Shown: positions 1 to 64,000 of the stretch, in pieces | How positions within the stretch are numbered: position 1 is the stretch's first letter | How the letters are laid out: the number at the start of each line of letters is the position of its first letter | Assembly: GCA_018380115.1 (NCBI GenBank) | Contig: JAGZUF010000002.1 | Location: 110,281 to 174,280 of the forward strand | Direction of reading: 5' to 3' | Origin: Oscillospiraceae bacterium | Lineage (GTDB): Bacteria > Bacillota > Clostridia > Oscillospirales > Ruminococcaceae | Length of the DNA stretch: 64,000 bases | Notes under the pieces: generated by a model | What the model was told of the DNA's origin: nothing | Seen by the model: only the letters and a program-made list of their open reading frames with translations | Database searches by the model: none | Translations under genes and position numbers: made by a program

Positions 1-269
1 GTCATCATAGATAATATGTCCTGTACCGATGCCCGCTTCGCGCAGGCCTGTACACAACCGCTCTGTGATGGCGCCCCGATTCAATGCGCTGACAAATTCG
101 GTTTTATGGCCGAATGATGCATAAACTGCCGCGGCGTTGGCCACCATGCCGCCCATCTGGGCGGACAGCATACGTGCGCCCACTTTCTCTTTTACCGCCG
201 GGAATCGCTGTACTTCATAATATTCATCCAGCGCCACATCCCCCACGAACACCGTGTAGTTCCGTTCCA
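1..269 (-). CDS. PfkB/ribokinase-family carbohydrate kinase, N-terminal part (gene runs off the window start)
   Basis: Minus-strand reading from ATG at 267-269 gives MERNYTVFVGDVALDEYY...GGMVANAAAVYASFG..., a PfkB N-terminal fold with a GG motif. A GGAGGG RBS lies upstream. The ORF is open to the window edge. Confidence 0.6.
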
Positions 270-370
270 TTCTATTGCCCTCCTTCAGCAATATTCTGGA
301 GTTTCTGCACATATCATATCACGAGAAATATACATTTGCAACAAAATTAAATATTTTTTTATAATTTTAT

Positions 371-400
371 TGATTAAATAAACAACATATGTTAACATGT
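371..400 (+). promoter_or_regulatory. Candidate promoter/operator of the ECF operon (TTGATT-N17-TAACAT with a perfect 10-bp palindrome AACATATGTT)
   Basis: AT-rich 110-bp region between divergent genes. Sigma70-like hexamers and an AACATATGTT palindrome sit between them. AAAGGAGG RBS at about 450. Confidence 0.3.
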
Positions 401-462
401 CTACAACAAGGTGCCAAAATAAATGCGCACCGCACACATGTCTATAAAAAGGAGGATTCATC

Positions 463-1095
463 ATGTCACAAATGAAGGGTTCCAAAAGCATCGGTAAAAT
501 GGCGTTTTTCCTGTTGCCGCTGGGCATTGCGGTAAATTTCATCGGTGGACAGGTAGCCCATTTGCTCAATCTGCCTATTTACCTTGATGCCATCGGCACT
601 ATGGTGGTTGCCGCTCTGTGCGGGCCTATTTACAGTGTAGCCACAGCACTCATCACAGGCCTTTTGATGTCCATCACTGCTCCCACCAATCTTATCTACA
701 TTGGCAATTATCTGGCAGTAGGCCTGTTTTCCGGCCTCTTCTCCTATTGGGGTTTCTTCAAAAATGTCTGGAAATCATGCATTGCGGGCGCCGTAGTAGG
801 CCTGTTCTGCGGCATTGCCGGCTCTACTGTCACTGTAGCTGTGCTGGGCGGCTACAGCGCCAGCATCCGCGGTATCATCACCGCTTTTCTTGCCCAGACG
901 TTTTCTCTGTCCATCCCGGTAGCTAATATGCTGTCCGAAATATCCACTGACATTTTGGATAAAATCCCTTCCGCTATCATCACTTACCTGCTGGTATTCC
1001 GCATTCCTAATAAATTCCTTTTGAAGCTGCCCTATGGCAATAAATATATATGGGGCGTAAAAAGGGATGGGGCAAAAGCGGAACAGACAAAATAA
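463..1095 (+). CDS. ECF transporter substrate-specific (S) component, substrate unknown
   Basis: 210 aa, five to six hydrophobic helices, a glycine-rich small membrane protein immediately upstream of ecfT/ecfA/ecfA'. RBS AAAGGAGG. Confidence 0.7.
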   Translation: MSQMKGSKSIGKMAFFLLPLGIAVNFIGGQVAHLLNLPIYLDAIGTMVVAALCGPIYSVATALITGLLMSITAPTNLIYIGNYLAVGLFSGLFSYWGFFKNVWKSCIAGAVVGLFCGIAGSTVTVAVLGGYSASIRGIITAFLAQTFSLSIPVANMLSEISTDILDKIPSAIITYLLVFRIPNKFLLKLPYGNKYIWGVKRDGAKAEQTK

Positions 1096-1174
1096 AACAA
1101 CCGAAAGCCTTGCGGAGCCGGCCCTGCATGATTTCTGCGGGCCGGTCCCATAATGCGGTAACAGGGTGTGAACT

Positions 1175-1960
1175 ATGAATACTGAATTTATCGATTCCTT
1201 CCGCAGGCCCAAGCTGCATGGCAACTTTATCATGGACCTGAACCCCTTTTCCAAACTGAACCTGTGCGCGCTGATTGCCGCCTTTGCAGGGCTGGCGGGC
1301 GGAGTAGCCTCTTCCGTAGCCGCTATTCTTTTGTACCTTGCCATCACGGCTGCCGCAGGGTGCCTGAAAAAATTCTGGGGTCTGTTCTGGAAAGTGGGCG
1401 CACTTTTATTTTTCTTTATTTTCCTCATTCGGTCGGCTTTCTGGCCCGGCACCACGCTTTTGTTTGAGTGGTGGATCGTGCACTGGACAGTGGAAGGCAT
1501 GCAAAACGGCCTATGGTTCGCCCTGCTGGTAATACAGATATGCGGCGCAGTAATGCTGTTTTATAACATCACTCCCATGAAAGACCTGATGTATGCCATC
1601 GAAATGTTGGGTGTTTCCCACTCGGCGTCATTTGTAGTGCTTTCTGCCATGCAGACCATCACAGACCTTGGCAAGACGGCAAATGTTATCATGGATTCAC
1701 AAAGTGCGCGCGGCATTGAGACATCCGGCGGGCTAAAAACCCGTTTCAAGGCATTCATCCCCATTCTGGGGCCGCTTGTTCTGGGTGCCATTGGTTCTAC
1801 GGAAGAAAAGACCATCGCTATGGAAACGCGTGCCTTTTCTTCCCACAAGCATACCACTCATATCTATGAGCTGCGCAAGACGCCGCTTTGGGAAAAGGCC
1901 GGGTGCATCCTGCTGGATATCGCCTTTGTGGCAGCCCTGGTGTGGAGGATAGCAGCATGA
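1175..1960 (+). CDS. ecfT: ECF transporter transmembrane component EcfT (CbiQ family)
   Basis: 261-aa polytopic membrane protein with CbiQ-like organisation. Its stop overlaps the ecfA start (ATGA). Confidence 0.85.
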   Translation: MNTEFIDSFRRPKLHGNFIMDLNPFSKLNLCALIAAFAGLAGGVASSVAAILLYLAITAAAGCLKKFWGLFWKVGALLFFFIFLIRSAFWPGTTLLFEWWIVHWTVEGMQNGLWFALLVIQICGAVMLFYNITPMKDLMYAIEMLGVSHSASFVVLSAMQTITDLGKTANVIMDSQSARGIETSGGLKTRFKAFIPILGPLVLGAIGSTEEKTIAMETRAFSSHKHTTHIYELRKTPLWEKAGCILLDIAFVAALVWRIAA

Positions 1961-2802
1961 ACAGCATTATATTATCAAACATTACCTACCGTTATCCGCT
2001 TACAGATTTCGATGCCCTGCACGATGTCAGTTTCTGCTTTGAAGAGGGTAAATTTTACGGCGTTATCGGGCCGAACGGCGCAGGCAAAACAACGCTTTGC
2101 AGCCTTGTAAAAGGGCTGATCCCGGGCTTCTTTCAGGGCGAATTGACAGGTGATGTGCAGATACTGGGCAAGCGTATGGAAAGCTGGGATGAAAGTGAGC
2201 TCACCTCACGCGTGGGCTATATCTTTCAAAACCCTTTCACGCAAATCAGCGGCGTAAAAGATACTGTGTTCGAAGAAATCGCCATCGGCCTTGAAAACCT
2301 GCGCATGCCCAAGGAAGAGATCATTGCGCGTGTAGTAGACATCGTGCGCCTCATCGGCATTGAGGATCTCATTGAACTGAACCCGAACGAACTGTCCGGC
2401 GGGCAGCGCCAGCGTGTGGCCTTCGCCTCGATACTTGCCATGGACTGTGATATCTATGTTATCGACGAGCCCACTTCCCAGCTGGACCCGGATGGCACGG
2501 AAAAGGTGTTCCAAATTATTTCCGCCCTGAAGGCCCAGAAGAAGACTGTTATTCTGGTAGAGCACAAAATAGATCTTCTGGCCCAATATGCGGACGAGAT
2601 TCTTGTAATGGAAAAGGGGGCTGTTCTAAAAAGCGGCCCTACTGCCGAGGTATTGTCAGACCTCTCGCTGCTGGAACACGAAGTAGCTCTGCCTCAGACA
2701 GTGCTGTTTGCGCGCGATATGGCTGTGGCGGGCAAAGCCCTGCATGGCACACCCATCACGCTGGAGCAGGCACGGCGCCTTGTGCTTGAAAGGGGGCAGT
2801 GA
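1957..2802 (+). CDS. ecfA: ECF transporter ATPase EcfA (ABC ATPase)
   Basis: Walker A GPNGAGKTT, signature LSGGQRQRVAFA, Walker B IYVIDEPTSQLD, H-loop VEHK. Start ATG 1957 overlaps the ecfT stop. The 23 upstream in-frame codons in the ORF track lack an RBS. Confidence 0.9.
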   Translation: MNSIILSNITYRYPLTDFDALHDVSFCFEEGKFYGVIGPNGAGKTTLCSLVKGLIPGFFQGELTGDVQILGKRMESWDESELTSRVGYIFQNPFTQISGVKDTVFEEIAIGLENLRMPKEEIIARVVDIVRLIGIEDLIELNPNELSGGQRQRVAFASILAMDCDIYVIDEPTSQLDPDGTEKVFQIISALKAQKKTVILVEHKIDLLAQYADEILVMEKGAVLKSGPTAEVLSDLSLLEHEVALPQTVLFARDMAVAGKALHGTPITLEQARRLVLERGQ

Positions 2803-2805
2803 ACC

Positions 2806-3600
2806 TTGGACTGCATTGAATTCAAAAACGCCTCGTTCTGTTATCCAAACGGCACCTTGGCCAATGAAGAGCTGAACCTGCATATCGGGCAGGGCGAGCG
2901 CGTAGCCATTATAGGTCAAAACGGCGCAGGCAAAACAACAGCCGTTAAAATGATGAACGGCCTGCACAAACCTACGCAGGGCGACGTAATTGTAAATGGT
3001 ATAAACACCAAAGAGCGCACCACAGCACAGATCTCTCACATGGTGGGCTATGTGTTCCAAAACCCAGATGACCAAATTTTTAACACCACTGTGCGTGCAG
3101 AGCTGGAGTTCTGGCCCCGGTATCAGAAGCTTTCGCCAGAGGATATGAACGCGCGCGTGGCGCGCGCCGCGGAGATGACAGGCATAGGCCAGTATATGGA
3201 GCTGAACCCTTATGAGATCCCTTATTCCACCAAAAAATTCGTATCCATTGCTGCCATTCTTGCAGTGCAGACGCCTTATCTTGTTCTGGACGAGCCCACT
3301 GCCGGGCAGGACACACACGGTGTGAACTGCCTTGTGCATATTATGGATACCCTTCGCAGCGAGGGCAAAGGTGTTATCGTCATCACACACGACATGGAAT
3401 TTGTAGCACGCAATTTTGAGCGCGTGGTGGTAATGGCGCACCGTCATATCATAGCTGACGGCTCTGTGCGCGAAGTATTTCAAAATGATGCTGTATTGCA
3501 TGCGGCAGCTATTCAGAAGCCGCAAATGGGCCAGCTGGCTTCCAGTTTGGGCCATCCGGATATTCTGTACAGCGAAGACCTCGTAAAAGTGCTGCATTGA
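2806..3600 (+). CDS. ECF transporter ATPase EcfA' with a degenerate signature (C-loop) motif
   Basis: Walker A GQNGAGKTT, Walker B YLVLDEPTAGQD, H-loop ITHD. The position of LSGGQ reads YSTKKFVSIAAILA. TTG start 4 nt after the ecfA stop. Confidence 0.85.
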   Translation: MDCIEFKNASFCYPNGTLANEELNLHIGQGERVAIIGQNGAGKTTAVKMMNGLHKPTQGDVIVNGINTKERTTAQISHMVGYVFQNPDDQIFNTTVRAELEFWPRYQKLSPEDMNARVARAAEMTGIGQYMELNPYEIPYSTKKFVSIAAILAVQTPYLVLDEPTAGQDTHGVNCLVHIMDTLRSEGKGVIVITHDMEFVARNFERVVVMAHRHIIADGSVREVFQNDAVLHAAAIQKPQMGQLASSLGHPDILYSEDLVKVLH

Positions 3601-3632
3601 AAAAGATATTACAGGAAGAAGCGGTTTTACTT

Positions 3633-4367
3633 ATGAGACAACATAACTTTTTATCATTATTTTCCAGGAAAAAACCCATCCTTGCCATGCTGCATCTGCG
3701 CGGCGGAAGCCGCCAGGAAAAGTACGAACACGCCCTGCTGGAGGCAGGCCAGCTTATCGGCGGCGGCGCAGATGCTGTGATTGTGGAAAACTATTTTGGA
3801 GATTATGAGGACATGGAAACGGTGCTGGAGGCCTTTTCCCGTGAGAAGGTGGACTTTGTCTATGGGGTGAATGCCCTGCACAATGATGCCCTTGGTTTTG
3901 AGTTTGCAAAGAAATATGGCGCGGGCTTCATTCAGCTGGATTCTGTAGCCGGGCATCTTACGCCCGAAGAGGATGCCTCCTTTGGCGAGGCCATTGCCAA
4001 ATGGCGGGCAGGTTACAGCGGTTTTGTCATTGGCGGCGTACGTTTCAAGTATCAGCCGTACCGTTCCGGCCGTACACTGGAAGATGACCTCCGCATCGGT
4101 ATGAGCCGCTGCGATGCCATTGCTGTCACAGGCGAAGGCACCGGCAAAACTACTCCCATGGAAAAGATACGCCAGTTCCGCAATATCATGGGTGATTTTC
4201 CCCTTGTAGTGGGGGCCGGCATGACCCCCGACACCTGTGCCGAACAATTCTCTGTGGCAGATGCAGCTATCGTTGGCAGTTATTTCAAGCAGGGATATCT
4301 TGATGACGGCTATGTAGAGCCCGCGCATGTACGCATCTTTATGCGTGCGGTGGAACAGTGCCGCTGA
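3633..4367 (+). CDS. BtpA/SgcQ-family TIM-barrel protein (function unknown), last gene of the ECF operon
   Basis: KPILAMLHLRGGS ... VVGAGMTPD matches the BtpA family (PF03437-like). An alternative TTG start at 3597 overlaps the ecfA' stop (TTGA), suggesting translational coupling. Confidence 0.75.
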   Translation: MRQHNFLSLFSRKKPILAMLHLRGGSRQEKYEHALLEAGQLIGGGADAVIVENYFGDYEDMETVLEAFSREKVDFVYGVNALHNDALGFEFAKKYGAGFIQLDSVAGHLTPEEDASFGEAIAKWRAGYSGFVIGGVRFKYQPYRSGRTLEDDLRIGMSRCDAIAVTGEGTGKTTPMEKIRQFRNIMGDFPLVVGAGMTPDTCAEQFSVADAAIVGSYFKQGYLDDGYVEPAHVRIFMRAVEQCR

Positions 4368-4384
4368 GTTCTGCTTTCGTTTCT

Positions 4385-4436
4385 GCAAATAGAAACCCGG
4401 CAAGGGAACATCCCTTGCCGGGTTTATTATCTATAT
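4385..4436. terminator. Bidirectional intrinsic terminator between the ECF operon and htrA
   Basis: CCCGGCAAGGGAACATCCCTTGCCGGG perfect hairpin flanked by A/T runs. Confidence 0.6.
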
Positions 4437-4438
4437 CA

Positions 4439-5692
4439 TCAGCCTTCCACGGGCTGGGCCGCGGCACCGGCTGTTTTCTCCTGCAGCGTCACATTCAGGC
4501 TGAACACCTGCTTACCGCGCACCACCTGCACCTCGATGGTGTCTCCCACCTGGTGCTGGTCCAAAACGGCGGTCACATCGCTGGTGCTGGACACCGCTGT
4601 TCCGTCTACGCTTACGAACATATCGCCCACCTTCAGGCCGGCCTTCTCTGCGGCCGAGCCCTCATCCACGCGCTGCACATATACGCCCAGTTGAGACACT
4701 CCTGCCTGCATGGCTGTTTGCAGGTCTGTAATGGCAACCACCTGGATGCCCATGGCCGGGCGCCCGCTGACATAGCCGTTCGCAATAAGCTGCTCTGCCA
4801 CTTCCATGGCGGTATTGATAGGCACGGCAAACCCGATGCCCTCTACATCTGAGCCGCCGGATTTCGCGTTCACGATGCCCACCAGCTCGCCCCTCTCATT
4901 AAACAGGCCGCCGCCGGAATTGCCCGGGCTGACGGCTGCCGACATCTGCAGCAGCGTCATCGTCTGGTTGTTTACGGTAACTTCACGGTCCAGTGCAGAA
5001 ATAATGCCGTCTGTCACCGTGCCGCCAAGCGTACCCAGCGGGTTGCCTACGGCCACAGCCGTCTCGCCCACCACCAGGCCGTCGGAATCGCCGATGACTG
5101 CGGGCGTCAGGCCGCTGGCGTCTATTTTCAGCACGGCGATGTCCGTTTTGTCGTCCGTGCCCACCACAGTGGCGTCATACTGCTGCTTATCGCTGGTGGT
5201 CACCTTCACAGTGCTCTGGCCTTCCACCACATGGTTGTTCGTAAGGATATAGCCGTCCTCCGAAATAATCACGCCGGAGCCCGCCCCGTTCGTGACATAC
5301 TGCGTGAAAATGCCGTTAGTCTGCACCGCCTCCGTGGTTACCTCCACCACGCTGGGGCCCACTTTCTGCGCAATCTGCGCAATACTCATTGCATCGCCGT
5401 TTGCTGCAGTGGTGCTGGCGCTGGCGCCGCTGCCATCCTGCACCGCTTTATATACCACCGGGCCGGACGCCCCTTTGATGAGCGAGGCACCCAGCACACC
5501 GCCGCCAACGCCCGCCAGTGCGCATACCAGCACCAGCGCAACAGCGGCCAGCGCCTTTTTTGTCCCCGCACGTTTTTTCTTCGGCGGCTGTCCGGGCTGT
5601 TCCGGCCCATTCAGCGAAGGGTCCTGCGGAGGTTGTGTATACTGCGGCTGTGCATAGCCGTTCGAATAATCATATTGCCAATTGTTATCCAT
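4439..5692 (-). CDS. htrA: HtrA/DegP-family serine protease with C-terminal PDZ domain (paralog 1)
   Basis: N-terminal TM anchor; catalytic triad contexts TNNHVV / DIAVLKI / GNSGGGL; PDZ-like C-terminus. Confidence 0.9.
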   Translation of the reverse strand: MDNNWQYDYSNGYAQPQYTQPPQDPSLNGPEQPGQPPKKKRAGTKKALAAVALVLVCALAGVGGGVLGASLIKGASGPVVYKAVQDGSGASASTTAANGDAMSIAQIAQKVGPSVVEVTTEAVQTNGIFTQYVTNGAGSGVIISEDGYILTNNHVVEGQSTVKVTTSDKQQYDATVVGTDDKTDIAVLKIDASGLTPAVIGDSDGLVVGETAVAVGNPLGTLGGTVTDGIISALDREVTVNNQTMTLLQMSAAVSPGNSGGGLFNERGELVGIVNAKSGGSDVEGIGFAVPINTAMEVAEQLIANGYVSGRPAMGIQVVAITDLQTAMQAGVSQLGVYVQRVDEGSAAEKAGLKVGDMFVSVDGTAVSSTSDVTAVLDQHQVGDTIEVQVVRGKQVFSLNVTLQEKTAGAAAQPVEG

Positions 5693-5822
5693 AATCCATG
5701 CCTCCCTGGCAGTTAGAGCGGCCTGCGCCTTACGGCCGGCCGGTTTTTCTTTCGTTCTGATATCATCTTATCCGGCGAGTGTGACAAAAATATCATGGAC
5801 AGGTGAAAAAAGCGTGAAACAG

Positions 5823-6357
5823 CATACCCTCAAGTCAGCCCCCCCCCGGCACAGCCTGGGGCTTGCGTAAGCTCTGGAAGGGCATATACCGGCAAGCCTC
5901 TCAAGAGGCGCTGAATTCCCTGTCTCCTGTATTATTTGCTACGCACCCCGTAAACGGGGTGCTTCCCATTACATGCTGCATCTTTTGGGTGTTGAATACC
6001 ATCCCGCTTCGCCCGAAACTGACAGCGAAAGCCTTTTCACTCTCCCCGGCCAGCCGGGGGGCGTTTCGCTAAAGCTGGCCAAATCAAACCCACCGGCTGG
6101 GCCGGTGGGTTTGGCTGACATGATAAGCGCCCGCTGCAGGCATTTCGCGCAAGGCGCGCGAGGGCTTATTTCGCCCGTTCCCCGGCGCTGCAGCCCGCAA
6201 ACGAGCATCCGACAAATTTTCATGTCCGGCCGGCCCGCTGCCGATGGTCCGCTTCGCCCGGTGCCTGAAGCAAGGGCGCCTTTACAGGGCGGGCCAGCCG
6301 GTGGCTTTTTCCTTCCCAAAAAGCGCCACCCCGGCTACGGCCGGGGCGGCAGGGGCT
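5823..6357. repeat. Copy A of a novel ~260-bp GC-rich module arranged as a ~535-bp long imperfect palindrome (left arm 5823-6082, central perfect hairpin 6083-6112, inverted diverged right arm 6113-6357)
   Basis: Nucleotide-level homology to 40645-41195 and 50221-50480. Central hairpin CAAACCCACCGGC-tgg-GCCGGTGGGTTTG. The right arm reverse complement retains the terminal CCCCGGC-N-GCCGGGG hairpin. Confidence 0.6.
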
Positions 6358-7266
6358 TCAGGAAGAGTGAGGCGGCCGCGGTGCGCACTTCTTCTCTATG
6401 CACACCGCCACCGGCGGGTTCCCAGCTTCATGTTCAAACAACCGGATATCCACCTGATACGCCTGCGGGGGCAGAACACGGGCCCATGACAGAACGGCAT
6501 CGCGTTCCGTGGTGCCCTGCAGCCCGCCGGAATAGGCGCATACCGTCAGCGCCCCGCCCCGTACAAGGGCCGCCAGCGCGGCATCCATTGCCGGCAGACT
6601 GCTGCGCGGCGTGGTGAACAGCGCATGGCTGCCGCCCGGAAGATAGCCCAAATTGAACATCACCGCACACGGCCTCCCCTCTTTTTTCAAAATGTCCGCC
6701 AGCCCGGCATGGTCTGCCCTCACAGCGTGCCCGATATGGGCAAGGCCCACGCTTTGCAGGCGCGCGTTGGTGGCGTCCACTGCCTGCTGCTGGATGTCCA
6801 TCGCCAGCACACGCCCCTGCGGCCCCACAGCCCGGCACAGGAACACCGTGTCGTGGCCATTGCCCGCCGTAGCGTCTACGGCAAAGCCGCCCGGCCTGAT
6901 GAATTCGCGCAGAAAGGCGTGGGCACAGGCCACCGCGTTGTCTGCCCCGGCGCGCACCCCGCGGCACAGCACCGGCCCGCCGCCCGCAAACCCGCACCTT
7001 TTCAAAAACGCCTGCGCCGCGGCGCCCTCGGCACGCGCCCAAAGCCCGCGCGGCCCGCCGGCGCACACGCGGCGCAGAAGGAACGTGCCGTATCCCCGGC
7101 CGCGCCATTCCGGCGCGATATATACGGCTTTTATCCACTCGCCCTCGCGCAGGGCGGCGCCGATGGCGGTACCGTCCTTCTCCAGCACCAGGGTGCCGGG
7201 GCAGCCGGAAAGGCCGGCTGCCCGCAGTAACGGCCCGTCCCCCTGCAAAACCTGCCGCACCTGCAT
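6358..7266 (-). CDS. Fusion protein: N-terminal minimal GNAT acetyltransferase domain plus C-terminal YtqB-type (PF06962-like) SAM-dependent methyltransferase
   Basis: GNAT motif A (RGRGYGTFLL); MTase motif I FAVDATAGNGHDTVFL and the characteristic MFNLGYLPGGSH block. GGAGG RBS 7 nt before the ATG at 7266. Confidence 0.7.
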   Translation of the reverse strand: MQVRQVLQGDGPLLRAAGLSGCPGTLVLEKDGTAIGAALREGEWIKAVYIAPEWRGRGYGTFLLRRVCAGGPRGLWARAEGAAAQAFLKRCGFAGGGPVLCRGVRAGADNAVACAHAFLREFIRPGGFAVDATAGNGHDTVFLCRAVGPQGRVLAMDIQQQAVDATNARLQSVGLAHIGHAVRADHAGLADILKKEGRPCAVMFNLGYLPGGSHALFTTPRSSLPAMDAALAALVRGGALTVCAYSGGLQGTTERDAVLSWARVLPPQAYQVDIRLFEHEAGNPPVAVCIEKKCAPRPPHSS

Positions 7267-7385
7267 CTTTCATTCCTCCCCCGCGCCCGTGCCAAGGTGT
7301 GCCGCACACGCCTCCCCTTCAGGCCCAGCCGTACGGCAGCTTCAAAAAAACCTGCGCGGGCACAGGGCCCCGCAGGCTGCCCGGC

Positions 7386-7814
7386 TCACTGCATAGTGCG
7401 CAGAAAGCCGTATCTCTCTTTTACAAAGCCGCGCTTTTCCAAAAATTCCTGGCTGGAGCCGTCCACCTTGCGGCAGGAGGCCGTGATGGCCGCACAGCCC
7501 GCGGCCTTCAGCTGCGTGGTCAGCGTCACCAGCAGCGCCGTGCCCACATTGCGGCGGCGGCGGTCTTCCCTCACGAAGAAGTCCTGTATCACGCCCACCT
7601 TTTTGCCCAACATCAGGCTGTCGCGCTGCTGCGCGTCGGCAAAGCCGACCGCCTCGTCACCCTCCCAGGCAATCAGCAGGCGGCGGGCACCGTCCTCAAG
7701 CGCAAGGGCATAATAGGCGTCAAACACCTCACGCGGCGGTGCCGCGCGGCTGTAAAGGCACACAAGGCCGTACAGCGCAGCTGCATCCTCCAGTCTGGCT
7801 TTTCGTGCCACCAT
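7386..7814 (-). CDS. GNAT-family N-acetyltransferase
   Basis: 142 aa; VREDRRRRNVGTALL acetyl-CoA binding motif. Confidence 0.75.
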   Translation of the reverse strand: MVARKARLEDAAALYGLVCLYSRAAPPREVFDAYYALALEDGARRLLIAWEGDEAVGFADAQQRDSLMLGKKVGVIQDFFVREDRRRRNVGTALLVTLTTQLKAAGCAAITASCRKVDGSSQEFLEKRGFVKERYGFLRTMQ

Positions 7815-7907
7815 ACCCTTTCGCCTCCATTTCCATAGACAACAGCAGCCGGGCGCCGCCGTACAAAAGCAGATAAAACCGCCCCGCGCGGGGCCTGAGG
7901 GGCGCGC

Positions 7908-8519
7908 TTAGAAAGCAGCCATGTGGCCTGTAAAGCCGTAAATAGCCAGCGCCAGAATGCCGATATACAAAAGCGTAATGGGCAGCCCGCGGAACATGGC
8001 GGGGATTTTTTCGCTCTCCAGCCGCTTTTCGCCGCCCATTACCACCACGACGGCCAGCACATAGCCAACACCGCTGCCCAGCGCAAAGCCAAGCGTCTGC
8101 GCAAAGTTGAAATTCTGCACAGAGCTGATGAGCAGCGTGCCCAGAAGGCAGGTGTTGAATGTGGCCATAGGCAGCACTGCCACGGCGCGCCGCGCGCCGT
8201 CCACCCGGAAAATAATCACTGAAAACAGCAGCACCACAAAAAATGCCACCGCTGCGCAGGCCAGGAACACCAGCGGGCGGATATAGTCTCGATAAGGCAG
8301 CTGCGCAATCCATCCGTTGGCGAAGTAGCCCAGCGGCGCGCTGATAAGCTGCACTGCACACAAAAGCGAGCCAAACATCACGGTATCCACCGTGCCGTCG
8401 TCCACCAGCTTCACCACGCGCGAGACGCCCAGCGCGCGGGTGAACACAGCATTCTGTGCAAACACTGCCATCACGGCGTAGGCGAAGAACGAGGCCAGGG
8501 CCTGCAATACTTCCTTCAT
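7908..8519 (-). CDS. rnfA: RnfA/RsxA (NqrE-like) membrane subunit
   Basis: About 200-aa six-TM protein alignable to RnfA (…GVSRVV…MATFNTCLLGT…GFALGSGVGYVLAVV…). Start MKEVLQ at 8519 immediately after the rnfE stop. Confidence 0.8.
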   Translation of the reverse strand: MKEVLQALASFFAYAVMAVFAQNAVFTRALGVSRVVKLVDDGTVDTVMFGSLLCAVQLISAPLGYFANGWIAQLPYRDYIRPLVFLACAAVAFFVVLLFSVIIFRVDGARRAVAVLPMATFNTCLLGTLLISSVQNFNFAQTLGFALGSGVGYVLAVVVVMGGEKRLESEKIPAMFRGLPITLLYIGILALAIYGFTGHMAAF

Positions 8520-8521
8520 GC

Positions 8522-9163
8522 TCAGCCCTCCTCTACCCCAAGCTGGTGTTTTGCCGCCGTGACAAAGCCGCGCCACAGCGCCACAAGCACCGCCAAGAAA
8601 ATGAACCCGCCGCTGGGCAGCGCGGCAATGGGCAGGATGGGCTTCTGGAACACCACCATACCGTACAGCGTGCCCGCGCCAATCACTTCGCGCAGCCCGC
8701 CTACTATCAGCATCACCAGCACATAGCCGATGCTGGTGATGACGCCCTTGCGCAGAGCCGTGCCCACGCGCTCACGCTGCGGGCGCTCGTACCGCTTCAA
8801 AATAATGGGGTCTGCCGCCAGAAGAGGCAGATACAGCCCCAGGGGGGCAATGTCCGTAGCGGGGAAAAGCTGTCCCACGCACCAGCGCACCCCCACATAG
8901 ATAAGCGCTGCGCTGAACGCATAGGTCAGCCCGCGGAAGCGGAAATAGGAAAAACGGCTTAAAAGCGCCGCCAGGATGCGCGTGGGCGTAAGCAGAAGCA
9001 AAACGGCCACGCCCAGAATCACCGCGTTCTTCAGGCTGGTGGCCGCCACCACCAGAGGCGCCAGGCCAAGGCCCTGCATCACAACCGGGTTGTTCAAGAA
9101 CACGCGGTCGCGCTTTATTTTCCTGCGCAGCTCTTCCGAGCGCCTGCGCTCTTCATTTGTCAT
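8522..9163 (-). CDS. rnfE: RnfE/RsxE (NqrD-like) membrane subunit
   Basis: Alignable to RnfE (NNPVVMQGLGLAPLVVAATSLKNA… LPLLAADPIIL…). ATGA overlap with the rnfD stop. Confidence 0.8.
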   Translation of the reverse strand: MTNEERRRSEELRRKIKRDRVFLNNPVVMQGLGLAPLVVAATSLKNAVILGVAVLLLLTPTRILAALLSRFSYFRFRGLTYAFSAALIYVGVRWCVGQLFPATDIAPLGLYLPLLAADPIILKRYERPQRERVGTALRKGVITSIGYVLVMLIVGGLREVIGAGTLYGMVVFQKPILPIAALPSGGFIFLAVLVALWRGFVTAAKHQLGVEEG

Positions 9164-10149
9164 CGCGCTGCGCCCCCTTTCCCACGTCGGCGTGAGGCGA
9201 ACAGCCTGTCCAGAAAGCCGGTCAGCGCATTTACGCCCAGCACGGCAAAGCACACGCTGTTGTCGTAAGTGCCGAAATAGCGGAACATCATGGCCATAAA
9301 GCCCATCAGCACCCCATAGGCGAAGTGCGCCTTTGTCACCCGCGGGCGGGTGACGGGCTCGTTCACAAGAAACACCCCGGCAAACAGCAGCGTGCCGGTG
9401 AGCAGCTCATATTTTACAGACTGGTAACGCAGGTACAGCTCCTGCCAGGGCCAGGCAAAGCCCACATTGCCGACACGCGGGAAGAAAAACGCCACACACA
9501 CAACGGCAAGGAAAAAGCCTGCGGGAATAGACAACGTAATATCCCGCCGCACCCACAGATACAGTGCGCAGGCAATAATCACCAGCACCGCCGTGGTGCC
9601 GATGGCGCCCGCGTAGTTTCCCAGCACAAGGTCCAGCGCGCGCAGGTTGGGCGTGCCGCCCGCGCGCAGCGCCATGGCGGGCGATTCCACCAGTGTGGCG
9701 TTCTGCGTGCTGGCAATGGTGAGTTGTGTAAAGGGCGCCGGGTAACGAAATACCTGCTGCGGCCAGCTTTCCGCAACCACAGCATAGCCCAGTGCCGAGG
9801 GGTTGAAGGGGTATTCGCCCCAGCCTCCGAACGCTTCTTTTCCCAGCACCACGCCCACGGCCACAGCTACCACCACAATATAATAGCTTACCGAAGCGGG
9901 CAGCATCATGGTGGTGACAAGCGCCATGGGGATACTGGAATTCTCGGCCGAATCGTGTGTGCGGCCGCGCATCCACGCCGTGAGGTGGTCGCACGCCACA
10001 GCTGTGGCCACCGCCACGCAGCACATCACGGCGGGCCGCCCGCCGTACAGATAACAGGCTACCACCAGCAGCGGCAGCATCATGAAGATGATGTCACGGT
10101 TTGCCTCGCGCGCGGGCGGCGCGCTGGGCAGGCTGTAAGTACCGTTCAT
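9160..10149 (-). CDS. rnfD: RnfD/RsxD (NqrB-like) membrane subunit
   Basis: 329 aa; the EYPFNPSALGYAVV block matches the NqrB/RnfD family. Sits 18 bp downstream of rpe. Confidence 0.8.
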   Translation of the reverse strand: MNGTYSLPSAPPAREANRDIIFMMLPLLVVACYLYGGRPAVMCCVAVATAVACDHLTAWMRGRTHDSAENSSIPMALVTTMMLPASVSYYIVVVAVAVGVVLGKEAFGGWGEYPFNPSALGYAVVAESWPQQVFRYPAPFTQLTIASTQNATLVESPAMALRAGGTPNLRALDLVLGNYAGAIGTTAVLVIIACALYLWVRRDITLSIPAGFFLAVVCVAFFFPRVGNVGFAWPWQELYLRYQSVKYELLTGTLLFAGVFLVNEPVTRPRVTKAHFAYGVLMGFMAMMFRYFGTYDNSVCFAVLGVNALTGFLDRLFASRRRGKGGAAR

Positions 10150-10167
10150 CGTGTCGCCTCTTTCCGG

Positions 10168-10836
10168 TCAGATTTTTGCCGCCTCACAGGCGGCGCGCAG
10201 GGCCTTTACAGCAGCGGCAGGGTCCTGGGCGCCGAACACGGCGCTACCCGCCACCAGCGCGTTTGCGCCTGCGGCGGCACACTGGGCGCCTGTCGCCTCA
10301 TTGATGCCGCCGTCCACCTCCAGAATAAGCCTCTCTTTTCCATGCGCAGCCGCCGCACTGTGCAGAAAGCGCAGCTTGTCCAGCGCCTGCGGCATGAATT
10401 TCTGGCCGCCGAAGCCGGGCTCCACGCTCATTACCAGCACAAGGTCCAGCTCGTCCAGATACGGCAGCACTGCCTCGGGCGAGGTTGCCGGCTTGATAGA
10501 AAGCCCGGCCAGCACGCCCTGTGCGCGGATGGCCCGCAGCGTCTGGCGCACATCACTTTTTGCTTCCAGATGAAAGGTGACCGCGTTTGCCCCCGCCTTT
10601 ACAAACTGGGGCACATAGTCCAGCGGGCGCTCTATCATCAGATGAACATCATAAAATGCCCTCACCTCTTTGGCAAGTCCCGCCAGCACGGGAATGCCCA
10701 GCGAGATATTTGGCACAAACATGCCGTCCATCACATCTACATGCAGCATATCTGCCCCAGCCTGCACCACACGGCGGCAGCTTTCACCAAGCCTTGCGAA
10801 ATCTGCCGACAGGATGGAAGGTGATATCCGTATCAT
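10168..10836 (-). CDS. rpe: Ribulose-phosphate 3-epimerase
   Basis: MIRISPSILSADFARLG…HVDVMDG…MSVEPGFGGQKF…EVDGGI, a near-canonical Rpe. Confidence 0.9.
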   Translation of the reverse strand: MIRISPSILSADFARLGESCRRVVQAGADMLHVDVMDGMFVPNISLGIPVLAGLAKEVRAFYDVHLMIERPLDYVPQFVKAGANAVTFHLEAKSDVRQTLRAIRAQGVLAGLSIKPATSPEAVLPYLDELDLVLVMSVEPGFGGQKFMPQALDKLRFLHSAAAAHGKERLILEVDGGINEATGAQCAAAGANALVAGSAVFGAQDPAAAVKALRAACEAAKI

Positions 10837-10950
10837 ATTTTGCGCGCCCCGCTTTCCCATTGTTTCAAAATTTCCGGCTGCCGCGCACAAAGGGGCGCTG
10901 CAGGCCATTTTTGTATTGTACCGCATCTGCCGCAGAAAAGCAAACTCGCT

Positions 10951-12153
10951 TCAGCCATCTTCAAGGCTCTCTACCAGCACGGCATCCACCTCTATGATGC
11001 TGCCGCTGCCGTATTTCTGCACCTTCAGATGCACTGTTTCCCCCAGCTTGTGGCCCTGCACCACCGCGGTCAGGTCTGCCGTGGTCTTCATCACCTTGCC
11101 GTCCGCCTCGAGGATGATGTCGCCCACCGTCACGTCGCTGCGCACAAGGTCGCTGCCCGGCGCAAGCTCTGAGATATAAAGCCCCTGCGCGGGCAGGCCG
11201 TTGGGAGGGCCGTTCACGCTTGTGAGGGCGATGACGGTGACACCAAGCACCCCGCGGTCCCGCACATAGCCGTATGCAATCAGGTTTTCCGCCACCGGCT
11301 GCACGGTGCGCGTGGGAATGGCAAAGCAAATGCCCTCAAAAAAGGCGCTGTTCATGCGGGCTGAATTGATGCCCACCACCTGGCCGAAGCGGTTCACCAG
11401 CGCGCCGCCGGAATTGCCGGGGTTGATGGCCGCGTCTGTCTGAATAAGCGACATGGTGACATTGCGGCCGCCGAGGGTGACGGTGACCTCTCTGTCCAGC
11501 CCGGAGATGACGCCCTGAGTGACTGTCCCATCGAACTGCCCGGCGGCATTGCCGATGGCCACGGCGCGCTCACCCACAGTAAGCGCGCTGGAATCTCCGA
11601 ACTCCGCGGGCACAAGGCCCTCCCCGGCCACCTTTATCACGGCCAGGTCTGTCTTTTCGTCCACGCCTATCACGCGCGCGTTCATCTCGGTGCCGTCCTC
11701 AAACAGCACATTGATGCCCGACGCCCCCTCTACCACATGGGCGTTGGTGATGATGTAGCCGTCCTGTGTAAGCACCACGCCGCTGCCCATGGCAGACGGA
11801 GAAAGAGAATCCTGCTCGTAAACATGAATAGACACCACGCTGGGGGAAACGCGCTGAGCGATTTCGGCTGTGGTCAGCCCGCCGTCCGCCGTTTCGGGCA
11901 AATCGTGCAGCTGTATGGAAATGGGGGCCTCCGCCGAGGCATCAGGCCGGCGCGCCTGTGCGCCGCCAAGAAGGCGCGCCACCATGCCGCCCAGCGCCAC
12001 AATGGCCGCCAGAGCAAGGCACAGCAGCGTCACCGTCACACTCAGCGCCCACCGCGGCGTGCGGCGCGGCGGGGCACCCTGTGTGCCGCCTGCCTGTGCA
12101 GCCTCTTCACTGCACGCCTGCTGCATCTGTTCCGGCTCCATCCTCCATGCCAC
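10951..12153 (-). CDS. htrA: HtrA/DegP-family serine protease with PDZ domain (paralog 2), distal gene of the TCS operon
   Basis: TNAHVV / DLAVIKV / GNSGGAL triad; TM anchor; PDZ. The 5' end overlaps the histidine-kinase 3' end. An alternative start M at 12141 is possible. Confidence 0.9.
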   Translation of the reverse strand: MAWRMEPEQMQQACSEEAAQAGGTQGAPPRRTPRWALSVTVTLLCLALAAIVALGGMVARLLGGAQARRPDASAEAPISIQLHDLPETADGGLTTAEIAQRVSPSVVSIHVYEQDSLSPSAMGSGVVLTQDGYIITNAHVVEGASGINVLFEDGTEMNARVIGVDEKTDLAVIKVAGEGLVPAEFGDSSALTVGERAVAIGNAAGQFDGTVTQGVISGLDREVTVTLGGRNVTMSLIQTDAAINPGNSGGALVNRFGQVVGINSARMNSAFFEGICFAIPTRTVQPVAENLIAYGYVRDRGVLGVTVIALTSVNGPPNGLPAQGLYISELAPGSDLVRSDVTVGDIILEADGKVMKTTADLTAVVQGHKLGETVHLKVQKYGSGSIIEVDAVLVESLEDG

Positions 12154-13636
12154 CCTTCTGCCTTTCCGGCCATGCTTTTTCCTTCTCGCCTTTTTCTTTG
12201 CGCTTTTGCAGCTTCTGGCCTGCAGGAAGCGTAAACAGAAATTCTGTGTATTCGCCCGCCTTGCTTGCAGCCCATATCTTACCGCCGGACAAATTCACCA
12301 GCACCTTGCAGATATGCAGGCCAAGCCCTGCGCCAGAGGTATTCAGCCCGCGGCTTTTATCCTCTTTATAAAAACGGTCGAACACATGGGGTAGCGCCTC
12401 CGGCGCGATGCCCTCGCCCGTATTGCGCACCGCTACGGTGACAAAGCCCTTGCCCTGCGTGACAGAAAAGCGTATTTCGCCGCCCACACCACAGAACTTG
12501 ATGGCATTGTCCACAAGATTGTATACCACCTGATATACAAGGTCTTCATCGGCATATACCATCGTCTTTGACGGTGCGAAGCCTGTAATCTGGATGCTGT
12601 TTGCCTCAATGCGCTGCTCGGCGGCAAACACCACGCCCGTGATAGTCTGCCAGATATCATAGCTGTGCGCATTCACCTTGTATTCGCCCGCCTCAAGCTT
12701 TGTGATGTCCAGCATATTCTTGATAAGCCGCGTCAGGCGGCCCACCTCCTGCGAGACGATTTCCAGATAATGCTGGTGGCTTTCGGGCGGAATGGTGCCG
12801 TCCAGCATGCCGTCGACAAACCCTTTTACTGTCGTCATGGGCGTGCGTAGCTCATGCGCGATATTGCCCATAAAGCTGTAGCGCGAAGAATCTATCTTCT
12901 CCAGATTTTCCGCCATGCGGTTAAACGTGGCGGCAAGCTGCGCCACCTCATCGTCGCCCTCCACCGGCACGCGGGCGGCAAAATCTCCATCGCCAAACTT
13001 CTGCGCCGCGTCGGAGATGCGGCGCAATGGTGTTGTCATATGCGAGGTGAGCACAATGGAAAGCACGCTGGATACCAGCAGCATCAGCCCGGCGGAAAGA
13101 ATGAACATGGAAAACAGGTTCGCAATGTACTCATTCAGCCGCCGCGCGTCAGAGGACGCAAAGGCATAGCCGCTGGCCCCGTTCTCTCCAATGGGCTTGC
13201 AGGCTACATAATGGCGCGTGCTGAACAGCCCGTCCAGTGTGCCAAGCTCAGTATAGGTGCCGCGCTTCGCGGCACTGGCCAGCACGCGGGATGAAATGGA
13301 CTGCCCCAGGTAGTTTTCTTCCTGCCCCTGGGTGCTGCACACCACCACCACGCCGTCTGCGTCCGTCAGAAATATCTGCCCGCCGGAGGCGCGCGCCGTA
13401 ATCAGTATCTCGCGCTTGATATCCTCCACTGTTTCCTCGTCCCCGGGCGCGGCGCTGCCGCCCGCCTCCTGCAGGATACGGATGGTGTTGTCCACTGTGG
13501 CCAGCAGGTTGTCGTCATTTTCCGTGCGGAAGTAGCCCATAGCCAGATACATCTGGATGAACCACATCAGCGCCACACCGCACACCAGCAGAAATGCCGT
13601 GGAATAGAAATAGCGCGTGGTAATGCTTTTTCTCAC
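12107..13636 (-). CDS. Sensor histidine kinase (two TM helices, HAMP, HisKA, HATPase_c), CssS-like
   Basis: H-box HELRTPMTTVKGF; N/G boxes DNAIKF…GAGLGLHICK; Lys/Glu-rich C-terminal tail. Confidence 0.9.
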   Translation of the reverse strand: MRKSITTRYFYSTAFLLVCGVALMWFIQMYLAMGYFRTENDDNLLATVDNTIRILQEAGGSAAPGDEETVEDIKREILITARASGGQIFLTDADGVVVVCSTQGQEENYLGQSISSRVLASAAKRGTYTELGTLDGLFSTRHYVACKPIGENGASGYAFASSDARRLNEYIANLFSMFILSAGLMLLVSSVLSIVLTSHMTTPLRRISDAAQKFGDGDFAARVPVEGDDEVAQLAATFNRMAENLEKIDSSRYSFMGNIAHELRTPMTTVKGFVDGMLDGTIPPESHQHYLEIVSQEVGRLTRLIKNMLDITKLEAGEYKVNAHSYDIWQTITGVVFAAEQRIEANSIQITGFAPSKTMVYADEDLVYQVVYNLVDNAIKFCGVGGEIRFSVTQGKGFVTVAVRNTGEGIAPEALPHVFDRFYKEDKSRGLNTSGAGLGLHICKVLVNLSGGKIWAASKAGEYTEFLFTLPAGQKLQKRKEKGEKEKAWPERQKGGMEDGAGTDAAGVQ

Positions 13637-13689
13637 CGGCCCGCGCCCCCCTTCCCCGGCGCACTGTGCCGCCGGATGTGCTGCAGAAT

Positions 13690-14379
13690 TCAGTCTTTCA
13701 CTTCAAATTTATAGCCCACGCCCCAAACGGTTTTCAGGCCCCATGCGTCTGAAGCGCCCTCCAGCTTTTCGCGCAGGCGCTTTACATGCACGTCGATGGT
13801 ACGGGAATCGCCGTAATATTCAAACCCCCACACCTCGTCCAGCAGCTGGTCGCGCGTGAACACGCGGTTGGGGTGGCTGGCAAGGTAATAAAGCAGCTCC
13901 AGCTCTTTGGGCGGTGCCTCCACCGTTTTGCCCTTTACCTTCAGCTCATAGCGCGCCAAGTCCACCGAGAGGTTGTCATAGGTGATGAGCCCCTCGCGCG
14001 TCTGCTCTGCCGGCGCGCAGCGGCGCAGCACCGCCTTGATGCGCGCCACCACCTCTTTGGAATCGAACGGCTTCACCACATAGTCGTCGGCGCCAAGCTC
14101 CAGCCCCAGCACCTTGTCGAACGTCTCGCCCTTGGCCGTAAGCATAATCACCGGCGTGCTGCCCCTTTCCCGTATTTTGCGGCAAACTTCCCAGCCGTCC
14201 ATTTTCGGCATCATCACGTCCAGCAAAACAAGGTTCGGCTTCTCACGCTCGAACGCCTCGAACGCAGCCTCGCCGTCATACGCCTGCGTGACGGCGTACC
14301 CCTCTTTCTCCAGATACAGCCGCAGCAGCTCACAGATATTTTTGTCATCATCTACAATCAGAATCTTTTCGCCCGCCAT
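13690..14379 (-). CDS. OmpR-family response regulator, CssR-like
   Basis: Receiver domain (ILIVDDD…LLDVMMPKMDG) plus winged-helix domain. GGGAGG RBS before the ATG at 14379. The longer ORF-track N-terminus lacks an RBS. Confidence 0.9.
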   Translation of the reverse strand: MAGEKILIVDDDKNICELLRLYLEKEGYAVTQAYDGEAAFEAFEREKPNLVLLDVMMPKMDGWEVCRKIRERGSTPVIMLTAKGETFDKVLGLELGADDYVVKPFDSKEVVARIKAVLRRCAPAEQTREGLITYDNLSVDLARYELKVKGKTVEAPPKELELLYYLASHPNRVFTRDQLLDEVWGFEYYGDSRTIDVHVKRLREKLEGASDAWGLKTVWGVGYKFEVKD

Positions 14380-14894
14380 GCCATCGCCTCCCTTTTCCGG
14401 CATACCCCGCGCACCTGGCGCAGAGCATAAGGCCCCATGTGTTGTCAAAATCCCTCAGTATCCGTGTGCAATGACGAGCCGCAGCTCCCACCCTCGCGGC
14501 AAAGCCCGCGGCCGCGTATCACCCGCCCTGCTTTCCGCCAGAAAAGCTGCGCCGCCCGCCCTGCCGCATGCCCCGCTGCACGGCGAAAGCTCAAAAGCCC
14601 TTTCGCAGCACCAGCGGAACGGCGGCAGAGGCTGTCCCGCCTGCAAGGCAGGCCGGCTTCCCCTTTCCCGCAAGGCAGGCGCCGCCTGCGGCAATATGCG
14701 GCGACCGGGCCTGTGCGCCCAGCCGGCGCAGTGAGAAACAGACATGCCTCTTGCGCACTGATGCTTTCATTATACACGATAATTGTGTACAAAAAAAGTA
14801 TTTCTGCCGTTTCGCGCCCAGAGCTACCGGTTGCGCGCAGGCCCTGCTTTGTTTATAATAGAAAGGAACATCATCGGAAAAGAGGAGCAATGTT

Positions 14895-16004
14895 ATGAAA
14901 CTGGGCATTCTGGGGCTTCCAAATGTGGGTAAATCCACCTTGTTCAACGCCATCACCAACGCCGGGGCCGGGGCAGCGAATTACCCGTTCTGCACCATCG
15001 AGCCCAACGTGGGCGTGGTGCCCGTGCCGGACGCAAGGCTGGACAAGCTGGCCGAAATATGGCAGACCAATAAGAAAACGCCCGCCATTGTCGAGTTTGT
15101 GGATATTGCAGGCCTTGTAAAGGGCGCCTCGAAGGGCGAGGGCCTAGGCAATAAATTTCTTGGCAATATCCGCGAATGTGACGCGCTTGTGCATGTGGTG
15201 CGCTGTTTTGACGGCACAGACATCGTACATGTGGAGGGCAGTGTGGACCCTGTGCGCGATATCGAAACCATCGACACCGAGCTCATCCTGAGCGATTTGG
15301 AGGTGGTGGAAAACCGCCTTGCAAAAATGGAAAAGGCCGGCAAAACAGGTGATAAAAAGGCCGCGGCCGCGGCCGCCTGGCTGGCTCCGCTTGCTGGGCA
15401 TCTGGGCCAGGGCAAAAACGCCCGCACCTTCGCCTTCGATGAAGAGGATGATGAACAGACGGCCATGGTGCGCGAGATGGGCCTGCTGACCAAAAAGCCC
15501 ATCATCTACGCCGCCAACATGAGTGAGGACGACCTTCTGGGCGGCATGCAGGAAAACCCGCACTACCAGACGGTGAAAAAGCTGGCCGGTGCCGAGGGGG
15601 CAAGGTGTATTCCCATCTGCGCCAAAACCGAGGAGGATATCGCCGATTATTCCCCCGAAGACAAAAAGGCCTTTCTGGCTGAAATGGGCATCGAGGCTAC
15701 CGGTCTTGACAACCTCATTCAGGCCAGTTACAGCCTGCTGGGGCTCATCAGCTTCCTGACGGACGGCAAGAAGGAATGCCGTGCATGGACCATCCGCGCA
15801 GGCACCAAGGCCCCGCAGGCCGCGGGCAAGATACACTCCGATTTCGAGCGCGGCTTCATCCGCGCATCGGTGGTTGCCTATGACGATTTCGCCGCGTGCG
15901 ATTTCAGCATGGCCGCCGTAAAGGCAAAGGGCCTGCAGCGCACCGAGGGAAAGGAATATGTGGTGAAGGACGGCGATATCATTGAATTCCTGTTCAATGT
16001 ATGA
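14895..16004 (+). CDS. ychF: Ribosome-binding ATPase YchF (Obg-family GTPase)
   Basis: G1 GLPNVGKST; TGS domain C-terminus KDGDIIEFLFNV. Strong RBS. Confidence 0.95.
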   Translation: MKLGILGLPNVGKSTLFNAITNAGAGAANYPFCTIEPNVGVVPVPDARLDKLAEIWQTNKKTPAIVEFVDIAGLVKGASKGEGLGNKFLGNIRECDALVHVVRCFDGTDIVHVEGSVDPVRDIETIDTELILSDLEVVENRLAKMEKAGKTGDKKAAAAAAWLAPLAGHLGQGKNARTFAFDEEDDEQTAMVREMGLLTKKPIIYAANMSEDDLLGGMQENPHYQTVKKLAGAEGARCIPICAKTEEDIADYSPEDKKAFLAEMGIEATGLDNLIQASYSLLGLISFLTDGKKECRAWTIRAGTKAPQAAGKIHSDFERGFIRASVVAYDDFAACDFSMAAVKAKGLQRTEGKEYVVKDGDIIEFLFNV

Positions 16005-16039
16005 TTGCTTTTTACACCTCTGAAAGACAGGAGTACGGT

Positions 16040-16729
16040 ATGGACAATATCATCGGCCTGATGGGCGCCATGGAGGACGAAATCGCCCCCCTGGCGGCCT
16101 GTATGGAAGCAAAAGAAAACATCACCCTCGGCGGCATCACCTTTACCAGCGGCCTTCTGGGCGGCAAAAAAACGGTGCTGTGCTGCGCCGGGGTAGGCAA
16201 GGCACAGGCTGCGGCTGCCACACAGCTGCTGTGCACCCACTTCGGCGCCACGGCTATTGTTTTTTCCGGCATCGCCGGCAACATGACGGACAAAATAGGC
16301 GTGGGCGACGTATGTTTGGGCGGCACGGTGGTCTACCACGATGGTGAGCCGCGCATGTTTGCCGAGACGTACCCGCACCTGCGGGAGTTCCATTCTGACG
16401 CTCGCCTGCTGGCCGCAGCCGCCTCAGCCTGCGAAGCGGCCGGGGTAAAGTATATCGTGGGCAAAATTGCCACCGGAGATCAGTTTGTGGGCGACGGGGC
16501 CACCAAGAAGGCCATTGCCGTAAAGTGCGCGCCCGACTGTGTGGAGATGGAGGGTGCAGCTGTGGCCCACATCGCGGCCAAAAACGGTGTGCCGTTCGTC
16601 ATTCTGCGCGCCATGAGCGACAATGCAGATGAAAACGCCTATGAAACGCTGGTGGTAAAAGATTTCGATGTGAGCGAATACTGCCGCACCGCCGCCAAAA
16701 TCAGTGCCGCTCTTATTGCGGCGCTGTGA
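16040..16729 (+). CDS. mtnN: 5'-methylthioadenosine/S-adenosylhomocysteine nucleosidase
   Basis: GLMGAMEDE…CCAGVGKAQAA…EMEGAAVA motifs of the Pfs/MtnN family. Confidence 0.9.
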   Translation: MDNIIGLMGAMEDEIAPLAACMEAKENITLGGITFTSGLLGGKKTVLCCAGVGKAQAAAATQLLCTHFGATAIVFSGIAGNMTDKIGVGDVCLGGTVVYHDGEPRMFAETYPHLREFHSDARLLAAAASACEAAGVKYIVGKIATGDQFVGDGATKKAIAVKCAPDCVEMEGAAVAHIAAKNGVPFVILRAMSDNADENAYETLVVKDFDVSEYCRTAAKISAALIAAL

Positions 16730-16742
16730 AAAAAGAATGAGA

Positions 16743-16775
16743 AAAGGCACAGCCCGGCAGGGCTGTGCCTTTTAT
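16743..16775. terminator. Bidirectional terminator between mtnN and the gntR-like gene
   Basis: AAAAGGCACAGCCCGGCAGGGCTGTGCCTTTT palindrome. Confidence 0.5.
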
Positions 16776-16816
16776 ATTTCTATTCGGCCGCCGGCCTGTA
16801 TCCCGGCCTCCATCAG

Positions 16817-17545
16817 CTAAGGGATATCGAATGCGTAGCGGCTGGCGACAATGAAGTTATCCGATACTGTCACAGGTGTGCCGTCTTCCAGCGTGAGGCA
16901 CGAGCGCATCTCAAACAGGGGCTCGCCCTCCGGCACAGCCAGAAGGCGGGCGTTTTCAGCATCCGCCCGCACCATCTCCAGATGGCAGGTGCGCGTGCCC
17001 GCAGGGCACAGGCCTTTTTTCCTCAAAAGGGGATACAGCGGGCCGTTCAGGTCTTCTTTTTGCAGAAAGGCATAGGCCTCATAAGGATACACGGCGTTTT
17101 CCACCATCACGGGCTCTCCGTCCGCCGTGAGCACGCGCTGCGTGTGCAGCACACGCGCCCCGCCGCCAAGGCTCAGCTGCTGCTGTTCTTCAGGCGTGGC
17201 CATACGCACTGCACAGGCCAGCAGACGGTGCGCAGGGCGCATGCCGCACTTTTCACACGCCTCCTGAAAACTCAGCACATTCACGATTTTGCGGTGGAGT
17301 TTCGGCCTGGAGACAAATGTCCCCTTGCCCTGCTTGCGCACAAGACAGCCCTGGCTGCACAGTTCATCCACTGCTGTGCGCACGGTGCGGCGGCTCACGC
17401 GGTAATGTTCCATCAGCTCCTGCTCGCTGGGCAGTTTATCGCCTGTTTTCAGCTCGCCTGCTTCTATCTTCTGCTTGATGCCCTCCAGAATCTGCCTGTA
17501 CAGCGGAATGGTAGACTGCCGCAAACGGCCCGCACTCTGTTCCAT
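16817..17545 (-). CDS. GntR-family (HutC subfamily, UTRA effector domain) transcriptional regulator
   Basis: N-terminal wHTH (LPSEQELMEHYRVSRRTVRTAVDEL) and a C-terminal UTRA-like domain. Divergent from the sugar locus. Confidence 0.85.
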   Translation of the reverse strand: MEQSAGRLRQSTIPLYRQILEGIKQKIEAGELKTGDKLPSEQELMEHYRVSRRTVRTAVDELCSQGCLVRKQGKGTFVSRPKLHRKIVNVLSFQEACEKCGMRPAHRLLACAVRMATPEEQQQLSLGGGARVLHTQRVLTADGEPVMVENAVYPYEAYAFLQKEDLNGPLYPLLRKKGLCPAGTRTCHLEMVRADAENARLLAVPEGEPLFEMRSCLTLEDGTPVTVSDNFIVASRYAFDIP

Positions 17546-17918
17546 ATTCTCGTTCCTTTTCCAAAAGTTCCCCAAAAACGGCAAGGCCTGCGCGCAAGGG
17601 GCTTTGCCGCCCCCCTGTGCCCTGGCTGCACTGTTTTGAAAATATCATAGCATACCCTTTATGGCTTTTCAAGAAATGCGCGGGCGCTCAAAGCACCTGT
17701 GCAAACAGTTTTTCTCTTTTTTCCGTCCGTCCTCTGCCGCAGGCCGTGATATTGCACAAAATGCGCCGTATATATTCGGGAATTCGCCCATTTCACTGTC
17801 GGTTGCTTGAAATAGCCGCGCCGTATAGCTATACTTATAACGTAACATAACGTCCTGTTTTGAAAAACTGCCGGCATCTGCTGCCGGGGCGTGATGAAGC
17901 GGAAAGGAATGATGTGGC

Positions 17919-18824
17919 ATGCAGGAATACCGTATTTCCCGGGAAGAGATGCTGCACTGGTGCAGCATCCCAAAAGAGGAGCTGGCGCAGCACCCTGAGA
18001 GCAAGGTGCAGCATTTCATCATGAAAAAGGGGCGGCAGGAGGCCATGAACGTCGCCGCCGACATGATGTGCGAAGAGCTCGTGCGCAACAACGCGGCGGG
18101 CAGGCCCACAAAATGGGTGTTGGGCAGCGGCCCGGCGGACCATTACCCCCGCTTTATCGAACGCGTAAACCGCGAGCGCATCAGCCTGAAAAACCTGTAT
18201 GTGTTCCAGATGGACGAATGCCTTAACTGGGAGGGGCGCAAATACCCCCTGGGCGTACACAAAATGAGCTGCGAGGGCCGCATGCGTGCACAATTTTACG
18301 ATAAAATAGACCCCGAACTGAACGTGCCGGAAAGCCAGCGCATCTGGCCCACGCTGGAGGACCTGGACGGCCCGGACAGGCTTTGCGAACAGCTGGGCGG
18401 CATCGACACCGTGTGGGGCGGCGTGGGCTACAAGGGCCTTGTGGCCAACAATGAAACCCCGCTGGACCCCTACCAGCGCGTGACGCTGGAGCAGTATGCC
18501 AATTCCCGCACGCGCGTGGTGTACTGCACGCCGGATAACATCATCCAGTACAGCGAGCGCGATTTCGGCGGCTGCTACGACCTGTGCAACCCCATGATGC
18601 TCACCATCGGCATGAAGGTGATGCTCTCGGCAAAGCGCGCCGTATACATGATAACCACCGGCTCGTGGAAAAAGACGGTGCTGCGCGTGGCGATGTTCAG
18701 TGAGCCCACGCTGGAATACCCGGTGACGCTGTTCCCCAAATATGTGCCGGATATCACCCTTCTGTGCGATGAATTCACGGCGGACCATCCGCTGAGCCAC
18801 CCGAACAGCCTTGTTTGCGAATGA
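17919..18824 (+). CDS. NagB/Pgl-fold (glucosamine-6-P deaminase family) protein with a substituted catalytic motif
   Basis: Aligns to NagB over MDE(C) and GG(V)G blocks. The GxGxDGHxAFNEP block reads GGVGYKGLVANNETP, so the Asp/His positions are replaced. Confidence 0.75.
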   Translation: MQEYRISREEMLHWCSIPKEELAQHPESKVQHFIMKKGRQEAMNVAADMMCEELVRNNAAGRPTKWVLGSGPADHYPRFIERVNRERISLKNLYVFQMDECLNWEGRKYPLGVHKMSCEGRMRAQFYDKIDPELNVPESQRIWPTLEDLDGPDRLCEQLGGIDTVWGGVGYKGLVANNETPLDPYQRVTLEQYANSRTRVVYCTPDNIIQYSERDFGGCYDLCNPMMLTIGMKVMLSAKRAVYMITTGSWKKTVLRVAMFSEPTLEYPVTLFPKYVPDITLLCDEFTADHPLSHPNSLVCE

Positions 18825-18837
18825 AAGGACGGCGTGT

Positions 18838-19785
18838 ATGAAGCCTGCAGATGTGCTGGTGCTGAATAATATCGGAGGCGGGTTCGACATTCTTGTAAAG
18901 CGCCTGCCGAACCCGCACGAGACCATCATGATGAAGCATATGCACCTGACGGAAGACCTTGCCAAAGGCGGCAATGTGGCCGTGGCCCTTGCACGCCTGG
19001 GCATTTCGTGTACCATTATCGGCAAGATAGGCGATGATGAGGCCGGAAGGCGGGATCTTGACTGGATGCAGGCCGCCGGGGTGGATACCAGCGAAGTGCT
19101 TGTAAGCTCAGATGTAGCCACCGGCCAGGGCATCGGCATCATTGCCGACAACGGCGATAATATCCTCATCACAGGTGAGAGCTCCAGCGAAAAGCTCACC
19201 TGGGAGGAGGTGCAGGCGGCCATGCTTCGCCGCAGGGGCGCGGGGTATTTTATCACCGGGCTTGAGGTACGCATGCCGCTGGTGCTGCGCGCTGCACAGC
19301 TTGCCAGGCAGCTTGGCATGCGGGTGATGTTCAACCCCAGCCCTGTGCCTGAAGGCGGCCTGCCCGCCCCACTGTACTATGTGGACGATTTTTTTGTAAA
19401 CGAGGTGGAGGCCCAGCTTCTTCTTGGCCTGCCTGCTGCGGAGGTGGGCGACACCTTCGATGCGCGCGGCGTGTGCGAGGCGCTGCGTGCGCGCTACCAG
19501 CCCGCGCGCGTGTTTCTCACGCTGGGCGCAAAGGGCAGTTACTGCCTGGACGGGCAGCATTTCTTTTTCACTCCGCCCGTGCCTGTCACAGCGGTAGACA
19601 GCTGCGGCGCAGGCGACGGCTACCTTGCCGCCGTGGCGGCAAACCTTGTGTGGGGCAGGCCTCTGCCGGAGGCCTGCCGCTGGGCGGCAGGCTATTCTGC
19701 TTACGCCGTCACACAGCGCGAATGCCTGCCCGGCTATGCGGACAGGGCCACTGTTGAGGCCTTCCTCTCCGCGCACAGCGTCTAA
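18838..19785 (+). CDS. PfkB-family sugar kinase
   Basis: Ribokinase-like fold; anion hole / catalytic DSCGAGD near the C-terminus. RBS AAAGGA. Confidence 0.85.
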   Translation: MKPADVLVLNNIGGGFDILVKRLPNPHETIMMKHMHLTEDLAKGGNVAVALARLGISCTIIGKIGDDEAGRRDLDWMQAAGVDTSEVLVSSDVATGQGIGIIADNGDNILITGESSSEKLTWEEVQAAMLRRRGAGYFITGLEVRMPLVLRAAQLARQLGMRVMFNPSPVPEGGLPAPLYYVDDFFVNEVEAQLLLGLPAAEVGDTFDARGVCEALRARYQPARVFLTLGAKGSYCLDGQHFFFTPPVPVTAVDSCGAGDGYLAAVAANLVWGRPLPEACRWAAGYSAYAVTQRECLPGYADRATVEAFLSAHSV

Positions 19786-19892
19786 GTGCATGCCTTGCGC
19801 AGCGCTGCATGGCTGCCGGTATTTTCTCTTTTATTCCGTTTGTTTTCGCATGCGGCATGGTTTCTCTCTCCTCCTGCCGCATGCGGCAGCAA

Positions 19893-19935
19893 GAAAAAGC
19901 CCCGCCCGTATTAGAATTACGGGCGGGGCTTTTTA
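19893..19935. terminator. Perfect palindromic bidirectional terminator
   Basis: AAAAAGCCCCGCCCGTAttagaaTTACGGGCGGGGCTTTTT. Confidence 0.6.
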
Positions 19936-19950
19936 TGCTCTGTGCTGCCG

Positions 19951-20382
19951 TTACAAAAACTGCGAAAGCTGGCCTGCGTAAACATTCTCTGCATGCTGCA
20001 GGCGCTGGGCCAGCGCCACAGCGCCGGGGTTGGCGTTCTCGGCCTCCTTGATGGCCATGGTGAGGTCCGTCACGCCCATATGGTTTCCCTCTATCATCAT
20101 CTGCGCCAAATTGCGCGAGGACGCATCGCGCATTGTCTTCATGGCAATGCCCATCTGGGCGCTCATCTTTGCCATGGCGCTTTCAGGCTTCACCTCACAG
20201 CCGTCTGCCGCCAGCATGGCGCGCGCCCGGTTCGAAATATCCTCATGTGTGGCAAGCTGTTCGTGTATCTTCTTTTTCAGCTCGGCGTCCTTGGTGATGC
20301 CTATCAGCTTGTTCAGCGTAGTCTGGCACATCTGCGTATTTTTCACCACGGCGCCCAGCAGCTTCTGCGTCTGGCTGTCCAT
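19951..20382 (-). CDS. Hypothetical alpha-helical protein (143 aa)
   Basis: Strong RBS AGAAGGAGAGAC before the ATG at 20382; helical, no recognisable motif. The longer ORF-track N-terminus lacks an RBS. Confidence 0.5.
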   Translation of the reverse strand: MDSQTQKLLGAVVKNTQMCQTTLNKLIGITKDAELKKKIHEQLATHEDISNRARAMLAADGCEVKPESAMAKMSAQMGIAMKTMRDASSRNLAQMMIEGNHMGVTDLTMAIKEAENANPGAVALAQRLQHAENVYAGQLSQFL

Positions 20383-20704
20383 ATCGCGTCTCTCCTTCTC
20401 TGCGGTTTGCCTTGCTTTGGCGCACACGGGCGCTTGCGGCCTTTGCGCGCTGCCGTTAGTATGCGCATTCTGAATCAAAACATGCACCCCGGCTTAACAG
20501 GCCGTTCTCCCGGCCCTGCTGTCGAAAAAGTGTATCTCCTCCGCAAACAATATTTATATTCAACCCGACTGATAACTGTCACAAAATTTCATCGAATAAA
20601 TTGTATATTCCAACAAAAATACCTCGCGGAAAAATTTTCTTTTTCTGTTGTATCTATGCAAAATCAGGCAATGTACATAGAAGCGCATGAAAACATCCGT
20701 CATA

Positions 20705-20745
20705 TTGACGATTTGTTATGAAATTAACGAACAAATTCGTCAAGA
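20705..20745. promoter_or_regulatory. Candidate operator: 13/14-bp inverted repeat TTGACGATTTGTT-N14-AACAAATTCGTCAA upstream of the TRAP operon promoter
   Basis: Seen directly in the sequence, inside an unusually AT-rich 240-bp upstream region. Confidence 0.35.
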
Positions 20746-20802
20746 TAAAATTTTAAGTTTGGAGAAATTGTATAAATTCTATATAAAATATATTTAATTT
20801 TA

Positions 20803-20832
20803 TGCAATTTGACATAAAATTCTGAAATTGTT
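20803..20832 (+). promoter_or_regulatory. Sigma70-type promoter of the TAXI-TRAP operon (TTGACA-N17-TATAGT)
   Basis: Canonical hexamers with 17-nt spacing, about 110 nt upstream of the start codon at 20944. Confidence 0.5.
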
Positions 20833-20943
20833 ATAGTATGGACAGAAAAGTGGAGAGAACCATCCGGCAAGGATCCACCGGATATCTTTTCGCGAAACCC
20901 ACCAATGAAATCCACCTTTTGATGTGAGACAAAGGAGCGCAAT

Positions 20944-21963
20944 ATGAAAAAGGCAATCGCAATTTTTCTTGTACTGACCTTTTGCAGCATGTTGTTAGCC
21001 GGCTGCTCTGATGCCCCTGCAGACGGCAGCATTGCCGGCGGTACTTCCATTTTGAATATCGGCACCGGCTCGGTAGGCGGCACAGATAATACCGTGGTGG
21101 AGGCGATCTCCTCTGTGGTCAACCAGAAGACCGGCCTGAAGACCTCTACCATCACCACCAATGGAGGCACTGAAATCATCTATCTGCTAGAGACCGGCGA
21201 CATTCAGGCCGGTTATTCCGGCACCATCGACCTGATCAATGCTTTGAACGGGGCCAGCTCTTTCGACCACGCCGTAGACCCCTCTCATATGCTGCAGTGC
21301 TTCGGCTTCGTCACATGGGATCTGCCCCTGGTAGTGCTGGATAATTCCGGCATTGAAAACTATGAGGATCTGGCCGGAAAGCGTGTCGGCCTCTCGCCGG
21401 TGGGTTCTTCCACCGCTGAGGTGCTGATGCTCGTTCTGGAGGCCTATGACCTGACTGACAGCGTCACCATAGAGAATTTCACCTGGAATGAAGGATACAC
21501 GGCATTGAAGGACGGCCGTATCGACGCCATGGTGGGTTCCTGGGCCAACGGCGATCCCATCAGCGGGCTGATCGAGCTCAAAGCCACCAAAGATATTCGT
21601 ATTCTGAATATGAGCGAAGAGGCAGCGCAGGCGGTGGCGCAGGCCAATGCGGGTGTGAGCAGCGGTGTGCTCACTAGTGAAAACGACGATTCTATCGCCC
21701 CCGGCGAAGAAGTGATCGCCCCTACCAATTCGGGTGTTATCATCGCCGATGCCAGCGTGGATGAAGAAAGCATTTATCAGTACACCAAGGCTGTGCTGGA
21801 AAATCTGGAAGAGCTGAAGGGCATCTCCAACTATTTTGACGCCTTTGAAGATGTTTGCATGAGCGTATGTGTAGAAGGCGTCCCCTTCCACCCTGGCGCG
21901 GCAAAAGCGCTGAAAGAAGCCGACCTGTGGGAAGACAGGTTCACTGTATATGACGGGGTATAA
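20944..21963 (+). CDS. TAXI-family TRAP transporter solute-binding lipoprotein
   Basis: Signal peptide plus lipobox (LLAGCS); the LNIGTGSVGGTDNTV block is typical of TAXI (NMT1_3-like) receptors. Confidence 0.85.
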   Translation: MKKAIAIFLVLTFCSMLLAGCSDAPADGSIAGGTSILNIGTGSVGGTDNTVVEAISSVVNQKTGLKTSTITTNGGTEIIYLLETGDIQAGYSGTIDLINALNGASSFDHAVDPSHMLQCFGFVTWDLPLVVLDNSGIENYEDLAGKRVGLSPVGSSTAEVLMLVLEAYDLTDSVTIENFTWNEGYTALKDGRIDAMVGSWANGDPISGLIELKATKDIRILNMSEEAAQAVAQANAGVSSGVLTSENDDSIAPGEEVIAPTNSGVIIADASVDEESIYQYTKAVLENLEELKGISNYFDAFEDVCMSVCVEGVPFHPGAAKALKEADLWEDRFTVYDGV

Positions 21964-22088
21964 CTCTGCCAGACAGTAGCTGTGATGCCCTCGTCGTGAG
22001 GCGCAGCAGGGGCGCCCGTGCAGGGCGCCCCTATTTTCAGGCAGGCAGTGAAAAAAGCATGCCTGCCGTGACGTGACAGGAGGTATCC

Positions 22089-23996
22089 ATGGAAGCAACC
22101 GCCAAAGCCGGGCTTGCCCGTACACTGGACCGTGCCACCACCGTGGTGGCCGTTCTGATGAGCATCTATCATCTGGTGGCCTGCAACATCAACCTGTTTC
22201 AGGCGGGCCAGCACATCAACCTGCATATTTTGTTCGCGCTTGTTATTGTGTTTTTACAGGCCATTAAAATCAAGGAGGGCCGCCCCACCTGGCAGGGCTG
22301 GTGCATGATAGGCCTTCTGGCTGCCAGTATAGCAGTATGTGTGTATATTCATTTTAATTACACCAATTTCATGACTGCCCTGGGCGCACAGCCGTTCGAT
22401 AAGGTATTCAGCGGCGTGTGCATTCTTTTGATCGTGCTGATTGCCACCCAGCGCACCTGGGGCTGGGTAATACCTGTCATCTCGGTCATCGCCCTGCTGT
22501 ACGGCTATTTTGGCCCTTATCTTCCGGGGCCCCTATTCCATGGCGGGCTTTCTTTCTCCCGCCTTATCACCTATGTCACCACCAATTTCGACGGTATTTA
22601 CGGCATGCTGGCCTCCGTGTCGGCAAACACCATCATCCTGTTCACCATCTTCGGCGGAATGATGGATGCCTTCGGCGCCATAGGCGCCATTATGAATGTG
22701 GCCATGTCTGCCTCCACCAAGATCCGCTCCGGCGGTGCACAGGTTGCAGTGCTTTCCTCCGGGCTAATCGGCTCCATCACGGGCAGCGTGGCCGCCAACA
22801 TCACCCTTACAGGCGCAGTATCTATCCCTTTGATGAAAAAGCGCGGTTACCCGGCTGAATTTGCCGCCGCATGCGAAGCGGCGGCCTCCACCGGCGGGGC
22901 CATCCTGCCCCCTGTGATGAACGCAGCGGCGTTTATTATCGCAAGCTGGACGGGCATTCCCTATATCACACTGGTATTTGTAGGTATCACCCCCGCGCTG
23001 CTTTATTACGGCGGCATTGCTCTTAGCGTCTATATCAAGGCTTGCAAGCTGGGGGACGAAAAGGTTCGTGATGAAACGCTGACGGCCTTTCATTCCGCCT
23101 TCCTCAATCTGCTGGTGTTTATTATCCCGGTCATCCTTCTCGTCGTGCTGATGGTCATGGGAGAATCGGCGCAGAAATCGCTTTTCCTTGCCATTTGCTG
23201 TCTTGCGTTAGTGGGGCTAATCCAGCAATTCGTCATGCGGGAGGAAAAGCCCCTGCACGCCTTTGTCAAAAAGCTTCTGGCCGGCTTTGAAAACGGCGGG
23301 CGAACCGTGGCCAGCATCGCCGTTGTAATGGCCTGCATGGGCGTGGTCGTCCAAATGATGACTGCCACCGGTCTTTCCAGCAAAATAAGCCAATTCGCAC
23401 TGGCCATTGCCGGGGATAATCTGCTGGTTTTGGCCATCGTGGTGGCCCTTACCTGCGTGCTGTTCGGCATGGGCATGCCCAGCGCCTCCGCATATATTCT
23501 TGCGGCCCTGCTTGGCGCACCTGCGCTGACCACCTTCGGCGTGCCCGTGGTGGTTGCTCATTTCTTTGTTTTCTATTTTGCCGAAATGAGCGCCCTCACC
23601 CCGCCGGTGGCGATTGGCTGCCTTGTGGCGGCCGGCCTTGCCAAGGCAGACTTTTTTAAGACCTGCCTCATTTCCATGCGTCTTGCCATTGTGGGCTTCG
23701 TTTTGCCCTTCCTGTTTTTATACCGCCCGGCATTGCTTTTGCAGGGCACTGTGCTTGAGTGGGCCTGGGCCGTGCTGATGGTAGTGGCTTTCCTGTTCTG
23801 CTTCATTGTATTCTGCGAGAATTTCTTCCGCACACGCACCACTCTGTGGGAGCGCATCATAGCCGGCGCCGGTGCCCTGTGCTGCGTGCTTCCTTTCTAT
23901 GCGCTGGATTTTGCCGGTCTTGCGCTGTTTGGCGTGCTGATTATCAGCCAGGGGCGCAGGGTACGCCGCGAGCGCAGCCTGAAGCAGGCCGAATAA
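22089..23996 (+). CDS. TRAP transporter fused 4TM/12TM permease (TAXI-associated)
   Basis: 635-aa polytopic membrane protein immediately after the TAXI receptor. RBS GGAGG. Confidence 0.85.
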   Translation: MEATAKAGLARTLDRATTVVAVLMSIYHLVACNINLFQAGQHINLHILFALVIVFLQAIKIKEGRPTWQGWCMIGLLAASIAVCVYIHFNYTNFMTALGAQPFDKVFSGVCILLIVLIATQRTWGWVIPVISVIALLYGYFGPYLPGPLFHGGLSFSRLITYVTTNFDGIYGMLASVSANTIILFTIFGGMMDAFGAIGAIMNVAMSASTKIRSGGAQVAVLSSGLIGSITGSVAANITLTGAVSIPLMKKRGYPAEFAAACEAAASTGGAILPPVMNAAAFIIASWTGIPYITLVFVGITPALLYYGGIALSVYIKACKLGDEKVRDETLTAFHSAFLNLLVFIIPVILLVVLMVMGESAQKSLFLAICCLALVGLIQQFVMREEKPLHAFVKKLLAGFENGGRTVASIAVVMACMGVVVQMMTATGLSSKISQFALAIAGDNLLVLAIVVALTCVLFGMGMPSASAYILAALLGAPALTTFGVPVVVAHFFVFYFAEMSALTPPVAIGCLVAAGLAKADFFKTCLISMRLAIVGFVLPFLFLYRPALLLQGTVLEWAWAVLMVVAFLFCFIVFCENFFRTRTTLWERIIAGAGALCCVLPFYALDFAGLALFGVLIISQGRRVRRERSLKQAE

Positions 23997-24012
23997 CAGG
24001 AGGCCAGCCGAT

Positions 24013-25236
24013 ATGGGACAAAGTGGAAAAACCATCATCCTTTGCTGCACCATGGACACAAAAAGCCGTGAGGCGCTTTACCTGAAAGAACAGGTGGAGG
24101 CCTTTGGCCACGAGGTGCGTATCATTGACATGGGCATGAAAAAGCCCAGCCCTCCCGGTGTATTCATCACGCAGGCCCAGGTGGCGGGGCTCTATTACGA
24201 ACAAATCGTCAGCAGCAATATCCGCAGCGAAGCTGCCGCCTATATGATAAAGGGCCTGAAAAGCATCGTGCGCCAGCTTTATGCCGACGGCCAACTTGAC
24301 GGCATTATGGCCATCGGCGGCTCTGGCGGCACCACCATGGCTTCTGCCGCCATGCACGAGCTTCCGCTGGGCGTGCCCAAAATCGTTGTGACCACCATGG
24401 CGTCCGGCAATACGCTGCCCTATGTACAGGGCGAGGACGTTCTGCTTTTGAACCCGGTGGTAGACATCCAGAACCTGAATTTTCTGACAGAGTATATCCT
24501 GCGGCAGGCCGCCGCCGTGATGAACGGCATGATATGCTGCCGCCCGCTGGAGCGAGGTAAGAAAAAAGCCATTGCCATCACCTGCTTCGGAGTGACTACC
24601 CCCTGTGTAGACCGCTGTGCCGGGCTGCTGCAGGAGGAAGGGTACGAGGTGCTCATCTTCCATGCGCGCGGTTCTTCCGGGGGAAAGATCATGGAAAAAA
24701 TGATTGCCGAAGGGCATTTCTGCGCCGTGCTGGATGTCACTACAACTGAGCTGGCCGACGAAGTGGCCGGCGGCATCTATTCAGTGGGGCCCCGGCGGCT
24801 GCGGGAGGCGCCGGCCCGCGGCATTCCCTACATCGTGGTGCCCGGTGCGCTGGAGATGATAAACCTTGGCTCGGAAGACACCCTGCAGCCCGCGCAGAAG
24901 GCCCGCACTCTGTATTACCACAGCCCAAGTTCAGTAAAAATGCGGGCCAATGGCGCAGAAATGAAAGAGCTGGGCGAAATTTTTATCCAGCGGCTGCAGC
25001 ACAGCCGTCCGGGAATGACCAAGGTCATCATTCCGGCAAGGGGCTTCTCCAGTGTGGATATGCCCGGCAAGGTATTCAGCGACCCGGACGCCAACCAGAT
25101 TTTCATCAATGAAGTAAAGTACAAGATGCCAGGCAACGTGCCCGTCATGATACAGGACAGCCACGTCAATGACCGGGCATTTGCCGATGTGCTCGTGCGC
25201 GAGCTGTTGCGCATGATGCCCAAAACACAGTATTGA
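24013..25236 (+). CDS. UPF0261 / Tm-1-like N-terminal-domain homolog
   Basis: Aligns block-for-block to the tomato Tm-1 N-domain: IGGSGGTTMASAAMHELPLGVPKIVVTTMASGNT; FGVTTPCVDRC…GYEVLIFHARGSSG…VLDVTTTELADEVAGG. Confidence 0.85.
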   Translation: MGQSGKTIILCCTMDTKSREALYLKEQVEAFGHEVRIIDMGMKKPSPPGVFITQAQVAGLYYEQIVSSNIRSEAAAYMIKGLKSIVRQLYADGQLDGIMAIGGSGGTTMASAAMHELPLGVPKIVVTTMASGNTLPYVQGEDVLLLNPVVDIQNLNFLTEYILRQAAAVMNGMICCRPLERGKKKAIAITCFGVTTPCVDRCAGLLQEEGYEVLIFHARGSSGGKIMEKMIAEGHFCAVLDVTTTELADEVAGGIYSVGPRRLREAPARGIPYIVVPGALEMINLGSEDTLQPAQKARTLYYHSPSSVKMRANGAEMKELGEIFIQRLQHSRPGMTKVIIPARGFSSVDMPGKVFSDPDANQIFINEVKYKMPGNVPVMIQDSHVNDRAFADVLVRELLRMMPKTQY

Positions 25237-25250
25237 GGAGTGCTTGAGAC

Positions 25251-26078
25251 ATGCGATTTACACGCGAACAGGTGCTGGCTGCTTTGCGCGGGCGCATTGC
25301 CCAGGGCAGGGCTGTGCTGGCAGCCGCTGCCGGAAACGGGCTGGTGGCTCGTGTGGAGGAAAAAAACGGCGCCGATCTGATCATCGTATATAATTCCGGG
25401 CGATACCGTATGAATGGGATTGCCAGCATTGCCGGGAACCTTCCTATTGGGGATGCCAACGCCATCGTGCAGGAGATGGGGCAAGAACAGATCCTCCCGC
25501 TGGTGCGCAGCACCCCGGTCGTGGCGGGCATTTATGGGGTGGATCCCACCCGCGACATGCGCCGCTTTCTGGAGGGGCTGGCAGACATCGGTTACAGTGG
25601 AGTGATCAACTTTCCTACCGTAGGCAAGCTGAGCGGCCCCATCCGGCAGGAGCTGGAGCAGGTAGGCCTGGGCTTTCCCCGCGAGGTGCAGCGCCTGCAT
25701 CTGGCCGCAGAGCTTGGCTTTTTCACCATGGCATATTGCTATTGCCCGCAGGAGGCCCGCATGCTGGCCGAGGCCGGCATTGATATCATCGTCTCTCATG
25801 TGGGGCTCACCGCAGGCGGCGACGTAGGGGTGCGCACCGCCAGCCCGCTGGAAGAAGCTGCCGAAAGGACACGCGCCATTCTGGAGGCGGCGCTGGAGGT
25901 TCGGCCGGGCATCATCCCCCTGTGCCACGGCGGGCCCATCGTCACCCCGCAGGATGTGCAGAAGGTCATCCAAACTACGCCTGCCGTGGGCTTTGTGGCT
26001 GCCTCCAGCATTGAGCGCCTGCCGGTAGAAGGCGCCGTGGGCAGCATGGTGCAGGCCCTGAGGGCGGTGTCCCTGTGA
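25251..26078 (+). CDS. PEP-hydrolase-like TIM-barrel protein, homolog of the Tm-1 C-terminal domain
   Basis: LIIVYNSGRYRMNGIASIAGNLPIGDANAIV…INFPTVG…IIVSHVGLTAGG…LCHGGPI…SSIERLPVE matches the Tm-1 C-domain. Confidence 0.85.
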   Translation: MRFTREQVLAALRGRIAQGRAVLAAAAGNGLVARVEEKNGADLIIVYNSGRYRMNGIASIAGNLPIGDANAIVQEMGQEQILPLVRSTPVVAGIYGVDPTRDMRRFLEGLADIGYSGVINFPTVGKLSGPIRQELEQVGLGFPREVQRLHLAAELGFFTMAYCYCPQEARMLAEAGIDIIVSHVGLTAGGDVGVRTASPLEEAAERTRAILEAALEVRPGIIPLCHGGPIVTPQDVQKVIQTTPAVGFVAASSIERLPVEGAVGSMVQALRAVSL

Positions 26079-27478
26079 GGGGCGGAACGCTTCGCCGGCC
26101 CGCCGCACGCACAGCTCTTTTTTATCTGCTTGGGGCGGCGGCGCTGACTGTGAGCCTGTGTGCCGGCAGCCTGAACGTTCTCTTTCCCATCCCCATGGGC
26201 GGGCCGGGCTATGCGGCGCTGGCTTTGCTGGTTTTCGCAATTTTAAGCTGGTGTTTGATGCTGGCCCCTATTGCCGTGACGGCGCTGGCGGTGCTGGTGC
26301 TGCTTCCCTTTACCGGTCTGATGGATTTCGGGCAGGTGGTTGCCACGGGCTTCGGCGACAGTACCTTCGCATTTTTTCTTGGCGTTCTGCTGCTGAGTGC
26401 CGCCTTCCAGAAAACGCCTCTTGGGCGCCGCATTGCGCTGGTCATTTTCCGCATATTCGGCTGCAAGCCGCGCTGTGTGCTGTTTGGCCTGATGCTTGCG
26501 GGCATGCTGCTTGCCATGTGGGTTACAGAAGTGGCCAGCGCAGCCATCCTTTACCCCCTGGCACTCTCCATTGTAGAGCAAAGCCGCGGCCGGGCAGACC
26601 ATTCCACTCTGGCGCGCGTTCTCATGCTTGGCGTCGCGTGGGGGCCCGCTTTTGGCGGCGTAGCCACACCTATTGCAACCGGGGCAAACCTTGTAGCCGT
26701 GAATTATCTGGAGCAATATGCCGGAATAACCGTCAGCTTCGGGCGCTGGATGAGCATTGGCCTTCCCATTGCCGTCACGCTGCTGGCAGCCGGCTGGTTC
26801 CTGCTTGCAAGAGAGATACCCCGTGACGCAGAGGCCTTGCAGATGGAGGGAAATATCCCCCCCTTCAGCCGCAAAGAAGCCTTTCTGCTGGCGGATTTTC
26901 TGCTTGCCGTGCTACTCTGGGTGCTGGGGGATAAGGTCGGGCTGTCCAGCCATCATGTGGCCCTTCTGGCAGGGCTGGTGCTGTTTCTGCCCGGCATTGA
27001 TGTTCTGGACTGGAAGGACACGGTCCGTTCTATCAGTTGGGATTCCATCATCCTTATCTGCAGCGGCATCGTACTGGGACAGGTGCTGTACCAGTACGGC
27101 GTTGCCGAATGGATGGCCGGGCTGTTGTTTATACCGGGGCTTTTACAGCAGGGCCTGTTTCTCACAGGCGCATATATCGTGCTCACGGTATCGGTTCTGA
27201 AAATCCTGTTCAGCAGCAACACAGTGGCAGGCGTTATTCTTGTACCCGTTATGATCACGCTGGCCGGGCAGCTTGGGGCCAGCGCCTGGGGTTTTGTGGC
27301 CCCCTGTATCTTTTCTTCAGCACTATCTTTTATCGTAATAACCTCCAGCCCCGTCAATGTGATACCCTATGCCTCCGGCTGCTTTACCCCCGGCGATATG
27401 GCCAGGCGCGGGACGGTAATGACGCTGCTTGCCGCTGTTATCATCGCCTTCTGGCTGATGCTGCTACAGGTGCGCTGA
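26075..27478 (+). CDS. DASS-family (SLC13-like) anion:Na+ symporter
   Basis: Polytopic; the FSSNTVAGVIL (SNT) hairpin motif appears twice (also GGVATPIATGANL). The start overlaps the upstream stop and the exact start is uncertain. Confidence 0.8.
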   Translation: MRGGTLRRPAARTALFYLLGAAALTVSLCAGSLNVLFPIPMGGPGYAALALLVFAILSWCLMLAPIAVTALAVLVLLPFTGLMDFGQVVATGFGDSTFAFFLGVLLLSAAFQKTPLGRRIALVIFRIFGCKPRCVLFGLMLAGMLLAMWVTEVASAAILYPLALSIVEQSRGRADHSTLARVLMLGVAWGPAFGGVATPIATGANLVAVNYLEQYAGITVSFGRWMSIGLPIAVTLLAAGWFLLAREIPRDAEALQMEGNIPPFSRKEAFLLADFLLAVLLWVLGDKVGLSSHHVALLAGLVLFLPGIDVLDWKDTVRSISWDSIILICSGIVLGQVLYQYGVAEWMAGLLFIPGLLQQGLFLTGAYIVLTVSVLKILFSSNTVAGVILVPVMITLAGQLGASAWGFVAPCIFSSALSFIVITSSPVNVIPYASGCFTPGDMARRGTVMTLLAAVIIAFWLMLLQVR

Positions 27479-27527
27479 GCCGCTTTCCATTTTCCAGCGC
27501 ACGGCACGCGCGCCCGCCGCAGCTCTG

Positions 27528-27578
27528 AATGCAAAAATCCCCTATGAAAGCCGTTTGGCCTCCATGGGGGATTTTTTC
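27528..27578. terminator. Bidirectional terminator between the DASS gene and malQ
   Basis: AAAAATCCCCTATG…CATGGGGGATTTTTT hairpin with T and A runs on both sides. Confidence 0.5.
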
Positions 27579-27639
27579 ATATTGGGCCTGCAGAGCAAAA
27601 CACTCCGCACCCGGCGCCCTGGCCCCGCCCAAAGCGCCA

Positions 27640-29118
27640 TTATATCCTGCCGTACCTTTCGCACACAGCGCGGATATGCCTTGCCAGCCCGGGCGACAAA
27701 GAGGCCGCCTCACAGCGCCAGCGCCAGTTGCCGCCGCCTATGGTGCCGGGGGTGTTGATGCGCCCTTCCCTTCCAAGGCCCAGCCAATCCGCCATGGGCA
27801 CCACGGCCAGCCGGGCCGGGCTTTGCAGCACGCCGCGCAGAAGGCCTGCCGTCTCGCCCTCTTCGGCGGAAAGGCCCAGATATTCCTTTGCGTGGCGCTT
27901 TTCCTTCGCGCGGGCGGTGCGCCACCAAGCCCGCAGGGTGGTGTTGTCGTGCGTGCCTGGGTAGGCCACGCAGTTCTCCGGGTAGTTATGGGGCAGATGG
28001 TCGCTGCCCGGGCCCGCGCCGAACGCAAACTGCAGCACCTTCATACCGGGGAAGCCCGTCTCTTTCAGCAGCGCGCGCACGCTTTCGAACATCTCGCCCA
28101 AATCCTCTGCCACAATGGCCGCGCCCGGCAAAGCGCGCAGCACCTCGCCCCACAGCCGCATGCCCGGCCCCTGCCTCCATTCGCCCTTCCGCGCGTTGGG
28201 CGCGCCGTAGGGGATGGCGTAATAGGTGTCAAACCCGCGGAAGTGGTCGATGCGCACGGCGTCATATAGTTCCAGCGAAAAACGCACCCGCTTTATCCAC
28301 CAGTCATAATGCGTGCTCTCGTGCCGGGCCCAGTTGTACAACGGGTTGCCCCAAAGCTGGCCGTCGGCAGAAAAATAATCCGGCGGGCAACCCGCTACAT
28401 CCCTGGGCAGGCCCGCCTCGTCCAGCCAGAACAGCTCGCGTCCGGCCCATACATCGGCGGAATCGGGCGAGACATAGATGGGGATGTCCCCCAAAATGCG
28501 CACGCCCCTTTCGTTCGCATACGCCTTCAGTGCACGCCACTGGGCAAAAAACTCGTACTGGCAGAACTTCCAGAAATGCACTTCGTCCTCGTGCCCGGCA
28601 TACAGTTCCCGAATGGCGCCCGCCTCGTGCATGCGCAGCGCCTCGGGCCACTGCCGGTAATCGCGGCCGCCCTCAAGGCCCTTTGCCGTCATGAACAGGG
28701 CATAGTCCTCCAGCCACCAGCCCTGCTCATAGCAGAAATGGTAGTAATCGTCCGGGTACCATTTTGAAAACCGTGCAAACGCCTTACGCAGCACGGCAAA
28801 GTGCGTTTCGCGCACGGCGCCGTAATCCACGGCGCGCGGCGTTTTCCCAAAGGAAAGGCCGGCGTATTCCTGCTTTTTCAAAAGCCCCCTTCTGCGCAGG
28901 GGTTCAAAATCAATGAACCAGGGGCTGCCTGCAAAGGCCGAGCAGCTTTGGTACGGGCTGTCACCGAAGCCCGTGGGCGACAGCGGCAGTATCTGCCACA
29001 CATGCTGGCCTGCGCGGGCCAGAAAATCCACAAAATCATATGCGCCTTTGCCCAGGGTGCCGATGCCGAACGGCCCCGGCAGGCTGGCCACCGGCATCAG
29101 GATGCCGCTTTCCCGCAT
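27640..29118 (-). CDS. malQ: 4-alpha-glucanotransferase (amylomaltase, GH77)
   Basis: 492 aa from an ATG with a GGGAGG RBS. GH77 blocks ILGDIPIYV…DHFRGF…YPGTHDN. The ORF track extends 490 aa further upstream, which looks spurious. Confidence 0.9.
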   Translation of the reverse strand: MRESGILMPVASLPGPFGIGTLGKGAYDFVDFLARAGQHVWQILPLSPTGFGDSPYQSCSAFAGSPWFIDFEPLRRRGLLKKQEYAGLSFGKTPRAVDYGAVRETHFAVLRKAFARFSKWYPDDYYHFCYEQGWWLEDYALFMTAKGLEGGRDYRQWPEALRMHEAGAIRELYAGHEDEVHFWKFCQYEFFAQWRALKAYANERGVRILGDIPIYVSPDSADVWAGRELFWLDEAGLPRDVAGCPPDYFSADGQLWGNPLYNWARHESTHYDWWIKRVRFSLELYDAVRIDHFRGFDTYYAIPYGAPNARKGEWRQGPGMRLWGEVLRALPGAAIVAEDLGEMFESVRALLKETGFPGMKVLQFAFGAGPGSDHLPHNYPENCVAYPGTHDNTTLRAWWRTARAKEKRHAKEYLGLSAEEGETAGLLRGVLQSPARLAVVPMADWLGLGREGRINTPGTIGGGNWRWRCEAASLSPGLARHIRAVCERYGRI

Positions 29119-29304
29119 AAAAGAATTCCTCCCACCTGCGCGCCGCACAGCGGCACGCCTGCAATTATTTGCATTATAGTACAAAACGGGTGGTTTTGGC
29201 ATACAAAAAATCGGCGCTTTATTTAGTGCTTTTGACAAAACCGTATGATAAAATTGAAAAAAGATGACACGCGGCCGCCAGCGGCCCAAAAAGGAGGGCC
29301 CGCC

Positions 29305-30474
29305 ATGGCCGGAACGAAAAAGCTGTATCACAAAGACGCATACCTGCGCGAATTCTGTGCCAGAGTGCTTTCCTGCACGCCCTGTGCAGACGGTATGTTC
29401 AACGTGGTGCTGGATGAAACGGCCTTTTACCCCGAGGGCGGCGGCCAGCCCGCCGACCATGGTGCTCTGGGCGCCGCACGGGTAATGGACGTACAGCTTC
29501 AGGGCGAAGCCGTTGTGCACCGCACCACCGCTCCGCTGCGTGTGGGCGAGACGGTGCAGGGCAATATCGACTGGGCGCGCCGGTTCGACCACATGCAGCA
29601 GCATACGGGCGAGCACATCACCAGCGGCATCATCAAAAGCCGCTTCGGCTTTGACAACCTGGGCTTCCACATGGGGCGGGAAAGCGTTGTGCTGGAATGT
29701 TCGGGCCAGCTGGACGCCGCCCAGCTGGCGGAGCTGGAGCTGGCCGTCAATGAGGTCATCTGCCGCAACGGCGAGGTGCGCGCCTGGTTTCCCCGGCCGG
29801 ACGAGCTGGCCGGGCTTACTTACCGCAGAAAAAAAGAGATAGAGGGCGATGTGCGCATCGTGGACGCCGCCGGGGCGGACGTGTGCGCCTGCTGCGGCAC
29901 GCATGTGGCGCGCGCGGGCGAGGTGCAGCTTGCCAAGTTTACCGGCGTCACGCGCCACAAGGGGCACACCGTAATAGAGGCACTGTTCGGCGCGCGCGCC
30001 CTGACAGATTACTTCAAAAAGCACAAGGCGCTTATGCAGCTCAGCGCCTTTTATTCTGCCCCACCGCTTCAGGTACCCCAGCGCGCGCAGGCCGAACGCG
30101 CCGCGTGGGAGCAAAGCGCCCTTGCCGCAGCGCAGGTGCAGCAGGCGCTGTTTGAGGCCGAGGCAAAGCTGTGCCCGCCGGGCACACCGGCGGTGCGCTT
30201 CTGCGAGGGCCTTTCGCCGGACGGCGCGCGCCGCTATGCCTGCGCCCTGGCAGAGGTTTGCCCCGCGGCGCTGGTGTTTGGCGGCAGCGAGGGCGCTTAC
30301 GCCTGCGCCCTGGCCAGCCGCACGGCAGATATGCGCCCGCTGGGCGCGGCGCTGGCCGGGGCGCTGAACGGCAAGGGCGGCGGCAAGCCCGCGCTGTGGC
30401 AGGGCCGCGCCGCCTGCACGCGCGCGGCGGCCGAAAGCGGGGCTGAACGCATTTTTGCGGAGGCCGGGCTGTGA
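29305..30474 (+). CDS. AlaX-type alanyl-tRNA editing protein (AlaRS second-additional/editing domain homolog)
   Basis: Zinc motifs HTGEHIT and CCGTHV. GGAGGG RBS before the ATG at 29305. Confidence 0.8.
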   Translation: MAGTKKLYHKDAYLREFCARVLSCTPCADGMFNVVLDETAFYPEGGGQPADHGALGAARVMDVQLQGEAVVHRTTAPLRVGETVQGNIDWARRFDHMQQHTGEHITSGIIKSRFGFDNLGFHMGRESVVLECSGQLDAAQLAELELAVNEVICRNGEVRAWFPRPDELAGLTYRRKKEIEGDVRIVDAAGADVCACCGTHVARAGEVQLAKFTGVTRHKGHTVIEALFGARALTDYFKKHKALMQLSAFYSAPPLQVPQRAQAERAAWEQSALAAAQVQQALFEAEAKLCPPGTPAVRFCEGLSPDGARRYACALAEVCPAALVFGGSEGAYACALASRTADMRPLGAALAGALNGKGGGKPALWQGRAACTRAAAESGAERIFAEAGL

Positions 30475-31232
30475 GGCCGCACCCTCCCGCGGCAGGGCGC
30501 ATCGCCCTGCTGGACTGGGTAAAGGCCGCCGCCATCGTGAACATGGTGGCGTACCACGCGCTGTACGACGCGGCATTTCTGTTCGGGGCGGCGGGGGTGC
30601 AGGCATTTATGCGCTCTGCCCCCGCCCACTGGTGGGAGAGGTGCATCTGCAGCGCCTTTATTCTTGTTTCAGGCGCGCTGGCGCTGCACAGCCGCAGGCC
30701 CTACCGCCGGGCGCTGGCTGTGTTCGGCGCCGGGCTGCTTATCACGGCCGTGACGCTGGTGTTCACACCGCAGCTTTCCATCTGGTTCGGCATCCTGCAC
30801 TTTCTGGGCCTTGCGGGGCTTCTTACCGCGCTGGCGGCGCCTGTCCTGCGGCGCGTGCCGCCGTGGGCGGGCCTTGCCGCCTGTGCGGCGCTGTTCTGGC
30901 TGACGCACACCATCCCCTACGGCCAATGGCCCTGGGGCGCGCCGCTGCCGCAGGCGCTGTATGACGCAAAATTTCTTCTTTTCCTGGGCTTCTGGCCCAT
31001 GAACAGCGGGCTTACCTCCAGCGATTATTTTCCGCTGATGCCGTGGCTGTTTCTGTTCTGGGCAGGGCTGTTCGCGGGGCGGGCTGTTCCCAGCACGCCC
31101 CTTGCGGCGGCATGCGCCCGTGTGCCGCGCTGCCGTGCGGCGGAATGGCTGGCGCGCCATGCCCTTATTATCTATGTGGTGCACCAGCCCCTTGCAGCCG
31201 GGCTTGTGTGGCTGATTCTGCGCTTTGCTTGA
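30471..31232 (+). CDS. DUF1624 / HGSNAT-like membrane protein (putative acyltransferase-3-like)
   Basis: Polytopic membrane protein; GTG start overlapping the upstream stop. GC-rich, call moderately confident. Confidence 0.6.
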   Translation: MRPHPPAAGRIALLDWVKAAAIVNMVAYHALYDAAFLFGAAGVQAFMRSAPAHWWERCICSAFILVSGALALHSRRPYRRALAVFGAGLLITAVTLVFTPQLSIWFGILHFLGLAGLLTALAAPVLRRVPPWAGLAACAALFWLTHTIPYGQWPWGAPLPQALYDAKFLLFLGFWPMNSGLTSSDYFPLMPWLFLFWAGLFAGRAVPSTPLAAACARVPRCRAAEWLARHALIIYVVHQPLAAGLVWLILRFA

Positions 31233-31327
31233 AAGGGCGCGGCAAACCTGTTAGAATGGTGATATTGATATGCAGACGGCCCGCCGCATGACGCTGGCGG
31301 AAAGCGCGGTGCCGCCGCACAGGAAAG

Positions 31328-32617
31328 ATGAGGCGAGATGATTTGAAACTGGAAAAGGGCACGGTGCGCACACTGGCGCTTGTTTTGTTCGGCGCCATTC
31401 TGTTCTATTGGGCGCTGGACCATTGGGACCTTTTGTGGGACGCCGTGCGCCTGTGTGCAAGGCTGATGTTCCCGTTTTTCCTGGGCTTCTGCATCGCATT
31501 TGTGCTGAACGTGCCCATGCGGGCGCTGGAGAAGAAGTTCTGGCCGCAGACAGATAAAAAGGCGCTGAACGCCCTGCGCCGCCCCACCTGCATTTTGGTT
31601 TCGCTGGTGCTCATTCTGGCCATCCTCACCGCGGTGGTGATGCTGGTGGTGCCGGAGCTGGTGAACGCCTTCGGCGTCCTGGCAGACCAGGTGCCTGTTT
31701 TCCTGAAAAATGCGCAGGCATGGCTTCTGGCGAACGGCGACGCCTTCCCCGCCCTGCAGGACTGGCTGTCTTCCGCGCAGATAGACTGGAACAGTATCGG
31801 CAAAACGCTGTTCGGCTATGTGACCACCGGCGCGGGCAACATTCTGGGCGGCACCGTACATGTAGTGACGGGTATTGCAGGCGGCACCACCAACACCATC
31901 ATCGCCTTCATTTTTGCTTTGTATATCCTGCTTGGCAAGGAAAAATTCAAACACCAGCTTATTGTGCTGGGGCAGGCCTTTCTGCCGCAGCGCATGTGCG
32001 GCGCACTGGCCCATGTGGGCAAGGTGGCGGCGCGCACGTTTGCCAAATTTGTCTCAGGGCAGTGCATCGAGGCATGCATTCTTGGCACGCTGTGCTGGCT
32101 TGGCATGCTGCTGTTCCGCTTCCCCTATGCGCCCATGGTGGGCGCGCTGGTGGGCATCTCGGCCTTGGTGCCCATTGTGGGCGCGCTGGTGGGCACTGTG
32201 GTGGGCGCCTTCATGATCATGATGGTAGACCCCATCCTAGCTGTGTGGTTCGTGGTGTTCCTGCTGGTTTTGCAGCAGATAGAGGGCAATGTCATCTACC
32301 CTCGTGTGGTGGGCTCTTCTGTTGGCCTGCCGCCGGTGTGGGTGCTGGCTGCCGTTACGCTGGGCGGCAGCCTGTACGGCATTGCGGGCATGCTGTTCGG
32401 CGTGCCCACGGCCAGCGTGGCCTATACGCTGGTGAAAGAGGCCGCCGCACGGCGCCTTGCCGCAAAGGCGGCGGCCAGTGTGGGCACCCCTGCACCGCAG
32501 GCCGCGCACGGCGAAGCGCCCGCTGGGGAAGGGCAGCCCGCCCCGCCTGAAAAGCCCGCTGCAAAACGCGCGCGGCAGACAAAGAAAAACGGCGCCGGGC
32601 CAGCCCAGGGCCGGTGA
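31328..32617 (+). CDS. AI-2E family transporter (PerM/YhhT-like)
   Basis: Eight TM helices; QIEGNVIYPRVVG signature; Ala/Pro/Lys-rich C-terminal tail. Confidence 0.85.
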   Translation: MRRDDLKLEKGTVRTLALVLFGAILFYWALDHWDLLWDAVRLCARLMFPFFLGFCIAFVLNVPMRALEKKFWPQTDKKALNALRRPTCILVSLVLILAILTAVVMLVVPELVNAFGVLADQVPVFLKNAQAWLLANGDAFPALQDWLSSAQIDWNSIGKTLFGYVTTGAGNILGGTVHVVTGIAGGTTNTIIAFIFALYILLGKEKFKHQLIVLGQAFLPQRMCGALAHVGKVAARTFAKFVSGQCIEACILGTLCWLGMLLFRFPYAPMVGALVGISALVPIVGALVGTVVGAFMIMMVDPILAVWFVVFLLVLQQIEGNVIYPRVVGSSVGLPPVWVLAAVTLGGSLYGIAGMLFGVPTASVAYTLVKEAAARRLAAKAAASVGTPAPQAAHGEAPAGEGQPAPPEKPAAKRARQTKKNGAGPAQGR

Positions 32618-32647
32618 CGTATGCGCCATAGCCGGAAAGGAATTTTC

Positions 32648-33277
32648 ATGAGTTTGCTGTCAGATGCAAAAAGCATGCTGAAAAAAGACCCCGCAGCCCG
32701 CAGCCTTGCGGAAGTGATGCTGCTGTACCCGGGGTTCCATGCGCTTATTTTCTACCGCATTTCCCACTGGCTGTTCGGCCACCGGCGCTTTTTTCTGGCG
32801 CGCACTGTCAGCCAGTGGGGGCGGGGGTTCACTGGTATTGAGATACACCCCGGTGCCACCATAGGTGAAGGGCTTTTCATTGACCACGGTGCAGGCATTG
32901 TGGTGGGCGAAACGGCAGAGATAGGCAACAACGTCACCATCTATCACGGCGTCACCCTGGGCGGCACCGGCAAGGATGAGGGCAAACGCCACCCCACGGT
33001 GTGCGACAATGTGCTTATCGGCACAGGCTGCAAGGTGCTGGGGCCCATCACCATTGGTGAAAACAGCCGCATCGGTGCAAACAGCGTGGTGCTTACCGAT
33101 ATTCCCGCCAACGCCACCGCCATCGGCATCCCAGCCAGCGTGGTGCGCATCAACGGCAATAAAGTGGTGCACGAAAGCGAAGTGCTGAACCAGCGCGATT
33201 ACCCCGACGTGGTGCACGCCGAGCTGGCGGCCCTGAAAAAGCGTCTGGAAAAGCTGGAACAAGAGCAAGCGGAATAA
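32648..33277 (+). CDS. cysE: Serine O-acetyltransferase
   Basis: Hexapeptide-repeat left-handed beta-helix ([31 protein letters not shown]…) plus the SAT N-terminal domain. Confidence 0.85.
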
Positions 33278-33770
33278 ATTTGCACCATGGCCATCGGACG
33301 TGCCGGCAGTTTGCACAGCTTTCCTTGAGGCCCGGTGCCGGCCGAGCCTCCGGCTTGTACAATGCTTCCGCCTGCATAAAGCGCCTTGCCGCTGTTCAAG
33401 CAGCCGCAGGGCGCTTTTTGCTTATCCCCTGCCGATATTGATTTCTTTTTCCTTCTATCGTTTTGCTGGCGCCTCGCTTCGCGCAGATCTTTTTTCTTCG
33501 TATGGCAAAAACGTTTTGGAACCGCTGGCCCTTCCCCTTGTCTTCATTTACAAAACAGAGGGCGCCCTGTTTTGGCTTCGGCTGCGGGGCCTTCTTTTTT
33601 GCATTACGGCACGGTCAGCGCACATATTCCCGATAGAGAGGTGCTGTAGGCCGGGCTGTAAGACCCCTGACCCCTTCGCCGGGAAACACAGGCGGATAGG
33701 CACGGCCTGTGGCGGTAGAAAAATCCGCCTTCTGGCCTCATAAGCCCATCACCTTGATGCAATCAGGTCC

Positions 33771-33806
33771 CATGGCGGCCGTCAGGCCCGCCATGGGGCG
33801 TTTTTC
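33771..33806 (+). terminator. Intrinsic terminator-like hairpin (CCATGGCGGCC-gtcagg-CCCGCCATGG followed by GGCGTTTTTCG); member of a small palindrome family
   Basis: Perfect 9-bp arms plus a T-tract. Related palindromes at 34676-34699 and 58802-58826 (inverted). Confidence 0.45.
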
Positions 33807-34127
33807 GTATCTTCTGTATTCGTAGCAAGAAACAAAGAGCAAAGCTATACTGTACCGCCGGGAATGGGGGCACACGCCGCGGCCGGGGTGATTCTCCGCC
33901 GCCCGCCTCTGGTATATCAGACTTGATTGCAGCGGCAGACGCCTTGTTTCATAAAGCAGCGCCTTCATTCGAAAGAATATCTGCCTGCTGCATGCGGGCA
34001 TTTCATTTTGCAAGACCGCAGACGCCTTCCCAGTGTGCAGGGATTAACGCCGCTGCACATCCAGTACAGCGAGACAAGCCCGCCGGGCGGCAGCACAGGC
34101 CCGGAGAGCAGAGTCATTTGCAGCACA

Positions 34128-34170
34128 AAAAGGCCCCTAGAGGCCGGACGCTTCCGGGGCCTCAAAGCTG
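34128..34170 (-). terminator. Terminator for the small XRE gene
   Basis: AGGCCCC…GGGGCCT hairpin followed, on the minus strand, by TTTTTGTGCTGC. Confidence 0.4.
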
Positions 34171-34297
34171 GCTGATACGGCAGAAAAGGGAAACCGCGCC
34201 GCTGTGCGCATAAGCTCTCTATCCTGCGGGGAAAGCTGCACACCCGGCCCTGCCTCTAAGCCGGGCCGCCTGCGCACACAGTTAATACAGCATGCTC

Positions 34298-34576
34298 TCA
34301 GGCCGCCTTCTGCTCGGTATCCTCGAAAATGGCGCGCAGGCCGCCCAAAAAGCCTTTTGTCTCTTCCTCTGTGCGGCAGCACCGGAACAGGAAAAGCAGA
34401 AAGGTCGCAAGCCCAAAGCACGCCTGCCCGCCCTCCAATGCAGTATAGCCCCGCGTGCTCATCCACAGGCGGGCAGCCATCTGTTCCTGCGTGAGGCCCA
34501 GCCGGTGCCTTGCTTTCAAAAGCTCACAGCGAAGGTAATGTTTCATGGCGGTTTGCAGCAAATTTCTCATTGGCAA
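34298..34576 (-). CDS. Small XRE-family HTH protein (92 aa) with a hydrophobic C-proximal segment
   Basis: HTH LGLTQEQMAARLWMSTRGYTALEGGQ. RBS AAGGAAG. A minus-strand terminator lies downstream. The only plausible CDS in 2.6 kb. Confidence 0.45.
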   Translation of the reverse strand: MPMRNLLQTAMKHYLRCELLKARHRLGLTQEQMAARLWMSTRGYTALEGGQACFGLATFLLFLFRCCRTEEETKGFLGGLRAIFEDTEQKAA

Positions 34577-34649
34577 ATTCTTCCTTTCTCAGAATCTACC
34601 AAAATTTTACTGAGAACAGGAAGTGCACACCATGAACTGCACTTCCTGA

Positions 34650-34700
34650 AATGAAAAATGTTAAAAAAACGCAGCCCCATGGCAGGCCTGCCATGGGGCT
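34650..34700 (-). terminator. Minus-strand intrinsic terminator (CCCCATGGCAGGCCTGCCATGGGG followed by CTGCGTTTTTTTAAC)
   Basis: Perfect palindrome plus a 7-T run on the minus strand. Confidence 0.45.
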
Positions 34701-34949
34701 GGTATAAAGGGAAGCGGGGTTTAGGCGCCGTTTTTCGCAAAGGACAGATTTAATTTGAACTGCAGGAAGCGCCTGTTTGTATACGGCGCAGGCATTGCCT
34801 GCCTGACGGGCAGCGCAGCGGTGCATGCGGCACCGTGCAGGCAGGACAGAATTCAGCTTTCCATATAAAAAGGCAAGGTACACCCGTGTATAGAACGGGT
34901 GATTGTATCTATATCCCGGCGCAGGGGCTCCGTGAAGCCCGCGCCTTTT

Positions 34950-35916
34950 TATGTTTCTTTTATTTTGTGCCGTTGAGTGCATTCTCTGCCTTCGGGATGA
35001 AAATGCCGGGCACATCTTTGGCGGGTGCCGCTGTTTTTCCCTGCACAGTGCGCAGATATGGGCACGCAGGGCCCGTGCTCCTGTTTATTGTGCTTTGTGC
35101 ACAGGCGTGCAGTTCCAGCTTCGCCTGTTCCCGGTTGTATGCAGAGAAAACACGGGCCTCTGCGGGGTGCGCGTCGTTTGCATCTCTTTTATTTTGTGCG
35201 GCATTACACATCCTCACGCCTTCGAGGCGGGAACCGGCATTTTCCGCCCCAACCCCTATTATGAACAAGGCTGTAAAAAGGCATGGAACCCGGCAGCTTT
35301 CACTGCCGGGCCCCATGTCCCCTGCTGGAAGAAAAAGAAGTTAAGCTTTTGCCTTGTGCTCCCTGTGCGGGCGCACGGGCACGCCCTTTCCGCACGCAGG
35401 CGCACGGGCCCGGTTCTGTACGTTCCCGGCCAGCCTGCGGATGAGCCTGCAAGATGCCAGAGGCCCCGGCAGTTTTTTGACTGCCGGGGCCTCTGTTGCA
35501 GGGATATGAGAAATATGAGGAGATAGGCTTGTTTTCTGTGCTCCCTGTGCGGGCGTATAGGTGCACCTTACTGGCCGAAGGGCCGCGTTATTTGGGCGTG
35601 CCGTTTCGGCACACGGGCAGGCGTTATAAGCCCTATGTAGGAACATAAACGCACCCTTTCGGGCTCGGAACAGGCGTTACAGCCCCGGCGGCCGAAGCCG
35701 CCGGAGGGGGGCAGGCCGCACCAGTTAGAAGAAAATATGAGAAGATATGCTCGTTTTCTGCGCGCCCTGCGCGGGCGCGCGGGTGTGCCTTACAGCCCGA
35801 AAGGCCGCGTTATTTGGGCGTGCCGTTTCGGCACACGGGGCGGGCGTTATAAGCCCTATGTAGGAACATAAACGCACCCTTTCGGGCTCGGAACAGGCGT
35901 TACAGCCCCAGAAGTG
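34950..35916. repeat. Degenerate tandem array, about five units of 160-230 bp; the two distal units (35497-35685 and 35727-35916) are nearly identical over about 150 bp
   Basis: Recurring blocks: CTTTTATTTTGTGC / TTTTCTGTGCTCCCTGTGCGGGCG / GGGCCGCGTTATTTGGGCGTGCCGTTTCGGCACACGGG…GCGTTATAAGCCCTATGTAGGAACATAAACGCACCCTTTCGGGCTCGGAACAGGCGTTACAGCCCC. Internal hairpins GTGCCGtttcGGCAC and GCCCGAAAGG…CCTTTCGGGC. Confidence 0.6.
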
Positions 35917-37707
35917 CGCGCACATCCTGCCAGAACCCCTGCCAGCCGTCCACGGCCGTTTTCGGGTTCGGCTTCTGCCCGGCTGGCGCCCCTGTGCCGC
36001 CGGGGGCGGCAGGCGGGTCCGCCTTTGTCACCGTCAGCGTGGCCGCATTCGAATATGCCTCTATGGTTTTCTTCGTCTCTGTGCCGTCCGCGCCGACCTC
36101 TGTGTACGTCAGCGTCACCTTGCAGCGGTACTGTGTGCCGCTTTGGCCCAGCGCCGTGCTGGCCAATGTGTAGGTGCTCTGAAGCCCCACGGCGCCCCAG
36201 CCGTCGTTTTCCGCCAGCGTGCGGGCGGCCTGCGGCTGCTTCACTTCCCAGCTGTAGCCCAGTGTGCCCAGGCCATGTTCTGACACGGCCTGCACCGCAA
36301 AGGACGCGCTCTGTCCCTCTTTCACGGTCATGCTCTGCGGGTGCGCCGTGAGCGTAATGCCCGGCACAGCCATGCCGGATTCATCCTTTTCCTTCACGCC
36401 CAGCGTAAGCTTCGTGATGCCGGAGACGGGGATGTTTGCGCCGAGCGCATACGTCTTGCCGTTGTCCGCTATCCAGATGAGGCTGTCTTTTCCGGGGCTG
36501 TGTTGCTTCCCGCCCACGCAAGGTCTTCATAAGCGGGCCGGTTGATGTTTTCAGCGCCCTCCGCCATCACCACATTCATGGTTTTAACAGGGCCCGCCTC
36601 GCCCTCATAGCCGCCGTCCCGCGTCTTCAGCTTGAACTGGCCCAAATCCAGCGCCACGGCATGCAGGCTGTTCTCCTGCCCCAGCGGCACTTCGAAAACG
36701 GGGCGCAGCCCCATACCGCTTCCATTGCTCGCGAATGGGAAACGACCCTCATAGTCTGTAGATTTATAGGCTGTCTTTTGATCATTCTGATGTTTTCCTT
36801 TTGCCCCCGGGTCTTGCGCCCAAGAACCTGTCCACGCCGGGTTTTTCACATAGCCCCTGCTATTCATTAAAGAATATTCACTATTAGGCAGCCAGTTAAA
36901 TTCGTCTCCTTGAACCCAGGTTGCACCGCATGAAAGCGCCCGTGCCTTATATGTTATGCCGCCCACCTTATAATCCTTGCCGAAAATAAGGCCAGCACTG
37001 TTTGCCTCATTCCAGTTTGGCCCGTCTGTCAGCACATGGTTGCTCAGGAATATCTGGTGCTCATATATACTGCCCAGTTCTTCTGAATCTTCTTGCTGCT
37101 CGCTTACCTTTTGGCTGTCCCCCAGATTTACCGCCTGGTCAGTCAGCACATAGGCATTGATAGTGCCGCTGAAGGTGAAGGGCACCCACTTCAGGCCAGC
37201 GTGGACTTTGTGTTCACGAACTTTATAAGTTGTAAATTTCCCGCCCTCTGTATTATTGTCATCCATGGGGAACCAGTACGTCTGCCCCGCCACGGGCAGG
37301 TTTGTGCTTACCTGCGCGCTGCCGCCGTCGCTGCTGCTTTCCGAACTGCCCGCTGCCTGCGGCTCGGGTGCATCCGCCTCTTCCGCAGGCTGCACGGCCT
37401 CTTTTTCCTGTGCAGGCAAAGACGCCTCTGTTTCCCCCGCCGGGGCAGAGGCTTCTTCAGCCGGGGCCGCCTTGTCTTCCTCCGGCGCGGAGGACTGCGC
37501 CTGTTCCGGCGAAGAGCTGGCCGGGGCGTTTTCCTGTGCCGGGGCGCTGCCCGCGCCTTCTGCGGCCTGTGACGGGGACAGCGCCGCATCCGCAGGCTCC
37601 TCTGCATACATGGGCACCGCCGTGCACAGCGTCAGTGCCGCCAGCGCACCCGCCAGCAGGCGGCGCCATACCCTGCCGCACACGCGGCTTTCCGTTTGCT
37701 GTTTCAT
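35900..37707 (-). pseudogene. Secreted protein gene (signal peptide, Ala/Glu/Pro/Ser-rich linker, unknown domain, C-terminal Ig-like/Big_2-like domain) interrupted by a frameshift near 36470-36500
   Basis: ORFs 36469..37707 and 35900..36517 overlap in different frames across GGGCGGGAAGCAACACAGCCCCGGAAAAGACAGCC. The domain continues across the junction. RBS GGAAGGAGAAAC before 37707. Confidence 0.55.
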
Positions 37708-37908
37708 TGCTGCGTTTCTCCTTCCCTGTTTCCACAAAGTGAATTCTTGCGGCATGCCGCAAGAAGAAAAAGGGGCCCCTTTTTGGGCAAAGCCCAAACA
37801 CAGAAAAGGCCTTCTTTTTTCTTATTCTAGCAAAGGGAACTATTTCCTGTCAAGAACCATTCTTAATTTGCGCGCACAAAATTTTGCGGGCGCACAGGCG
37901 GCAGGCGC

Positions 37909-38277
37909 TTACTTTTCGCAGATATGCTCCAGCGCCTTTTCCAGAATATCCTTCACATGGGCATCGTTCAGGGAATAATATACGTTTTTGCCCTCCTTGC
38001 GCGAACGGATAAGCTTTGCCGTGCGCAGCGCGCGAAGCTGGTGCGACACGGCGCTGGTGGTCATATTCAGCAGGGCGGCCAAATCGCCCACGCACAATTC
38101 GCCCTGCTCCAGCGCCCAAAGAAGCTGGATGCGCGTGCCATCACCCATCACCTTGAAAAAATCCGACAGGTCGTACAGCACAGACGTATCCGGCATGCTG
38201 GGGCGCACAGCCGCCAGCCTCTGCTTTTGCCCACAGGCACGTTTTTCCGCGTTTTCCATTGATTCAGGCGCCCCCAT
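37909..38277 (-). CDS. ArsR/SmtB-family metalloregulatory repressor
   Basis: wHTH with alpha3 ELCVGDL and alpha5 metal-site residues. Own promoter TTGCAT-N17-TATACT at about 38345-38375 (minus strand). Confidence 0.85.
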   Translation of the reverse strand: MGAPESMENAEKRACGQKQRLAAVRPSMPDTSVLYDLSDFFKVMGDGTRIQLLWALEQGELCVGDLAALLNMTTSAVSHQLRALRTAKLIRSRKEGKNVYYSLNDAHVKDILEKALEHICEK

Positions 38278-38398
38278 TCCGCTTTTTCGGCCAAGCAAAC
38301 ACACAGCGCGGCCCTGCTGCCGCTGTGCACAAAACCGCGTGTTTTTCTTAGTATAAGCCTTTTTTGCGGGAAATGCAAAATTTTTTCTGAAATATATT

Positions 38399-38427
38399 GA
38401 CATTTGAGCAATTGTTCAACTATAATA
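38399..38427 (+). promoter_or_regulatory. Canonical sigma70 promoter TTGACA-N17/18-TATAAT with an overlapping 12/14 inverted repeat TGAGCAATTGTTCA (candidate ArsR/SmtB operator)
   Basis: Read directly: TTGACATTTGAGCAATTGTTCAACTATAAT. Confidence 0.6.
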
Positions 38428-38480
38428 ACAGCAGAACGAACCGCGGCCCGCCTGCGGCGATATAAAAGGAGGAACCCCGC

Positions 38481-38699
38481 ATGAAAAAAACATTTAAGCT
38501 GGACGAAATCGACTGCGCAAACTGCGCGCTGAAGCTGGAGGAGGCCCTGCGCAGGGTGGACGGCGTGCAGGAGGTAAAGGTGAACTTTCTTTCCCAGAAG
38601 CTGACGCTTACCGCCTCGGACGACGCCTTTGACGCCGTGCTGAAGCAGGTGGTGAAAACCGCCCGCAAGGTAGAGCCGGACTGCGAGATTATCTTGTAA
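38481..38699 (+). CDS. Stand-alone heavy-metal-associated (HMA) domain protein, CadA-N-terminus-like (DCANCA motif)
   Basis: 72 aa, ferredoxin-like HMA fold with CANC metal-binding motif. RBS AAAAGGAGGAA. Confidence 0.85.
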   Translation: MKKTFKLDEIDCANCALKLEEALRRVDGVQEVKVNFLSQKLTLTASDDAFDAVLKQVVKTARKVEPDCEIIL

Positions 38700-38761
38700 A
38701 ACACGCCGGGCGGCGGGCGCGCCGCACAAAGCATTTTTTAAGAGGAAAGGGGCTTTTTCCC

Positions 38762-40615
38762 ATGAGCAGAAAGCAGAAGAGAGGGCTTGCCCGCATTGGT
38801 GCGGGCGCCGTGCTGCTGGCGGCGGCATGGCTGCTGCCGCTGGAGGGGTGGGCCTCGCTGGCGGCCTTCGCCGTGCCCTATGCCGTGGTGGGCTGGGATG
38901 TGCTGTGGAAGGCCGTGCGCAACATTCTGCACGGGCAGGTGTTCGACGAAAACTTTTTGATGGCGCTGGCCACCGTGGGCGCGTTTGCCACGGGCGAATA
39001 TTCAGAGGGCGTGGCGGTTATGCTGTTCTACCAGATAGGCGAATGGTTTCAGCGCTATGCGGTGGGGCGCTCGCGCAAGTCTATTACAGCGCTGATGGAT
39101 ATCCGGCCGGACCACGCCAACCTTGTGGGGCCGGACGGCACCGCGCAGGAGGTAGACCCTGATGAAGTAAGCGTGGGCAGCACCATTCTGGTAAAGCCGG
39201 GCGAGCGTGTGCCGCTGGACGGCACCGTGCTGGACGGCGACAGCATGCTGGACACAGCGGCCCTCACCGGTGAAAGCGTGCCGCGCCACGCGGCGGCGGG
39301 TGACGCCGTCGTCAGCGGCTGCATCAACGGCAGCGGGCTTCTGCGCGTGCGGGTAGATAAGCCGTACGGTGAATCTACCGTGGCCAAAATTCTGGACCTT
39401 GTGGAAAACGCAGGCGAGAAAAAGGCCAAGGCAGAAAACTTTATCACAAAATTTTCCCGCTGGTACACCCCTGCCGTGGTGATAGCGGCGCTGGCGCTGG
39501 CCGTGCTGCCCCCGCTTGTGCTAGGCGGCGGCTGGGCCGGCTGGGTGCACCGCGCGCTTATCTTCCTTGTCATCAGCTGCCCGTGCGCGCTTGTCATCAG
39601 CGTGCCGCTGTCTTTCTTCGGGGGCATCGGCGGGGCCTCCCGGCGCGGCATTCTGGTGAAGGGCGGCGCGTATATGGAGGTGCTGGCCAATACCGGCACT
39701 GTGGTGTTCGACAAAACGGGCACGCTGACAAAGGGCGTGTTCAGCGTGACGGCCGTGCACCCGCATGAAATAGACAAAGCGCAGCTTGTAGAGCTGGCCG
39801 CACTGGCCGAAAGCTATTCCACGCACCCCATTGCGGCCTCGCTGCGCACGGCCTACGGCCAGGCGCCCGACACCGCGCGCGTGGCAGATTATGAAGAGCT
39901 CTCCGGCCGGGGAGTGCGCGCCAAAGTGGACGGCCGCACCGTATGCGTGGGCAACGGCAGGCTGATGGACGAGGCCGGTGCCGAATGGCACGAATGCCAC
40001 CTGACGGGCACGGTGGCGCATGTGGCGGTGGACGGCCGCTATGCCGGGCACATTGTCATTTCCGACGAGGTGAAGCCGGACGCCGCCGCAGCCATTGCCG
40101 CGCTGAAGGCGGCAGGCGTGCACAAGACGGTGATGCTGACGGGCGACGCCAAAGAGGTGGGCGAAGCCGTGGCAAAGCAGCTTGGCATAGACGAGGCGCA
40201 CACACAGCTTCTGCCCGCCGGCAAGGTGGAGCATATGGAACAGCTGCTGGCAGGCCAGCCGAAGGGCGAGGCACTTGCCTTTGTGGGTGACGGCGTGAAC
40301 GACGCCCCGGTTCTGGCCCGCGCCGATGTGGGCATCGCCATGGGCGGCATCGGCTCTGACGCAGCCATAGAGGCCGCCGACGTGGTGCTGATGGACGACA
40401 AGCCCTCGAAGCTGGCCGAGGCCGTGCGCATCTCGCGGCGCACCCTGCGCATTGTGCATCAGAACATCGTGTTCGCGCTGGCAGTGAAGGCGCTGGTGCT
40501 GGTGCTGGGCGCGCTGGGCATGGCTAATATGTGGGAGGCCGTGTTTGCAGACGTGGGCGTGATGGTGCTTGCCATTCTGAACGCCATGCGCGCGCTGAAG
40601 GCGCCGCGGGAATAG
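38762..40615 (+). CDS. P1B-type heavy-metal translocating ATPase (CPC motif; Cd/Zn/Pb-type likely) lacking its own N-terminal HMA domain
   Basis: TM CPC (SCPCALVISVP), DKTGTLT, HP (SYSTHPIAAS), GDGVNDAP; 617 aa. Confidence 0.95.
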   Translation: MSRKQKRGLARIGAGAVLLAAAWLLPLEGWASLAAFAVPYAVVGWDVLWKAVRNILHGQVFDENFLMALATVGAFATGEYSEGVAVMLFYQIGEWFQRYAVGRSRKSITALMDIRPDHANLVGPDGTAQEVDPDEVSVGSTILVKPGERVPLDGTVLDGDSMLDTAALTGESVPRHAAAGDAVVSGCINGSGLLRVRVDKPYGESTVAKILDLVENAGEKKAKAENFITKFSRWYTPAVVIAALALAVLPPLVLGGGWAGWVHRALIFLVISCPCALVISVPLSFFGGIGGASRRGILVKGGAYMEVLANTGTVVFDKTGTLTKGVFSVTAVHPHEIDKAQLVELAALAESYSTHPIAASLRTAYGQAPDTARVADYEELSGRGVRAKVDGRTVCVGNGRLMDEAGAEWHECHLTGTVAHVAVDGRYAGHIVISDEVKPDAAAAIAALKAAGVHKTVMLTGDAKEVGEAVAKQLGIDEAHTQLLPAGKVEHMEQLLAGQPKGEALAFVGDGVNDAPVLARADVGIAMGGIGSDAAIEAADVVLMDDKPSKLAEAVRISRRTLRIVHQNIVFALAVKALVLVLGALGMANMWEAVFADVGVMVLAILNAMRALKAPRE

Positions 40616-40644
40616 CACCTCCGGCGCATATTCAAAGTCAGGCC

Positions 40645-41195
40645 CCCGGCAAAGCCGGGGGCTTGCGTATGCTCTTCCAGGGCATACGCAAGCCTTTCAA
40701 GAGGCACTGAATGCTCTGTCTTTTGCATCACTTGCCCCGCCTCCCGCAAACGGGGTTCCTCCCGCTGCGTGCTGCCTCTTTTTGGGATTGAATGCCATCC
40801 CGCTTCGCCCGGAACTGACAGCGAAAACCTTTTTACTCTCCCCGGCACAGCCGCGGGGTGGCGTTTTGCTAAAACAAATAAAACAGGCAGGCGGCCTGCG
40901 GGTTCCCCCGCAGGCCGCCTGTTCTGTGTTTCGTTATATGCTTTGACGATATCCCCCCTGCTGGGGCGGGGAAAAGCTTCCGCCTCAAACAGCGGGCGAA
41001 GCGGGGAATGGAAAGCGGCCTCGCGGCCAGTAAAAAAGGCCTTCTGAAAAAGCAGTGCCCGTTTACGGGCTGCCGTGCAGGTGATGCAGGGGGCGGGTTC
41101 TATTCCATGCCTTCTGAGGGGCCTGCCGGCACAAAGCGGCACTTTCAGAGCTTGCGCACGCCCCGGCTTTGCCGGGGGACATGGTTAAAAAAGCC
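40645..41195. repeat. Copy B of the ~260-bp module family arranged as a ~550-bp long imperfect palindrome (left arm 40645-40887, central perfect hairpin 40888-40925, inverted right arm 40926-41195)
   Basis: Left arm homologous to 5823-6082 and 50221-50480. The reverse complement of the right arm aligns to the left arm (CCCCCGGCAAAGCCGGGG, CCCGTAAACGGG, CCCGCTTCGCCC blocks). Central hairpin ACAGGCGGCCTGCGGG-ttcc-CCCGCAGGCCGCCTGT with T-runs on both strands. Confidence 0.6.
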
Positions 41196-41562
41196 GCCGG
41201 ATGTGCGCCGCAAGAGGCTTCGGCCTCCCGCGCCGGGCAAAGCCGTCTGCGGGCAGCGCCTCTCAGGAACAAAAGCTCTGCTGCCGGAACGGCCCTTTCC
41301 TCCCCTGTTTTCGGGCCGCAGGCAGGCTGAACCCTTCTGCGGCCCGCGACGCGTGCCGGCAATGCGCCAAGCGCCCTCCACACCGTATAACTGCCGCCGC
41401 TGCCTGCCCAGGGGCCGAAGCAGAGGCCGGGGCCCCGGCATGGCCGGCGCAGAAAAGAGGGCTTTCCAGCCTATTGTGTGTTTGCCCAGGCCAGATGCGC
41501 TGCGCCAGGCTGCCCGGCGCGCGCCCTATTAAGGTGAAAGGAGCCTGCGCGCCGCACGGCCG

Positions 41563-42429
41563 TCACCCCAGCATGGGCTTCAGCAGAAGGAAGTAAACCA
41601 GCACCACGGCGCCCAGCACGATGCGGTACCACCCGAACACCTTGAAATCGTGCCGCTTCACATAGTTCATCAAAAAGCGGATGGCCAGCATGCTCACCAG
41701 AAAAGCCGTCAGCATGCCCACGCCCAGCACGGCCAGCTCGGCAGCAGAGAAGGAAAGGCCGAATTTCAAAAGCTTGATAAGGCTGGCGCCCGCCATGACA
41801 GGAATGGCAAGAAAGAAGGTGAACTCTGCCGCCAGCGTGCGCGAGCAGCCCAGCAGGATGCCGCCCAGAATAGTGGCGCCGGAGCGGGACGTGCCCGGCA
41901 CGAGGCTGAGCACTTGAAACATGCCGATGCCGAACGCGGCCGCCCAGCTGAGGCTTTCCACCGTGGCCATTTTCACCCGGCGCGGGTTCGATTCCACCAC
42001 AATGAACAGCACGCCGTACAGAATGAGCATGGCGGCCACCACGGGCGGGTTGTGCAGGTGCTCGGTCATCCAGTCGTCCAGCGGAAGGCCTATAACCATG
42101 GCGGGCAGAACGGCTACCAGCACCTTGAACCACATCACCCATACGTCCTGCCTGCAATAGCGGCGCACAAGGTAGTGCCCTGCGCCCTCGCCGTTGTGGC
42201 GCACGGCCCTGCGGTTGCAGAAGGGCCAAAGCTGGCCCCAGAACAGCACCACCACCGCCAGAATGGCCCCGAACTGTATGACCACGTCGAACATTTCCTT
42301 GAAGGCGTCCGACATGCCCAGCGAGATGAACTCATCCGCCAGAATGAGGTGCCCCGTGCTGGAGATGGGCAGCCATTCCGTAATGCCCTCCACAATGCCC
42401 AGAATGGCCGCTTTCAACAAATCTAGCAT
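41563..42429 (-). CDS. uppP: Undecaprenyl-diphosphate phosphatase
   Basis: BacA/UppP blocks EWLPISSTGHL and GTSRSGATI. GGAGG RBS before the ATG at 42429. Confidence 0.9.
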   Translation of the reverse strand: MLDLLKAAILGIVEGITEWLPISSTGHLILADEFISLGMSDAFKEMFDVVIQFGAILAVVVLFWGQLWPFCNRRAVRHNGEGAGHYLVRRYCRQDVWVMWFKVLVAVLPAMVIGLPLDDWMTEHLHNPPVVAAMLILYGVLFIVVESNPRRVKMATVESLSWAAAFGIGMFQVLSLVPGTSRSGATILGGILLGCSRTLAAEFTFFLAIPVMAGASLIKLLKFGLSFSAAELAVLGVGMLTAFLVSMLAIRFLMNYVKRHDFKVFGWYRIVLGAVVLVYFLLLKPMLG

Positions 42430-42498
42430 AATAGAAAAACCTCCGTTTTTTGGGCGCCCGCGCACAGGGCGGGACGCGCCGCCTGCCGCGCCCGGATG

Positions 42499-43260
42499 TT
42501 ACAGGCCGCGCAAAAGCACGCCCACCGGGCAATGGTCCGAGCCAAGCACATCGGAATATATCATGGCGTCCTCAAGCTGCGGCATAAGCCGCTCGGAGAC
42601 CACGAAATAGTCAATGCGCCAGCCCGCGTTCGTATCCCGCGCGCGGCGGAAATAGCTCCACCAAGTATATGCGCCCGTCTTATCCGGATATTTCCGGCGG
42701 AAGGTGTCGGCAAAGCCGCTTTCCAAAAGCTGGGTGAATTTGCCGCGCTCTTCATCGGAAAAGCCGGCCGAGCCGCGGTTCGGCCCGGGGTTTTTCAAAT
42801 CAATGGGCTGATGGGCCACGTTCAGGTCGCCGCAGTACACCACAGGCTTTTGTGCGTCCAGCCCCAGCAGGTATGCGCGCAGCGCGTCCTCCCACTGCAT
42901 GCGGTATTCAATGCGGCGCAGGCCGTCCTGGCTGTTGGGCGTATAGACGTTCACAAGGTAAAAACTGTCGAATTCCAGCGTGATGGCGCGGCCCTCGTGG
43001 CTGTGCTCTTCGGCGCCGATGCCATAGCGGACAGCCAGAGGCGCGCGCCGTGTGAACACCGCGGTGCCGGAATAGCCCTTCTTCTCCGCTGAATACCAGT
43101 ATTGCTCATAGCCGGGCGCCTCAAACTGCGCCTGGCCGGGCTGCATTTTGGTTTCCTGAATGCAGAACACGTCTGCGTCCAGCGCACGGAACGTCTCTTC
43201 AAAGCCCTTATTCAGCACGGCGCGGAAACCGTTTACATTCCATGAAATAAGCTTCACAGC
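42499..43260 (-). CDS. xth: Exodeoxyribonuclease III (AP endonuclease, EEP family)
   Basis: KLISWNVNG…FCIQETK…GDLNVAH…SDHCPV. GTG start with a GGAGGG RBS. The longer ORF-track N-terminus is unsupported. Confidence 0.9.
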   Translation of the reverse strand, partial: AVKLISWNVNGFRAVLNKGFEETFRALDADVFCIQETKMQPGQAQFEAPGYEQYWYSAEKKGYSGTAVFTRRAPLAVRYGIGAEEHSHEGRAITLEFDSFYLVNVYTPNSQDGLRRIEYRMQWEDALRAYLLGLDAQKPVVYCGDLNVAHQPIDLKNPGPNRGSAGFSDEERGKFTQLLESGFADTFRRKYPDKTGAYTWWSYFRRARDTNAGWRIDYFVVSERLMPQLEDAMIYSDVLGSDHCPVGVLLRGL

Positions 43261-43329
43261 CTCTGCCCTCCTTTTATGCTTCTGCGCGGCACGGCATGCG
43301 CCGCTTTTCTTACCCGGAAAGGATGCGGC

Positions 43330-43500
43330 ACGTATTTCACCAAGTTCACGCCATGCCTTTGCGCATGCGCCCTTCCACATCTGCGGAGCCCCTACTGTCT
43401 CTTTGGGGCCGTGCTTTCACAGGCGCGGCGCATGCTTCACCAGACTCACACCGTGCCTTCGCGCATGCGCGCCAAGCGGGCACATCACACCACATTCACA
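43330..43500. promoter_or_regulatory. Pair of about 37-bp direct repeats (TTCACCAAGTTCACGCCATGCCTTTGCGCATGCGCCC / TTCACCAGACTCACACCGTGCCTTCGCGCATGCGCGCC) in the divergent xth / lipoprotein intergenic region
   Basis: Seen directly; about 80% identical, about 100 bp apart. Confidence 0.3.
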
Positions 43501-43792
43501 AAACCCGCCCTTTGCCTTTCGGCCCGGCCTTGTTAAGGGTGCGGCAGCTGTTCCGCCAGGCTTATCCTTCGCCTGCGCCTGAATTTACCAGGCGGACAAC
43601 ATTATACCATAAAAGCGGCGCGGAGGAAAGCTGTGCAAAGCGGCGCATTTGTAACTCTTTTGCAAACAGATTTTCGCAGGTCTGATACAATTTGTTCGCA
43701 GAATGTTCAAATATTACCTGTATGATAGCACATGTGCTGTTGAGAGGGATTTTTTCGCAGCACATCATTGGAGAAAAAGGAGTGTTTTGATT

Positions 43793-44050
43793 ATGAAAAA
43801 GATGTTAGCCGTTCTGACGGCCGCCTGTGTTCTGGCGCTGGGCCTTGTCGCCTGCAGCTCTGAGCCTGCTTCTACGGGCAGCAGCGCGCCTGCTTCCACG
43901 CCTTCCAGCGTGGCCAGCACCAGCGAGCCCGCTTCCACCTCTGCCAGCGAGCCCGCCAGCACGTCTGAAAGCGAGCCCGCCTCTGCTTCCACCAGCGAGT
44001 CTGCCTCTGCTTCTGACGCCGGTGCAAGCTCTGTGTCTGAGGCTGAATAA
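43793..44050 (+). CDS. Small lipoprotein (85 aa) composed almost entirely of SEPAST low-complexity repeats
   Basis: Signal peptide plus lipobox LVAC. Mature part is (SEPASTS)n-like. RBS AAAAAGGAG. Confidence 0.55.
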   Translation: MKKMLAVLTAACVLALGLVACSSEPASTGSSAPASTPSSVASTSEPASTSASEPASTSESEPASASTSESASASDAGASSVSEAE

Positions 44051-44074
44051 GCAGGCAGATACGGCAATAGCCAA

Positions 44075-44125
44075 AAAGCCCGCGGGGCGCGCCAAACTCG
44101 GCGCCCCTGCGGGCTTTTCTTTTGT
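44075..44125. terminator. Bidirectional terminator
   Basis: AGCCCGCGGGGCGC…GCGCCCCTGCGGGCT hairpin followed by TTTTCTTTTG. Confidence 0.55.
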
Positions 44126-44175
44126 ACTGCCCAGCCCCGGCCGCGAAGCGGCGCCCGGCGCAAAGGGCCCGGCCC

Positions 44176-44979
44176 TCAGCCAAGGGCCACGTCCATCACC
44201 ATCATAATGACAAAGCCCGCCAGCACACCCCATGTGCCAGAGTGGGAGTGCTCGCCCAGATTTGCCTCCGGGATAAGCTCTTCCACCACCACATAAATCA
44301 TAGCACCTGCTGCAAAGCTCAAAAACCACGGCATCAGCGGCTGCACGCCGCCCGCCACCAGCACGGCAAGCACACCGCCGATGGGCTCTACAATGCCGGA
44401 GAGCGCGCCGTATACGAAGCTGCGCGTGCGGGAAAGCCCCTCCCGGCGCAGGGGCAGGCTGATAGCGGCGCCCTCGGGGAAGTTCTGCAGGCCGATGCCC
44501 AGCGCAAGCGCAAGGGCCGAGGCAGCCGTCACCGCGCCTCCGGGCACACTTTCTGCAGAGGCCGCCAGGGCGCACGCAAGGCCCACGGCCATGCCCTCCG
44601 GGATATTGTGCAGCGTCACGGCCAGCACCAAAAGTGTGGTGCGCTTCAGCGGCGTGTGCGGGCCCTCGGGCTCTTTTGAGCCGGGGTGCAGATGCGGCAT
44701 CACTGCATCCAGCGCCAGGAGAAACACCGCGCCCAGCAGAAAGCCGCCTGCCGCCGGCACCCAGCCGGGCAGTCCGCCGGCCTCTTCGGCCATCTCTATG
44801 GCGGGTATCAAAAGGCTCCATACGCTGGCCGCCACCATCACCCCGGCGGCAAAGCCCAGAAACACCCGCTGAAAGGCGTGGTTAATCTCTTTTCTGAAAA
44901 AGAACACCACGCTGGCGCCCGCCGCCGTCATCAGAAAGGTAAAGCCCGTACCCAGGGCCGCCATACTCAATGCGTTCAT
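44176..44979 (-). CDS. zupT: ZIP-family zinc transporter
   Basis: Eight TM helices; HNIPEGMAVG and HNFPEG metal-binding motifs. RBS GGGAGAG before 44979. Confidence 0.85.
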   Translation of the reverse strand: MNALSMAALGTGFTFLMTAAGASVVFFFRKEINHAFQRVFLGFAAGVMVAASVWSLLIPAIEMAEEAGGLPGWVPAAGGFLLGAVFLLALDAVMPHLHPGSKEPEGPHTPLKRTTLLVLAVTLHNIPEGMAVGLACALAASAESVPGGAVTAASALALALGIGLQNFPEGAAISLPLRREGLSRTRSFVYGALSGIVEPIGGVLAVLVAGGVQPLMPWFLSFAAGAMIYVVVEELIPEANLGEHSHSGTWGVLAGFVIMMVMDVALG

Positions 44980-45153
44980 ACCATCTCTCCCTTTTGCCGG
45001 CGCACGCACGCAAGCCCGGCAGATTCTCCGGCGCCTGCACGCCGTGCGGCCGCCTGCACCCCTCTGTTCTTATCATATCACATCTGCGCAAAACATGTGA
45101 AGCCTGCGCGAAAAAAGAAAAACCGGGGGCACGCTGTGCCCCCGGAAACGGTG

Positions 45154-47031
45154 TCAGGCCGCTTTTTCATCATTCAGGATGCGCATGAACTCCTCGCCTG
45201 TAATAGTTTCCTTTTCCAGCAGGTATTTTGCCAGCTCATGCAGCTTATCCATATTGTCCTTTAAAATGCCGATGGCCTTTTCATGCGCCCTGCGGATGAT
45301 GGCCGTCACCTCTTTATCCACCTCAGCGGCCGTCTGCTCACTGCACGCAAGCGCGGCGTCGCCGCCCAGATATTTGTTGTTCAGAGTCTCCAACGCCGTC
45401 ATGTCGAACTTATCGCTCATGCCAAGGCGTGTCACCATGCTGCGGGCCAGCTTGGTGGCCTGCTCGATGTCGTTGGACGCGCCGGAGGTAATGCTGCCGA
45501 AGATAAGCTCTTCGGCGCTGCGGCCGCCGGTAAGGGTGGCTATCTTGGCCAGCGCCTCCTCCTTTGAAAGCAGCACCTGGTCTGTCTCGGGCGTCTGCAT
45601 GGTGTAGCCCAGCGCGCCGGACGTGCGCGGCACAATGGTTATCTTTGTGACGGGCGCAGAGTTGCTCTGCCTGGCCGCCACCAGGGCATGGCCCACCTCG
45701 TGGTAGGCTACAATCTCTTTTTCATGCGGCGTCAAGATGGCGTTCTTGCGCTCGTAGCCGGCCAGCACCACGTCCACAGATTCGGTGAGGTCCTCCTGCA
45801 TGACAATGCGGCGGCTGTGCTTCACCGCGCGCAGCGCAGCTTCGTTGATGAGGTTGGCAAGGTCTGCACCGGAAGAGCCCGCCGTGGCGCGCGCCACGGC
45901 CAGAAAATCCACATCGTCGGCCATCATCACCTTTTTGGCATGCACCTTCAGAATGGCCTCACGGCCCTTCAAATCGGGCAGCTCTACGGGGATGCGCCTG
46001 TCAAAGCGGCCGGGGCGCAGCAGCGCAGCGTCCAGCGTTTCGGGGCGGTTGGTGGCCGCCAGAATGATGATGCCTGTGGCGCCGTCAAAGCCGTCCATCT
46101 CGCTCAAAAGCTGGTTCAGCGTCTGTTCGCGCTCATCGTTTCCGCCGATGCCCGCGCCGTCGCGTTTTTTGCCGATGGTATCTATCTCGTCAATAAACAC
46201 GATGCACGGAGCCTTCTCTTTAGCCTGCTTGAACAAATCGCGCACGCGCGCGGCGCCCTGGCCCACGAACATTTCCACAAACTCGCTGCCCGCGATGGAG
46301 AAGAACGGCACGTTTGCTTCGCCCGCCACGGCCTTTGCCAGCAGCGTTTTGCCCGTGCCCGGCGGGCCCACCAGCAGCGCGCCCTTGGGCATGGTGGCGC
46401 CGATACTGTTATATTTTGCAGGCGAGTGAAGAAAATCTACAATTTCGCTCAGGGCTTCCTTGGCCTCGTCCTGCCCGGCCACATCGGCAAAGCGCTTGCC
46501 CGTCTGGTTTTCCACATACATTTTGGCGTTCGATTTGCCCATGCCGAACATTCCGCCGCCGCCCTTTTTCTGCATATAGCGCATCATCCAAATCATGGGC
46601 AGCATCAAGATAAGAGTGGGCAAAACCCAGGTGAGCAGGAACTCCATCAAAAAGCTGTTCTCCTGCGGCGCCAATTTGGTGAACCGAATATTTTCATTGG
46701 CCTTCAGCCGGTCTACCAGCTCCGCATCCGGGAATACGCCGGTGGAATAGTACGTTTCCTTTCCCGTTTCGTCCTTGGCGCTGAAAATAATTTCCTGCCC
46801 GTTTTCATCTATCTGCACGGCGTCTACCGTTACGCCCTCCACTTCGCCGTCTATCATTTTCAGGAAGGTGCCGTAATCCACCTCTGTAATATTGGCGCCG
46901 TGCACCCTGGGCATCACGAATGCATTCAGAAGCATCATGATGAGCAGCGCAATGGCCGCATACACAAAGAAATTGCGCCGGTTTGGGTTCTGGTTCGGCG
47001 CCTGCGGGCCCTGGCCCGGTTGATTGTTCAT
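45154..47031 (-). CDS. ftsH: ATP-dependent zinc metalloprotease FtsH
   Basis: Two N-terminal TM helices, AAA+ module (GPPGTGKT, DEIDxxG, SRH), HEVGHA zinc site. RBS GGAGA before the ATG at 47031. Confidence 0.95.
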
Positions 47032-47166
47032 CTGCAAGTCTCCTTCCGGCGGCCCCTGCCGCCCTGCATAGCACAAGAATACGGTAAATTTATGAAGGTT
47101 TTTGACGTTCTGTGTGAAAATGAAGTGAAAGGCTGCCGCTTCGCGGTTTTGGGCACAGGCCCACGC

Positions 47167-48399
47167 TCAGAACACCCATTCCCCGTGCTGGAACAGCGGC
47201 ACGGTGCGGCCATCCTTTGTCTTTCCGGTGATGACAGTGTCGGCTGCGCCTATCATCACATCCTCGTGCACCAGCGAATCGTTCACCCCAAGGGCCAGAA
47301 GCTGCTCTTTGCTCATCTCGTTTCCGCCCTTCACCGTGCCGGGGTAGCCCGCGCCGAAAGCGATATGGCAGGCGGCGTTCTCGTCGAACAGCGTGCTGTA
47401 GAACAGAATACCGCTTCGGTTGATGGGGCTGGAGGCCGGCACCAGCGCCACCTCGCCAATATGGCGCGCGCCCTCGTCGGTGTCCAGCAGATGGCCCAGC
47501 AGCTCCTCGTTCTTGTCGGCATGGTATTCCACCACGCGGCCGCGCTCAAAGCGCACCCAGAAGCCGTCGATAATCTCGCCATTGTACACATAGGGCTTTG
47601 TGCCGTGCACAATGCCGTCCACCCTGTCCTTATGGGGTGCGGTGAACACCTCTTCCGTGGGGATGTTGGGCAGGAACGCATAGCCCTGCGGCGTATGGCC
47701 GCCTGCGGCCTCCCAGATATGGGTGTCGGCAAGGCCCACGGTGAGGTCTGTGCCGTTGGCGCTTTCGAAGTGCACGCTTTCCAGCTGAAGCTCGTTCAGG
47801 CGGCTGCGGCGCGCCTCCAGCTTTGCCAGATGCTCGCGCCAGGCAGCGGTGACATCAACGCCCTCCCTGACGCGGCACACGCTGAAAATGGCCTGCCACA
47901 GCTTTTCCTCTGCGTTCTCATCGCCGGGGAACACCTTTTTCGCCCAGGCCGGGCCCGGAATGGCCACGATGCTCCACTGCACTTTATCCTTCATGGTGTA
48001 ATCGCGCCAGGCGGCCAGCGCCTCGCGGCGCGCCTTGTTGGCGCGGGCTATCTTCTCTGCGTCCAGCCCCTTGAACACCTCCGGGTCGGCATCGTGGATG
48101 TTCAAAATGCACGCGCCGCCCTCGCTCTCGGCATAATCCAGATAGCTGCGCAGGATATAGGGCTTCACGTCCTCCAGCGTTTCCACACTGGCATTCTCCA
48201 TCCGGATGCGGGCAAACTGCTCGTCTGTGTATTTCATCACCACATCGCGCGCACCAGCCTCAAAGGCGGCCCTGGCGCACAGGCGGGCAAACGGCGCGCT
48301 CTCTACCGAGCACGAAATGAGCATAGTCTGTCCCTTCTGGGGGTTCACGCCCACCCTTACGGCAAATTCGGCATATTGTTTCATCAATTCTTCGTTCAT
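47167..48399 (-). CDS. M29-family aminopeptidase (AmpS/PepS-like)
   Basis: 410 aa with conserved M29 C-terminal block HIAFGAGYPG…MIGA. RBS AAAAGGAG. Confidence 0.85.
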   Translation of the reverse strand: MNEELMKQYAEFAVRVGVNPQKGQTMLISCSVESAPFARLCARAAFEAGARDVVMKYTDEQFARIRMENASVETLEDVKPYILRSYLDYAESEGGACILNIHDADPEVFKGLDAEKIARANKARREALAAWRDYTMKDKVQWSIVAIPGPAWAKKVFPGDENAEEKLWQAIFSVCRVREGVDVTAAWREHLAKLEARRSRLNELQLESVHFESANGTDLTVGLADTHIWEAAGGHTPQGYAFLPNIPTEEVFTAPHKDRVDGIVHGTKPYVYNGEIIDGFWVRFERGRVVEYHADKNEELLGHLLDTDEGARHIGEVALVPASSPINRSGILFYSTLFDENAACHIAFGAGYPGTVKGGNEMSKEQLLALGVNDSLVHEDVMIGAADTVITGKTKDGRTVPLFQHGEWVF

Positions 48400-48467
48400 G
48401 GCATAATTCTCCTTTTCCGCCGCGCGGCACAGCGCGCAAGCCTTTTGATGCGGCGCGCTACCCTTCC

Positions 48468-49916
48468 TTACAAGCTTTTCTCAAGGCGCGTGAAAAATTC
48501 CACCGTTTTTGCAACTTCCGCCACCGGAATGCGCTCGTCATCGTTGTGGATGAGCCCGCGCTGCTGGGTGGAAAGGTGCATGGCGCTGAATTTGTATACG
48601 TCCTCGCAGAAGCCGGCATAATGGCGGCTGTCCGAGCAGGCAATCATCAGGTACGGCGAGACAAGGCAGCCCTGCCAGGTGTGGGCCACGGCCTTCGCCA
48701 GCTTGTCCCAGTGTTCGCCGCCGGTGGCGGCATACGGGCTGGCCGCCTGCGCGCCGCGCACAGTGACGGTGACGTTTTCATCGTTTATCACCCGCTGCAT
48801 ATATTCCTTCACGCTTTCAGGGCTGTCGGCGTTCACAAGGCGCACGTTCACGCCCGCCGTAGCCTCGTTGGGCATCACGTTAATCTGCTTTGAGCCCTGG
48901 GCCATGGTAAAGGCGAAGGTTGTGCGCATCATGGCGTTTATCTCACCACCCAGCTTTTCCGCCAGGGCACACAGCAGGCCGCCAAAGCACCACAGGTTTG
49001 CCAGCACCAGCCGCAAACCGAACGGCGTATGCGGCGTGACCACGCGCAAAAATTCGCGCACAGGCGTTGTGATGTGCGCCTTCATGGGCTTTGCCTCCAG
49101 CCTCGCAACAGCCTTTGCCATACTGCCCACGGCGCTGGGCCGCGTGGGGTGGCTGGCGTGGCCGCCCTCGCTTTTGGCCGTGAGCACCACGTCCATCATG
49201 CCCTTTTCGCCAATGCCTATCACCGCAAGCGGCTGCGTTACGCCGGGGAACACGCCGTCCACCACGGCGCCGCCCTCGTCCACCACAAAGGCGGGCTTCA
49301 CGCCCTGCTGCTTTAAGTAGGCGATGATGTCCTTGGCGCCATGGCCGGACACCTCTTCGTCGCCGCCGAAGGCAAAGTAGACGTCCTGCTTTGGCACAAA
49401 GCCCTGCCGGATGAGGCTTTCCGCCGCCTCCATCACGCCCAGCAGCGTGATTTTTGTATCCAGCGTGCCGCGGCCCCACAGCTCGCCGTCGAACACTTCG
49501 CCACAGAACGGCGGGTGCGCCCAGCGCTGCTCTTCCACAGGCACCACATCATAGTGCGCCATCAGCACCGTGGGCTCGGCGCTGCTTGCGCCCTTCCAGC
49601 GGAACAAAAGGCCCGTGGTGCGCCCCTCGCCCCTGCACAGCACGGGCGGGCACGCCTCGTGCACTGCCGGGTAAAGCTCTTTGAGCTTTTCGCGGAATTT
49701 TTCAAACTGGGCCTCGTCCACCTTCGCCTCGTCATAATCCGACACAGTGGGAATGCGCACAAGCTGCGCCAGGCGCTGCACAGCGCCCTCGCCGTCCACC
49801 TGTATATCCTCGCGCGGGCCGTAATGCTCCCCCGACGGCCTGCAGGCCGCAGCACGCGCCGCCAGCACTACGGCAAACACCGCCAGCGCCGCCAGAATAA
49901 GCCATAACCACATCAT
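48468..49916 (-). CDS. M20-family metallopeptidase/carboxypeptidase with an N-terminal membrane anchor
   Basis: M20 metal-binding blocks (AHYDVVP, GRGTLDTK, GGDEE), dimerisation domain, TM helix MMWLWLILAALAVF. Confidence 0.8.
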   Translation of the reverse strand: MMWLWLILAALAVFAVVLAARAAACRPSGEHYGPREDIQVDGEGAVQRLAQLVRIPTVSDYDEAKVDEAQFEKFREKLKELYPAVHEACPPVLCRGEGRTTGLLFRWKGASSAEPTVLMAHYDVVPVEEQRWAHPPFCGEVFDGELWGRGTLDTKITLLGVMEAAESLIRQGFVPKQDVYFAFGGDEEVSGHGAKDIIAYLKQQGVKPAFVVDEGGAVVDGVFPGVTQPLAVIGIGEKGMMDVVLTAKSEGGHASHPTRPSAVGSMAKAVARLEAKPMKAHITTPVREFLRVVTPHTPFGLRLVLANLWCFGGLLCALAEKLGGEINAMMRTTFAFTMAQGSKQINVMPNEATAGVNVRLVNADSPESVKEYMQRVINDENVTVTVRGAQAASPYAATGGEHWDKLAKAVAHTWQGCLVSPYLMIACSDSRHYAGFCEDVYKFSAMHLSTQQRGLIHNDDERIPVAEVAKTVEFFTRLEKSL

Positions 49917-50220
49917 TCCAGAACACCCCTTTGCCCGCCCCGCGCGCCCCTGACGGCGCCGGGCGGAAATGTCACACATCCCGCGCGCGGGCATGCGGCG
50001 GACATGCCCGCCTGCACAGCCGCAGCACTCGGAAAGCTGTCAGCTTTATCATAGCACAAACCCGCCGGAATGGAAAGCGACAAAGTCACACAGCGCCGCG
50101 CCGGGCGGCGGCCCTCTTCAGACTTTCCTCTGCTTCAAGTTACGGCCCGCAAAATAGAGCGCGCCTCCATTGTGCGGCGCGCCGCGCCGCCGTATAATAA
50201 AGGCAGGCCGGCATGAACTA

Positions 50221-50480
50221 AAGTCAGCCTCCCCGGCAAGGCCTGGGGCTTGCGTAAGCCCCCTGGAAAGGCATACTGCCGGCAAGCCTCTCAGGAGGCA
50301 CTGAATGCTCTGTCTCCTGCATCACCTGTCCCGTCCCCCCCCCGTAAACGGGATTCTTGCCCCCCTTGCGTGCTACATCTTTTTGTATTGTATACCATCC
50401 CGCTGCGCTCGAAGCTGGCAGCGAAAGCCCTTTTACTCTCCCCCGCACAGTGGGGGAGTGTCGTTTTGCGAAAGTAAAAA
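50221..50480 (+). repeat. Copy C of the ~260-bp module family: single arm only, ending exactly at the RBS of the XRE-TPR gene
   Basis: Aligns to 5823-6082 (closest) and 40645-40887. No central hairpin or inverted arm; instead AAAAACAGAGAGG RBS and the ATG at 50498. Confidence 0.55.
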
Positions 50481-50497
50481 ACAGAGAGGAACTGCTA

Positions 50498-51573
50498 TGA
50501 AATTTCAGGATATTGTACGCCAGAAGCGCAAAGAACTTGGCCTTACGCAGGAGCAGGCAGCCCGCAGGCTGGGCGTTTCGCCGGCTGCCGTGAGCAAGTG
50601 GGAAAGCGGCCAAAGCCTGCCGGACACGCCCCTGTTCGCCCCGCTGGCAAGGCTTCTGCACACAGACCTCAACACCCTGCTCTCTTTTGAGGAAGAGCCG
50701 GACGACGCGCGCATGGCGCAGCTTTTGAACGAGACCGCCCGCCTGCTTCAGGCAGAGGGCTTTGAGGCGGCTTTTGCCTATGCCATGGACGTACTGCGGG
50801 AATATCCCTCCTGCGATATGCTGGCCTACGGCTTTGCCGCCTCGCTGCTGGGCGGGCTGGAGATGGCCCCGCCCGCCGCCGGGCGCGAAGCCTTTGAAGC
50901 AGAGCTGGACGCGCTTTTAGAGCGCGCGGCACAGGCTGCCAGTACCGAAGTGCGCATACCTGCCCAGCAGCTTTTAATCAACCGCTGCATTCAAAAGAAG
51001 GACATCGCCCGCGCCGAAGCGCTTTTGGGCCAGCTGCCGCAGGCCTCGTTCAACCCCGTGCTTGTCCGCGCTTCCATCCACCGCGCCAGGGGCGAGGACG
51101 AACAGGCGGCCCGCCTGCTGGAAGGGTTTGTGGCGCAGAGCGCGTCCAGCCTGGAGGCGGTGATGATGCAGCTTTGCGCCATTGCGCTGCAAGAGGGCGA
51201 CGCGCAAGCCGCGCAGGCCATTGCGCACACGGCGCAGGAGGCCCACCGCCTGCTGGGAATGTGGGGCCCGGGCATGGCAACGGCCATGCTGCAGCTGTGC
51301 GCGCAGAAAAAGGACATGCCCGGCACGCTGGCGCATCTGGAAGAATTTCTGGCCGCGCTGCGGCAGCCCTGGCAGGTAAACGCCACGCCGCTGTACCGCC
51401 ATACGCCCGCCAAAAGCGCAGACCTTGGGCCCAGCTTTGCCGCCATGATAGCACGCGGCCTGCGGGAGGACGCAGATTTCGCCTTCCTGCGCGGCAACGC
51501 GGAATTCGAGGCCATACTGCAAAAATTTGAACAGGCGGCAGCCCCCGGGCCGAAGCCGGCAGAGGGCCCCTGA
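50498..51573 (+). CDS. XRE-family HTH transcriptional regulator with a C-terminal TPR-like helical domain (RNPP-like architecture)
   Basis: HTH LGLTQEQAARRLGVSPAAVSKWESGQ followed by about 290 aa of Ala/Leu-rich helical repeats. RBS AGAGAGG. Upstream in-frame extension in the ORF track rejected. Confidence 0.8.
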
Positions 51574-51835
51574 ACGCCGAACCGGGCCGGGCACCTCGGC
51601 TCCCGGCCCGCAGGTGAGGGCCCGGCCGGCCTTCGCAAATGCGCCCGCCCGGCTGCCTGTATAGGTAGCCGGGCGGGTGCATTTTTCTTCATGGATGGCG
51701 GCTCAAAGCGCGGCCCAGCGGAGAGGCATACACCGCAGGCGCAGCAGCCCGGCCGAATACCGGCACACCCGCTGCATGTGCGGGCCGCGGCCGCCGCAAG
51801 GCAAGCCCCGCTTCGGCCTGCAGGGCCAAGCCGCG

Positions 51836-53857
51836 CTAATTCAGGGACGTTTTTTCCGCAAACAGGCGCTGAGCTGCCGCGCGCAGGGGCGCATTCTCTT
51901 CACTTTGCAGTGCAGGGTCCCTTTCCAGCAGGGCCTGCGCCTCGCTTTGCGCAGCATACAGCGCGCGCGTATCTGCGGCCAGGTTCGCCACACGCAGGCT
52001 GGGCAGGCCGTGCTGGCGGCTGCCGAAAAAGTCGCCGGGGCCGCGCGTCTCCAAATCGAATTTGGCTATTTCAAAGCCGTCTGTGGTATGGCACAGAAAC
52101 GACAGGCGTTTTTTAACGCTGTCCGTCACATGGTCTGAAATCAGGATGCAGAAAGCATCGCCCCGCCCGCGCCCCACGCGCCCGCGAAGCTGGTGCAGGG
52201 CGGAAAGGCCGTAGCGCTCGGCGTTTTCAATGACGATGCAGTTTGCATTGGGCACGTCTACCCCCACCTCGATAACAGTGGTGGAGACAAGCACGTCCAG
52301 TTCATGCGCCTTAAAGCTCTGCATCACAGCCATCTTTTCCGGGCCCTTCATGCGCCCGTGAAGAAGGCCGATGCGCCTGCCGGGCAGCAGCGGCCGCGCC
52401 ACCTCATCAATATAGGCCGCGGCAGCCTGCATATCGCTTTCGCCCTCTTCTATCAGGGGGCACACAATATATGCCTGCCGCCCCGCGCTGAGCTGGCGGG
52501 CCAGAAAGCCGTACATATCGGCACGCTTTCTGCCCGTGATGGCATATGTTTTCACCGGGGTGCGCCCGGGAGGCAGCTCGTCCAGAACAGAAATGTCCAA
52601 ATCGCCGAATAACAGCAGCCCCAGCGTGCGCGGGATGGGCGTGGCGCTCATCACGAGCAGGTGGGGGTTATCGGCCTTGTCGGCCAGCGCGGCGCGCTGG
52701 CGCACGCCGAAGCGGTGCTGCTCGTCCGTCACGGCAAGGCCAAGGCGCGCAAATTCTACCCCCTCGCCCAGCACGGCGTGCGTGCCCACCACAAGCTGCG
52801 CCGCGCCCGTGCGGATAGCGTCCAGCACGCTTTGGCGCGCCGCGCCCTTCACCCCTGCCGTCAGCAGGGCAACGGAAATGCCCAGTGGCTCCAGCATATC
52901 CGCCAGCGTGGCGGCGTGCTGTGAGGCAAGTATCTCCGTGGGGGCCATCAGCACGCTCTGGTAGCCGTTCTGCGCAGCCATATACACGGCCGCGGCCGCC
53001 ACCAGCGTTTTGCCGCTGCCCACATCGCCCTGCAAAAGGCGGTTCATAGGGCTTTGACCCGCCATATCGCCGGCTATCTCCTGCACGGCGCGGCGCTGTG
53101 CACCCGTGGGGGCAAACGGCAGCGCGGCCCAGAAGGGGGCAAAACCCACCTCATGCATCTGCGCGCCGGTGCGCACAGCCTCGCGCCCACGCAAAAGCAA
53201 AAGCCCCAGCTGAAGCACCAGAAGTTCTTCGTAAATCAGCCGCCTGCGCGCCGCATGCACCTCGGCCATGGCGCGCGGGAAATGCATGCTGCGCACCGCC
53301 TGGGCCTTGCTGCACAGGCGGTATTTTTCTACCATCCAGGCCGGCAGAGGGTCCTGTATATGCGGCATGGCCTCGAATGCCGCGCGCACATACTTTTGAA
53401 TATTTCTGCTGTTCAGCCCCTCTGTCTGCGGGTAGACGGGCACGAAGGGCGTGGCCGACGCCTCGGCAGGCGACACCACCGTGGGGTTTACCATTTCGCG
53501 CTGGGAAAAGCTGCCCGCCACCTTGCCGAAGAAGAGATAGCTGCGCCCGGCCTCCAGCTTCTGGGGGGCATACCGGGTGTTGAAATAGGTAAGCACAAGG
53601 CCCGCCGTCTCGTCGCCCGCCATCACACGCGCCATCAGCCTGCCGCCCTTCACGCGCACCGGTGCGTGCTTCTCGTACACCTGCGCGCGCACCACGCATT
53701 TTGTATCAAATGGGGCGCTGGCCACCGGATAGGGCTTTGAGTAATCCACATAATCGCGCGGGTAAAATTCCAGAAGGTCTTCCACGGAATGGATGCCCAG
53801 CTTTTCCAGAAGTGCAGCGCGCTTTTCGCCCACGCCTTTCAGGTAGCGGATCTCCAT
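51836..53857 (-). CDS. recG: ATP-dependent DNA helicase RecG
   Basis: Wedge domain plus SF2 helicase (GDVGSGKT, DEQHRFG, motif VI QLRGRVGRG). Start at M8 (53857) with a GGAGG RBS. Confidence 0.9.
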   Translation of the reverse strand: MEIRYLKGVGEKRAALLEKLGIHSVEDLLEFYPRDYVDYSKPYPVASAPFDTKCVVRAQVYEKHAPVRVKGGRLMARVMAGDETAGLVLTYFNTRYAPQKLEAGRSYLFFGKVAGSFSQREMVNPTVVSPAEASATPFVPVYPQTEGLNSRNIQKYVRAAFEAMPHIQDPLPAWMVEKYRLCSKAQAVRSMHFPRAMAEVHAARRRLIYEELLVLQLGLLLLRGREAVRTGAQMHEVGFAPFWAALPFAPTGAQRRAVQEIAGDMAGQSPMNRLLQGDVGSGKTLVAAAAVYMAAQNGYQSVLMAPTEILASQHAATLADMLEPLGISVALLTAGVKGAARQSVLDAIRTGAAQLVVGTHAVLGEGVEFARLGLAVTDEQHRFGVRQRAALADKADNPHLLVMSATPIPRTLGLLLFGDLDISVLDELPPGRTPVKTYAITGRKRADMYGFLARQLSAGRQAYIVCPLIEEGESDMQAAAAYIDEVARPLLPGRRIGLLHGRMKGPEKMAVMQSFKAHELDVLVSTTVIEVGVDVPNANCIVIENAERYGLSALHQLRGRVGRGRGDAFCILISDHVTDSVKKRLSFLCHTTDGFEIAKFDLETRGPGDFFGSRQHGLPSLRVANLAADTRALYAAQSEAQALLERDPALQSEENAPLRAAAQRLFAEKTSLN

Positions 53858-54222
53858 CTGTGCAGCCTCTCCTTCCATATGTTTTCTGTTCGGGCAAAGA
53901 GGCCCGCACTTTATTGGGGTGAGAAAACACCACCCGCAGGCTGGCGGCTTTGCGCTATTCCGGCACTAAAGTGCTTTGGCGGCCGCCAGCGGCGCCTTTT
54001 CCACTTTCCCCTGTAATAGCATCAAAACCGCCGCTGCGGGTGTTTTGCAATTCCAAGCGCGGGGATGGCCACGCCCGCCCTCTTTCTGAAACAGCGCCGG
54101 GACGCCCTGCGGGCCGCCGCCCGTCTAAAAGGCGCTGCGGCCCGCAGGCCCGGCCGGCACCGGCATCTTCCCTGCCCAGGGGCCGCTTTACTCAGAGCAC
54201 CGCCCCGGCCGCTCCATCTCTC

Positions 54223-55914
54223 TTATTCCACGCTGATGATGTAATAATACACCGGCTGGCCGCCAGCCAGCTGCGTCACCTCGATGCCGCCGGGGCATTT
54301 CGCCTGCACAAGCTGCGCGGTGCGGGCGGCATCCTCCTCGCTGACATCGCAGCCAGAGATGACAGTAATAAAGCTGGTGTCTTTTTTGCACATGCTGCGC
54401 GCAAGGCGGTATGTGGTTTTTGTGATATCGGTGCCGGTGGCCACCAGCTTGCCGTTTTCAAGGGCCAAAATCTCGCCCTTTTTGATTTTTCTGCCGTCAA
54501 AATCGCTGTCGCGCGCGGCAAATGTCACAAGGCCGGTAGACACCTTATCGGCCGCCTGCAGCATGGCCACGGCGTTGGCATCGGCGTCAGCCTCCGGGTC
54601 AAAGTTCAGCATGGCGGTGATGCCCTGCGGAATGGTGCGCGTGGGAAGCACCACCACTGCTCGGTCTGCCAGCTTCTGTGCCTGCTCGGCCGCCATAATG
54701 ATATTCTTATTGTTGGGCAGCACAAACACCGTTTTGGCGGGCACGCTCTGTACAGCCGCCAGAATGTCCGCCGTGGCAGGATTCATCGTCTGCCCGCCGC
54801 TTACCACGGCGTCTGCTCCAAGGTCTGTAAACACCGCCTTCAGGCCCTCGCCCGCCGCCACAGCCACAAAGCCGTACGCGCGCTCCGGGTCTACCGCGGC
54901 GTAGGCAAATTCTGCGCTGGGGGCCTTTTCTTCGGCCTCGGCCTGCTTTTTCAGGCCCTCGCCCTGCTTCTGGCGCGCCAGGAACTGTTCGTGCATGTTT
55001 TCAATTTTGAAATTGGTAAGGTAGCCGTAGCCGATGGCGTGGCTGAGTATCTTGCCGGGGTCTGCCGTATGCACATGGCAGTTAATGACCTCGTCGTCCT
55101 CGATGACCACCACTGAATCGCCGTTCGATTCCAAAAATGCCCGCAGCTTTGCCGAAGAAGCGCCCTCGTTCTTATTCACCAGAAACTGCGTGCAGTAGCC
55201 GTTCTTGATGTCTTCCACCTTCATCAAATCGTCGGTGAACACGCCGCGGCCTGCCGCATGAGAAGACACCTTCGCCTTTTTCTCTGCCGGCTCGGCAGCG
55301 GCGATAAGCCTGCCGTCGCGGAACACGGACAGCATACCCTCGAAGATATACACAAGGCCCTGGCCGCCCGCGTCCACTACGCCGGCCTTTTTCAGCACAG
55401 GCAGCTGTTCGGGTGTGTGGGCCAGCGCGTCCTGCGCGGCCTCGCACACCAGCGCCCACAGGGCAACGGCATCCTGCCCGGTACTTTCAGCCGCCTTTTC
55501 GCTGGCCACACGCGCCACCGTGAGCATGGTGCCCTCGGTGGGCTTCATCACCGCTTTGTAGGCGCCCTCCACTCCCTTTTGCAGGGCGGCCGTCAAATCC
55601 GCCGCCTCAGCGGTGCGCTTGCCTGCCAGCGCCTTGGAAAAACCGCGGAACAAAAGGCTGGAGATAACGCCGGAATTCCCCCTTGCCCCGCGCAGCATAG
55701 CGCTGGCCGTGACCTTGGCGGCGGCCTCCACCGTGCAGTCGTCAGGCAGAGCCTCCAGCTCGGCCACGGCCGCGCCGATGGTCATGCTCATATTTGTGCC
55801 GGTGTCTCCGTCCGGCACCGGGAACACGTTCAGCTCATCTACGCTTGCGCGGCGGTTGGAAAGATTGTGGGCACCGGAAAGGATGCCGTCTCGTAAAATA
55901 GCACCAGTGATCAT
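54223..55914 (-). CDS. DAK2-domain / DegV-like fusion protein (YloV family)
   Basis: N-terminal Dak2 (NVFPVPDGDTGTNM) and a C-terminal DegV-like fatty-acid-binding fold. Conserved position upstream of recG. Confidence 0.85.
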   Translation of the reverse strand: MITGAILRDGILSGAHNLSNRRASVDELNVFPVPDGDTGTNMSMTIGAAVAELEALPDDCTVEAAAKVTASAMLRGARGNSGVISSLLFRGFSKALAGKRTAEAADLTAALQKGVEGAYKAVMKPTEGTMLTVARVASEKAAESTGQDAVALWALVCEAAQDALAHTPEQLPVLKKAGVVDAGGQGLVYIFEGMLSVFRDGRLIAAAEPAEKKAKVSSHAAGRGVFTDDLMKVEDIKNGYCTQFLVNKNEGASSAKLRAFLESNGDSVVVIEDDEVINCHVHTADPGKILSHAIGYGYLTNFKIENMHEQFLARQKQGEGLKKQAEAEEKAPSAEFAYAAVDPERAYGFVAVAAGEGLKAVFTDLGADAVVSGGQTMNPATADILAAVQSVPAKTVFVLPNNKNIIMAAEQAQKLADRAVVVLPTRTIPQGITAMLNFDPEADADANAVAMLQAADKVSTGLVTFAARDSDFDGRKIKKGEILALENGKLVATGTDITKTTYRLARSMCKKDTSFITVISGCDVSEEDAARTAQLVQAKCPGGIEVTQLAGGQPVYYYIISVE

Positions 55915-56000
55915 GTGTTTTCCACCTCAATGATAATTGTCGCGCGCCGCTTTGCCAGAGGCGCAGAAACGCCCGCGTGCGGGCGGAATATAGAAGCTCG

Positions 56001-56348
56001 TTACACGATATCGTCCACGCACACGTCGATGCGCTGCACCTTCAGCCCGGTGGCATCCTCCACCGCATATTTCACTTTGTGGGTGATGCTGCGCACGATG
56101 GCCGCAATGTTCAGCCCAAATGTCACCTTGATATGAAGCTCTATCACCAGGCGGCCGTCCTCTTCCGTAACGCGCACGCCCTTATCGGGGAAATCCTTGC
56201 CCAGCACCAGCGTCTTGAAGCTGTCGGACGTGCCGCCCGTCGCCATGCCGGAAACGCCGTAACAGCTTTTTGCCGCCTCGCCTACAAGGCCGGAGAAATA
56301 CTCGCCGGTCATGGAAACCTTGCCCAAAGGGGTAAACATTTTGATCAA
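56001..56348 (-). CDS. Asp23/Gls24-family stress protein (YloU-like)
   Basis: 115 aa, Asp23 family pattern. Precedes the yloV-like gene as in Bacillus yloU-yloV. Exact start (TTG 56348 vs ATG about 56338) uncertain. Confidence 0.75.
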   Translation of the reverse strand: MIKMFTPLGKVSMTGEYFSGLVGEAAKSCYGVSGMATGGTSDSFKTLVLGKDFPDKGVRVTEEDGRLVIELHIKVTFGLNIAAIVRSITHKVKYAVEDATGLKVQRIDVCVDDIV

Positions 56349-56583
56349 AACCGCTCCACTCCTTTTCAGAGCCGCAAAGGCATTGCGGCCGGAACAGATA
56401 TTTCATCTTATTATACAACGCCGGGGGCGCATTGTCGAGAGAAACGCCCATTTTTTTGGCGCTTGCCTTTTCCCTGCGCGGCGCGTACAATAAAGGTGAA
56501 ATACCGGGCCGCTCGGCGGCCCGCGCTGCGCGGCCCCACCGCCTGTATGGCGGCGCGCCGCACGGAAAAGGAGTGACCACTGA

Positions 56584-64000: not shown

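What the first reader, a model, noticed from the sequence alone, without database searches (positions are those of the whole stretch)
5823..6357. Unannotated ~260-bp GC-rich hairpin-dense module family (three copies in the window); copy A is a ~535-bp long imperfect palindrome centred on a perfect hairpin
Regions 5823-6082, 40645-40887 and 50221-50480 are in the same orientation. They align at nucleotide level with small indels, roughly 75-85% by eye (not computed). Shared blocks are AAGTCAG, CCCCGGCA(A/C)AGCC(T/G)GGGGCTTGCGTA, GGCAAGCCTCTCAAGAGGCRCTGAAT, CCCGTAAACGGGG, CCATCCCGCTTCGCCCGRAACTGACAGCGAAAG and CTCTCCCCGGC. Several predicted stems differ between copies with compensating changes: CCCCGGC-cag-CCGGGG vs CCCCCG-cacagt-GGGGG, and CCTCTCAAGAGG vs CCTTTCAAGAGG vs CCTCTCAGGAGG. 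Short ORFs inside are in different frames in different copies, so conservation is not protein-driven. In copy A the arm is followed by a perfect 13-bp stem (6083-6112) and then an inverted, more diverged arm (6113-6357). The reverse complement of that arm ends with the same CCCCGGC-N-GCCGGGG hairpin and GGAAGG block. The whole element is therefore a long imperfect palindrome sitting between the GNAT-MTase gene and the htrA promoter. No transposase is present. Possible interpretations: a MITE/REPIN-like mobile palindromic element, a long-hairpin ncRNA, or a structured terminator/insulator. I could not match it to any RNA family I know.
Basis: seen in the sequence. Interest (0 to 1): 0.8.

Follow-up and report, generated by a model that had tools for sequence, protein, structure and literature searches.

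The report
Terminator-hugging hairpin repeat family, not palindrome
The three look-alike ~245-base segments are real and belong to an undescribed family of non-coding, hairpin-rich repeats scattered through a gut Ruthenibacterium-like bacterium. Each copy sits with its 3' end beside a transcription-terminator hairpin, and the claimed 535-base palindrome is really two copies in tandem.

Summary
The repeat is real. Copies A (5832-6075), B (40634-40875) and C (50220-50475) are about 84% identical on the + strand. Profile searches add three diverged copies: A2 (6081-6324, +), D (41188-40934, -) and partial D' (about 41364-41189, -).

The long palindrome is not supported. The "inverted arm" is a tandem, same-orientation diverged copy, and the "perfect 13-bp stem" is that copy's own 5' hairpin.

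An a-type pattern matched 15 times in one species genome of 185,579 (Ruthenibacterium sp. MAG C039_43). Human-gut metagenomes gave about 60 more non-redundant copies in at least three subfamilies. There is no Rfam hit, no consistent reading frame, no terminal inverted repeats, no target-site duplication and no conserved promoter. No transposase lies in the window.

Seven local hairpins are kept with compensatory changes. In 51 of 62 copies an unrelated GC-rich hairpin starts 0-19 nt after the 3' end. Copies cluster head-to-tail or convergently around one terminator. A related species has an empty site at locus A. Orthologous copies diverge faster than their flanks.

Best reading: a selfish, non-autonomous interspersed repeat that homes beside hairpins, possibly moved as single-stranded DNA by a hairpin-binding enzyme. 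The mechanism and partner are unproven. A structured-RNA role is not excluded.

The parts
5832..6075 (+). Copy A, an a-type element of about 245 nt. Its 5' hairpin H1 is at 5844-5861 and its 3' hairpin H6 at 6044-6059. It ends in ...CGTTTCGCTAAAGC.
   Evidence: nhmmer E=1.2e-73. Alignments. It is antisense to both neighbouring genes, HtrA-like 4439-5692(-) and GNAT-methyltransferase 6358-7266(-).
6081..6324 (+). Copy A2, a diverged b-type element in tandem with A and in the same orientation. Its 5' hairpin H1 is the 'perfect 13-bp stem' at 6085-6113.
   Evidence: nhmmer with the diverged-subfamily profile, which did not include this copy: 6082-6294, model positions 6-226, E=1.5e-12. Hairpin I3.
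6325..6350 (-). Intrinsic terminator hairpin of the GNAT-methyltransferase gene, with a T-run on the minus strand. This is the flanking hairpin that the 3' end of A2 abuts.
   Evidence: Terminator scan, (minus strand 6351-6324: 12 pairs, then CTTTTTGGGA).
40634..40875 (+). Copy B, an a-type element. It starts 19 nt after the stop codon of a P-type ATPase gene (38762-40615, +) and ends about 10 nt before a terminator.
   Evidence: nhmmer E=1.8e-74. Sequence. Gene calls.
40886..40923 (.). A bidirectional terminator hairpin with 17 pairs. It is unrelated in sequence to the element and is flanked by the 3' ends of copies B and D.
40934..41188 (-). Copy D, a diverged b-type element on the minus strand. 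It is convergent with B across the shared terminator.
   Evidence: nhmmer E=2.6e-22 with the a-type profile, which excludes D. D was itself a member of the diverged-subfamily profile, so its E=1.7e-49 against that profile is not independent. An orthologous copy is present in L045.
41189..41364 (-). Copy D', a decayed partial copy lying head-to-tail upstream of D.
   Evidence: nhmmer with the diverged-subfamily profile: 41326-41192, model positions 107-237, E=3.6e-7.
50220..50475 (+). Copy C, an a-type element. It lies between a TATAAT box (about 50193-50198) and the ribosome-binding site and ATG (50498) of an HTH_3 regulator gene. It is one of the few copies with no flanking terminator.
   Evidence: nhmmer E=9.1e-74. 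Sequence. The ortholog in L005 shows flanks at about 97% identity and the element at about 90%. The gene is identified.

Best explanation
This is a family of selfish, non-autonomous interspersed DNA repeats. Each unit is about 245 nt, with at least three subfamilies (a, b, c). The family belongs to a Ruthenibacterium-like gut lineage.

Shown:
- Each unit is a string of seven local hairpins. Similar GC-rich hairpins sit near both ends: H1 begins about 5 nt from the 5' end (A)AGTCAGG, and H6 ends about 17 nt before the 3' end ...TTTCGCTAAAGC.
- Units carry no gene, no terminal inverted repeats, no target-site duplication and no promoter of their own.
- Units lie with a fixed polarity. The 3' end sits about 8-14 nt, through an A-rich stretch, from a pre-existing GC-rich hairpin of unrelated sequence.
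- That hairpin is usually the intrinsic terminator of a gene converging on the element. Sometimes it is the 5' hairpin of a resident copy.
- This placement produces head-to-tail arrays (A-A2, D'-D) and convergent pairs around a single terminator (B/D).

Inferred:
- Copies were inserted at these places rather than duplicated together with them.
- They are moved in trans by an enzyme encoded elsewhere, one that recognises the end hairpins on a single strand. The best candidate is an IS200/IS605-TnpA-like or RAYT-like HUH transposase acting on single-stranded DNA.
- Terminator hairpins and the element's own H1 would act as decoy landing marks.
- Resident copies then drift at about the neutral rate and exchange sequence with paralogs.
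- Any effect on neighbouring genes, such as the leader of the HTH gene at copy C or the spacer before htrA at copy A, is secondary.
For: Multi-copy and lineage-restricted:
- There were 15 exact pattern matches, all in one of 185,579 species genomes.
- That genome is 94.7% identical to the window over 8 kb.
- A further 60 or so non-redundant copies came from gut metagenomes and two IMG/VR contigs.

Flanks and site occupancy:
- Flanks are unrelated between copies.
- A species sharing synteny (76% amino-acid identity) has 144 nt where the window has 665 nt at locus A.

Polarity toward hairpins:
- 51 of 62 copies have a GC-rich stem of at least 6 bp starting 0-19 nt after the 3' end, against 19 of 62 on the 5' side.
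- Flank folding energy is -22.8 versus -11.9 kcal/mol, Wilcoxon p=2e-8.
- The downstream gene is convergent in 52 of 66 cases. In tandem-gene contexts 19 copies are antisense and 7 sense. Only 5 copies lie in divergent spacers.

Tandem junctions have no spacer or only a few nucleotides (L006, L013, L127, window A/A2).

Features that are absent:
- No conserved promoter upstream.
- No target-site duplication.
- No terminal inverted repeats beyond the hairpin arms.
- No consistent reading frame.
- No Rfam family.

Hairpin conservation:
- 84.4% of cells are paired, against 31-52% when partners are slid.
- 88 cells change on both sides, against 47+-6 in shuffles, with 0 of 500 shuffles as high.
- The H1 and H6 arms resemble each other more within a copy than between copies: 3.49 versus 3.82+-0.08 differences, 1 of 5000 permutations.

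Rate and strand:
- Orthologous copies are 82-96% identical where their better-conserved 300-nt flank is 94-99.7% identical, in 9 of the 10 pairs compared. Variants are swapped in blocks.
- The element strand is the C-rich strand in 47 of 67 copies. This fits a strand-biased, replication-linked process.
Against: - No partner enzyme was found. No longer element carrying these ends was seen in about 1 Mb of fetched loci, and the window has no transposase.
- No filled/empty pair was found between close strains. All strains at 93-100% flank identity keep the copy. Exact junctions and true mobility are therefore inferred from one distant empty site.
- The end geometry differs from IS608, and no invariant target tetranucleotide was shown. 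There is only a preference for (A/C)AG at the 5' junction.
- H6 in the c subfamily (CCCCAGC/GCTGGGG) is not mirrored in H1.
- Internal sequence blocks and seven hairpins are conserved across subfamilies of only about 60% identity. That is more than end recognition alone would need.
- G-T versus A-C mismatch counts do not identify a folded strand (231 versus 183).
Confidence: 0.55

Rival explanations
1. The element is a family of structured non-coding RNAs of about 250 nt with seven hairpins. They could be trans-acting sRNAs ending at the flanking terminator. They could also be cis elements in 3' or 5' UTRs that stabilise, process or attenuate neighbouring transcripts.
For: - Hairpins are kept with compensatory changes across subfamilies.
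- Unpaired blocks are conserved, for example GCATCAC-TGCCCC, CCGCTTCG and AGCGAAAGC-TTTT.
- Almost every copy is followed by a terminator.
- Copy C sits exactly between a TATAAT box and a ribosome-binding site.
- 40 of 66 copies follow a gene on the same strand.
Against: - There is no conserved promoter upstream.
- In tandem-gene spacers most copies are antisense to both genes (19 versus 7), and sit after the terminator rather than before it. At locus A the flanking hairpin has no T-run in the element's direction.
- Orthologous copies evolve faster than their flanks.
- Many copies carry internal deletions.
- The terminators are unrelated in sequence, so they were not copied along with the unit.
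- No Rfam family matches.
Confidence: 0.2
2. The element is an RNA-mediated retroposon that behaves like a SINE. An element transcript with an A-rich 3' tail anneals to the T-tract of an intrinsic terminator on the opposite strand. A reverse transcriptase encoded elsewhere then copies it into DNA.
For: - The 3' end runs into an A-rich stretch (...AAAGC ATACAAAAC / AGCAAAAAC) that is the complement of the terminator's T-tract.
- Polarity is fixed relative to terminators.
- There are no terminal inverted repeats or target-site duplications.
- Head-to-tail arrays occur.
- The placement resembles that of group IIC introns after terminators (from general knowledge, not tested here).
Against: - No reverse transcriptase was seen nearby or in the window.
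- No group II intron signature was found in Rfam on either strand.
- There is no internal or upstream promoter.
- The 5'-shortened copies proved to be ordinary deletions, not truncated reverse transcripts.
Confidence: 0.07
3. Copy A together with 6113-6357 forms one imperfect palindrome of about 535 bp. It would extrude as a cruciform or long-hairpin RNA, centred on the 13-bp stem.
For: - Local alignment of A with the reverse complement of the right-hand region scores above shuffles, z=4-6.
- GC-rich hairpins occur on both sides.
- The whole block of about 520 nt is missing in a related species.
Against: - The profile alignment places the right-hand region in the same orientation as A over about 220 model positions, E=1.5e-12. 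The reverse orientation gives only a 65-nt hit at E=0.02.
- The excess local score comes from palindromic hairpin arms that read alike on both strands.
- MAFFT alignment of the reverse-complemented arm with A, B and C is poor.
- The same head-to-tail a/b arrangement recurs in L006, L013, L015, L127 and L139.
Confidence: 0.02
4. The element is a domesticated termination or insulation module. The units themselves strengthen or buffer transcription termination between neighbouring genes, and are kept for that reason.
For: - The family is strongly enriched at convergent and terminator-bearing spacers.
- H6 followed by GTCGTTTTGC is flagged as terminator-like in copies B and C.
- Copies are retained in all strains examined.
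Against: - Nearly every copy already lies next to a much stronger canonical terminator.
- Orthologous copies drift faster than their flanks and carry deletions.
- A related species manages without the block at locus A.
Confidence: 0.1

Closest known systems
IS200/IS605-derived non-autonomous elements (PATEs) and their single-stranded-DNA transposition by the HUH Y1 transposase TnpA
   Same: - No terminal inverted repeats and no target-site duplication.
- Similar imperfect hairpins close to both ends on the same strand.
- Polar insertion and head-to-tail arrays.
- A strand bias.
- Small, non-coding and multi-copy.
   Different: - No TnpA or TnpB partner was found, and no full-length parent.
- Hairpin-to-end distances are about 5 nt and 17 nt, against 19 and 10 in IS608 (IS608 values from memory).
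- No invariant target tetranucleotide was shown.
- The strong preference for a neighbouring hairpin is not a described IS200/IS605 trait.
REP/BIME elements and REPINs with their RAYT transposases (mostly Proteobacteria)
   Same: - Extragenic and GC-rich, and forming hairpins.
- Concentrated at gene 3' ends and between convergent genes.
- Clustered in mosaics.
- Thought to be moved by a hairpin-binding HUH enzyme.
   Different: - REPs are single palindromes of 20-40 nt, and REPINs are inverted REP pairs of about 100 nt.
- This unit is about 245 nt with seven different hairpins, occurs as direct repeats, and comes from a Firmicute.
- No RAYT was identified.
BOX, RUP and bcr repeats of Firmicutes, and Correia or ERIC elements
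   Same: - Lineage-specific, non-coding and structured repeats of 100-300 nt in intergenic regions.
- Often near terminators and sometimes co-transcribed.
- The transposase is unknown, or a borrowed one is used.
   Different: - RUP, bcr1 and Correia have terminal inverted repeats and target duplications.
- BOX is modular (boxA, boxB, boxC).
- None shares sequence with this family.
- None is reported to show this fixed 3'-end-to-hairpin polarity (from memory; no paper describing this family turned up in two literature searches).
Mobile elements that home to hairpins: group IIC introns after intrinsic terminators, and IS1397/ISKpn1 or IS110-family elements in REP sequences
   Same: The landing site is defined by a stem-loop such as a terminator or REP rather than by a long sequence. 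Insertion has a fixed polarity relative to that stem-loop.
   Different: - Those are autonomous elements of 1-2 kb that encode a reverse transcriptase or a transposase.
- No intron domains were detected here (Rfam).
- No bridge-RNA-type partner is known here.

Membership tests
Classical MITE (derived from a DDE transposon) | Terminal inverted repeats at the two ends | tested here: not met
   The inverted-repeat search finds only internal hairpins. The ends AAGTCAGG... and ...CGTTTCGCTAAAGC are not complementary.
Classical MITE (derived from a DDE transposon) | Target-site duplication flanking each copy | tested here: not met
   The longest shared word between the 20-nt left and right flanks is 4.19, against 4.04+-0.14 for shuffled pairings, and 38 of 300 shuffles are as high.
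Classical MITE (derived from a DDE transposon) | Small, non-coding, many dispersed copies with unrelated flanks | tested here: met
REP / REPIN | A unit that is one imperfect palindrome of 20-40 nt, or two of them inverted around a short spacer (a REPIN of about 100 nt) | tested here: not met
   The unit is about 245 nt with seven distinct hairpins, and copies are direct rather than inverted.
REP / REPIN | A RAYT (TnpA_REP) gene in the same genome, flanked by the repeats | not testable with these tools
   The whole genome could not be retrieved. There is none in the 64-kb window.
IS200/IS605-type non-autonomous element (PATE) | Similar subterminal hairpins at both ends on one strand, with no terminal inverted repeats or target-site duplication | tested here: met
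   H1 is CCCCCGGC-AAA-GCCGGGGG and H6 is CCCCGGC-ACA-GCCGGGG. Their within-copy similarity exceeds the between-copy similarity. Target-site duplication and terminal inverted repeats are absent.
IS200/IS605-type non-autonomous element (PATE) | Insertion 3' of a fixed tetra- or pentanucleotide | tested here: inconclusive
   The 5' junction shows (A/C)(A/C)AG before TCAGG, with A at 77% and G at 87%. This may be the element's own end. No close empty site is available to decide.
IS200/IS605-type non-autonomous element (PATE) | A full-length parent with tnpA and/or tnpB carrying the same ends | tested here: inconclusive
   None was found among the fetched loci or the window. Whole genomes were not searchable.
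Any Rfam RNA family (including group II introns, HEARO/omega-RNA, IS605-orfB motifs and riboswitches) | A covariance-model score at or near the gathering threshold | tested here: not met
   There were 0 hits at gathering score in the 64 kb. Only sub-threshold noise appeared at E<10 for copy A and E<1 for b- and c-type copies.
Independent small-RNA gene | Its own promoter at a fixed distance upstream, and its own terminator | tested here: not met
   No position-specific -10 or -35 signal was found in 49 aligned upstream regions. The terminators are non-homologous flanking hairpins. Transcription itself cannot be tested here.

The most novel reading that the evidence does not exclude
The family would be a new class of hairpin-homing mobile element in Firmicutes. 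It would be a multi-hairpin module of about 245 nt that is copied through a single-stranded intermediate, DNA or RNA. It would land with fixed polarity about 10 nt from any strong GC hairpin, using intrinsic terminators and its own 5' hairpin as landing marks. The conserved internal hairpins could serve as a guide or scaffold RNA for an unidentified trans-acting enzyme. Alternatively it is a new large structured ncRNA class tied to terminators.
Probability: 0.15. Interest if true: 0.75.

Novelty: new variant of a known kind. Interest (0 to 1): 0.45.

Why it matters
Practical consequences:
- About 1.4 kb of this 64-kb window is made of these repeats, which standard pipelines leave unannotated. 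They are likely to break assemblies and confuse sRNA or riboswitch predictions in gut Oscillospiraceae MAGs.
- Copies sit at gene ends and promoters: before htrA, and in the leader of an HTH regulator. They are plausible sources of strain-level differences in expression.
- Rearrangement breakpoints fall inside them, for example a 1.8-kb deletion ending within a copy.

Mechanistic interest:
- The fixed 3'-end-to-hairpin polarity, with no inverted ends and no duplications, is a clean, testable signature of structure-directed targeting.
- If the partner enzyme is found, it would add a Firmicute counterpart to REP/RAYT or IS200/IS605 biology. It might also be a programmable hairpin-recognising system.

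Tried and rejected
1. Long palindrome at locus A: rejected by the orientation of the profile alignment.
2. Known RNA family: rejected after Rfam searches at gathering score and at permissive E-values on a-, b- and c-type copies.
3. A long-range helix AGUCAG/CUGAC closing the whole element was suggested by three sequences. It was dropped because the 5' partner varies without compensation in the larger set. RNAalifold on 55 sequences gives no global fold, and only local hairpins hold.
4. A terminal helix AGCGAAA/TTTCGCT enclosing H6 is not conserved in b-type tails or in the L031, L066, L008 and L010 variants, so it was dropped.
5. 5' truncation as a mechanistic signature of retroposition or rolling-circle copying: the shortened copies are ordinary deletions at orthologous loci, or deletions between internal CCGGCAAGCC repeats.
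6. Own promoter or sRNA gene: no upstream motif was found.
7. Protein coding: a stop-free frame is common, as expected at this GC content. However, the frame differs between copies and there is no clear codon periodicity.
8. Search for a parent element:
- Flank-sharing analysis, gene context and three viral-contig scans found only solo copies.
- Two of those solo copies lie in IMG/VR contigs (L029, L154).
- blastn against plasmid and phage collections found nothing.
9. Empty sites among close strains: none was found.
10. Group II intron in reverse orientation: no Rfam signal was found, and no GUGYG 5' end or domain V was seen by inspection.
11. Two literature searches found no description of this family, and a third failed on syntax.
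Full report
**1. Observation**

- Pairwise identities are 84.0% (A-B), 83.5% (A-C) and 84.2% (B-C).
- Mean column identity is 86%.
- A degenerate 29-nt block matches only these three places in the window, with none expected by chance.
- The refined limits are A 5832-6075, B 40634-40875 and C 50220-50475.

**2. The palindrome claim fails**

A profile of 18 copies found a fourth, diverged copy, D, on the minus strand at 41182-40941. D converges on B across a 17-pair bidirectional terminator at 40886-40923.

A second profile was built only from diverged copies, none of which lie to the right of A.
- It aligns window 6082-6294 on the + strand, over model positions 6-226, with E=1.5e-12.
- The opposite orientation gives only a 65-nt hit at E=0.02.

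So the segment to the right of A is a head-to-tail b-type copy, A2 (6081-6324).
- The 'perfect 13-bp stem' (6085-6113) is A2's own 5' hairpin.
- The final CCCCGGC...GCCGGGG hairpin (6325-6350) is the terminator of the minus-strand GNAT-methyltransferase gene.
- Plain pairwise alignment cannot separate the two orientations, because the hairpin arms read alike on both strands.

A further decayed copy, D' (about 41364-41189, minus strand), precedes D. The window therefore holds six copies at three loci.

**3. Distribution**

- The a-type block matched 15 times in 185,579 species genomes. All 15 matches were in MAG Ruthenibacterium sp. C039_43.
- That MAG is 94.7% identical to the window over 8 kb.
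- Window proteins occur in hundreds of human-gut assemblies.
- A looser block shared by the subfamilies retrieved many more copies from gut metagenomes and one from a viral-contig collection. A second viral contig has a b-type copy.
- After removing duplicates there are about 60-65 full-length copies in at least three subfamilies, here called a, b and c.
- Nothing similar exists in the plasmid or phage collections.
- No Rfam family matches any subfamily.

**4. Anatomy**

Homology starts at (A)AGTCAGG and ends at ...CGTTTCGCTAAAGC, followed by a few subfamily-specific A-rich bases.

Features that are absent:
- No conserved promoter upstream.
- No target-site duplication.
- No terminal inverted repeat.
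- No consistent reading frame or clear codon periodicity.

I wrote a model of seven local hairpins from the sequences and counted it on 55 diverse copies.
- 84.4% of cells are paired, against 31-52% when partners are slid.
- 88 cells change on both sides, against 47+-6 in shuffles, with 0 of 500 shuffles as high.
- Clear swaps include G-C/A-U at 288-296, A-U/G-C at 98-128, and four pair types at 153-167.

The two end hairpins are alike: H1 is CCCCCGGC-AAA-GCCGGGGG and H6 is CCCCGGC-ACA-GCCGGGG. They are more alike within a copy than between copies. This effect is modest, and the c subfamily breaks it.

Global folds were not supported.

**5. Placement**

- In 51 of 62 copies a GC-rich stem of at least 6 bp begins 0-19 nt (mostly 8-14 nt) after the 3' end. 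On the 5' side the figure is 19 of 62.
- The 3' flank folds far more stably, -22.8 versus -11.9 kcal/mol, p=2e-8.
- These hairpins are unrelated in sequence from copy to copy. They were therefore not copied with the unit.

I built a codon-usage gene caller and checked it against the collection's own gene calls. It gave the following contexts:
- The gene beyond the 3' end converges on the element in 52 of 66 cases.
- In tandem-gene spacers the element is antisense to both genes in 19 cases and sense in 7.
- Only 5 copies lie between divergent genes. Copy C is a further divergent-spacer case, which the caller scored as (opp, opp) because its call for the HTH gene overlapped the element.

Copies cluster in three ways:
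- Head to tail with no spacer or only a few nucleotides (A-A2, L006, L013, L127, L139).
- Convergent around one terminator (B/D, L014, L056).
- With the 3' end of one copy about 10 nt from the 5' hairpin of the next.

The rule that fits all of these is that the 3' end faces a strong hairpin. That hairpin is a terminator in either orientation, or another copy's H1.

**6. History**

- A related species with the same gene order (GNAT-methyltransferase 76% identical) has a 144-nt spacer where the window has 665 nt.
  - Homology resumes at TTTCACGCTTTTTTCAC, just outside copy A.
  - The missing block is the terminator plus A2 and A.
  - This empty site is too diverged to read exact junctions.
- Among strains and sister species at 93-100% flank identity, every locus that could be compared keeps its copy.
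- Shortened copies are ordinary deletions. One is a 1.8-kb deletion ending inside an element. Others are deletions between internal CCGGCAAGCC repeats.
- Orthologous copies are more diverged than their flanks in 9 of the 10 pairs compared. Elements are 82-96% identical, against 94-99.7% for the better-conserved 300-nt flank.
- Copy C differs from its ortholog by blocks of paired changes in two hairpins and by an extra 21-nt 5' segment. This looks like exchange with paralogs rather than point-by-point drift.
- Together these points indicate an old burst, weak constraint on primary sequence, and concerted evolution.

**7. Interpretation**

The data fit a selfish, non-autonomous interspersed repeat better than an RNA gene.
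- There is no promoter.
- The orientation relative to genes is mostly wrong for a UTR role.
- Drift is fast.
- The flanking terminators are unrelated.
- One locus is empty in a relative.

The following features work like single-stranded-DNA HUH elements such as IS200/IS605 derivatives or REP/RAYT:
- No inverted ends and no target-site duplications.
- Look-alike hairpins at both ends on one strand.
- Polarity toward hairpins and tandem arrays.
- A strand bias, with 47 of 67 copies on the C-rich strand.

I take that as the most likely mechanism. Membership in those families is not shown, for three reasons:
- No partner enzyme or parent element was found.
- The end geometry differs from IS608 (from memory).
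- No fixed target word was demonstrated.

Several rivals remain:
- A structured-RNA function stays open because seven hairpins and several unpaired blocks persist across subfamilies only about 60% identical.
- A retroposon-like route is suggested by the A-rich tail facing the terminator's T-tract, but it has no supporting enzyme or intron signature.
- A domesticated termination or insulation role is also possible.

**8. Verdict**

The family is undescribed as far as Rfam, the plasmid and phage collections and two literature searches show. It behaves like a known kind of bacterial repeat, with one unusual and testable targeting rule.

Interest is moderate. It would rise sharply if a hairpin-homing enzyme or a discrete RNA product were found.

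Noticed in passing
window 35330-35910 (+): A different, unrelated repeat. A unit of about 222 nt is present two to three times in tandem, at 86-99% identity between units. It lies in a gap of about 650 nt between two ORFs with no Pfam domain. TRF at default settings reports nothing here.
   Followed up: partly
window 43883-44016: A 24-nt periodic repeat (AGCGAGCCCGCC...) inside an ORF. It probably encodes a low-complexity protein repeat (family D3).
   Followed up: no
window 50200-50240 vs L005 400-430: The window's copy C has an extra 21 nt (GGCATGAACTAAAGTCAGCCT) at its 5' edge. This creates a second copy of the 11-nt element start (AAAGGCAGGCC / AAAGTCAGCCT). It looks like a footprint of replacement or conversion by another copy.
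   Followed up: partly
L046 6869-7011 and L097 4363-4505 vs L149/L010/L031: A deletion of about 1.8 kb removes a gene and the first 103 nt of an element. Several independent shortened copies begin near model position 100-104 (L046/L097, L118/L124/L135, L050), and one 5' fragment ends there (L006 1538-1636). This may be a recombination-prone point in the element.
   Followed up: partly
L029 6842-7096 and L154 667-927 (IMG/VR contigs): Two diverged copies of the family lie on contigs classed as viral (50 kb and 82 kb). Both are in the usual position beside a terminator hairpin. They may be prophage regions of related hosts.
   Followed up: partly
L090 3432-3575, L100 10858-11000, L134 (downstream flanks): Three copies share not only the element but also 143-384 nt of downstream sequence, including the terminator AAAAGCCCCGGAAAAC...GGCTTTCCGGGGC. 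The upstream flanks of L090 and L100 differ. L134's upstream flank could not be assessed, because only about 43 nt of it is available. This could be a larger duplicated unit or a rearranged ortholog.
   Followed up: no
window ~60000-64000 (L216 1-4126): One end of the window holds part of a giant surface protein gene. The called product is 2961 aa, with Cna_B, DUF5979 and DUF7601 domains.
   Followed up: no

What the first reader, a model, noticed from the sequence alone, without database searches (positions are those of the whole stretch)
40645..41195. Copy B of the 260-bp module: a ~550-bp imperfect palindrome filling the convergent gap between the P1B ATPase and uppP; its central hairpin looks like a bidirectional terminator
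The left arm (40645-40887) aligns to copies A and C. The centre is a perfect 16-bp stem ACAGGCGGCCTGCGGG/CCCGCAGGCCGCCTGT, flanked by T-runs on both strands (TCTGTGTTTCG on the plus strand; TTTTATTTGTTTTAG on the minus strand). The right arm (40926-41195) is the diverged reverse complement of the left arm, with shared blocks CCCCCGGCAAAGCCGGGG, CCCGTAAACGGG, CC(A)TTCCCCGCTTCGCCC. The module's outermost hairpin therefore appears at both ends in inverted orientation, as expected for terminal inverted repeats. The two-arm architecture repeats at two unrelated loci (A and B). This argues for an element that is propagated as a unit rather than a locally evolved terminator.
Basis: seen in the sequence. 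Interest (0 to 1): 0.7.

Follow-up and report, generated by a model that had tools for sequence, protein, structure and literature searches.

The report
Repeat copies flanking an old terminator
The 550-bp "palindrome" is an ancestral two-way transcription terminator with copies of a ~250-bp hairpin-rich repeat inserted separately on each side. This repeat is an apparently undescribed family in a gut Ruthenibacterium lineage, and its copies usually lie with the same end against a terminator hairpin.

Summary
The sequence observation is real. Module B (40638-40887, +) and a diverged reverse-complement copy B' (41189-40922, -) converge on a perfect 15-bp hairpin (40888-40921).

The palindrome is not a transposon with terminal inverted repeats that spreads as one unit.
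- Sister Ruthenibacterium lineages keep the same ATPase/uppP junction with a gap of only 132-137 nt. That gap holds the orthologous hairpin with clean A5/T5 tracts, so the hairpin is ancestral and the modules are insertions on each side.
- B is closer to copies at other loci (82-83%) than to B' (72%).
- At locus A the second copy is a degenerate direct copy, not an inverted one.

The module belongs to a dispersed family. At least 32 copies occur in 173 kb sampled from one related MAG, and diverged members occur in other Oscillospiraceae.
- It has no open reading frame, no terminal inverted repeats and no Rfam match.
- About eight helices are supported by compensatory changes.
- About 25 of 30 full copies have their A-rich 3' end 2-15 nt from a different terminator-like hairpin.

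Copy C is also absent from the orthologous site in a sister lineage.

Best reading: a non-autonomous mobile repeat that targets the foot of hairpins. The enzyme is unknown. The closest analogue is Yersinia YPAL/RU-2.

The parts
38762..40615 (+). Heavy-metal P1B-type ATPase gene (context). Its stop codon lies 22 nt before module B.
   Evidence: Pfam E1-E2_ATPase plus Hydrolase, preceded by HMA and ArsR/HTH_5 genes. Sources name it a cadmium/heavy-metal translocating ATPase.
40638..40887 (+). Module B, a full-length type-1 copy. It starts ..AG|TCAGG and ends in an A-rich tail, ..AAATAAAACAG(G), at the 5' foot of the terminator hairpin.
   Evidence: nhmmer E 1e-68; covariance model 252.9 bits. 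It is 82% identical to A and 83% to C. It is absent from the orthologous junction in L045 and L047.
40643..40661 (+). Helix H1, the 5' terminal hairpin of module B: CCCCCGGC-AAA-GCCGGGGG.
   Evidence: 91-93% of cells are paired and 3-5 of 8 pairs show double changes. In the MAG orthologue only the loop has changed.
40662..40692 (+). Helix H2, a long hairpin: CTTGCGTATGCTC-TTCCA-GGGCATACGCAAG.
   Evidence: A compensatory T-A to C-G change separates the window from the MAG orthologue.
40693..40704 (+). Helix P3: CCTT-TCAA-GAGG.
   Evidence: C-G to G-C swaps occur in diverged members. The helix is deleted in strain L058 at locus C.
40742..40755 (+). Helix P5, the invariant motif CCCG-YAAA-CGGG. 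In diverged members the 5' half can instead pair with a downstream TTTTTTACGGG.
40801..40823 (+). Helix P6, the conserved block CGCTTCGC...ACAGCG.
40840..40858 (+). Helix H3', the 3' hairpin: CCCCGGC-ACA-GCCGCGGGG. It resembles H1 in sequence and lies on the same strand.
   Evidence: Direct-repeat family D1. All 7 pairs show double changes in the 61-copy alignment.
40888..40921 (.). Ancestral bidirectional intrinsic terminator hairpin (15 perfect bp, 4-nt loop). It is not part of the repeat.
   Evidence: The orthologous hairpin GGCGGCCTG(T/C)GG..CC(A/G)CAGGCCGCC, with A5 and T5 tracts, lies in the 132-137-nt gap of sister lineages. The loop is flipped between strains.
40922..41189 (-). Module B', a full-length diverged (type-3-like) copy on the minus strand. 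Its A-rich 3' tail abuts the other foot of the same hairpin.
   Evidence: nhmmer E 1e-40; covariance model 146 bits. It is 72% identical to B, z = 20. Its orthologue is present in MAG L034, with an insertion of roughly 90 nt.
41212..41363 (-). Module B'', a degenerate tandem copy upstream of B' on the minus strand.
   Evidence: nhmmer on this region alone gives E 2e-4, model positions 55-207. The MAG orthologue is detected at E 2e-7 and 4e-6.
41433..41466 (-). Fragment resembling the 3' part (H3' region) of a further copy.
   Evidence: Weak nhmmer match, model positions 197-230, E 0.07 on the region alone. The hairpin motif was found.
41470..41486 (+). T-rich stretch CCTATTGTGTGTTTGCC. It is probably the original T-tract of the terminator, displaced about 550 nt by the minus-strand insertions (inference).
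   Evidence: By-eye comparison with the empty site L045...CCCCTTTTTGCTGTTTTTTGCAACC.. followed by CCTGGCTGCCC.
41563..42429 (-). uppP/bacA gene (context), convergent with the ATPase gene.
   Evidence: Pfam BacA on the called 288-aa gene.
5842..6087 (+). Module A, a type-1 copy of the same family. It is antisense to both neighbouring genes.
6077..6323 (+). Module A2, a degenerate direct tandem copy. Its 3' end abuts the terminator (6324-6351) of the convergent minus-strand gene.
   Evidence: Covariance model 51.9 bits, E 9e-14; nhmmer E 1.6e-6. The terminator is called.
50221..50486 (+). Module C, a type-1 copy. It lies between a sigma-70-like promoter (TTGTGC 50170-50175, TATAAT 50193-50198) and the ribosome-binding site and ATG (50497) of an HTH_3 regulator gene.
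   Evidence: It is absent from the orthologous promoter-gene interval in L055, whose gap is 305 nt against 580 nt.

Best explanation
The region is an ancestral bidirectional intrinsic terminator shared by the convergent ATPase and uppP genes. Copies of a ~250-nt non-coding interspersed repeat have been inserted independently on each side of it: one on the ATPase side (B) and two or three in tandem on the uppP side (B', B'' and a fragment). Each copy points its A-rich 3' end at the foot of the hairpin, so the two sides look like one 550-bp palindrome.

The repeat is a non-autonomous element.
- It begins ..AG|TCAGG and carries similar GC-rich hairpins near both ends on the same strand (H1 and H3').
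- It has about six further helices and ends in an A-rich tail (..CAAAACAG or CAAAAG).
- It has multiplied in this Ruthenibacterium lineage.

Inferred, not shown:
- An enzyme encoded elsewhere places copies next to GC-rich stem-loops in one polarity. The enzyme was not identified.
- The tail, read on the other strand (CTGTTTT..), replaces the T-tract it displaces, so termination of the convergent gene is largely kept and the insertion is tolerated.
- Once inserted, copies are transcribed as 3'-UTR extensions, or at locus C as a 5'-UTR. Their stems stay under purifying selection, either for an RNA role such as 3'-end stability or attenuation, or for continued mobility.
For: 1. Empty sites at this locus.
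- ATPase homologues of 91% (P0044; L044-L046) and 87% (P0089; L047) identity have the same gene order.
- Their ATPase-BacA gap is 137 or 132 nt, against 948 nt here.
- That gap holds the orthologous hairpin flanked by A5 and T5 tracts and no module.

2. A second empty site, at locus C.

3. The family is dispersed.
- The genome scan and nhmmer/covariance-model searches find 61 matches.
- At least 32 distinct copies lie in 173 kb sampled from MAG C039_43.
- Diverged members occur in Angelakisella, Avimonas, Ruminococcaceae D5, Marseille-P2935 and other MAGs.

4. Polarity towards hairpins.
- About 25 of 30 full copies are followed within 2-15 nt by a different strong hairpin, usually with a T-run (alignment).
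- Mean downstream dG is -26 kcal/mol against -16 upstream.
- The downstream gene is convergent in 32 of 41 cases.
- Ends of tRNA operons are used in the same way.

5. The arms are independent.
- B and B' are 72% identical, whereas B is 82-83% identical to A and C.
- B' groups with the diverged type-3 copies.

6. Behaviour like a mobile element.
- One internal-deletion derivative keeps both ends and sits at its own terminator (L015 2954-2877).
- L011 keeps the AAGTCA 5' end despite an internal deletion.
- No conserved neighbouring gene family or adjacent transposase was found: 104 neighbours gave 143 Pfam families.

7. Structure.
- 89% of cells are paired against 30-47% in slid controls.
- On the MAFFT alignment, 12 pairs have double changes (4 of 500 shuffles reach this).
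- On the 61-copy model-fitted alignment, 32 of 44 pairs have double changes (0 of 500 shuffles).
- Between the window and MAG orthologues, paired columns differ at 9 of 88 positions against 34 of 154 unpaired, and 6 of 8 changed pairs stay paired.
- Folding the module plus hairpin gives z = -6.75.
Against: - No transposase or other mobilising gene was found. No pair of recently diverged filled and empty sites was available, so the exact ends are inferred from where similarity stops.
- Short direct repeats at the junctions are only suggestive. The anchored test gives permutation p = 0.0013, but it is driven by a few copies, part of the right-hand 'repeat' is the element's own tail, and the unanchored test shows nothing.
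- Copies within one genome are 80-90% identical and none are near-identical, so current activity is not shown.
- The preference for hairpin feet could come from selection rather than targeting: only insertions that spare genes and terminators may survive.
- Locus C and L039 lie next to a gene start, not a terminator.
- G-T (51) versus A-C (38) mismatches give no clear strand asymmetry, so RNA-level and DNA-level structure cannot be told apart.
- Transcription was not measured.
Confidence: 0.75

Rival explanations
1. The module is primarily a family of structured non-coding RNA genes or UTR domains with a cellular function. Possible roles are a 3'-end stabiliser, an attenuator, or a small RNA that uses host terminators. 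On this view its spread reflects selection for that function, not selfish mobility.
For: - Helices are supported by compensatory changes across genera.
- Stems are conserved between orthologues.
- The polarity is constant, so any transcript would end at a terminator.
- A good promoter lies directly upstream at locus C.
- Folding gives z = -6.75.
Against: - No conserved promoter lies upstream of the copies, and the sequence 5' of AGTCAGG is unrelated between copies. The scan found no promoter-like site upstream of copy A or B on the module strand.
- Many copies start 1-50 nt after a stop codon.
- There is no association with any gene family.
- There are more than 30 copies, with tandem arrays and decayed copies.
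- A helix is deleted in one strain at locus C.
- There is no Rfam family.
- This rival does not exclude the main explanation, because a mobile element can be co-opted.
Confidence: 0.2
2. One reading: a ~550-bp palindromic (foldback) transposable element with terminal inverted repeats and its own central terminator, propagated as one unit.
For: The arms align significantly in inverted orientation. The same arrangement is present in the related MAG.
Against: - The central hairpin is present, without arms, at the orthologous site of sister lineages.
- The arms are less alike (72%) than B is to copies at other loci (82-83%).
- The minus side carries extra tandem copies, so the structure is not symmetric.
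- Locus A is a direct tandem.
- No other locus of about 45 has the inverted arrangement.
Confidence: 0.03
3. The element is a single-strand (HUH/Y1) transposon derivative: an IS200/IS605-type PATE, or a REP/BIME-like unit moved by a RAYT. The enzyme would recognise the two similar same-strand hairpins and insert 3' of a short target without duplication.
For: - Similar hairpins lie near both ends on one strand, and there are no terminal inverted repeats.
- The polarity is strict.
- The left flank almost always ends in AG, and the element ends in CAG or AAG.
- Five of six single-side orthologue changes in paired positions give G-T on the module strand.
Against: - The left junction is only about 5 nt from the foot of H1. 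That leaves no room for the guide/cleavage-site geometry known for IS608 (established knowledge, not tested here).
- Some copies show junction repeats that vary with the flank.
- No Y1 transposase appears among the most frequently matched Pfam families of 104 neighbouring proteins. The rest of the genome was not searched.
- The hairpin motif does not occur alone outside modules in the window, unlike REPs.
Confidence: 0.15
4. The region is a local duplication or inversion that evolved in place around the terminator, with no mobility.
For: The tandem copies on the uppP side, and hairpin-sharing arrays at other loci (L019), could arise by unequal recombination between H1 and H3'.
Against: Related copies lie at dozens of unlinked loci beside unrelated genes. 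Empty orthologous sites exist at two loci.
Confidence: 0.02

Closest known systems
YPAL / RU-2 elements of Yersinia (De Gregorio et al. 2006, as summarised in PMC2229807)
   Same: - Both are non-coding interspersed repeats that are not A+T-rich.
- Neither has TA termini or true terminal inverted repeats; the repeats are internal.
- Both insert next to or across regions of dyad symmetry.
- Both have variable or short junction repeats.
- Both are co-transcribed with upstream genes.
- Both show filled and empty sites between sister taxa (for YPAL).
   Different: - There is no sequence relationship, and the phylum differs.
- This element is about 250 nt, against 168 nt for YPAL.
- It has a multi-helix architecture bounded by two similar hairpins, not one long palindrome.
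- It has a strict polarity, with an A-rich 3' tail against the hairpin foot.
- It has no continuous open reading frame.
- Target duplications are not established here.
REP / BIME / REPIN elements (mobilised by RAYT)
   Same: - Both have GC-rich extragenic hairpins at the 3' ends of genes and between convergent genes.
- Both form mosaic and tandem arrangements.
- Roles proposed for REPs in termination and mRNA stability are plausible here too.
   Different: - REPs are 20-40 nt units that occur alone or as inverted pairs.
- Here the hairpin is found only as part of a 250-nt conserved unit.
- No GTAG or CGTC tag is present.
- The presence of a RAYT was not tested.
MITEs in the strict sense (Correia/NEMIS, RUP, ERIC, TIMEs)
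   Same: They share the size class, the lack of coding capacity, the high copy number, the intergenic location, the RNA folding potential, and the existence of internal-deletion derivatives.
   Different: - This element has no terminal inverted repeats and no TA or fixed-length target duplication.
- Its two termini are unrelated apart from the sub-terminal hairpins.
BOX elements of Streptococcus pneumoniae and bcr repeats of the Bacillus cereus group
   Same: All are modular, structured intergenic repeats in Firmicutes, with a variable number of units and no identified transposase.
   Different: They are unrelated in sequence and architecture. No preference for terminator feet has been described for them (from my own knowledge).
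Bacterial class C group II introns
   Same: They are a known example of a mobile element that uses intrinsic-terminator stem-loops as a landmark and inserts beside them in a fixed polarity.
   Different: - This element is too small to be such an intron.
- It has no Rfam group II intron match.
- No reverse transcriptase was found.
- It lies on the opposite side of the hairpin relative to its own strand.

Membership tests
MITE (DDE-transposon derived) | Terminal inverted repeats at the two ends | tested here: not met
   The 5' end (AG|TCAGG-H1-GCTTGCG..) and the reverse complement of the 3' end (CTGTTTTG..GCTTTAGCGAAACG..H3') do not match. Only the internally palindromic hairpins resemble each other, and they lie at different distances from the ends.
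MITE (DDE-transposon derived) | Target-site duplication of fixed length | tested here: inconclusive
   The anchored junction-repeat test gives p = 0.0013, with 3-6-nt matches in 6 of 17 copies. Part of the right-hand match is the element's own conserved tail, and the unanchored test shows no excess.
MITE (DDE-transposon derived) | Short, non-coding and multi-copy, with filled and empty sites | tested here: met
   The element is about 250 nt. Indels are not multiples of three, and the only ATG is not conserved. At least 32 copies occur in one MAG. Empty sites exist at two loci.
IS200/IS605-derived PATE | Sub-terminal hairpins at both ends on the same strand, with no terminal inverted repeats | tested here: met
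   H1 and H3' are similar hairpins about 196 nt apart on one strand.
IS200/IS605-derived PATE | Insertion 3' of a fixed tetra- or pentanucleotide, without duplication, and a cognate Y1 transposase in the genome | tested here: inconclusive
   The left flank ends in AG in about 20 of 24 copies, but the preceding bases vary. No Y1 transposase is among the 25 most frequently matched Pfam families shown for the 104 neighbouring proteins. Whole genomes could not be searched.
REP / REPIN-RAYT | A 20-40-nt palindromic unit that occurs alone or as inverted doublets in high copy number | tested here: not met
   In the 64-kb window the hairpin motif occurs only inside modules or module remnants: 6 matches, all within them.
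YPAL/RU-2-like repeats | Insertion next to or across dyad symmetries, with variable junction repeats and internal rather than terminal inverted repeats | tested here: met
   About 25 of 30 copies abut a hairpin, and the junction repeats vary. This is a functional resemblance only. Sequence homology to YPAL could not be tested because no YPAL sequence was available.
Intrinsic (Rho-independent) bidirectional terminator: the central hairpin 40888-40921 | A GC-rich stem-loop with an A-tract upstream and a T-tract downstream, at the 3' ends of convergent genes | tested here: met
   The stem has 15 perfect pairs, 13 of them G-C, and is called on both strands. The orthologues in the empty sites have A5 and T5 tracts. 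In the window the tracts are interrupted (TTCTGTGTTTCG; CCTGTTTTATTTG). Actual termination was not measured.
Any curated RNA family (Rfam 15) | A covariance-model match at the gathering score | tested here: not met
   No hit in the whole window. Only sub-threshold chance matches occur in 40500-41400. In ten related loci the only matches are tRNAs and a 6S RNA.
Riboswitch or cis-regulatory leader | A consistent position upstream of a functionally coherent set of genes on the same strand | tested here: not met
   The downstream gene is convergent in 32 of 41 cases. The neighbours span 143 Pfam families with no enrichment.
Group II intron (class C) | Intron RNA domains (domain V) and a reverse transcriptase | tested here: not met
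   There is no Rfam intron match, the element is only 250 nt, and no reverse transcriptase is among the most frequently matched Pfam families of the 104 neighbouring proteins.

The most novel reading that the evidence does not exclude
The module could define a new class of 'terminator-homing' element. On this reading it is a structured, ~250-nt hairpin-bounded unit that an unknown structure-specific enzyme, possibly acting on single-stranded DNA or through an RNA, places precisely at the foot of intrinsic-terminator stem-loops in one polarity. It would carry its own A-rich tail to rebuild the U-tract it displaces. Copies would later be retained as functional 3'-UTR RNA domains.
Probability: 0.2. 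Interest if true: 0.75.

Novelty: new variant of a known kind. Interest (0 to 1): 0.5.

Why it matters
The result explains a striking palindrome as a by-product of a simple rule: copies of one repeat stack against both feet of an old terminator. It also documents a repeat family, apparently undescribed, that has expanded in a common human-gut Ruthenibacterium lineage and is absent from the same sites in its sister lineages.

If the preference for hairpin feet is mechanistic rather than selective, the family would be a useful case for studying how mobile DNA recognises nucleic-acid structure. It would also show how 3' UTRs and terminators are remodelled in high-GC Firmicutes.

There are practical consequences. 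The copies lengthen 3' UTRs by 250-550 nt and weaken the A/T tracts of terminators. They are likely to fragment metagenome assemblies. They also provide lineage-specific markers.

Tried and rejected
- **Rfam.** Gathering threshold on the whole window, permissive threshold on the region, and ten related loci: no family.
- **BLAST of module B against plasmid and phage collections.** No match. One IMG/VR contig carries a tandem pair.
- **Search for a mobilising gene.** I scanned 104 predicted proteins within 2.5 kb of copies against Pfam. No transposase or reverse transcriptase is among the 25 most frequently matched families listed, and no family is enriched. My gene calls are crude (ORF length plus GC3) and mis-call some small genes.
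- **Metagenome scan for the 'ancestral' form with the long-range CCCGTAAA/TTTTTRCGGG helix.** It returned only 4 loci and no partner gene.
- **Target-site duplication.** Anchored and unanchored tests disagree, so it is left open.
- **Retroposition (SINE-like).** Considered because of the A-rich tail and apparent 5'-truncated copies. Rejected as the leading idea because L011 keeps the 5' terminus with an internal deletion, and the L015 mini-copy keeps both ends.
- **Small ORF or type I toxin.** The ATG in B is not conserved, and indels are not multiples of three.
- **Riboswitch or leader.** Rejected on gene context.
- **RNA versus DNA structure from G-T versus A-C asymmetry.** Not decisive.
- **RNAalifold on a plain MAFFT alignment.** It gave an incomplete structure, so I specified the helices by hand and tested them.
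- **Strain-level presence/absence.** Exact-protein look-ups at loci A, B and C showed no polymorphism within the species.
- **Literature searches.** Nothing was found on this family.
Full report
**1. What is in the sequence**

Between the stop codon of a P1B-type heavy-metal ATPase gene (38762-40615, +) and that of the convergent uppP/bacA gene (41563-42429, -) lie 948 nt of non-coding DNA. Searching the region against the window finds three plus-strand copies of a ~250-nt module and one inverted copy:
- A at about 5842-6074
- B at 40634-40885
- C at 50221-50474
- B' at 41189-40928 (minus strand)

A profile HMM confirms all four as full-length copies, with E values from 1e-40 to 1e-79.

B and B' converge on a perfect hairpin, 40888-40902 paired with 40907-40921. 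The consensus scan calls this hairpin terminator-like on both strands.

B aligned with the reverse complement of the right arm gives 72% identity over 227 columns. The z-score is 20 against dinucleotide shuffles.

**2. The region holds more copies, and locus A is not a palindrome**

Beyond B', a degenerate minus-strand copy lies at about 41363-41212 and a fragment at 41466-41433. The orthologous copy in a related MAG is detected more clearly.

At locus A, the DNA after copy A (6077-6323) is a decayed copy in the same orientation. The covariance model gives 51.9 bits, E 9e-14, and nhmmer gives E 1.6e-6. It is not an inverted arm. The 'hairpin' after A is the first hairpin of this tandem copy. 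The real terminator of the convergent gene lies at 6324-6351, just after A2.

**3. Origin and spread**

The ATPase protein is found on human-gut metagenome contigs and is named by sources as Ruthenibacterium sp..

I scanned one genome per GTDB species for two invariant blocks, CCCGYAAACGGG and CCCGCTNCGCNCG. The scan returned 39 loci:
- 22 come from a single MAG, Ruthenibacterium sp. C039_43.
- Single hits come from R. lactatiformans 585-1, Angelakisella, Avimonas, Ruminococcaceae D5, Marseille-P2935 and several MAGs.
- A few hits in other phyla are chance matches. Neither nhmmer nor the covariance model recognises them.

In the 173 kb sampled from the MAG there are 32 distinct copies, 22 of them full-length. 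Three subfamilies are visible:
- Type 1 includes A, B and C.
- Type 2 has a different variable hairpin.
- Type 3 is a diverged group and includes B'.

Direct tandem arrays are common (L019, L031, L036, L038, L040). The inverted pair is found only here and at its orthologue L034.

**4. The central hairpin is ancestral and the modules are insertions**

ATPase homologues of 91% and 87% identity come from sister Ruthenibacterium lineages. They lie in the same gene order (ArsR, HMA, ATPase, then convergent BacA and an Exo_endo_phos gene), but the ATPase-BacA gap is only 137 or 132 nt.

That gap contains AAAAAGGGGCGGCCTGTGGGTTTCACAGGCCGCCCCTTTTT, or its L047 variant. The stem matches the window's GGCGGCCTGCGGG...CCCGCAGGCCGCC in 12 of 13 positions of each arm. 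These loci contain no module.

The closely related MAG (about 90-97% nucleotide identity across the syntenic region) has B, B' and B'' at the same place. The simplest history is an ancestral bidirectional terminator, with insertions on both sides in the common ancestor of the window species and the MAG.

Locus C gives a second case. A sister lineage whose HTH protein is 78% identical keeps the promoter TTGTGC-17-TATAAT and the gene. Its interval is 305 nt against 580 nt and lacks the module.

**5. The rule the copies follow**

In an alignment of 27 full copies with flanks, similarity starts sharply at ..AG|TCAGG. It ends in an A-rich tail (..AAAGC-N-CAAAACAG or CAAAAG).

The next thing downstream is nearly always a strong GC-rich hairpin, usually with a T-run, and its sequence differs at every locus. 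About 25 of 30 copies show this, counting three that the automated search missed but that are plain in the alignment. Mean dG is -26 kcal/mol downstream against -16 upstream.

Gene context agrees:
- The downstream gene is convergent in 32 of 41 cases.
- The upstream gene is on the same strand in 27 cases, often ending 1-50 nt before the module, and on the opposite strand in 13.
- Ends of tRNA operons are used in the same way.

A copy therefore sits on either side of a terminator, always with its 3' tail against the hairpin foot. Two occupied sides give the 'palindrome' of locus B. Read on the other strand, the tail is CTGTTTT.., which would stand in for the displaced T-tract. That last point is my inference.

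**6. Nature of the element**

It does not code for protein. Indels are not multiples of three, and the only ATG in B is not conserved. Its neighbours are housekeeping genes of 143 Pfam families. No family is enriched and no transposase appears among the most frequent matches listed. It has no Rfam match and no match in plasmid or phage collections.

A 95-nt derivative with an internal deletion keeps both ends and lies at its own terminator (L015 2954-2877). Another copy keeps the AAGTCA 5' end with an internal deletion. This is the behaviour expected of a DNA element whose ends matter. It argues against 5'-truncating retroposition.

Short junction repeats (CAAAAG, GAAAG, CAGCG, AGAG) occur in some copies, and an anchored permutation test gives p = 0.0013. 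However, the right-hand repeat overlaps the element's own tail, and an unanchored test shows nothing. I leave target duplication open.

**7. Structure**

I defined nine helices by hand: H1, a three-part H2, P3, P4, P5, P6 and H3'.
- On an unfitted MAFFT alignment of 28 copies, 89% of cells pair, against 30-47% when partners are slid. Twelve pairs show double changes (4 of 500 shuffles reach this) and 33 cells do (0 of 500).
- On a 61-copy alignment fitted to the covariance model, which leans towards the structure, 32 of 44 pairs show double changes (0 of 500 shuffles).
- Between the orthologous B copies of the window and the MAG, paired columns differ at 9 of 88 positions against 34 of 154 unpaired. 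Six of eight changed pairs remain paired, and one change is a T-A to C-G double change.
- The module plus hairpin folds with z = -6.75.

The stems are therefore under constraint. Whether that constraint acts on RNA or on single-stranded DNA cannot be decided. Family-wide, G-T mismatches number 51 and A-C mismatches 38.

In diverged members the CCCGTAAA half of P5 can instead pair with a downstream TTTTTTACGGG and close a multi-branch domain. Type 1 has lost most of that partner.

**8. Comparison with known systems**

The kind is known: small non-autonomous interspersed repeats of bacteria, reviewed in PMC2229807.

The nearest analogue in behaviour is YPAL/RU-2 of Yersinia. YPAL is not A+T-rich, has no TA termini, has internal rather than terminal inverted repeats, and has variable duplications of 3-26 bp. 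[quoted passage not shown]

The present family differs from YPAL in several ways:
- sequence, host phylum and size
- a multi-helix architecture bounded by two similar same-strand hairpins
- a strict polarity with an A-rich tail

It fails the defining tests for several other families:
- a classical MITE, because it has no terminal inverted repeats
- REP/REPIN, because the hairpin never occurs alone
- riboswitches, group II introns and any Rfam family

An IS200/IS605-type single-strand mechanism fits the same-strand hairpins and the polarity. But the left junction lies only about 5 nt from H1, which does not fit the known geometry. No Y1 transposase was seen among the most frequently matched families of the neighbours, and the rest of the genome was not searched. 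I give this mechanism about 15%.

**9. Verdict**

It is wrong that the palindrome is the unit with terminal inverted repeats, and wrong that locus A repeats the architecture.

The best explanation is independent, polar insertions of a non-autonomous structured repeat on both sides of an ancestral terminator (confidence about 0.75). The mobilising enzyme and any RNA function remain unknown.

Novelty: a new variant of a known kind. Interest is moderate. It would be higher if the placement at the hairpin foot proves to be a targeting mechanism.

Noticed in passing
window 40903-40906 (hairpin loop); L001-L004 near 5128-5165; L034 near 1875: The apical part of the central terminator hairpin occurs in both orientations among strains of the same species. 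It reads GGG-TTCC-CCC in the window, L001 and L002, and the approximately reverse-complemented GGGGGAAATCC or GGGGGAAACCC in L003, L004 and the MAG. This is a small loop 'flip' of the kind produced by recombination or template switching within a palindrome.
   Followed up: partly
window 50170-50500; L055 2400-2500; L058 2241-2478: Copy C sits inside the 5' UTR of an HTH_3 (XRE-type) regulator gene, between a good promoter and the ribosome-binding site. The sister lineage without the module has a perfect 10-bp palindrome, TGCACGTGCA, at the equivalent place, which may be an operator. One strain (L058) has lost the 16-nt P3 helix of the module.
   Followed up: partly
L015 2954-2877 (minus strand): This is a ~95-nt internal-deletion derivative of the module, with H1 and the start of H2 joined to H3' and the tail. 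It lies at the foot of its own terminator hairpin and is the only such mini-copy found in the loci held.
   Followed up: yes
L006 2407-2638; L018 3015-3238; L031 5748-6026: Modules or module arrays converge on the terminators of tRNA gene clusters, not only on those of protein-coding genes.
   Followed up: partly
L034 about 1540-1660, compared with window about 41090-41120: In the related MAG the orthologue of B' carries a replacement or insertion of roughly 90 nt relative to the window. A second indel of about 20 nt lies further towards uppP. The decayed copies on the uppP side are therefore still being remodelled.
   Followed up: no
window 57001-64000, 20001-21000 and 1-4000: G+C falls to 42-50% in these stretches, against about 60% elsewhere in the window. 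They may be horizontally acquired segments. I did not examine them.
   Followed up: no
L063 4311-4727 (IMG/VR contig IMGVR_UViG_3300006217_002476): A contig classed as viral carries a tandem pair of diverged modules. I did not examine whether this is a prophage region or a misclassified chromosomal fragment.
   Followed up: no
L019 2048-2586; L036 1835-2307; window 6074-6112: In several tandem arrays the upstream units end at model position about 207-210, and a single hairpin serves as both the H3' of one unit and the H1 of the next. This suggests that arrays can grow by unequal recombination between the two similar hairpins as well as by new insertions.
   Followed up: partly

What the first reader, a model, noticed from the sequence alone, without database searches (positions are those of the whole stretch)
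50221..51573. Half-copy (single arm) of the 260-bp module ends exactly at the RBS of an XRE-TPR (RNPP-like) regulator gene
Copy C matches the left arm of copies A and B through to GTCGTTTTGCGAAAG. Where A and B continue into their central hairpin, copy C instead continues into AAAAACAGAGAGG (RBS) and the ATG at 50498 of a 358-aa XRE-HTH + TPR-like protein. So either the regulator gene replaced, or was inserted into, the element's centre, or the module serves as this gene's 5' region. If the module is transcribed, it would form a long structured 5' leader for the regulator. The regulator's architecture (XRE HTH + helical repeat domain) is that of peptide-sensing RNPP/Rgg-type regulators. No small peptide ORF is evident downstream (51573-51836 holds only a terminator hairpin at about 51640-51690).
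Basis: partly seen in the sequence, partly recalled or inferred. Interest (0 to 1): 0.6.

Follow-up and report, generated by a model that had tools for sequence, protein, structure and literature searches.

The report
IS200-derived miniature transposon in regulator leader
The "half module" in front of the regulator gene is a complete 256-bp, transposase-less copy of an IS200-type insertion sequence that landed between the gene's promoter and its ribosome-binding site in this lineage only; this is an ordinary kind of mobile-DNA insertion, not a dedicated regulatory leader.

Summary
The repeat is real. Window 50221-50476 matches copies at 5832-6079, 40635-40874 and 40933-41187 (nhmmer E 1e-55 to 1e-75). 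It is a whole unit, not a half. The "central hairpins" of A and B are unrelated host intrinsic terminators, and B's "right arm" is a second, inverted copy.

A closely related Ruthenibacterium MAG (about 95% identical) carries at least 26 loci with the repeat. Read on the opposite strand, its two ends match the left and right ends of intact IS200-group insertion sequences (158-aa Y1 transposase). It has similar subterminal hairpins at both ends and no transposase gene.

Copies are present or absent between strains. Window 16770-16790 is an empty site that is filled in the MAG.

Copy C lies between a conserved promoter (TTGTGC-17-TATAAT, 50170-50198) and the RBS of the regulator (ATG at 50497, not 50498). 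Orthologous loci at 81% and 78% protein identity keep the promoter and a ~45-nt leader but have no element.

The regulator is XRE-HTH plus a TPR-like domain. Its best fold matches are PlcR, ComR and Rgg2. No peptide gene was found.

Verdict: a new member of a known kind (IS200/IS605-derived MITE/PATE). Any effect on the regulator is inferred only. Interest is low.

The parts
50170..50198 (+). Sigma-70-like promoter of the regulator: TTGTGC, 17-nt spacer, TATAAT
   Evidence: Read directly from the sequence. CCTCCATTGTGC-N17-TATAAT is conserved upstream of the orthologues in L030/L031 and L045, which lack the element. The consensus scan did not flag it because the -35 hexamer matches only 3 of 6.
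50199..50220 (+). Remnant of the ancestral 5'UTR (AAAGGCAGGCCGGCATGAACTA), lying left of the insertion
   Evidence: It aligns with the L045 leader AAAGCTGACCGGCCGGGACAAC. The MAG orthologue L007 has a 21-nt deletion across this junction.
50221..50476 (-). Copy C: a complete IS200-group miniature element with no tnpA. In transposase orientation it is on the minus strand, with the RE terminus (..CCTGACTT) at 50221-50228 and the LE terminus at about 50475.
   Evidence: nhmmer covers model positions 6-254 of 254, E 4.5e-74. The ends are homologous to the LE and RE of intact IS200 elements. The element is absent from orthologous loci.
50231..50248 (.). RE subterminal hairpin, CCCCGGC-AAG-GCCTGGGG
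   Evidence: All 7 pairs are kept in 28 of 28 copies. It aligns with the RE hairpin CCCCCGGCTTTGCCGGGGG of the full-length IS.
50438..50458 (.). LE subterminal hairpin, CTCCCCCGCACAGTGGGGGAG. On the + strand it is followed by TGTCGTTTTG, so it looks like a terminator about 40 nt before the start codon.
   Evidence: The terminator scan flags it. It aligns with the LE hairpin of the full-length IS. It is 89% paired across copies, with one G-C to A-U compensated pair. The LE hairpin of Salmonella IS200 is a bidirectional terminator (PMC4513863).
50476..50489 (+). A-tract (complement of the T-rich target next to the LE) followed by the RBS AGAGAGG
   Evidence: Five full-length IS copies at independent sites have NTTTG immediately 5' of the LE. 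L030 and L045 have AAAACGGAGGG and AAATTTAGGAGG at the equivalent place.
50497..51573 (+). 358-aa XRE-HTH plus TPR-like (RNPP-like architecture) regulator gene
   Evidence: Pfam HTH_3, E 9.5e-15. 179 homologues were found, some carrying TPR Pfam hits. The AF2 model has pLDDT 93.4 and is all-helical. Foldseek best hits are PlcR, ComR, Rgg2 and PrgX.
51637..51684 (+). Intrinsic terminator of the regulator gene
   Evidence: a 20-pair stem followed by a T run.
5832..6079 (-). Copy A of the miniature element. A host hairpin at about 6088-6117 lies next to its LE.
6080..6276 (-). Possible degenerate tandem copy (A2); low confidence
   Evidence: nhmmer E 0.013, model positions 7-206; repeat pair I6.
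40635..40874 (-). Copy B, starting about 20 nt after the stop codon of the P-type ATPase gene
40884..40921 (.). Host bidirectional terminator hairpin between convergent genes. The LEs of B and of the inverted copy flank it on either side.
   Evidence: The hairpin sequence is unrelated to the hairpins next to other copies.
40933..41187 (+).
   Evidence: nhmmer E 1.3e-55; repeat pair I1.
16770..16790 (.). Empty site. The MAG orthologue (L005 7553-7812) carries a copy here, between a gene end and the same terminator hairpin.

Best explanation
The sequence at 50221-50476 is one complete copy of a ~256-bp non-autonomous transposable element, a MITE/PATE derived from an IS200-group member of the IS200/IS605 family.

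Anatomy. It keeps the left end (~70 nt) and right end (~130 nt) of such an IS, each with a similar subterminal hairpin in direct orientation. These hairpins are the kind of sites that a Y1 HUH transposase (TnpA) binds on single-stranded DNA. The element has no tnpA, so it would have to be moved in trans (inferred).

Targeting. This IS group sits immediately 3' of a T-rich ..TTTG motif. That motif is usually the T-tail of an intrinsic terminator, which is why nearly every copy abuts a host terminator hairpin.

Copy C. At the regulator locus the T-run used was the complement of the A-rich spacer just upstream of the Shine-Dalgarno sequence. The element therefore landed between the -10 box and the RBS, antisense to the regulator, in the recent ancestor of this species-level lineage.

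Consequence (inferred, not shown). The regulator mRNA now carries a ~290-nt leader instead of ~45 nt. About 40 nt before the AUG, that leader includes the LE hairpin followed by a U-rich stretch. This hairpin may partly terminate or otherwise lower expression. The juxtaposition with the RBS reflects target choice, not a dedicated regulatory design.
For: Repeat family.
- There are 4 to 5 copies in the window.
- A strict pattern hits 26 loci in one Ruthenibacterium MAG and essentially nowhere else among 185,579 species genomes.
- About 29 near-full and 20 partial copies are present in those loci plus the window.

Mobility.
- The window is about 95% identical to the MAG.
- Yet the MAG site L005 7553-7812 is filled where window ~16780 is empty, with the same host terminator.
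- The orthologous regulator loci L045 and L030/L031 are empty.
- L030 also lacks the B and Brev copies.

IS200 parentage.
- The split copy in L013 encloses a TnpA pseudogene (Pfam Y1_Tnp, E 2.5e-27).
- Intact 158-aa tnpA genes (P0134, P0177, 'IS200/IS605 family transposase') are flanked by sequences that match the element in reverse orientation. Model positions 8-141 match directly after the stop codon (E ~1e-20). Positions 209-254 match about 90 nt before the ATG. Alignments A4 and A5 show this.
- No tnpA is present in the window.

Hairpins.
- The RE hairpin is invariant.
- The LE hairpin is 89% paired, with one compensated pair.

Terminator adjacency.
- By inspection of the folds, 27 of 29 copies have a strong hairpin next to the LE.
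- Flank MFE has a median of -34.4 against -19.6 kcal/mol for controls, p = 1.8e-11.
- Five full-length IS copies at independent sites show hairpin..NTTTG|TTAGC.

Literature.
- PATEs are gene-less IS200/IS605 derivatives that share LE and RE (PMC10055086).
- The IS200 LE hairpin is a bidirectional terminator (PMC4513863).
- Terminators lying immediately upstream of an IS are most over-represented for the IS200/IS605 family (PMC13548323).
Against: - The ~90-nt interior of the short element does not align with the interior of the sampled full-length IS copies, so the direct parent has not been found.
- Only a tnpA pseudogene was seen in the sampled parts of the sister genome, so current mobility is unproven.
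- The exact LE boundary and target motif rest on five IS sites and one filled/empty pair that also differs by a few extra bases.
- Nothing here shows transcription, termination or any change in regulator expression.
- Copy C alone does not fold better than shuffled sequence (z = -1.47). This argues against an evolved RNA but says nothing about the terminator idea.
Confidence: 0.9

Rival explanations
1. The module is a dedicated structured 5' leader (riboswitch-like or protein-binding cis-regulatory RNA) of the XRE-TPR regulator.
For: The element lies between the promoter and the RBS and would be co-transcribed. It contains several hairpins, one of them terminator-like just before the RBS.
Against: The regulator's orthologues at 81% and 78% identity have no element. 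All other copies (27 of 29 near-full ones) are not upstream of any gene start but abut terminators. There is no Rfam match. Folding is no better than shuffles (z = -1.47). Covariation is weak apart from the transposon-end hairpins. One strain (L033) carries a 16-nt deletion inside the copy.
Confidence: 0.04
2. The repeats are a multi-copy family of independent small-RNA genes, or 3'UTR elements, transcribed on the reader's strand. Each would end at its own intrinsic terminator, and copy C would be one that lost its terminator.
For: Several copies start a few nt after a stop codon, for example B after the ATPase gene.
Against: No conserved promoter lies upstream of the copies. The adjacent hairpin pre-exists at the empty site. 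Full-length IS copies with tnpA show the same hairpin adjacency on the opposite strand. This is the known IS200/IS605 pattern. End homology to IS200 LE and RE explains the conservation. Passive read-through transcription of copies in 3'UTRs is not excluded.
Confidence: 0.05
3. The element is a PATE that carries a guide-RNA (omega RNA) scaffold for a TnpB or IscB nuclease encoded elsewhere. The variable flank would serve as the guide.
For: PATEs often encode omega RNAs (PMC10055086). The element is about 250 nt, has conserved hairpins, and is followed by variable sequence.
Against: The related full-length elements encode only tnpA (158 aa) and no tnpB or iscB. There is no Rfam hit, including HEARO-type models. 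The variable flanks are terminator hairpins, not arbitrary 16-20-nt guides.
Confidence: 0.01

Closest known systems
PATEs / IS200-IS605-derived MITEs (gene-less derivatives reported in Haloquadratum, Geobacillus stearothermophilus and Halanaerobium)
   Same: The element has no protein-coding gene. It retains LE and RE with subterminal hairpins homologous to those of a tnpA-carrying IS. It is multi-copy and present or absent between close genomes. It has no terminal inverted repeats and no evident target duplication (PMC10055086).
   Different: It derives from the IS200 group (tnpA only), so no omega-RNA or TnpB link is expected. This particular family, expanded in a Ruthenibacterium lineage, is to my knowledge uncatalogued (my own knowledge; ISfinder was not searchable here). 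The direct autonomous parent was not found.
IS200 of Salmonella / IS1541 of Yersinia (IS200 group, about 700 bp)
   Same: The related full-length elements are of similar size: a 158-aa Y1 TnpA, a LE hairpin 25-45 nt from the end, and an RE of ~130 nt. The IS200 LE hairpin acts as a bidirectional terminator (PMC4513863). Terminators just upstream of the IS are typical of this family (PMC13548323).
   Different: The window copies lack tnpA and are only ~256 bp. The sequences are unrelated to enterobacterial IS200 apart from the TnpA family.
REP/BIME (REPIN) elements mobilised by RAYT Y1 transposases
   Same: These are also hairpin-based, intergenic, high-copy elements handled by HUH Y1 transposases, often near gene ends.
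   Different: REPs are 20-40-nt palindromes arranged as inverted pairs. Here the unit is ~256 bp with two direct-orientation hairpins and clear LE/RE homology to an IS200 element.
RNPP-type peptide-sensing regulators (PlcR, ComR, Rgg, PrgX, NprR). This comparison concerns the gene next to the element.
   Same: An N-terminal XRE HTH plus a C-terminal TPR-like helical-repeat domain. These proteins are the best PDB fold matches.
   Different: TM-scores are low (0.2-0.3), sequence identity is 8-15%, and no adjacent peptide gene was found. Membership is unproven.

Membership tests
IS200/IS605-family non-autonomous element (MITE/PATE) | Both ends are homologous to the LE and RE of an IS that encodes a Y1 HUH transposase (TnpA) | tested here: met
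   The nhmmer profile of the repeat hits RE (E ~1e-20) and LE (E 1e-3 to 1e-6) flanking intact 158-aa tnpA genes in L034-L043, in reverse orientation. Alignments A4 and A5 confirm this. TnpA matches Pfam Y1_Tnp.
IS200/IS605-family non-autonomous element (MITE/PATE) | Subterminal imperfect palindromes at both ends in direct orientation, with no terminal inverted repeats | tested here: met
   CCCCCGGCAAAGCCGGGGG lies near one end and CCCCGGCACAGCCGGGGG near the other, on the same strand. They are 100% and 89% paired across 28 copies.
IS200/IS605-family non-autonomous element (MITE/PATE) | No transposase gene inside the element | tested here: met
   The unit is ~256 bp. tblastn with TnpA finds nothing significant in the window (best E 0.2) and only the L013 pseudogene in the MAG loci.
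IS200/IS605-family non-autonomous element (MITE/PATE) | Insertion 3' of a short conserved target motif next to the LE, with no target-site duplication | tested here: inconclusive
   Five full-length IS copies at independent sites show NTTTG|TTAGC. The miniature copies show TTTKG-like runs. One filled/empty pair shows no duplication but differs by about 5 extra nt. The exact cleavage sites are not defined.
IS200/IS605-family non-autonomous element (MITE/PATE) | Multi-copy, with presence/absence polymorphism between close relatives | tested here: met
IS200/IS605-family non-autonomous element (MITE/PATE) | Excision and integration catalysed in trans by a cognate TnpA on single-stranded DNA | not testable with these tools
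   This needs in vitro cleavage or in vivo excision assays. An intact cognate tnpA was not found in the sampled DNA of this lineage.
Cis-regulatory leader RNA / riboswitch of the regulator | Conserved association with the downstream gene across relatives | tested here: not met
   The element is absent upstream of orthologues in L045 (81%) and L030/L031 (78%). Other copies are not upstream of genes.
Cis-regulatory leader RNA / riboswitch of the regulator | Covariation-supported RNA structure or a match to a described RNA family | tested here: not met
   No Rfam match at gathering score or at E<=10 beyond chance hits. RNAalifold gives a weak consensus. Only 5 of 27 tested pairs change on both sides, no more than in shuffles. 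z = -1.47.
RNPP family of peptide-sensing regulators (for the adjacent gene) | N-terminal XRE-type HTH DNA-binding domain | tested here: met
   Pfam HTH_3, residues 7-59, E 9.5e-15.
RNPP family of peptide-sensing regulators (for the adjacent gene) | C-terminal TPR-like peptide-binding domain with an RNPP fold | tested here: inconclusive
   The AF2 model (pLDDT 93.4) is all-helical repeats. The top Foldseek PDB hits are PlcR, ComR, Rgg2, PrgX and NprR, but with E only 1e-4 to 1e-2 and TM 0.2-0.3. Generic TPR proteins score similarly.
RNPP family of peptide-sensing regulators (for the adjacent gene) | Cognate small secreted signalling-peptide gene next to the regulator | tested here: not met
   Only Arg/Pro/Ala-rich spurious-looking ORFs lie in 51575-51835. 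The equivalent spacer in L030 is about 170 nt and unrelated. A distant or very short peptide gene is not excluded.
Omega-RNA-bearing PATE (TnpB/IscB guide RNA) | Parent IS encodes TnpB or IscB, and the element carries its guide-RNA scaffold | tested here: not met
   The related full-length IS copies encode only tnpA. There is no Rfam hit.

The most novel reading that the evidence does not exclude
The insertion has been co-opted. The IS200-type LE hairpin plus U-tract, about 40 nt before the AUG, would act as an attenuator or processing site that sets the level of the RNPP-like regulator. Alternatively, the leader could yield a stable transposon-derived small RNA, as the Salmonella IS200 5'UTR does. 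Separately, this IS200 group may actively recognise terminator hairpin plus T-tail as its target. That would give a mechanistic basis for the family-wide 'terminator upstream of IS' pattern.
Probability: 0.1. Interest if true: 0.4.

Novelty: new member of a known kind. Interest (0 to 1): 0.15.

Why it matters
Mostly for annotation. A ~256-bp repeat with tens of copies in a gut Ruthenibacterium lineage can be filed as an IS200-derived miniature element, read on the strand opposite to the one it was first described on. It should not be filed as a two-armed module, an sRNA family or a riboswitch-like leader.

The analysis explains why the copies sit beside terminators. It also explains why one copy 'ends exactly at the RBS': the element targets T-runs.

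It gives a clean natural pair, lineages with and without the insertion behind the same promoter. That pair could be used to test how such an insertion changes expression of a putative quorum-sensing-type regulator.

No open question is resolved by this finding.

Tried and rejected
(1) Known RNA family. Rfam at gathering score over the whole window and at E<=10 over 50100-50600 gave only sub-threshold chance hits (M23, E 0.36; mir-4899).

(2) tRNA or tmRNA: none found.

(3) Phage origin: the pattern scan of viral contigs gave 0 hits.

(4) Independent sRNA genes with their own terminators. This was my working idea. I dropped it once the empty site and the IS200 end homology appeared.

(5) The short element retains the tnpA C-terminal codons (PFTG). 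This was suggested by translation. MAFFT instead aligns that hairpin with the IS's post-stop hairpin, so I do not rely on it.

(6) Window 50198-50219 is a local duplication of the element's end (my note). This was wrong. L045 shows it is ancestral 5'UTR, and the MAG copy has a 21-nt deletion.

(7) My first hairpin-adjacency script used thresholds too loose for GC-rich DNA and was uninformative. I replaced it with an MFE comparison.

(8) Target-site duplication: none was consistent across copies.

(9) L032 (the 81% orthologue with a 447-aa call) has an unrelated upstream sequence at the contig end, so it is uninformative.

(10) The metagenome scan, the remaining structure and fold jobs, and the 1.84-billion-protein search were not used, because the identification did not need them.

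Full report
**1. The observation**

The region was read directly. Window 50221-50476 belongs to a repeat family with further copies at about 5832-6079 (A) and 40635-40874 (B). There is also an inverted copy at 40933-41187 (Brev).

A profile built from the four copies finds them at E 1e-55 to 1e-75. It covers model positions 6-254 of 254 in copy C. A 23-nt probe from the element has no chance expectation in the window.

AAAAAACAGAGAGG and an ATG follow. The ATG is at 50497-50499, not 50498. The 50498 frame contains 10 stops, and the ORF 50497-51573 gives 358 aa. So the similarity and its end point are real, but three descriptive points are wrong, as shown below.

**2. There is no two-armed module**

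I extracted 29 near-full copies with their flanks, from the window and from a sister genome (see section 3). These hairpins are unrelated in sequence from copy to copy.

- The "central hairpin" of B (40884-40921) is the shared terminator of two convergent genes: a P-type ATPase at 38762-40615 and UppP/BacA at 41563-42465.
- B's "right arm" is simply a second copy in inverted orientation on the other side of that terminator.
- What follows A is at most a degenerate tandem copy (6080-6276, E 0.013).
- The unit is therefore a single ~256-bp element, and copy C is a whole one.

**3. A dispersed, lineage-restricted, mobile repeat**

A strict 22-base pattern from the element was scanned over one genome for each of 185,579 species. 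It hit 29 stretches. Of these, 26 came from one MAG, Ruthenibacterium sp. C039_43. The other three (Streptomyces, Opitutaceae, Angelobacter) gave no hit to the element profile. nhmmer finds about 45 full or partial copies in those 8-kb loci, often tandem, convergent or nested.

The window is 90-97% identical (about 95% over the longest blocks) to that MAG over syntenic blocks, yet copy content differs. The MAG has a copy at L005 7553-7812, between a gene end and a terminator. At the equivalent place, ~16780, the window has the same terminator but no element.

A more distant syntenic relative (L030, regulator 78% identical) has no copy at any of the B, Brev or C positions.

**4. What the repeat is**

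The element has no Rfam match. It carries two similar hairpins in direct orientation:

- CCCCCGGCAAAGCCGGGGG near one end
- CCCCGGCACAGCCGGGGG near the other

One MAG copy (L013) is split by about 710 nt. On the opposite strand, that insert encodes an IS200-type transposase pseudogene. The repaired protein matches Pfam Y1_Tnp at E 2.5e-27.

Its closest intact homologues are 75-80% identical and 158 aa long. One is named "IS200/IS605 family transposase". I fetched them with their flanking DNA. In all eight loci the repeat profile matches in reverse orientation:

- directly after the tnpA stop codon (model positions 8-141, E about 1e-20), which is the right end;
- about 90 nt before the tnpA start (model positions 209-254), which is the left end.

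Alignments A4 and A5 show the homology base by base, including both hairpins and the terminus ..CCTGACT(T). The window contains no tnpA.

The repeat is thus a transposase-less derivative of an IS200-group insertion sequence. This kind of element is known as a PATE or MITE of the IS200/IS605 family (PMC10055086).

The interior ~90 nt does not match the sampled full-length elements, so the direct parent is still unidentified.

**5. Why copies sit beside terminators**

In transposase orientation the host hairpin lies just 5' of the left end.

- By inspection of the folds, 27 of 29 copies have a strong hairpin there.
- The 65 nt next to the left end fold much more stably than random 65-mers from the same DNA (median -34.4 against -19.6 kcal/mol, Mann-Whitney p = 1.8e-11).
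- Five full-length IS copies at independent sites all read hairpin ... NTTTG|TTAGCTTAAGCGG. The miniature copies show equivalent TTTKG runs.

I infer that the target is a short T-rich motif ending in G, typically the T-tail of an intrinsic terminator. The pre-existing hairpin at the empty site shows that the hairpins belong to the host.

This context is already described. Terminator-like sequences immediately upstream of ISs are most over-represented for IS200/IS605 (PMC13548323).

**6. Copy C and the regulator**

Upstream of C lies TTGTGC-17-TATAAT (50170-50198). The same CCTCCATTGTGC-N17-TATAAT is conserved in front of the orthologous regulator in L045 (81% identity) and in L030/L031 (78%, same M20-peptidase/regulator/RecG synteny). 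There it is followed by a ~45-nt leader and the RBS, with no element.

The element is present in the close relatives L033, L044 and the MAG (L007).

- L033 carries a 16-nt internal deletion.
- L007 carries a 21-nt deletion across the right-end junction.
- These deletions speak against strong constraint on the sequence.

Window 50199-50220 aligns with the L045 leader and is ancestral UTR. The element therefore inserted into the 5'UTR, antisense to the regulator. Its left end lies against the A-rich stretch that precedes the Shine-Dalgarno sequence, which is the complement of a T-run target. That accounts for "ends exactly at the RBS".

On the regulator's strand the left-end hairpin (50438-50458) is followed by UGUCGUUUUG and is flagged as terminator-like. 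The homologous hairpin of Salmonella IS200 is a bidirectional terminator (PMC4513863). Partial attenuation of the regulator is therefore a reasonable but untested inference.

Copy C as RNA does not fold better than shuffled sequence (z = -1.47). Pair counts show conservation of the two transposon-end hairpins but no more double-sided changes than shuffles.

**7. The regulator**

- Pfam finds only the N-terminal HTH_3. Some of the 179 homologues carry TPR Pfam hits.
- An AlphaFold2 model from a 46-sequence alignment is confident (pLDDT 93.4) and all-helical.
- Its best PDB matches are the RNPP regulators PlcR, ComR, Rgg2, PrgX and NprR. These come at modest E-values (8.5e-5 to 3e-2) and low TM-scores (0.2-0.3), and generic TPR proteins follow closely.
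- No credible small ORF lies between the gene and RecG. The equivalent spacer in L030 is unrelated.

The RNPP-like architecture is supported. Membership in the family is not established.

**8. Verdict**

The finding is a real repeat that was mis-segmented and read on the wrong strand. It is a complete IS200-derived miniature element, inserted recently into the 5'UTR of an XRE-TPR regulator.

This is a new member of a known kind. Interest is low. The only mildly interesting residue is the testable possibility that the insertion attenuates the regulator.

Noticed in passing
window 35336-35909 (within 34926-37683): Two to three tandem units of about 180-220 nt (86-99% identical over 72-107 nt). 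They lie in an intergenic stretch, inside a ~2.7-kb segment that the ~95%-identical MAG lacks. There is no Rfam hit, and Tandem Repeats Finder reports nothing. They are unrelated to the IS200-derived element.
   Followed up: partly
L013 1700-2330: The IS200 tnpA pseudogene inside the split copy is itself interrupted by two tandem ~75-nt low-GC repeats (..GGGATATATKAAATGACAGC..GTATCCCTATCACTACTAT..). It also has an in-frame stop. This may be another tiny nested element.
   Followed up: no
window 16770-16790 versus L005 7553-7812: A clean empty/filled pair for the miniature element. The same host terminator (GGCACAGCCC..GGGCTGTGCC) is present at both. The empty site carries about 5 extra nt (ATTTC) that the filled site does not.
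   Followed up: yes
L033 ~9170-9190 and L007 ~425-432: Strain-level deletions inside or at the edge of the copy upstream of the regulator. L033 has lost 16 nt (AAGCCTCTCAGGAGGC) between GGCA repeats. The MAG has lost 21 nt across the right-end junction, which places TATAAT directly against the element.
   Followed up: partly
L015, L016, L017, L025, L027: A subfamily of the element with a different ~40-nt central module (ATCTTTCTGGCAATCGTAAAGYTGTTAATCTCTTCC) but the same ends.
   Followed up: no
L009 6506-6990, L026 866-1412, L028 1339-2161, L021 7594-7989: Copies cluster as tandem, head-to-head or partial nested arrays. This suggests repeated insertion next to earlier copies, whose own hairpins may mimic the target.
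   Followed up: no
L032 1-330: The 81%-identical regulator orthologue is called as a 447-aa protein, because an unrelated open frame runs into its start at the contig end. This is either a rearrangement or an assembly chimera.
   Followed up: no
window 50305-51573: The regulator's reading frame stays open for 64 codons upstream into the element (a 422-aa ORF from an ATG at 50305). Gene callers may over-extend the protein. Several database homologues (447-476 aa) look over-extended in the same way.
   Followed up: partly
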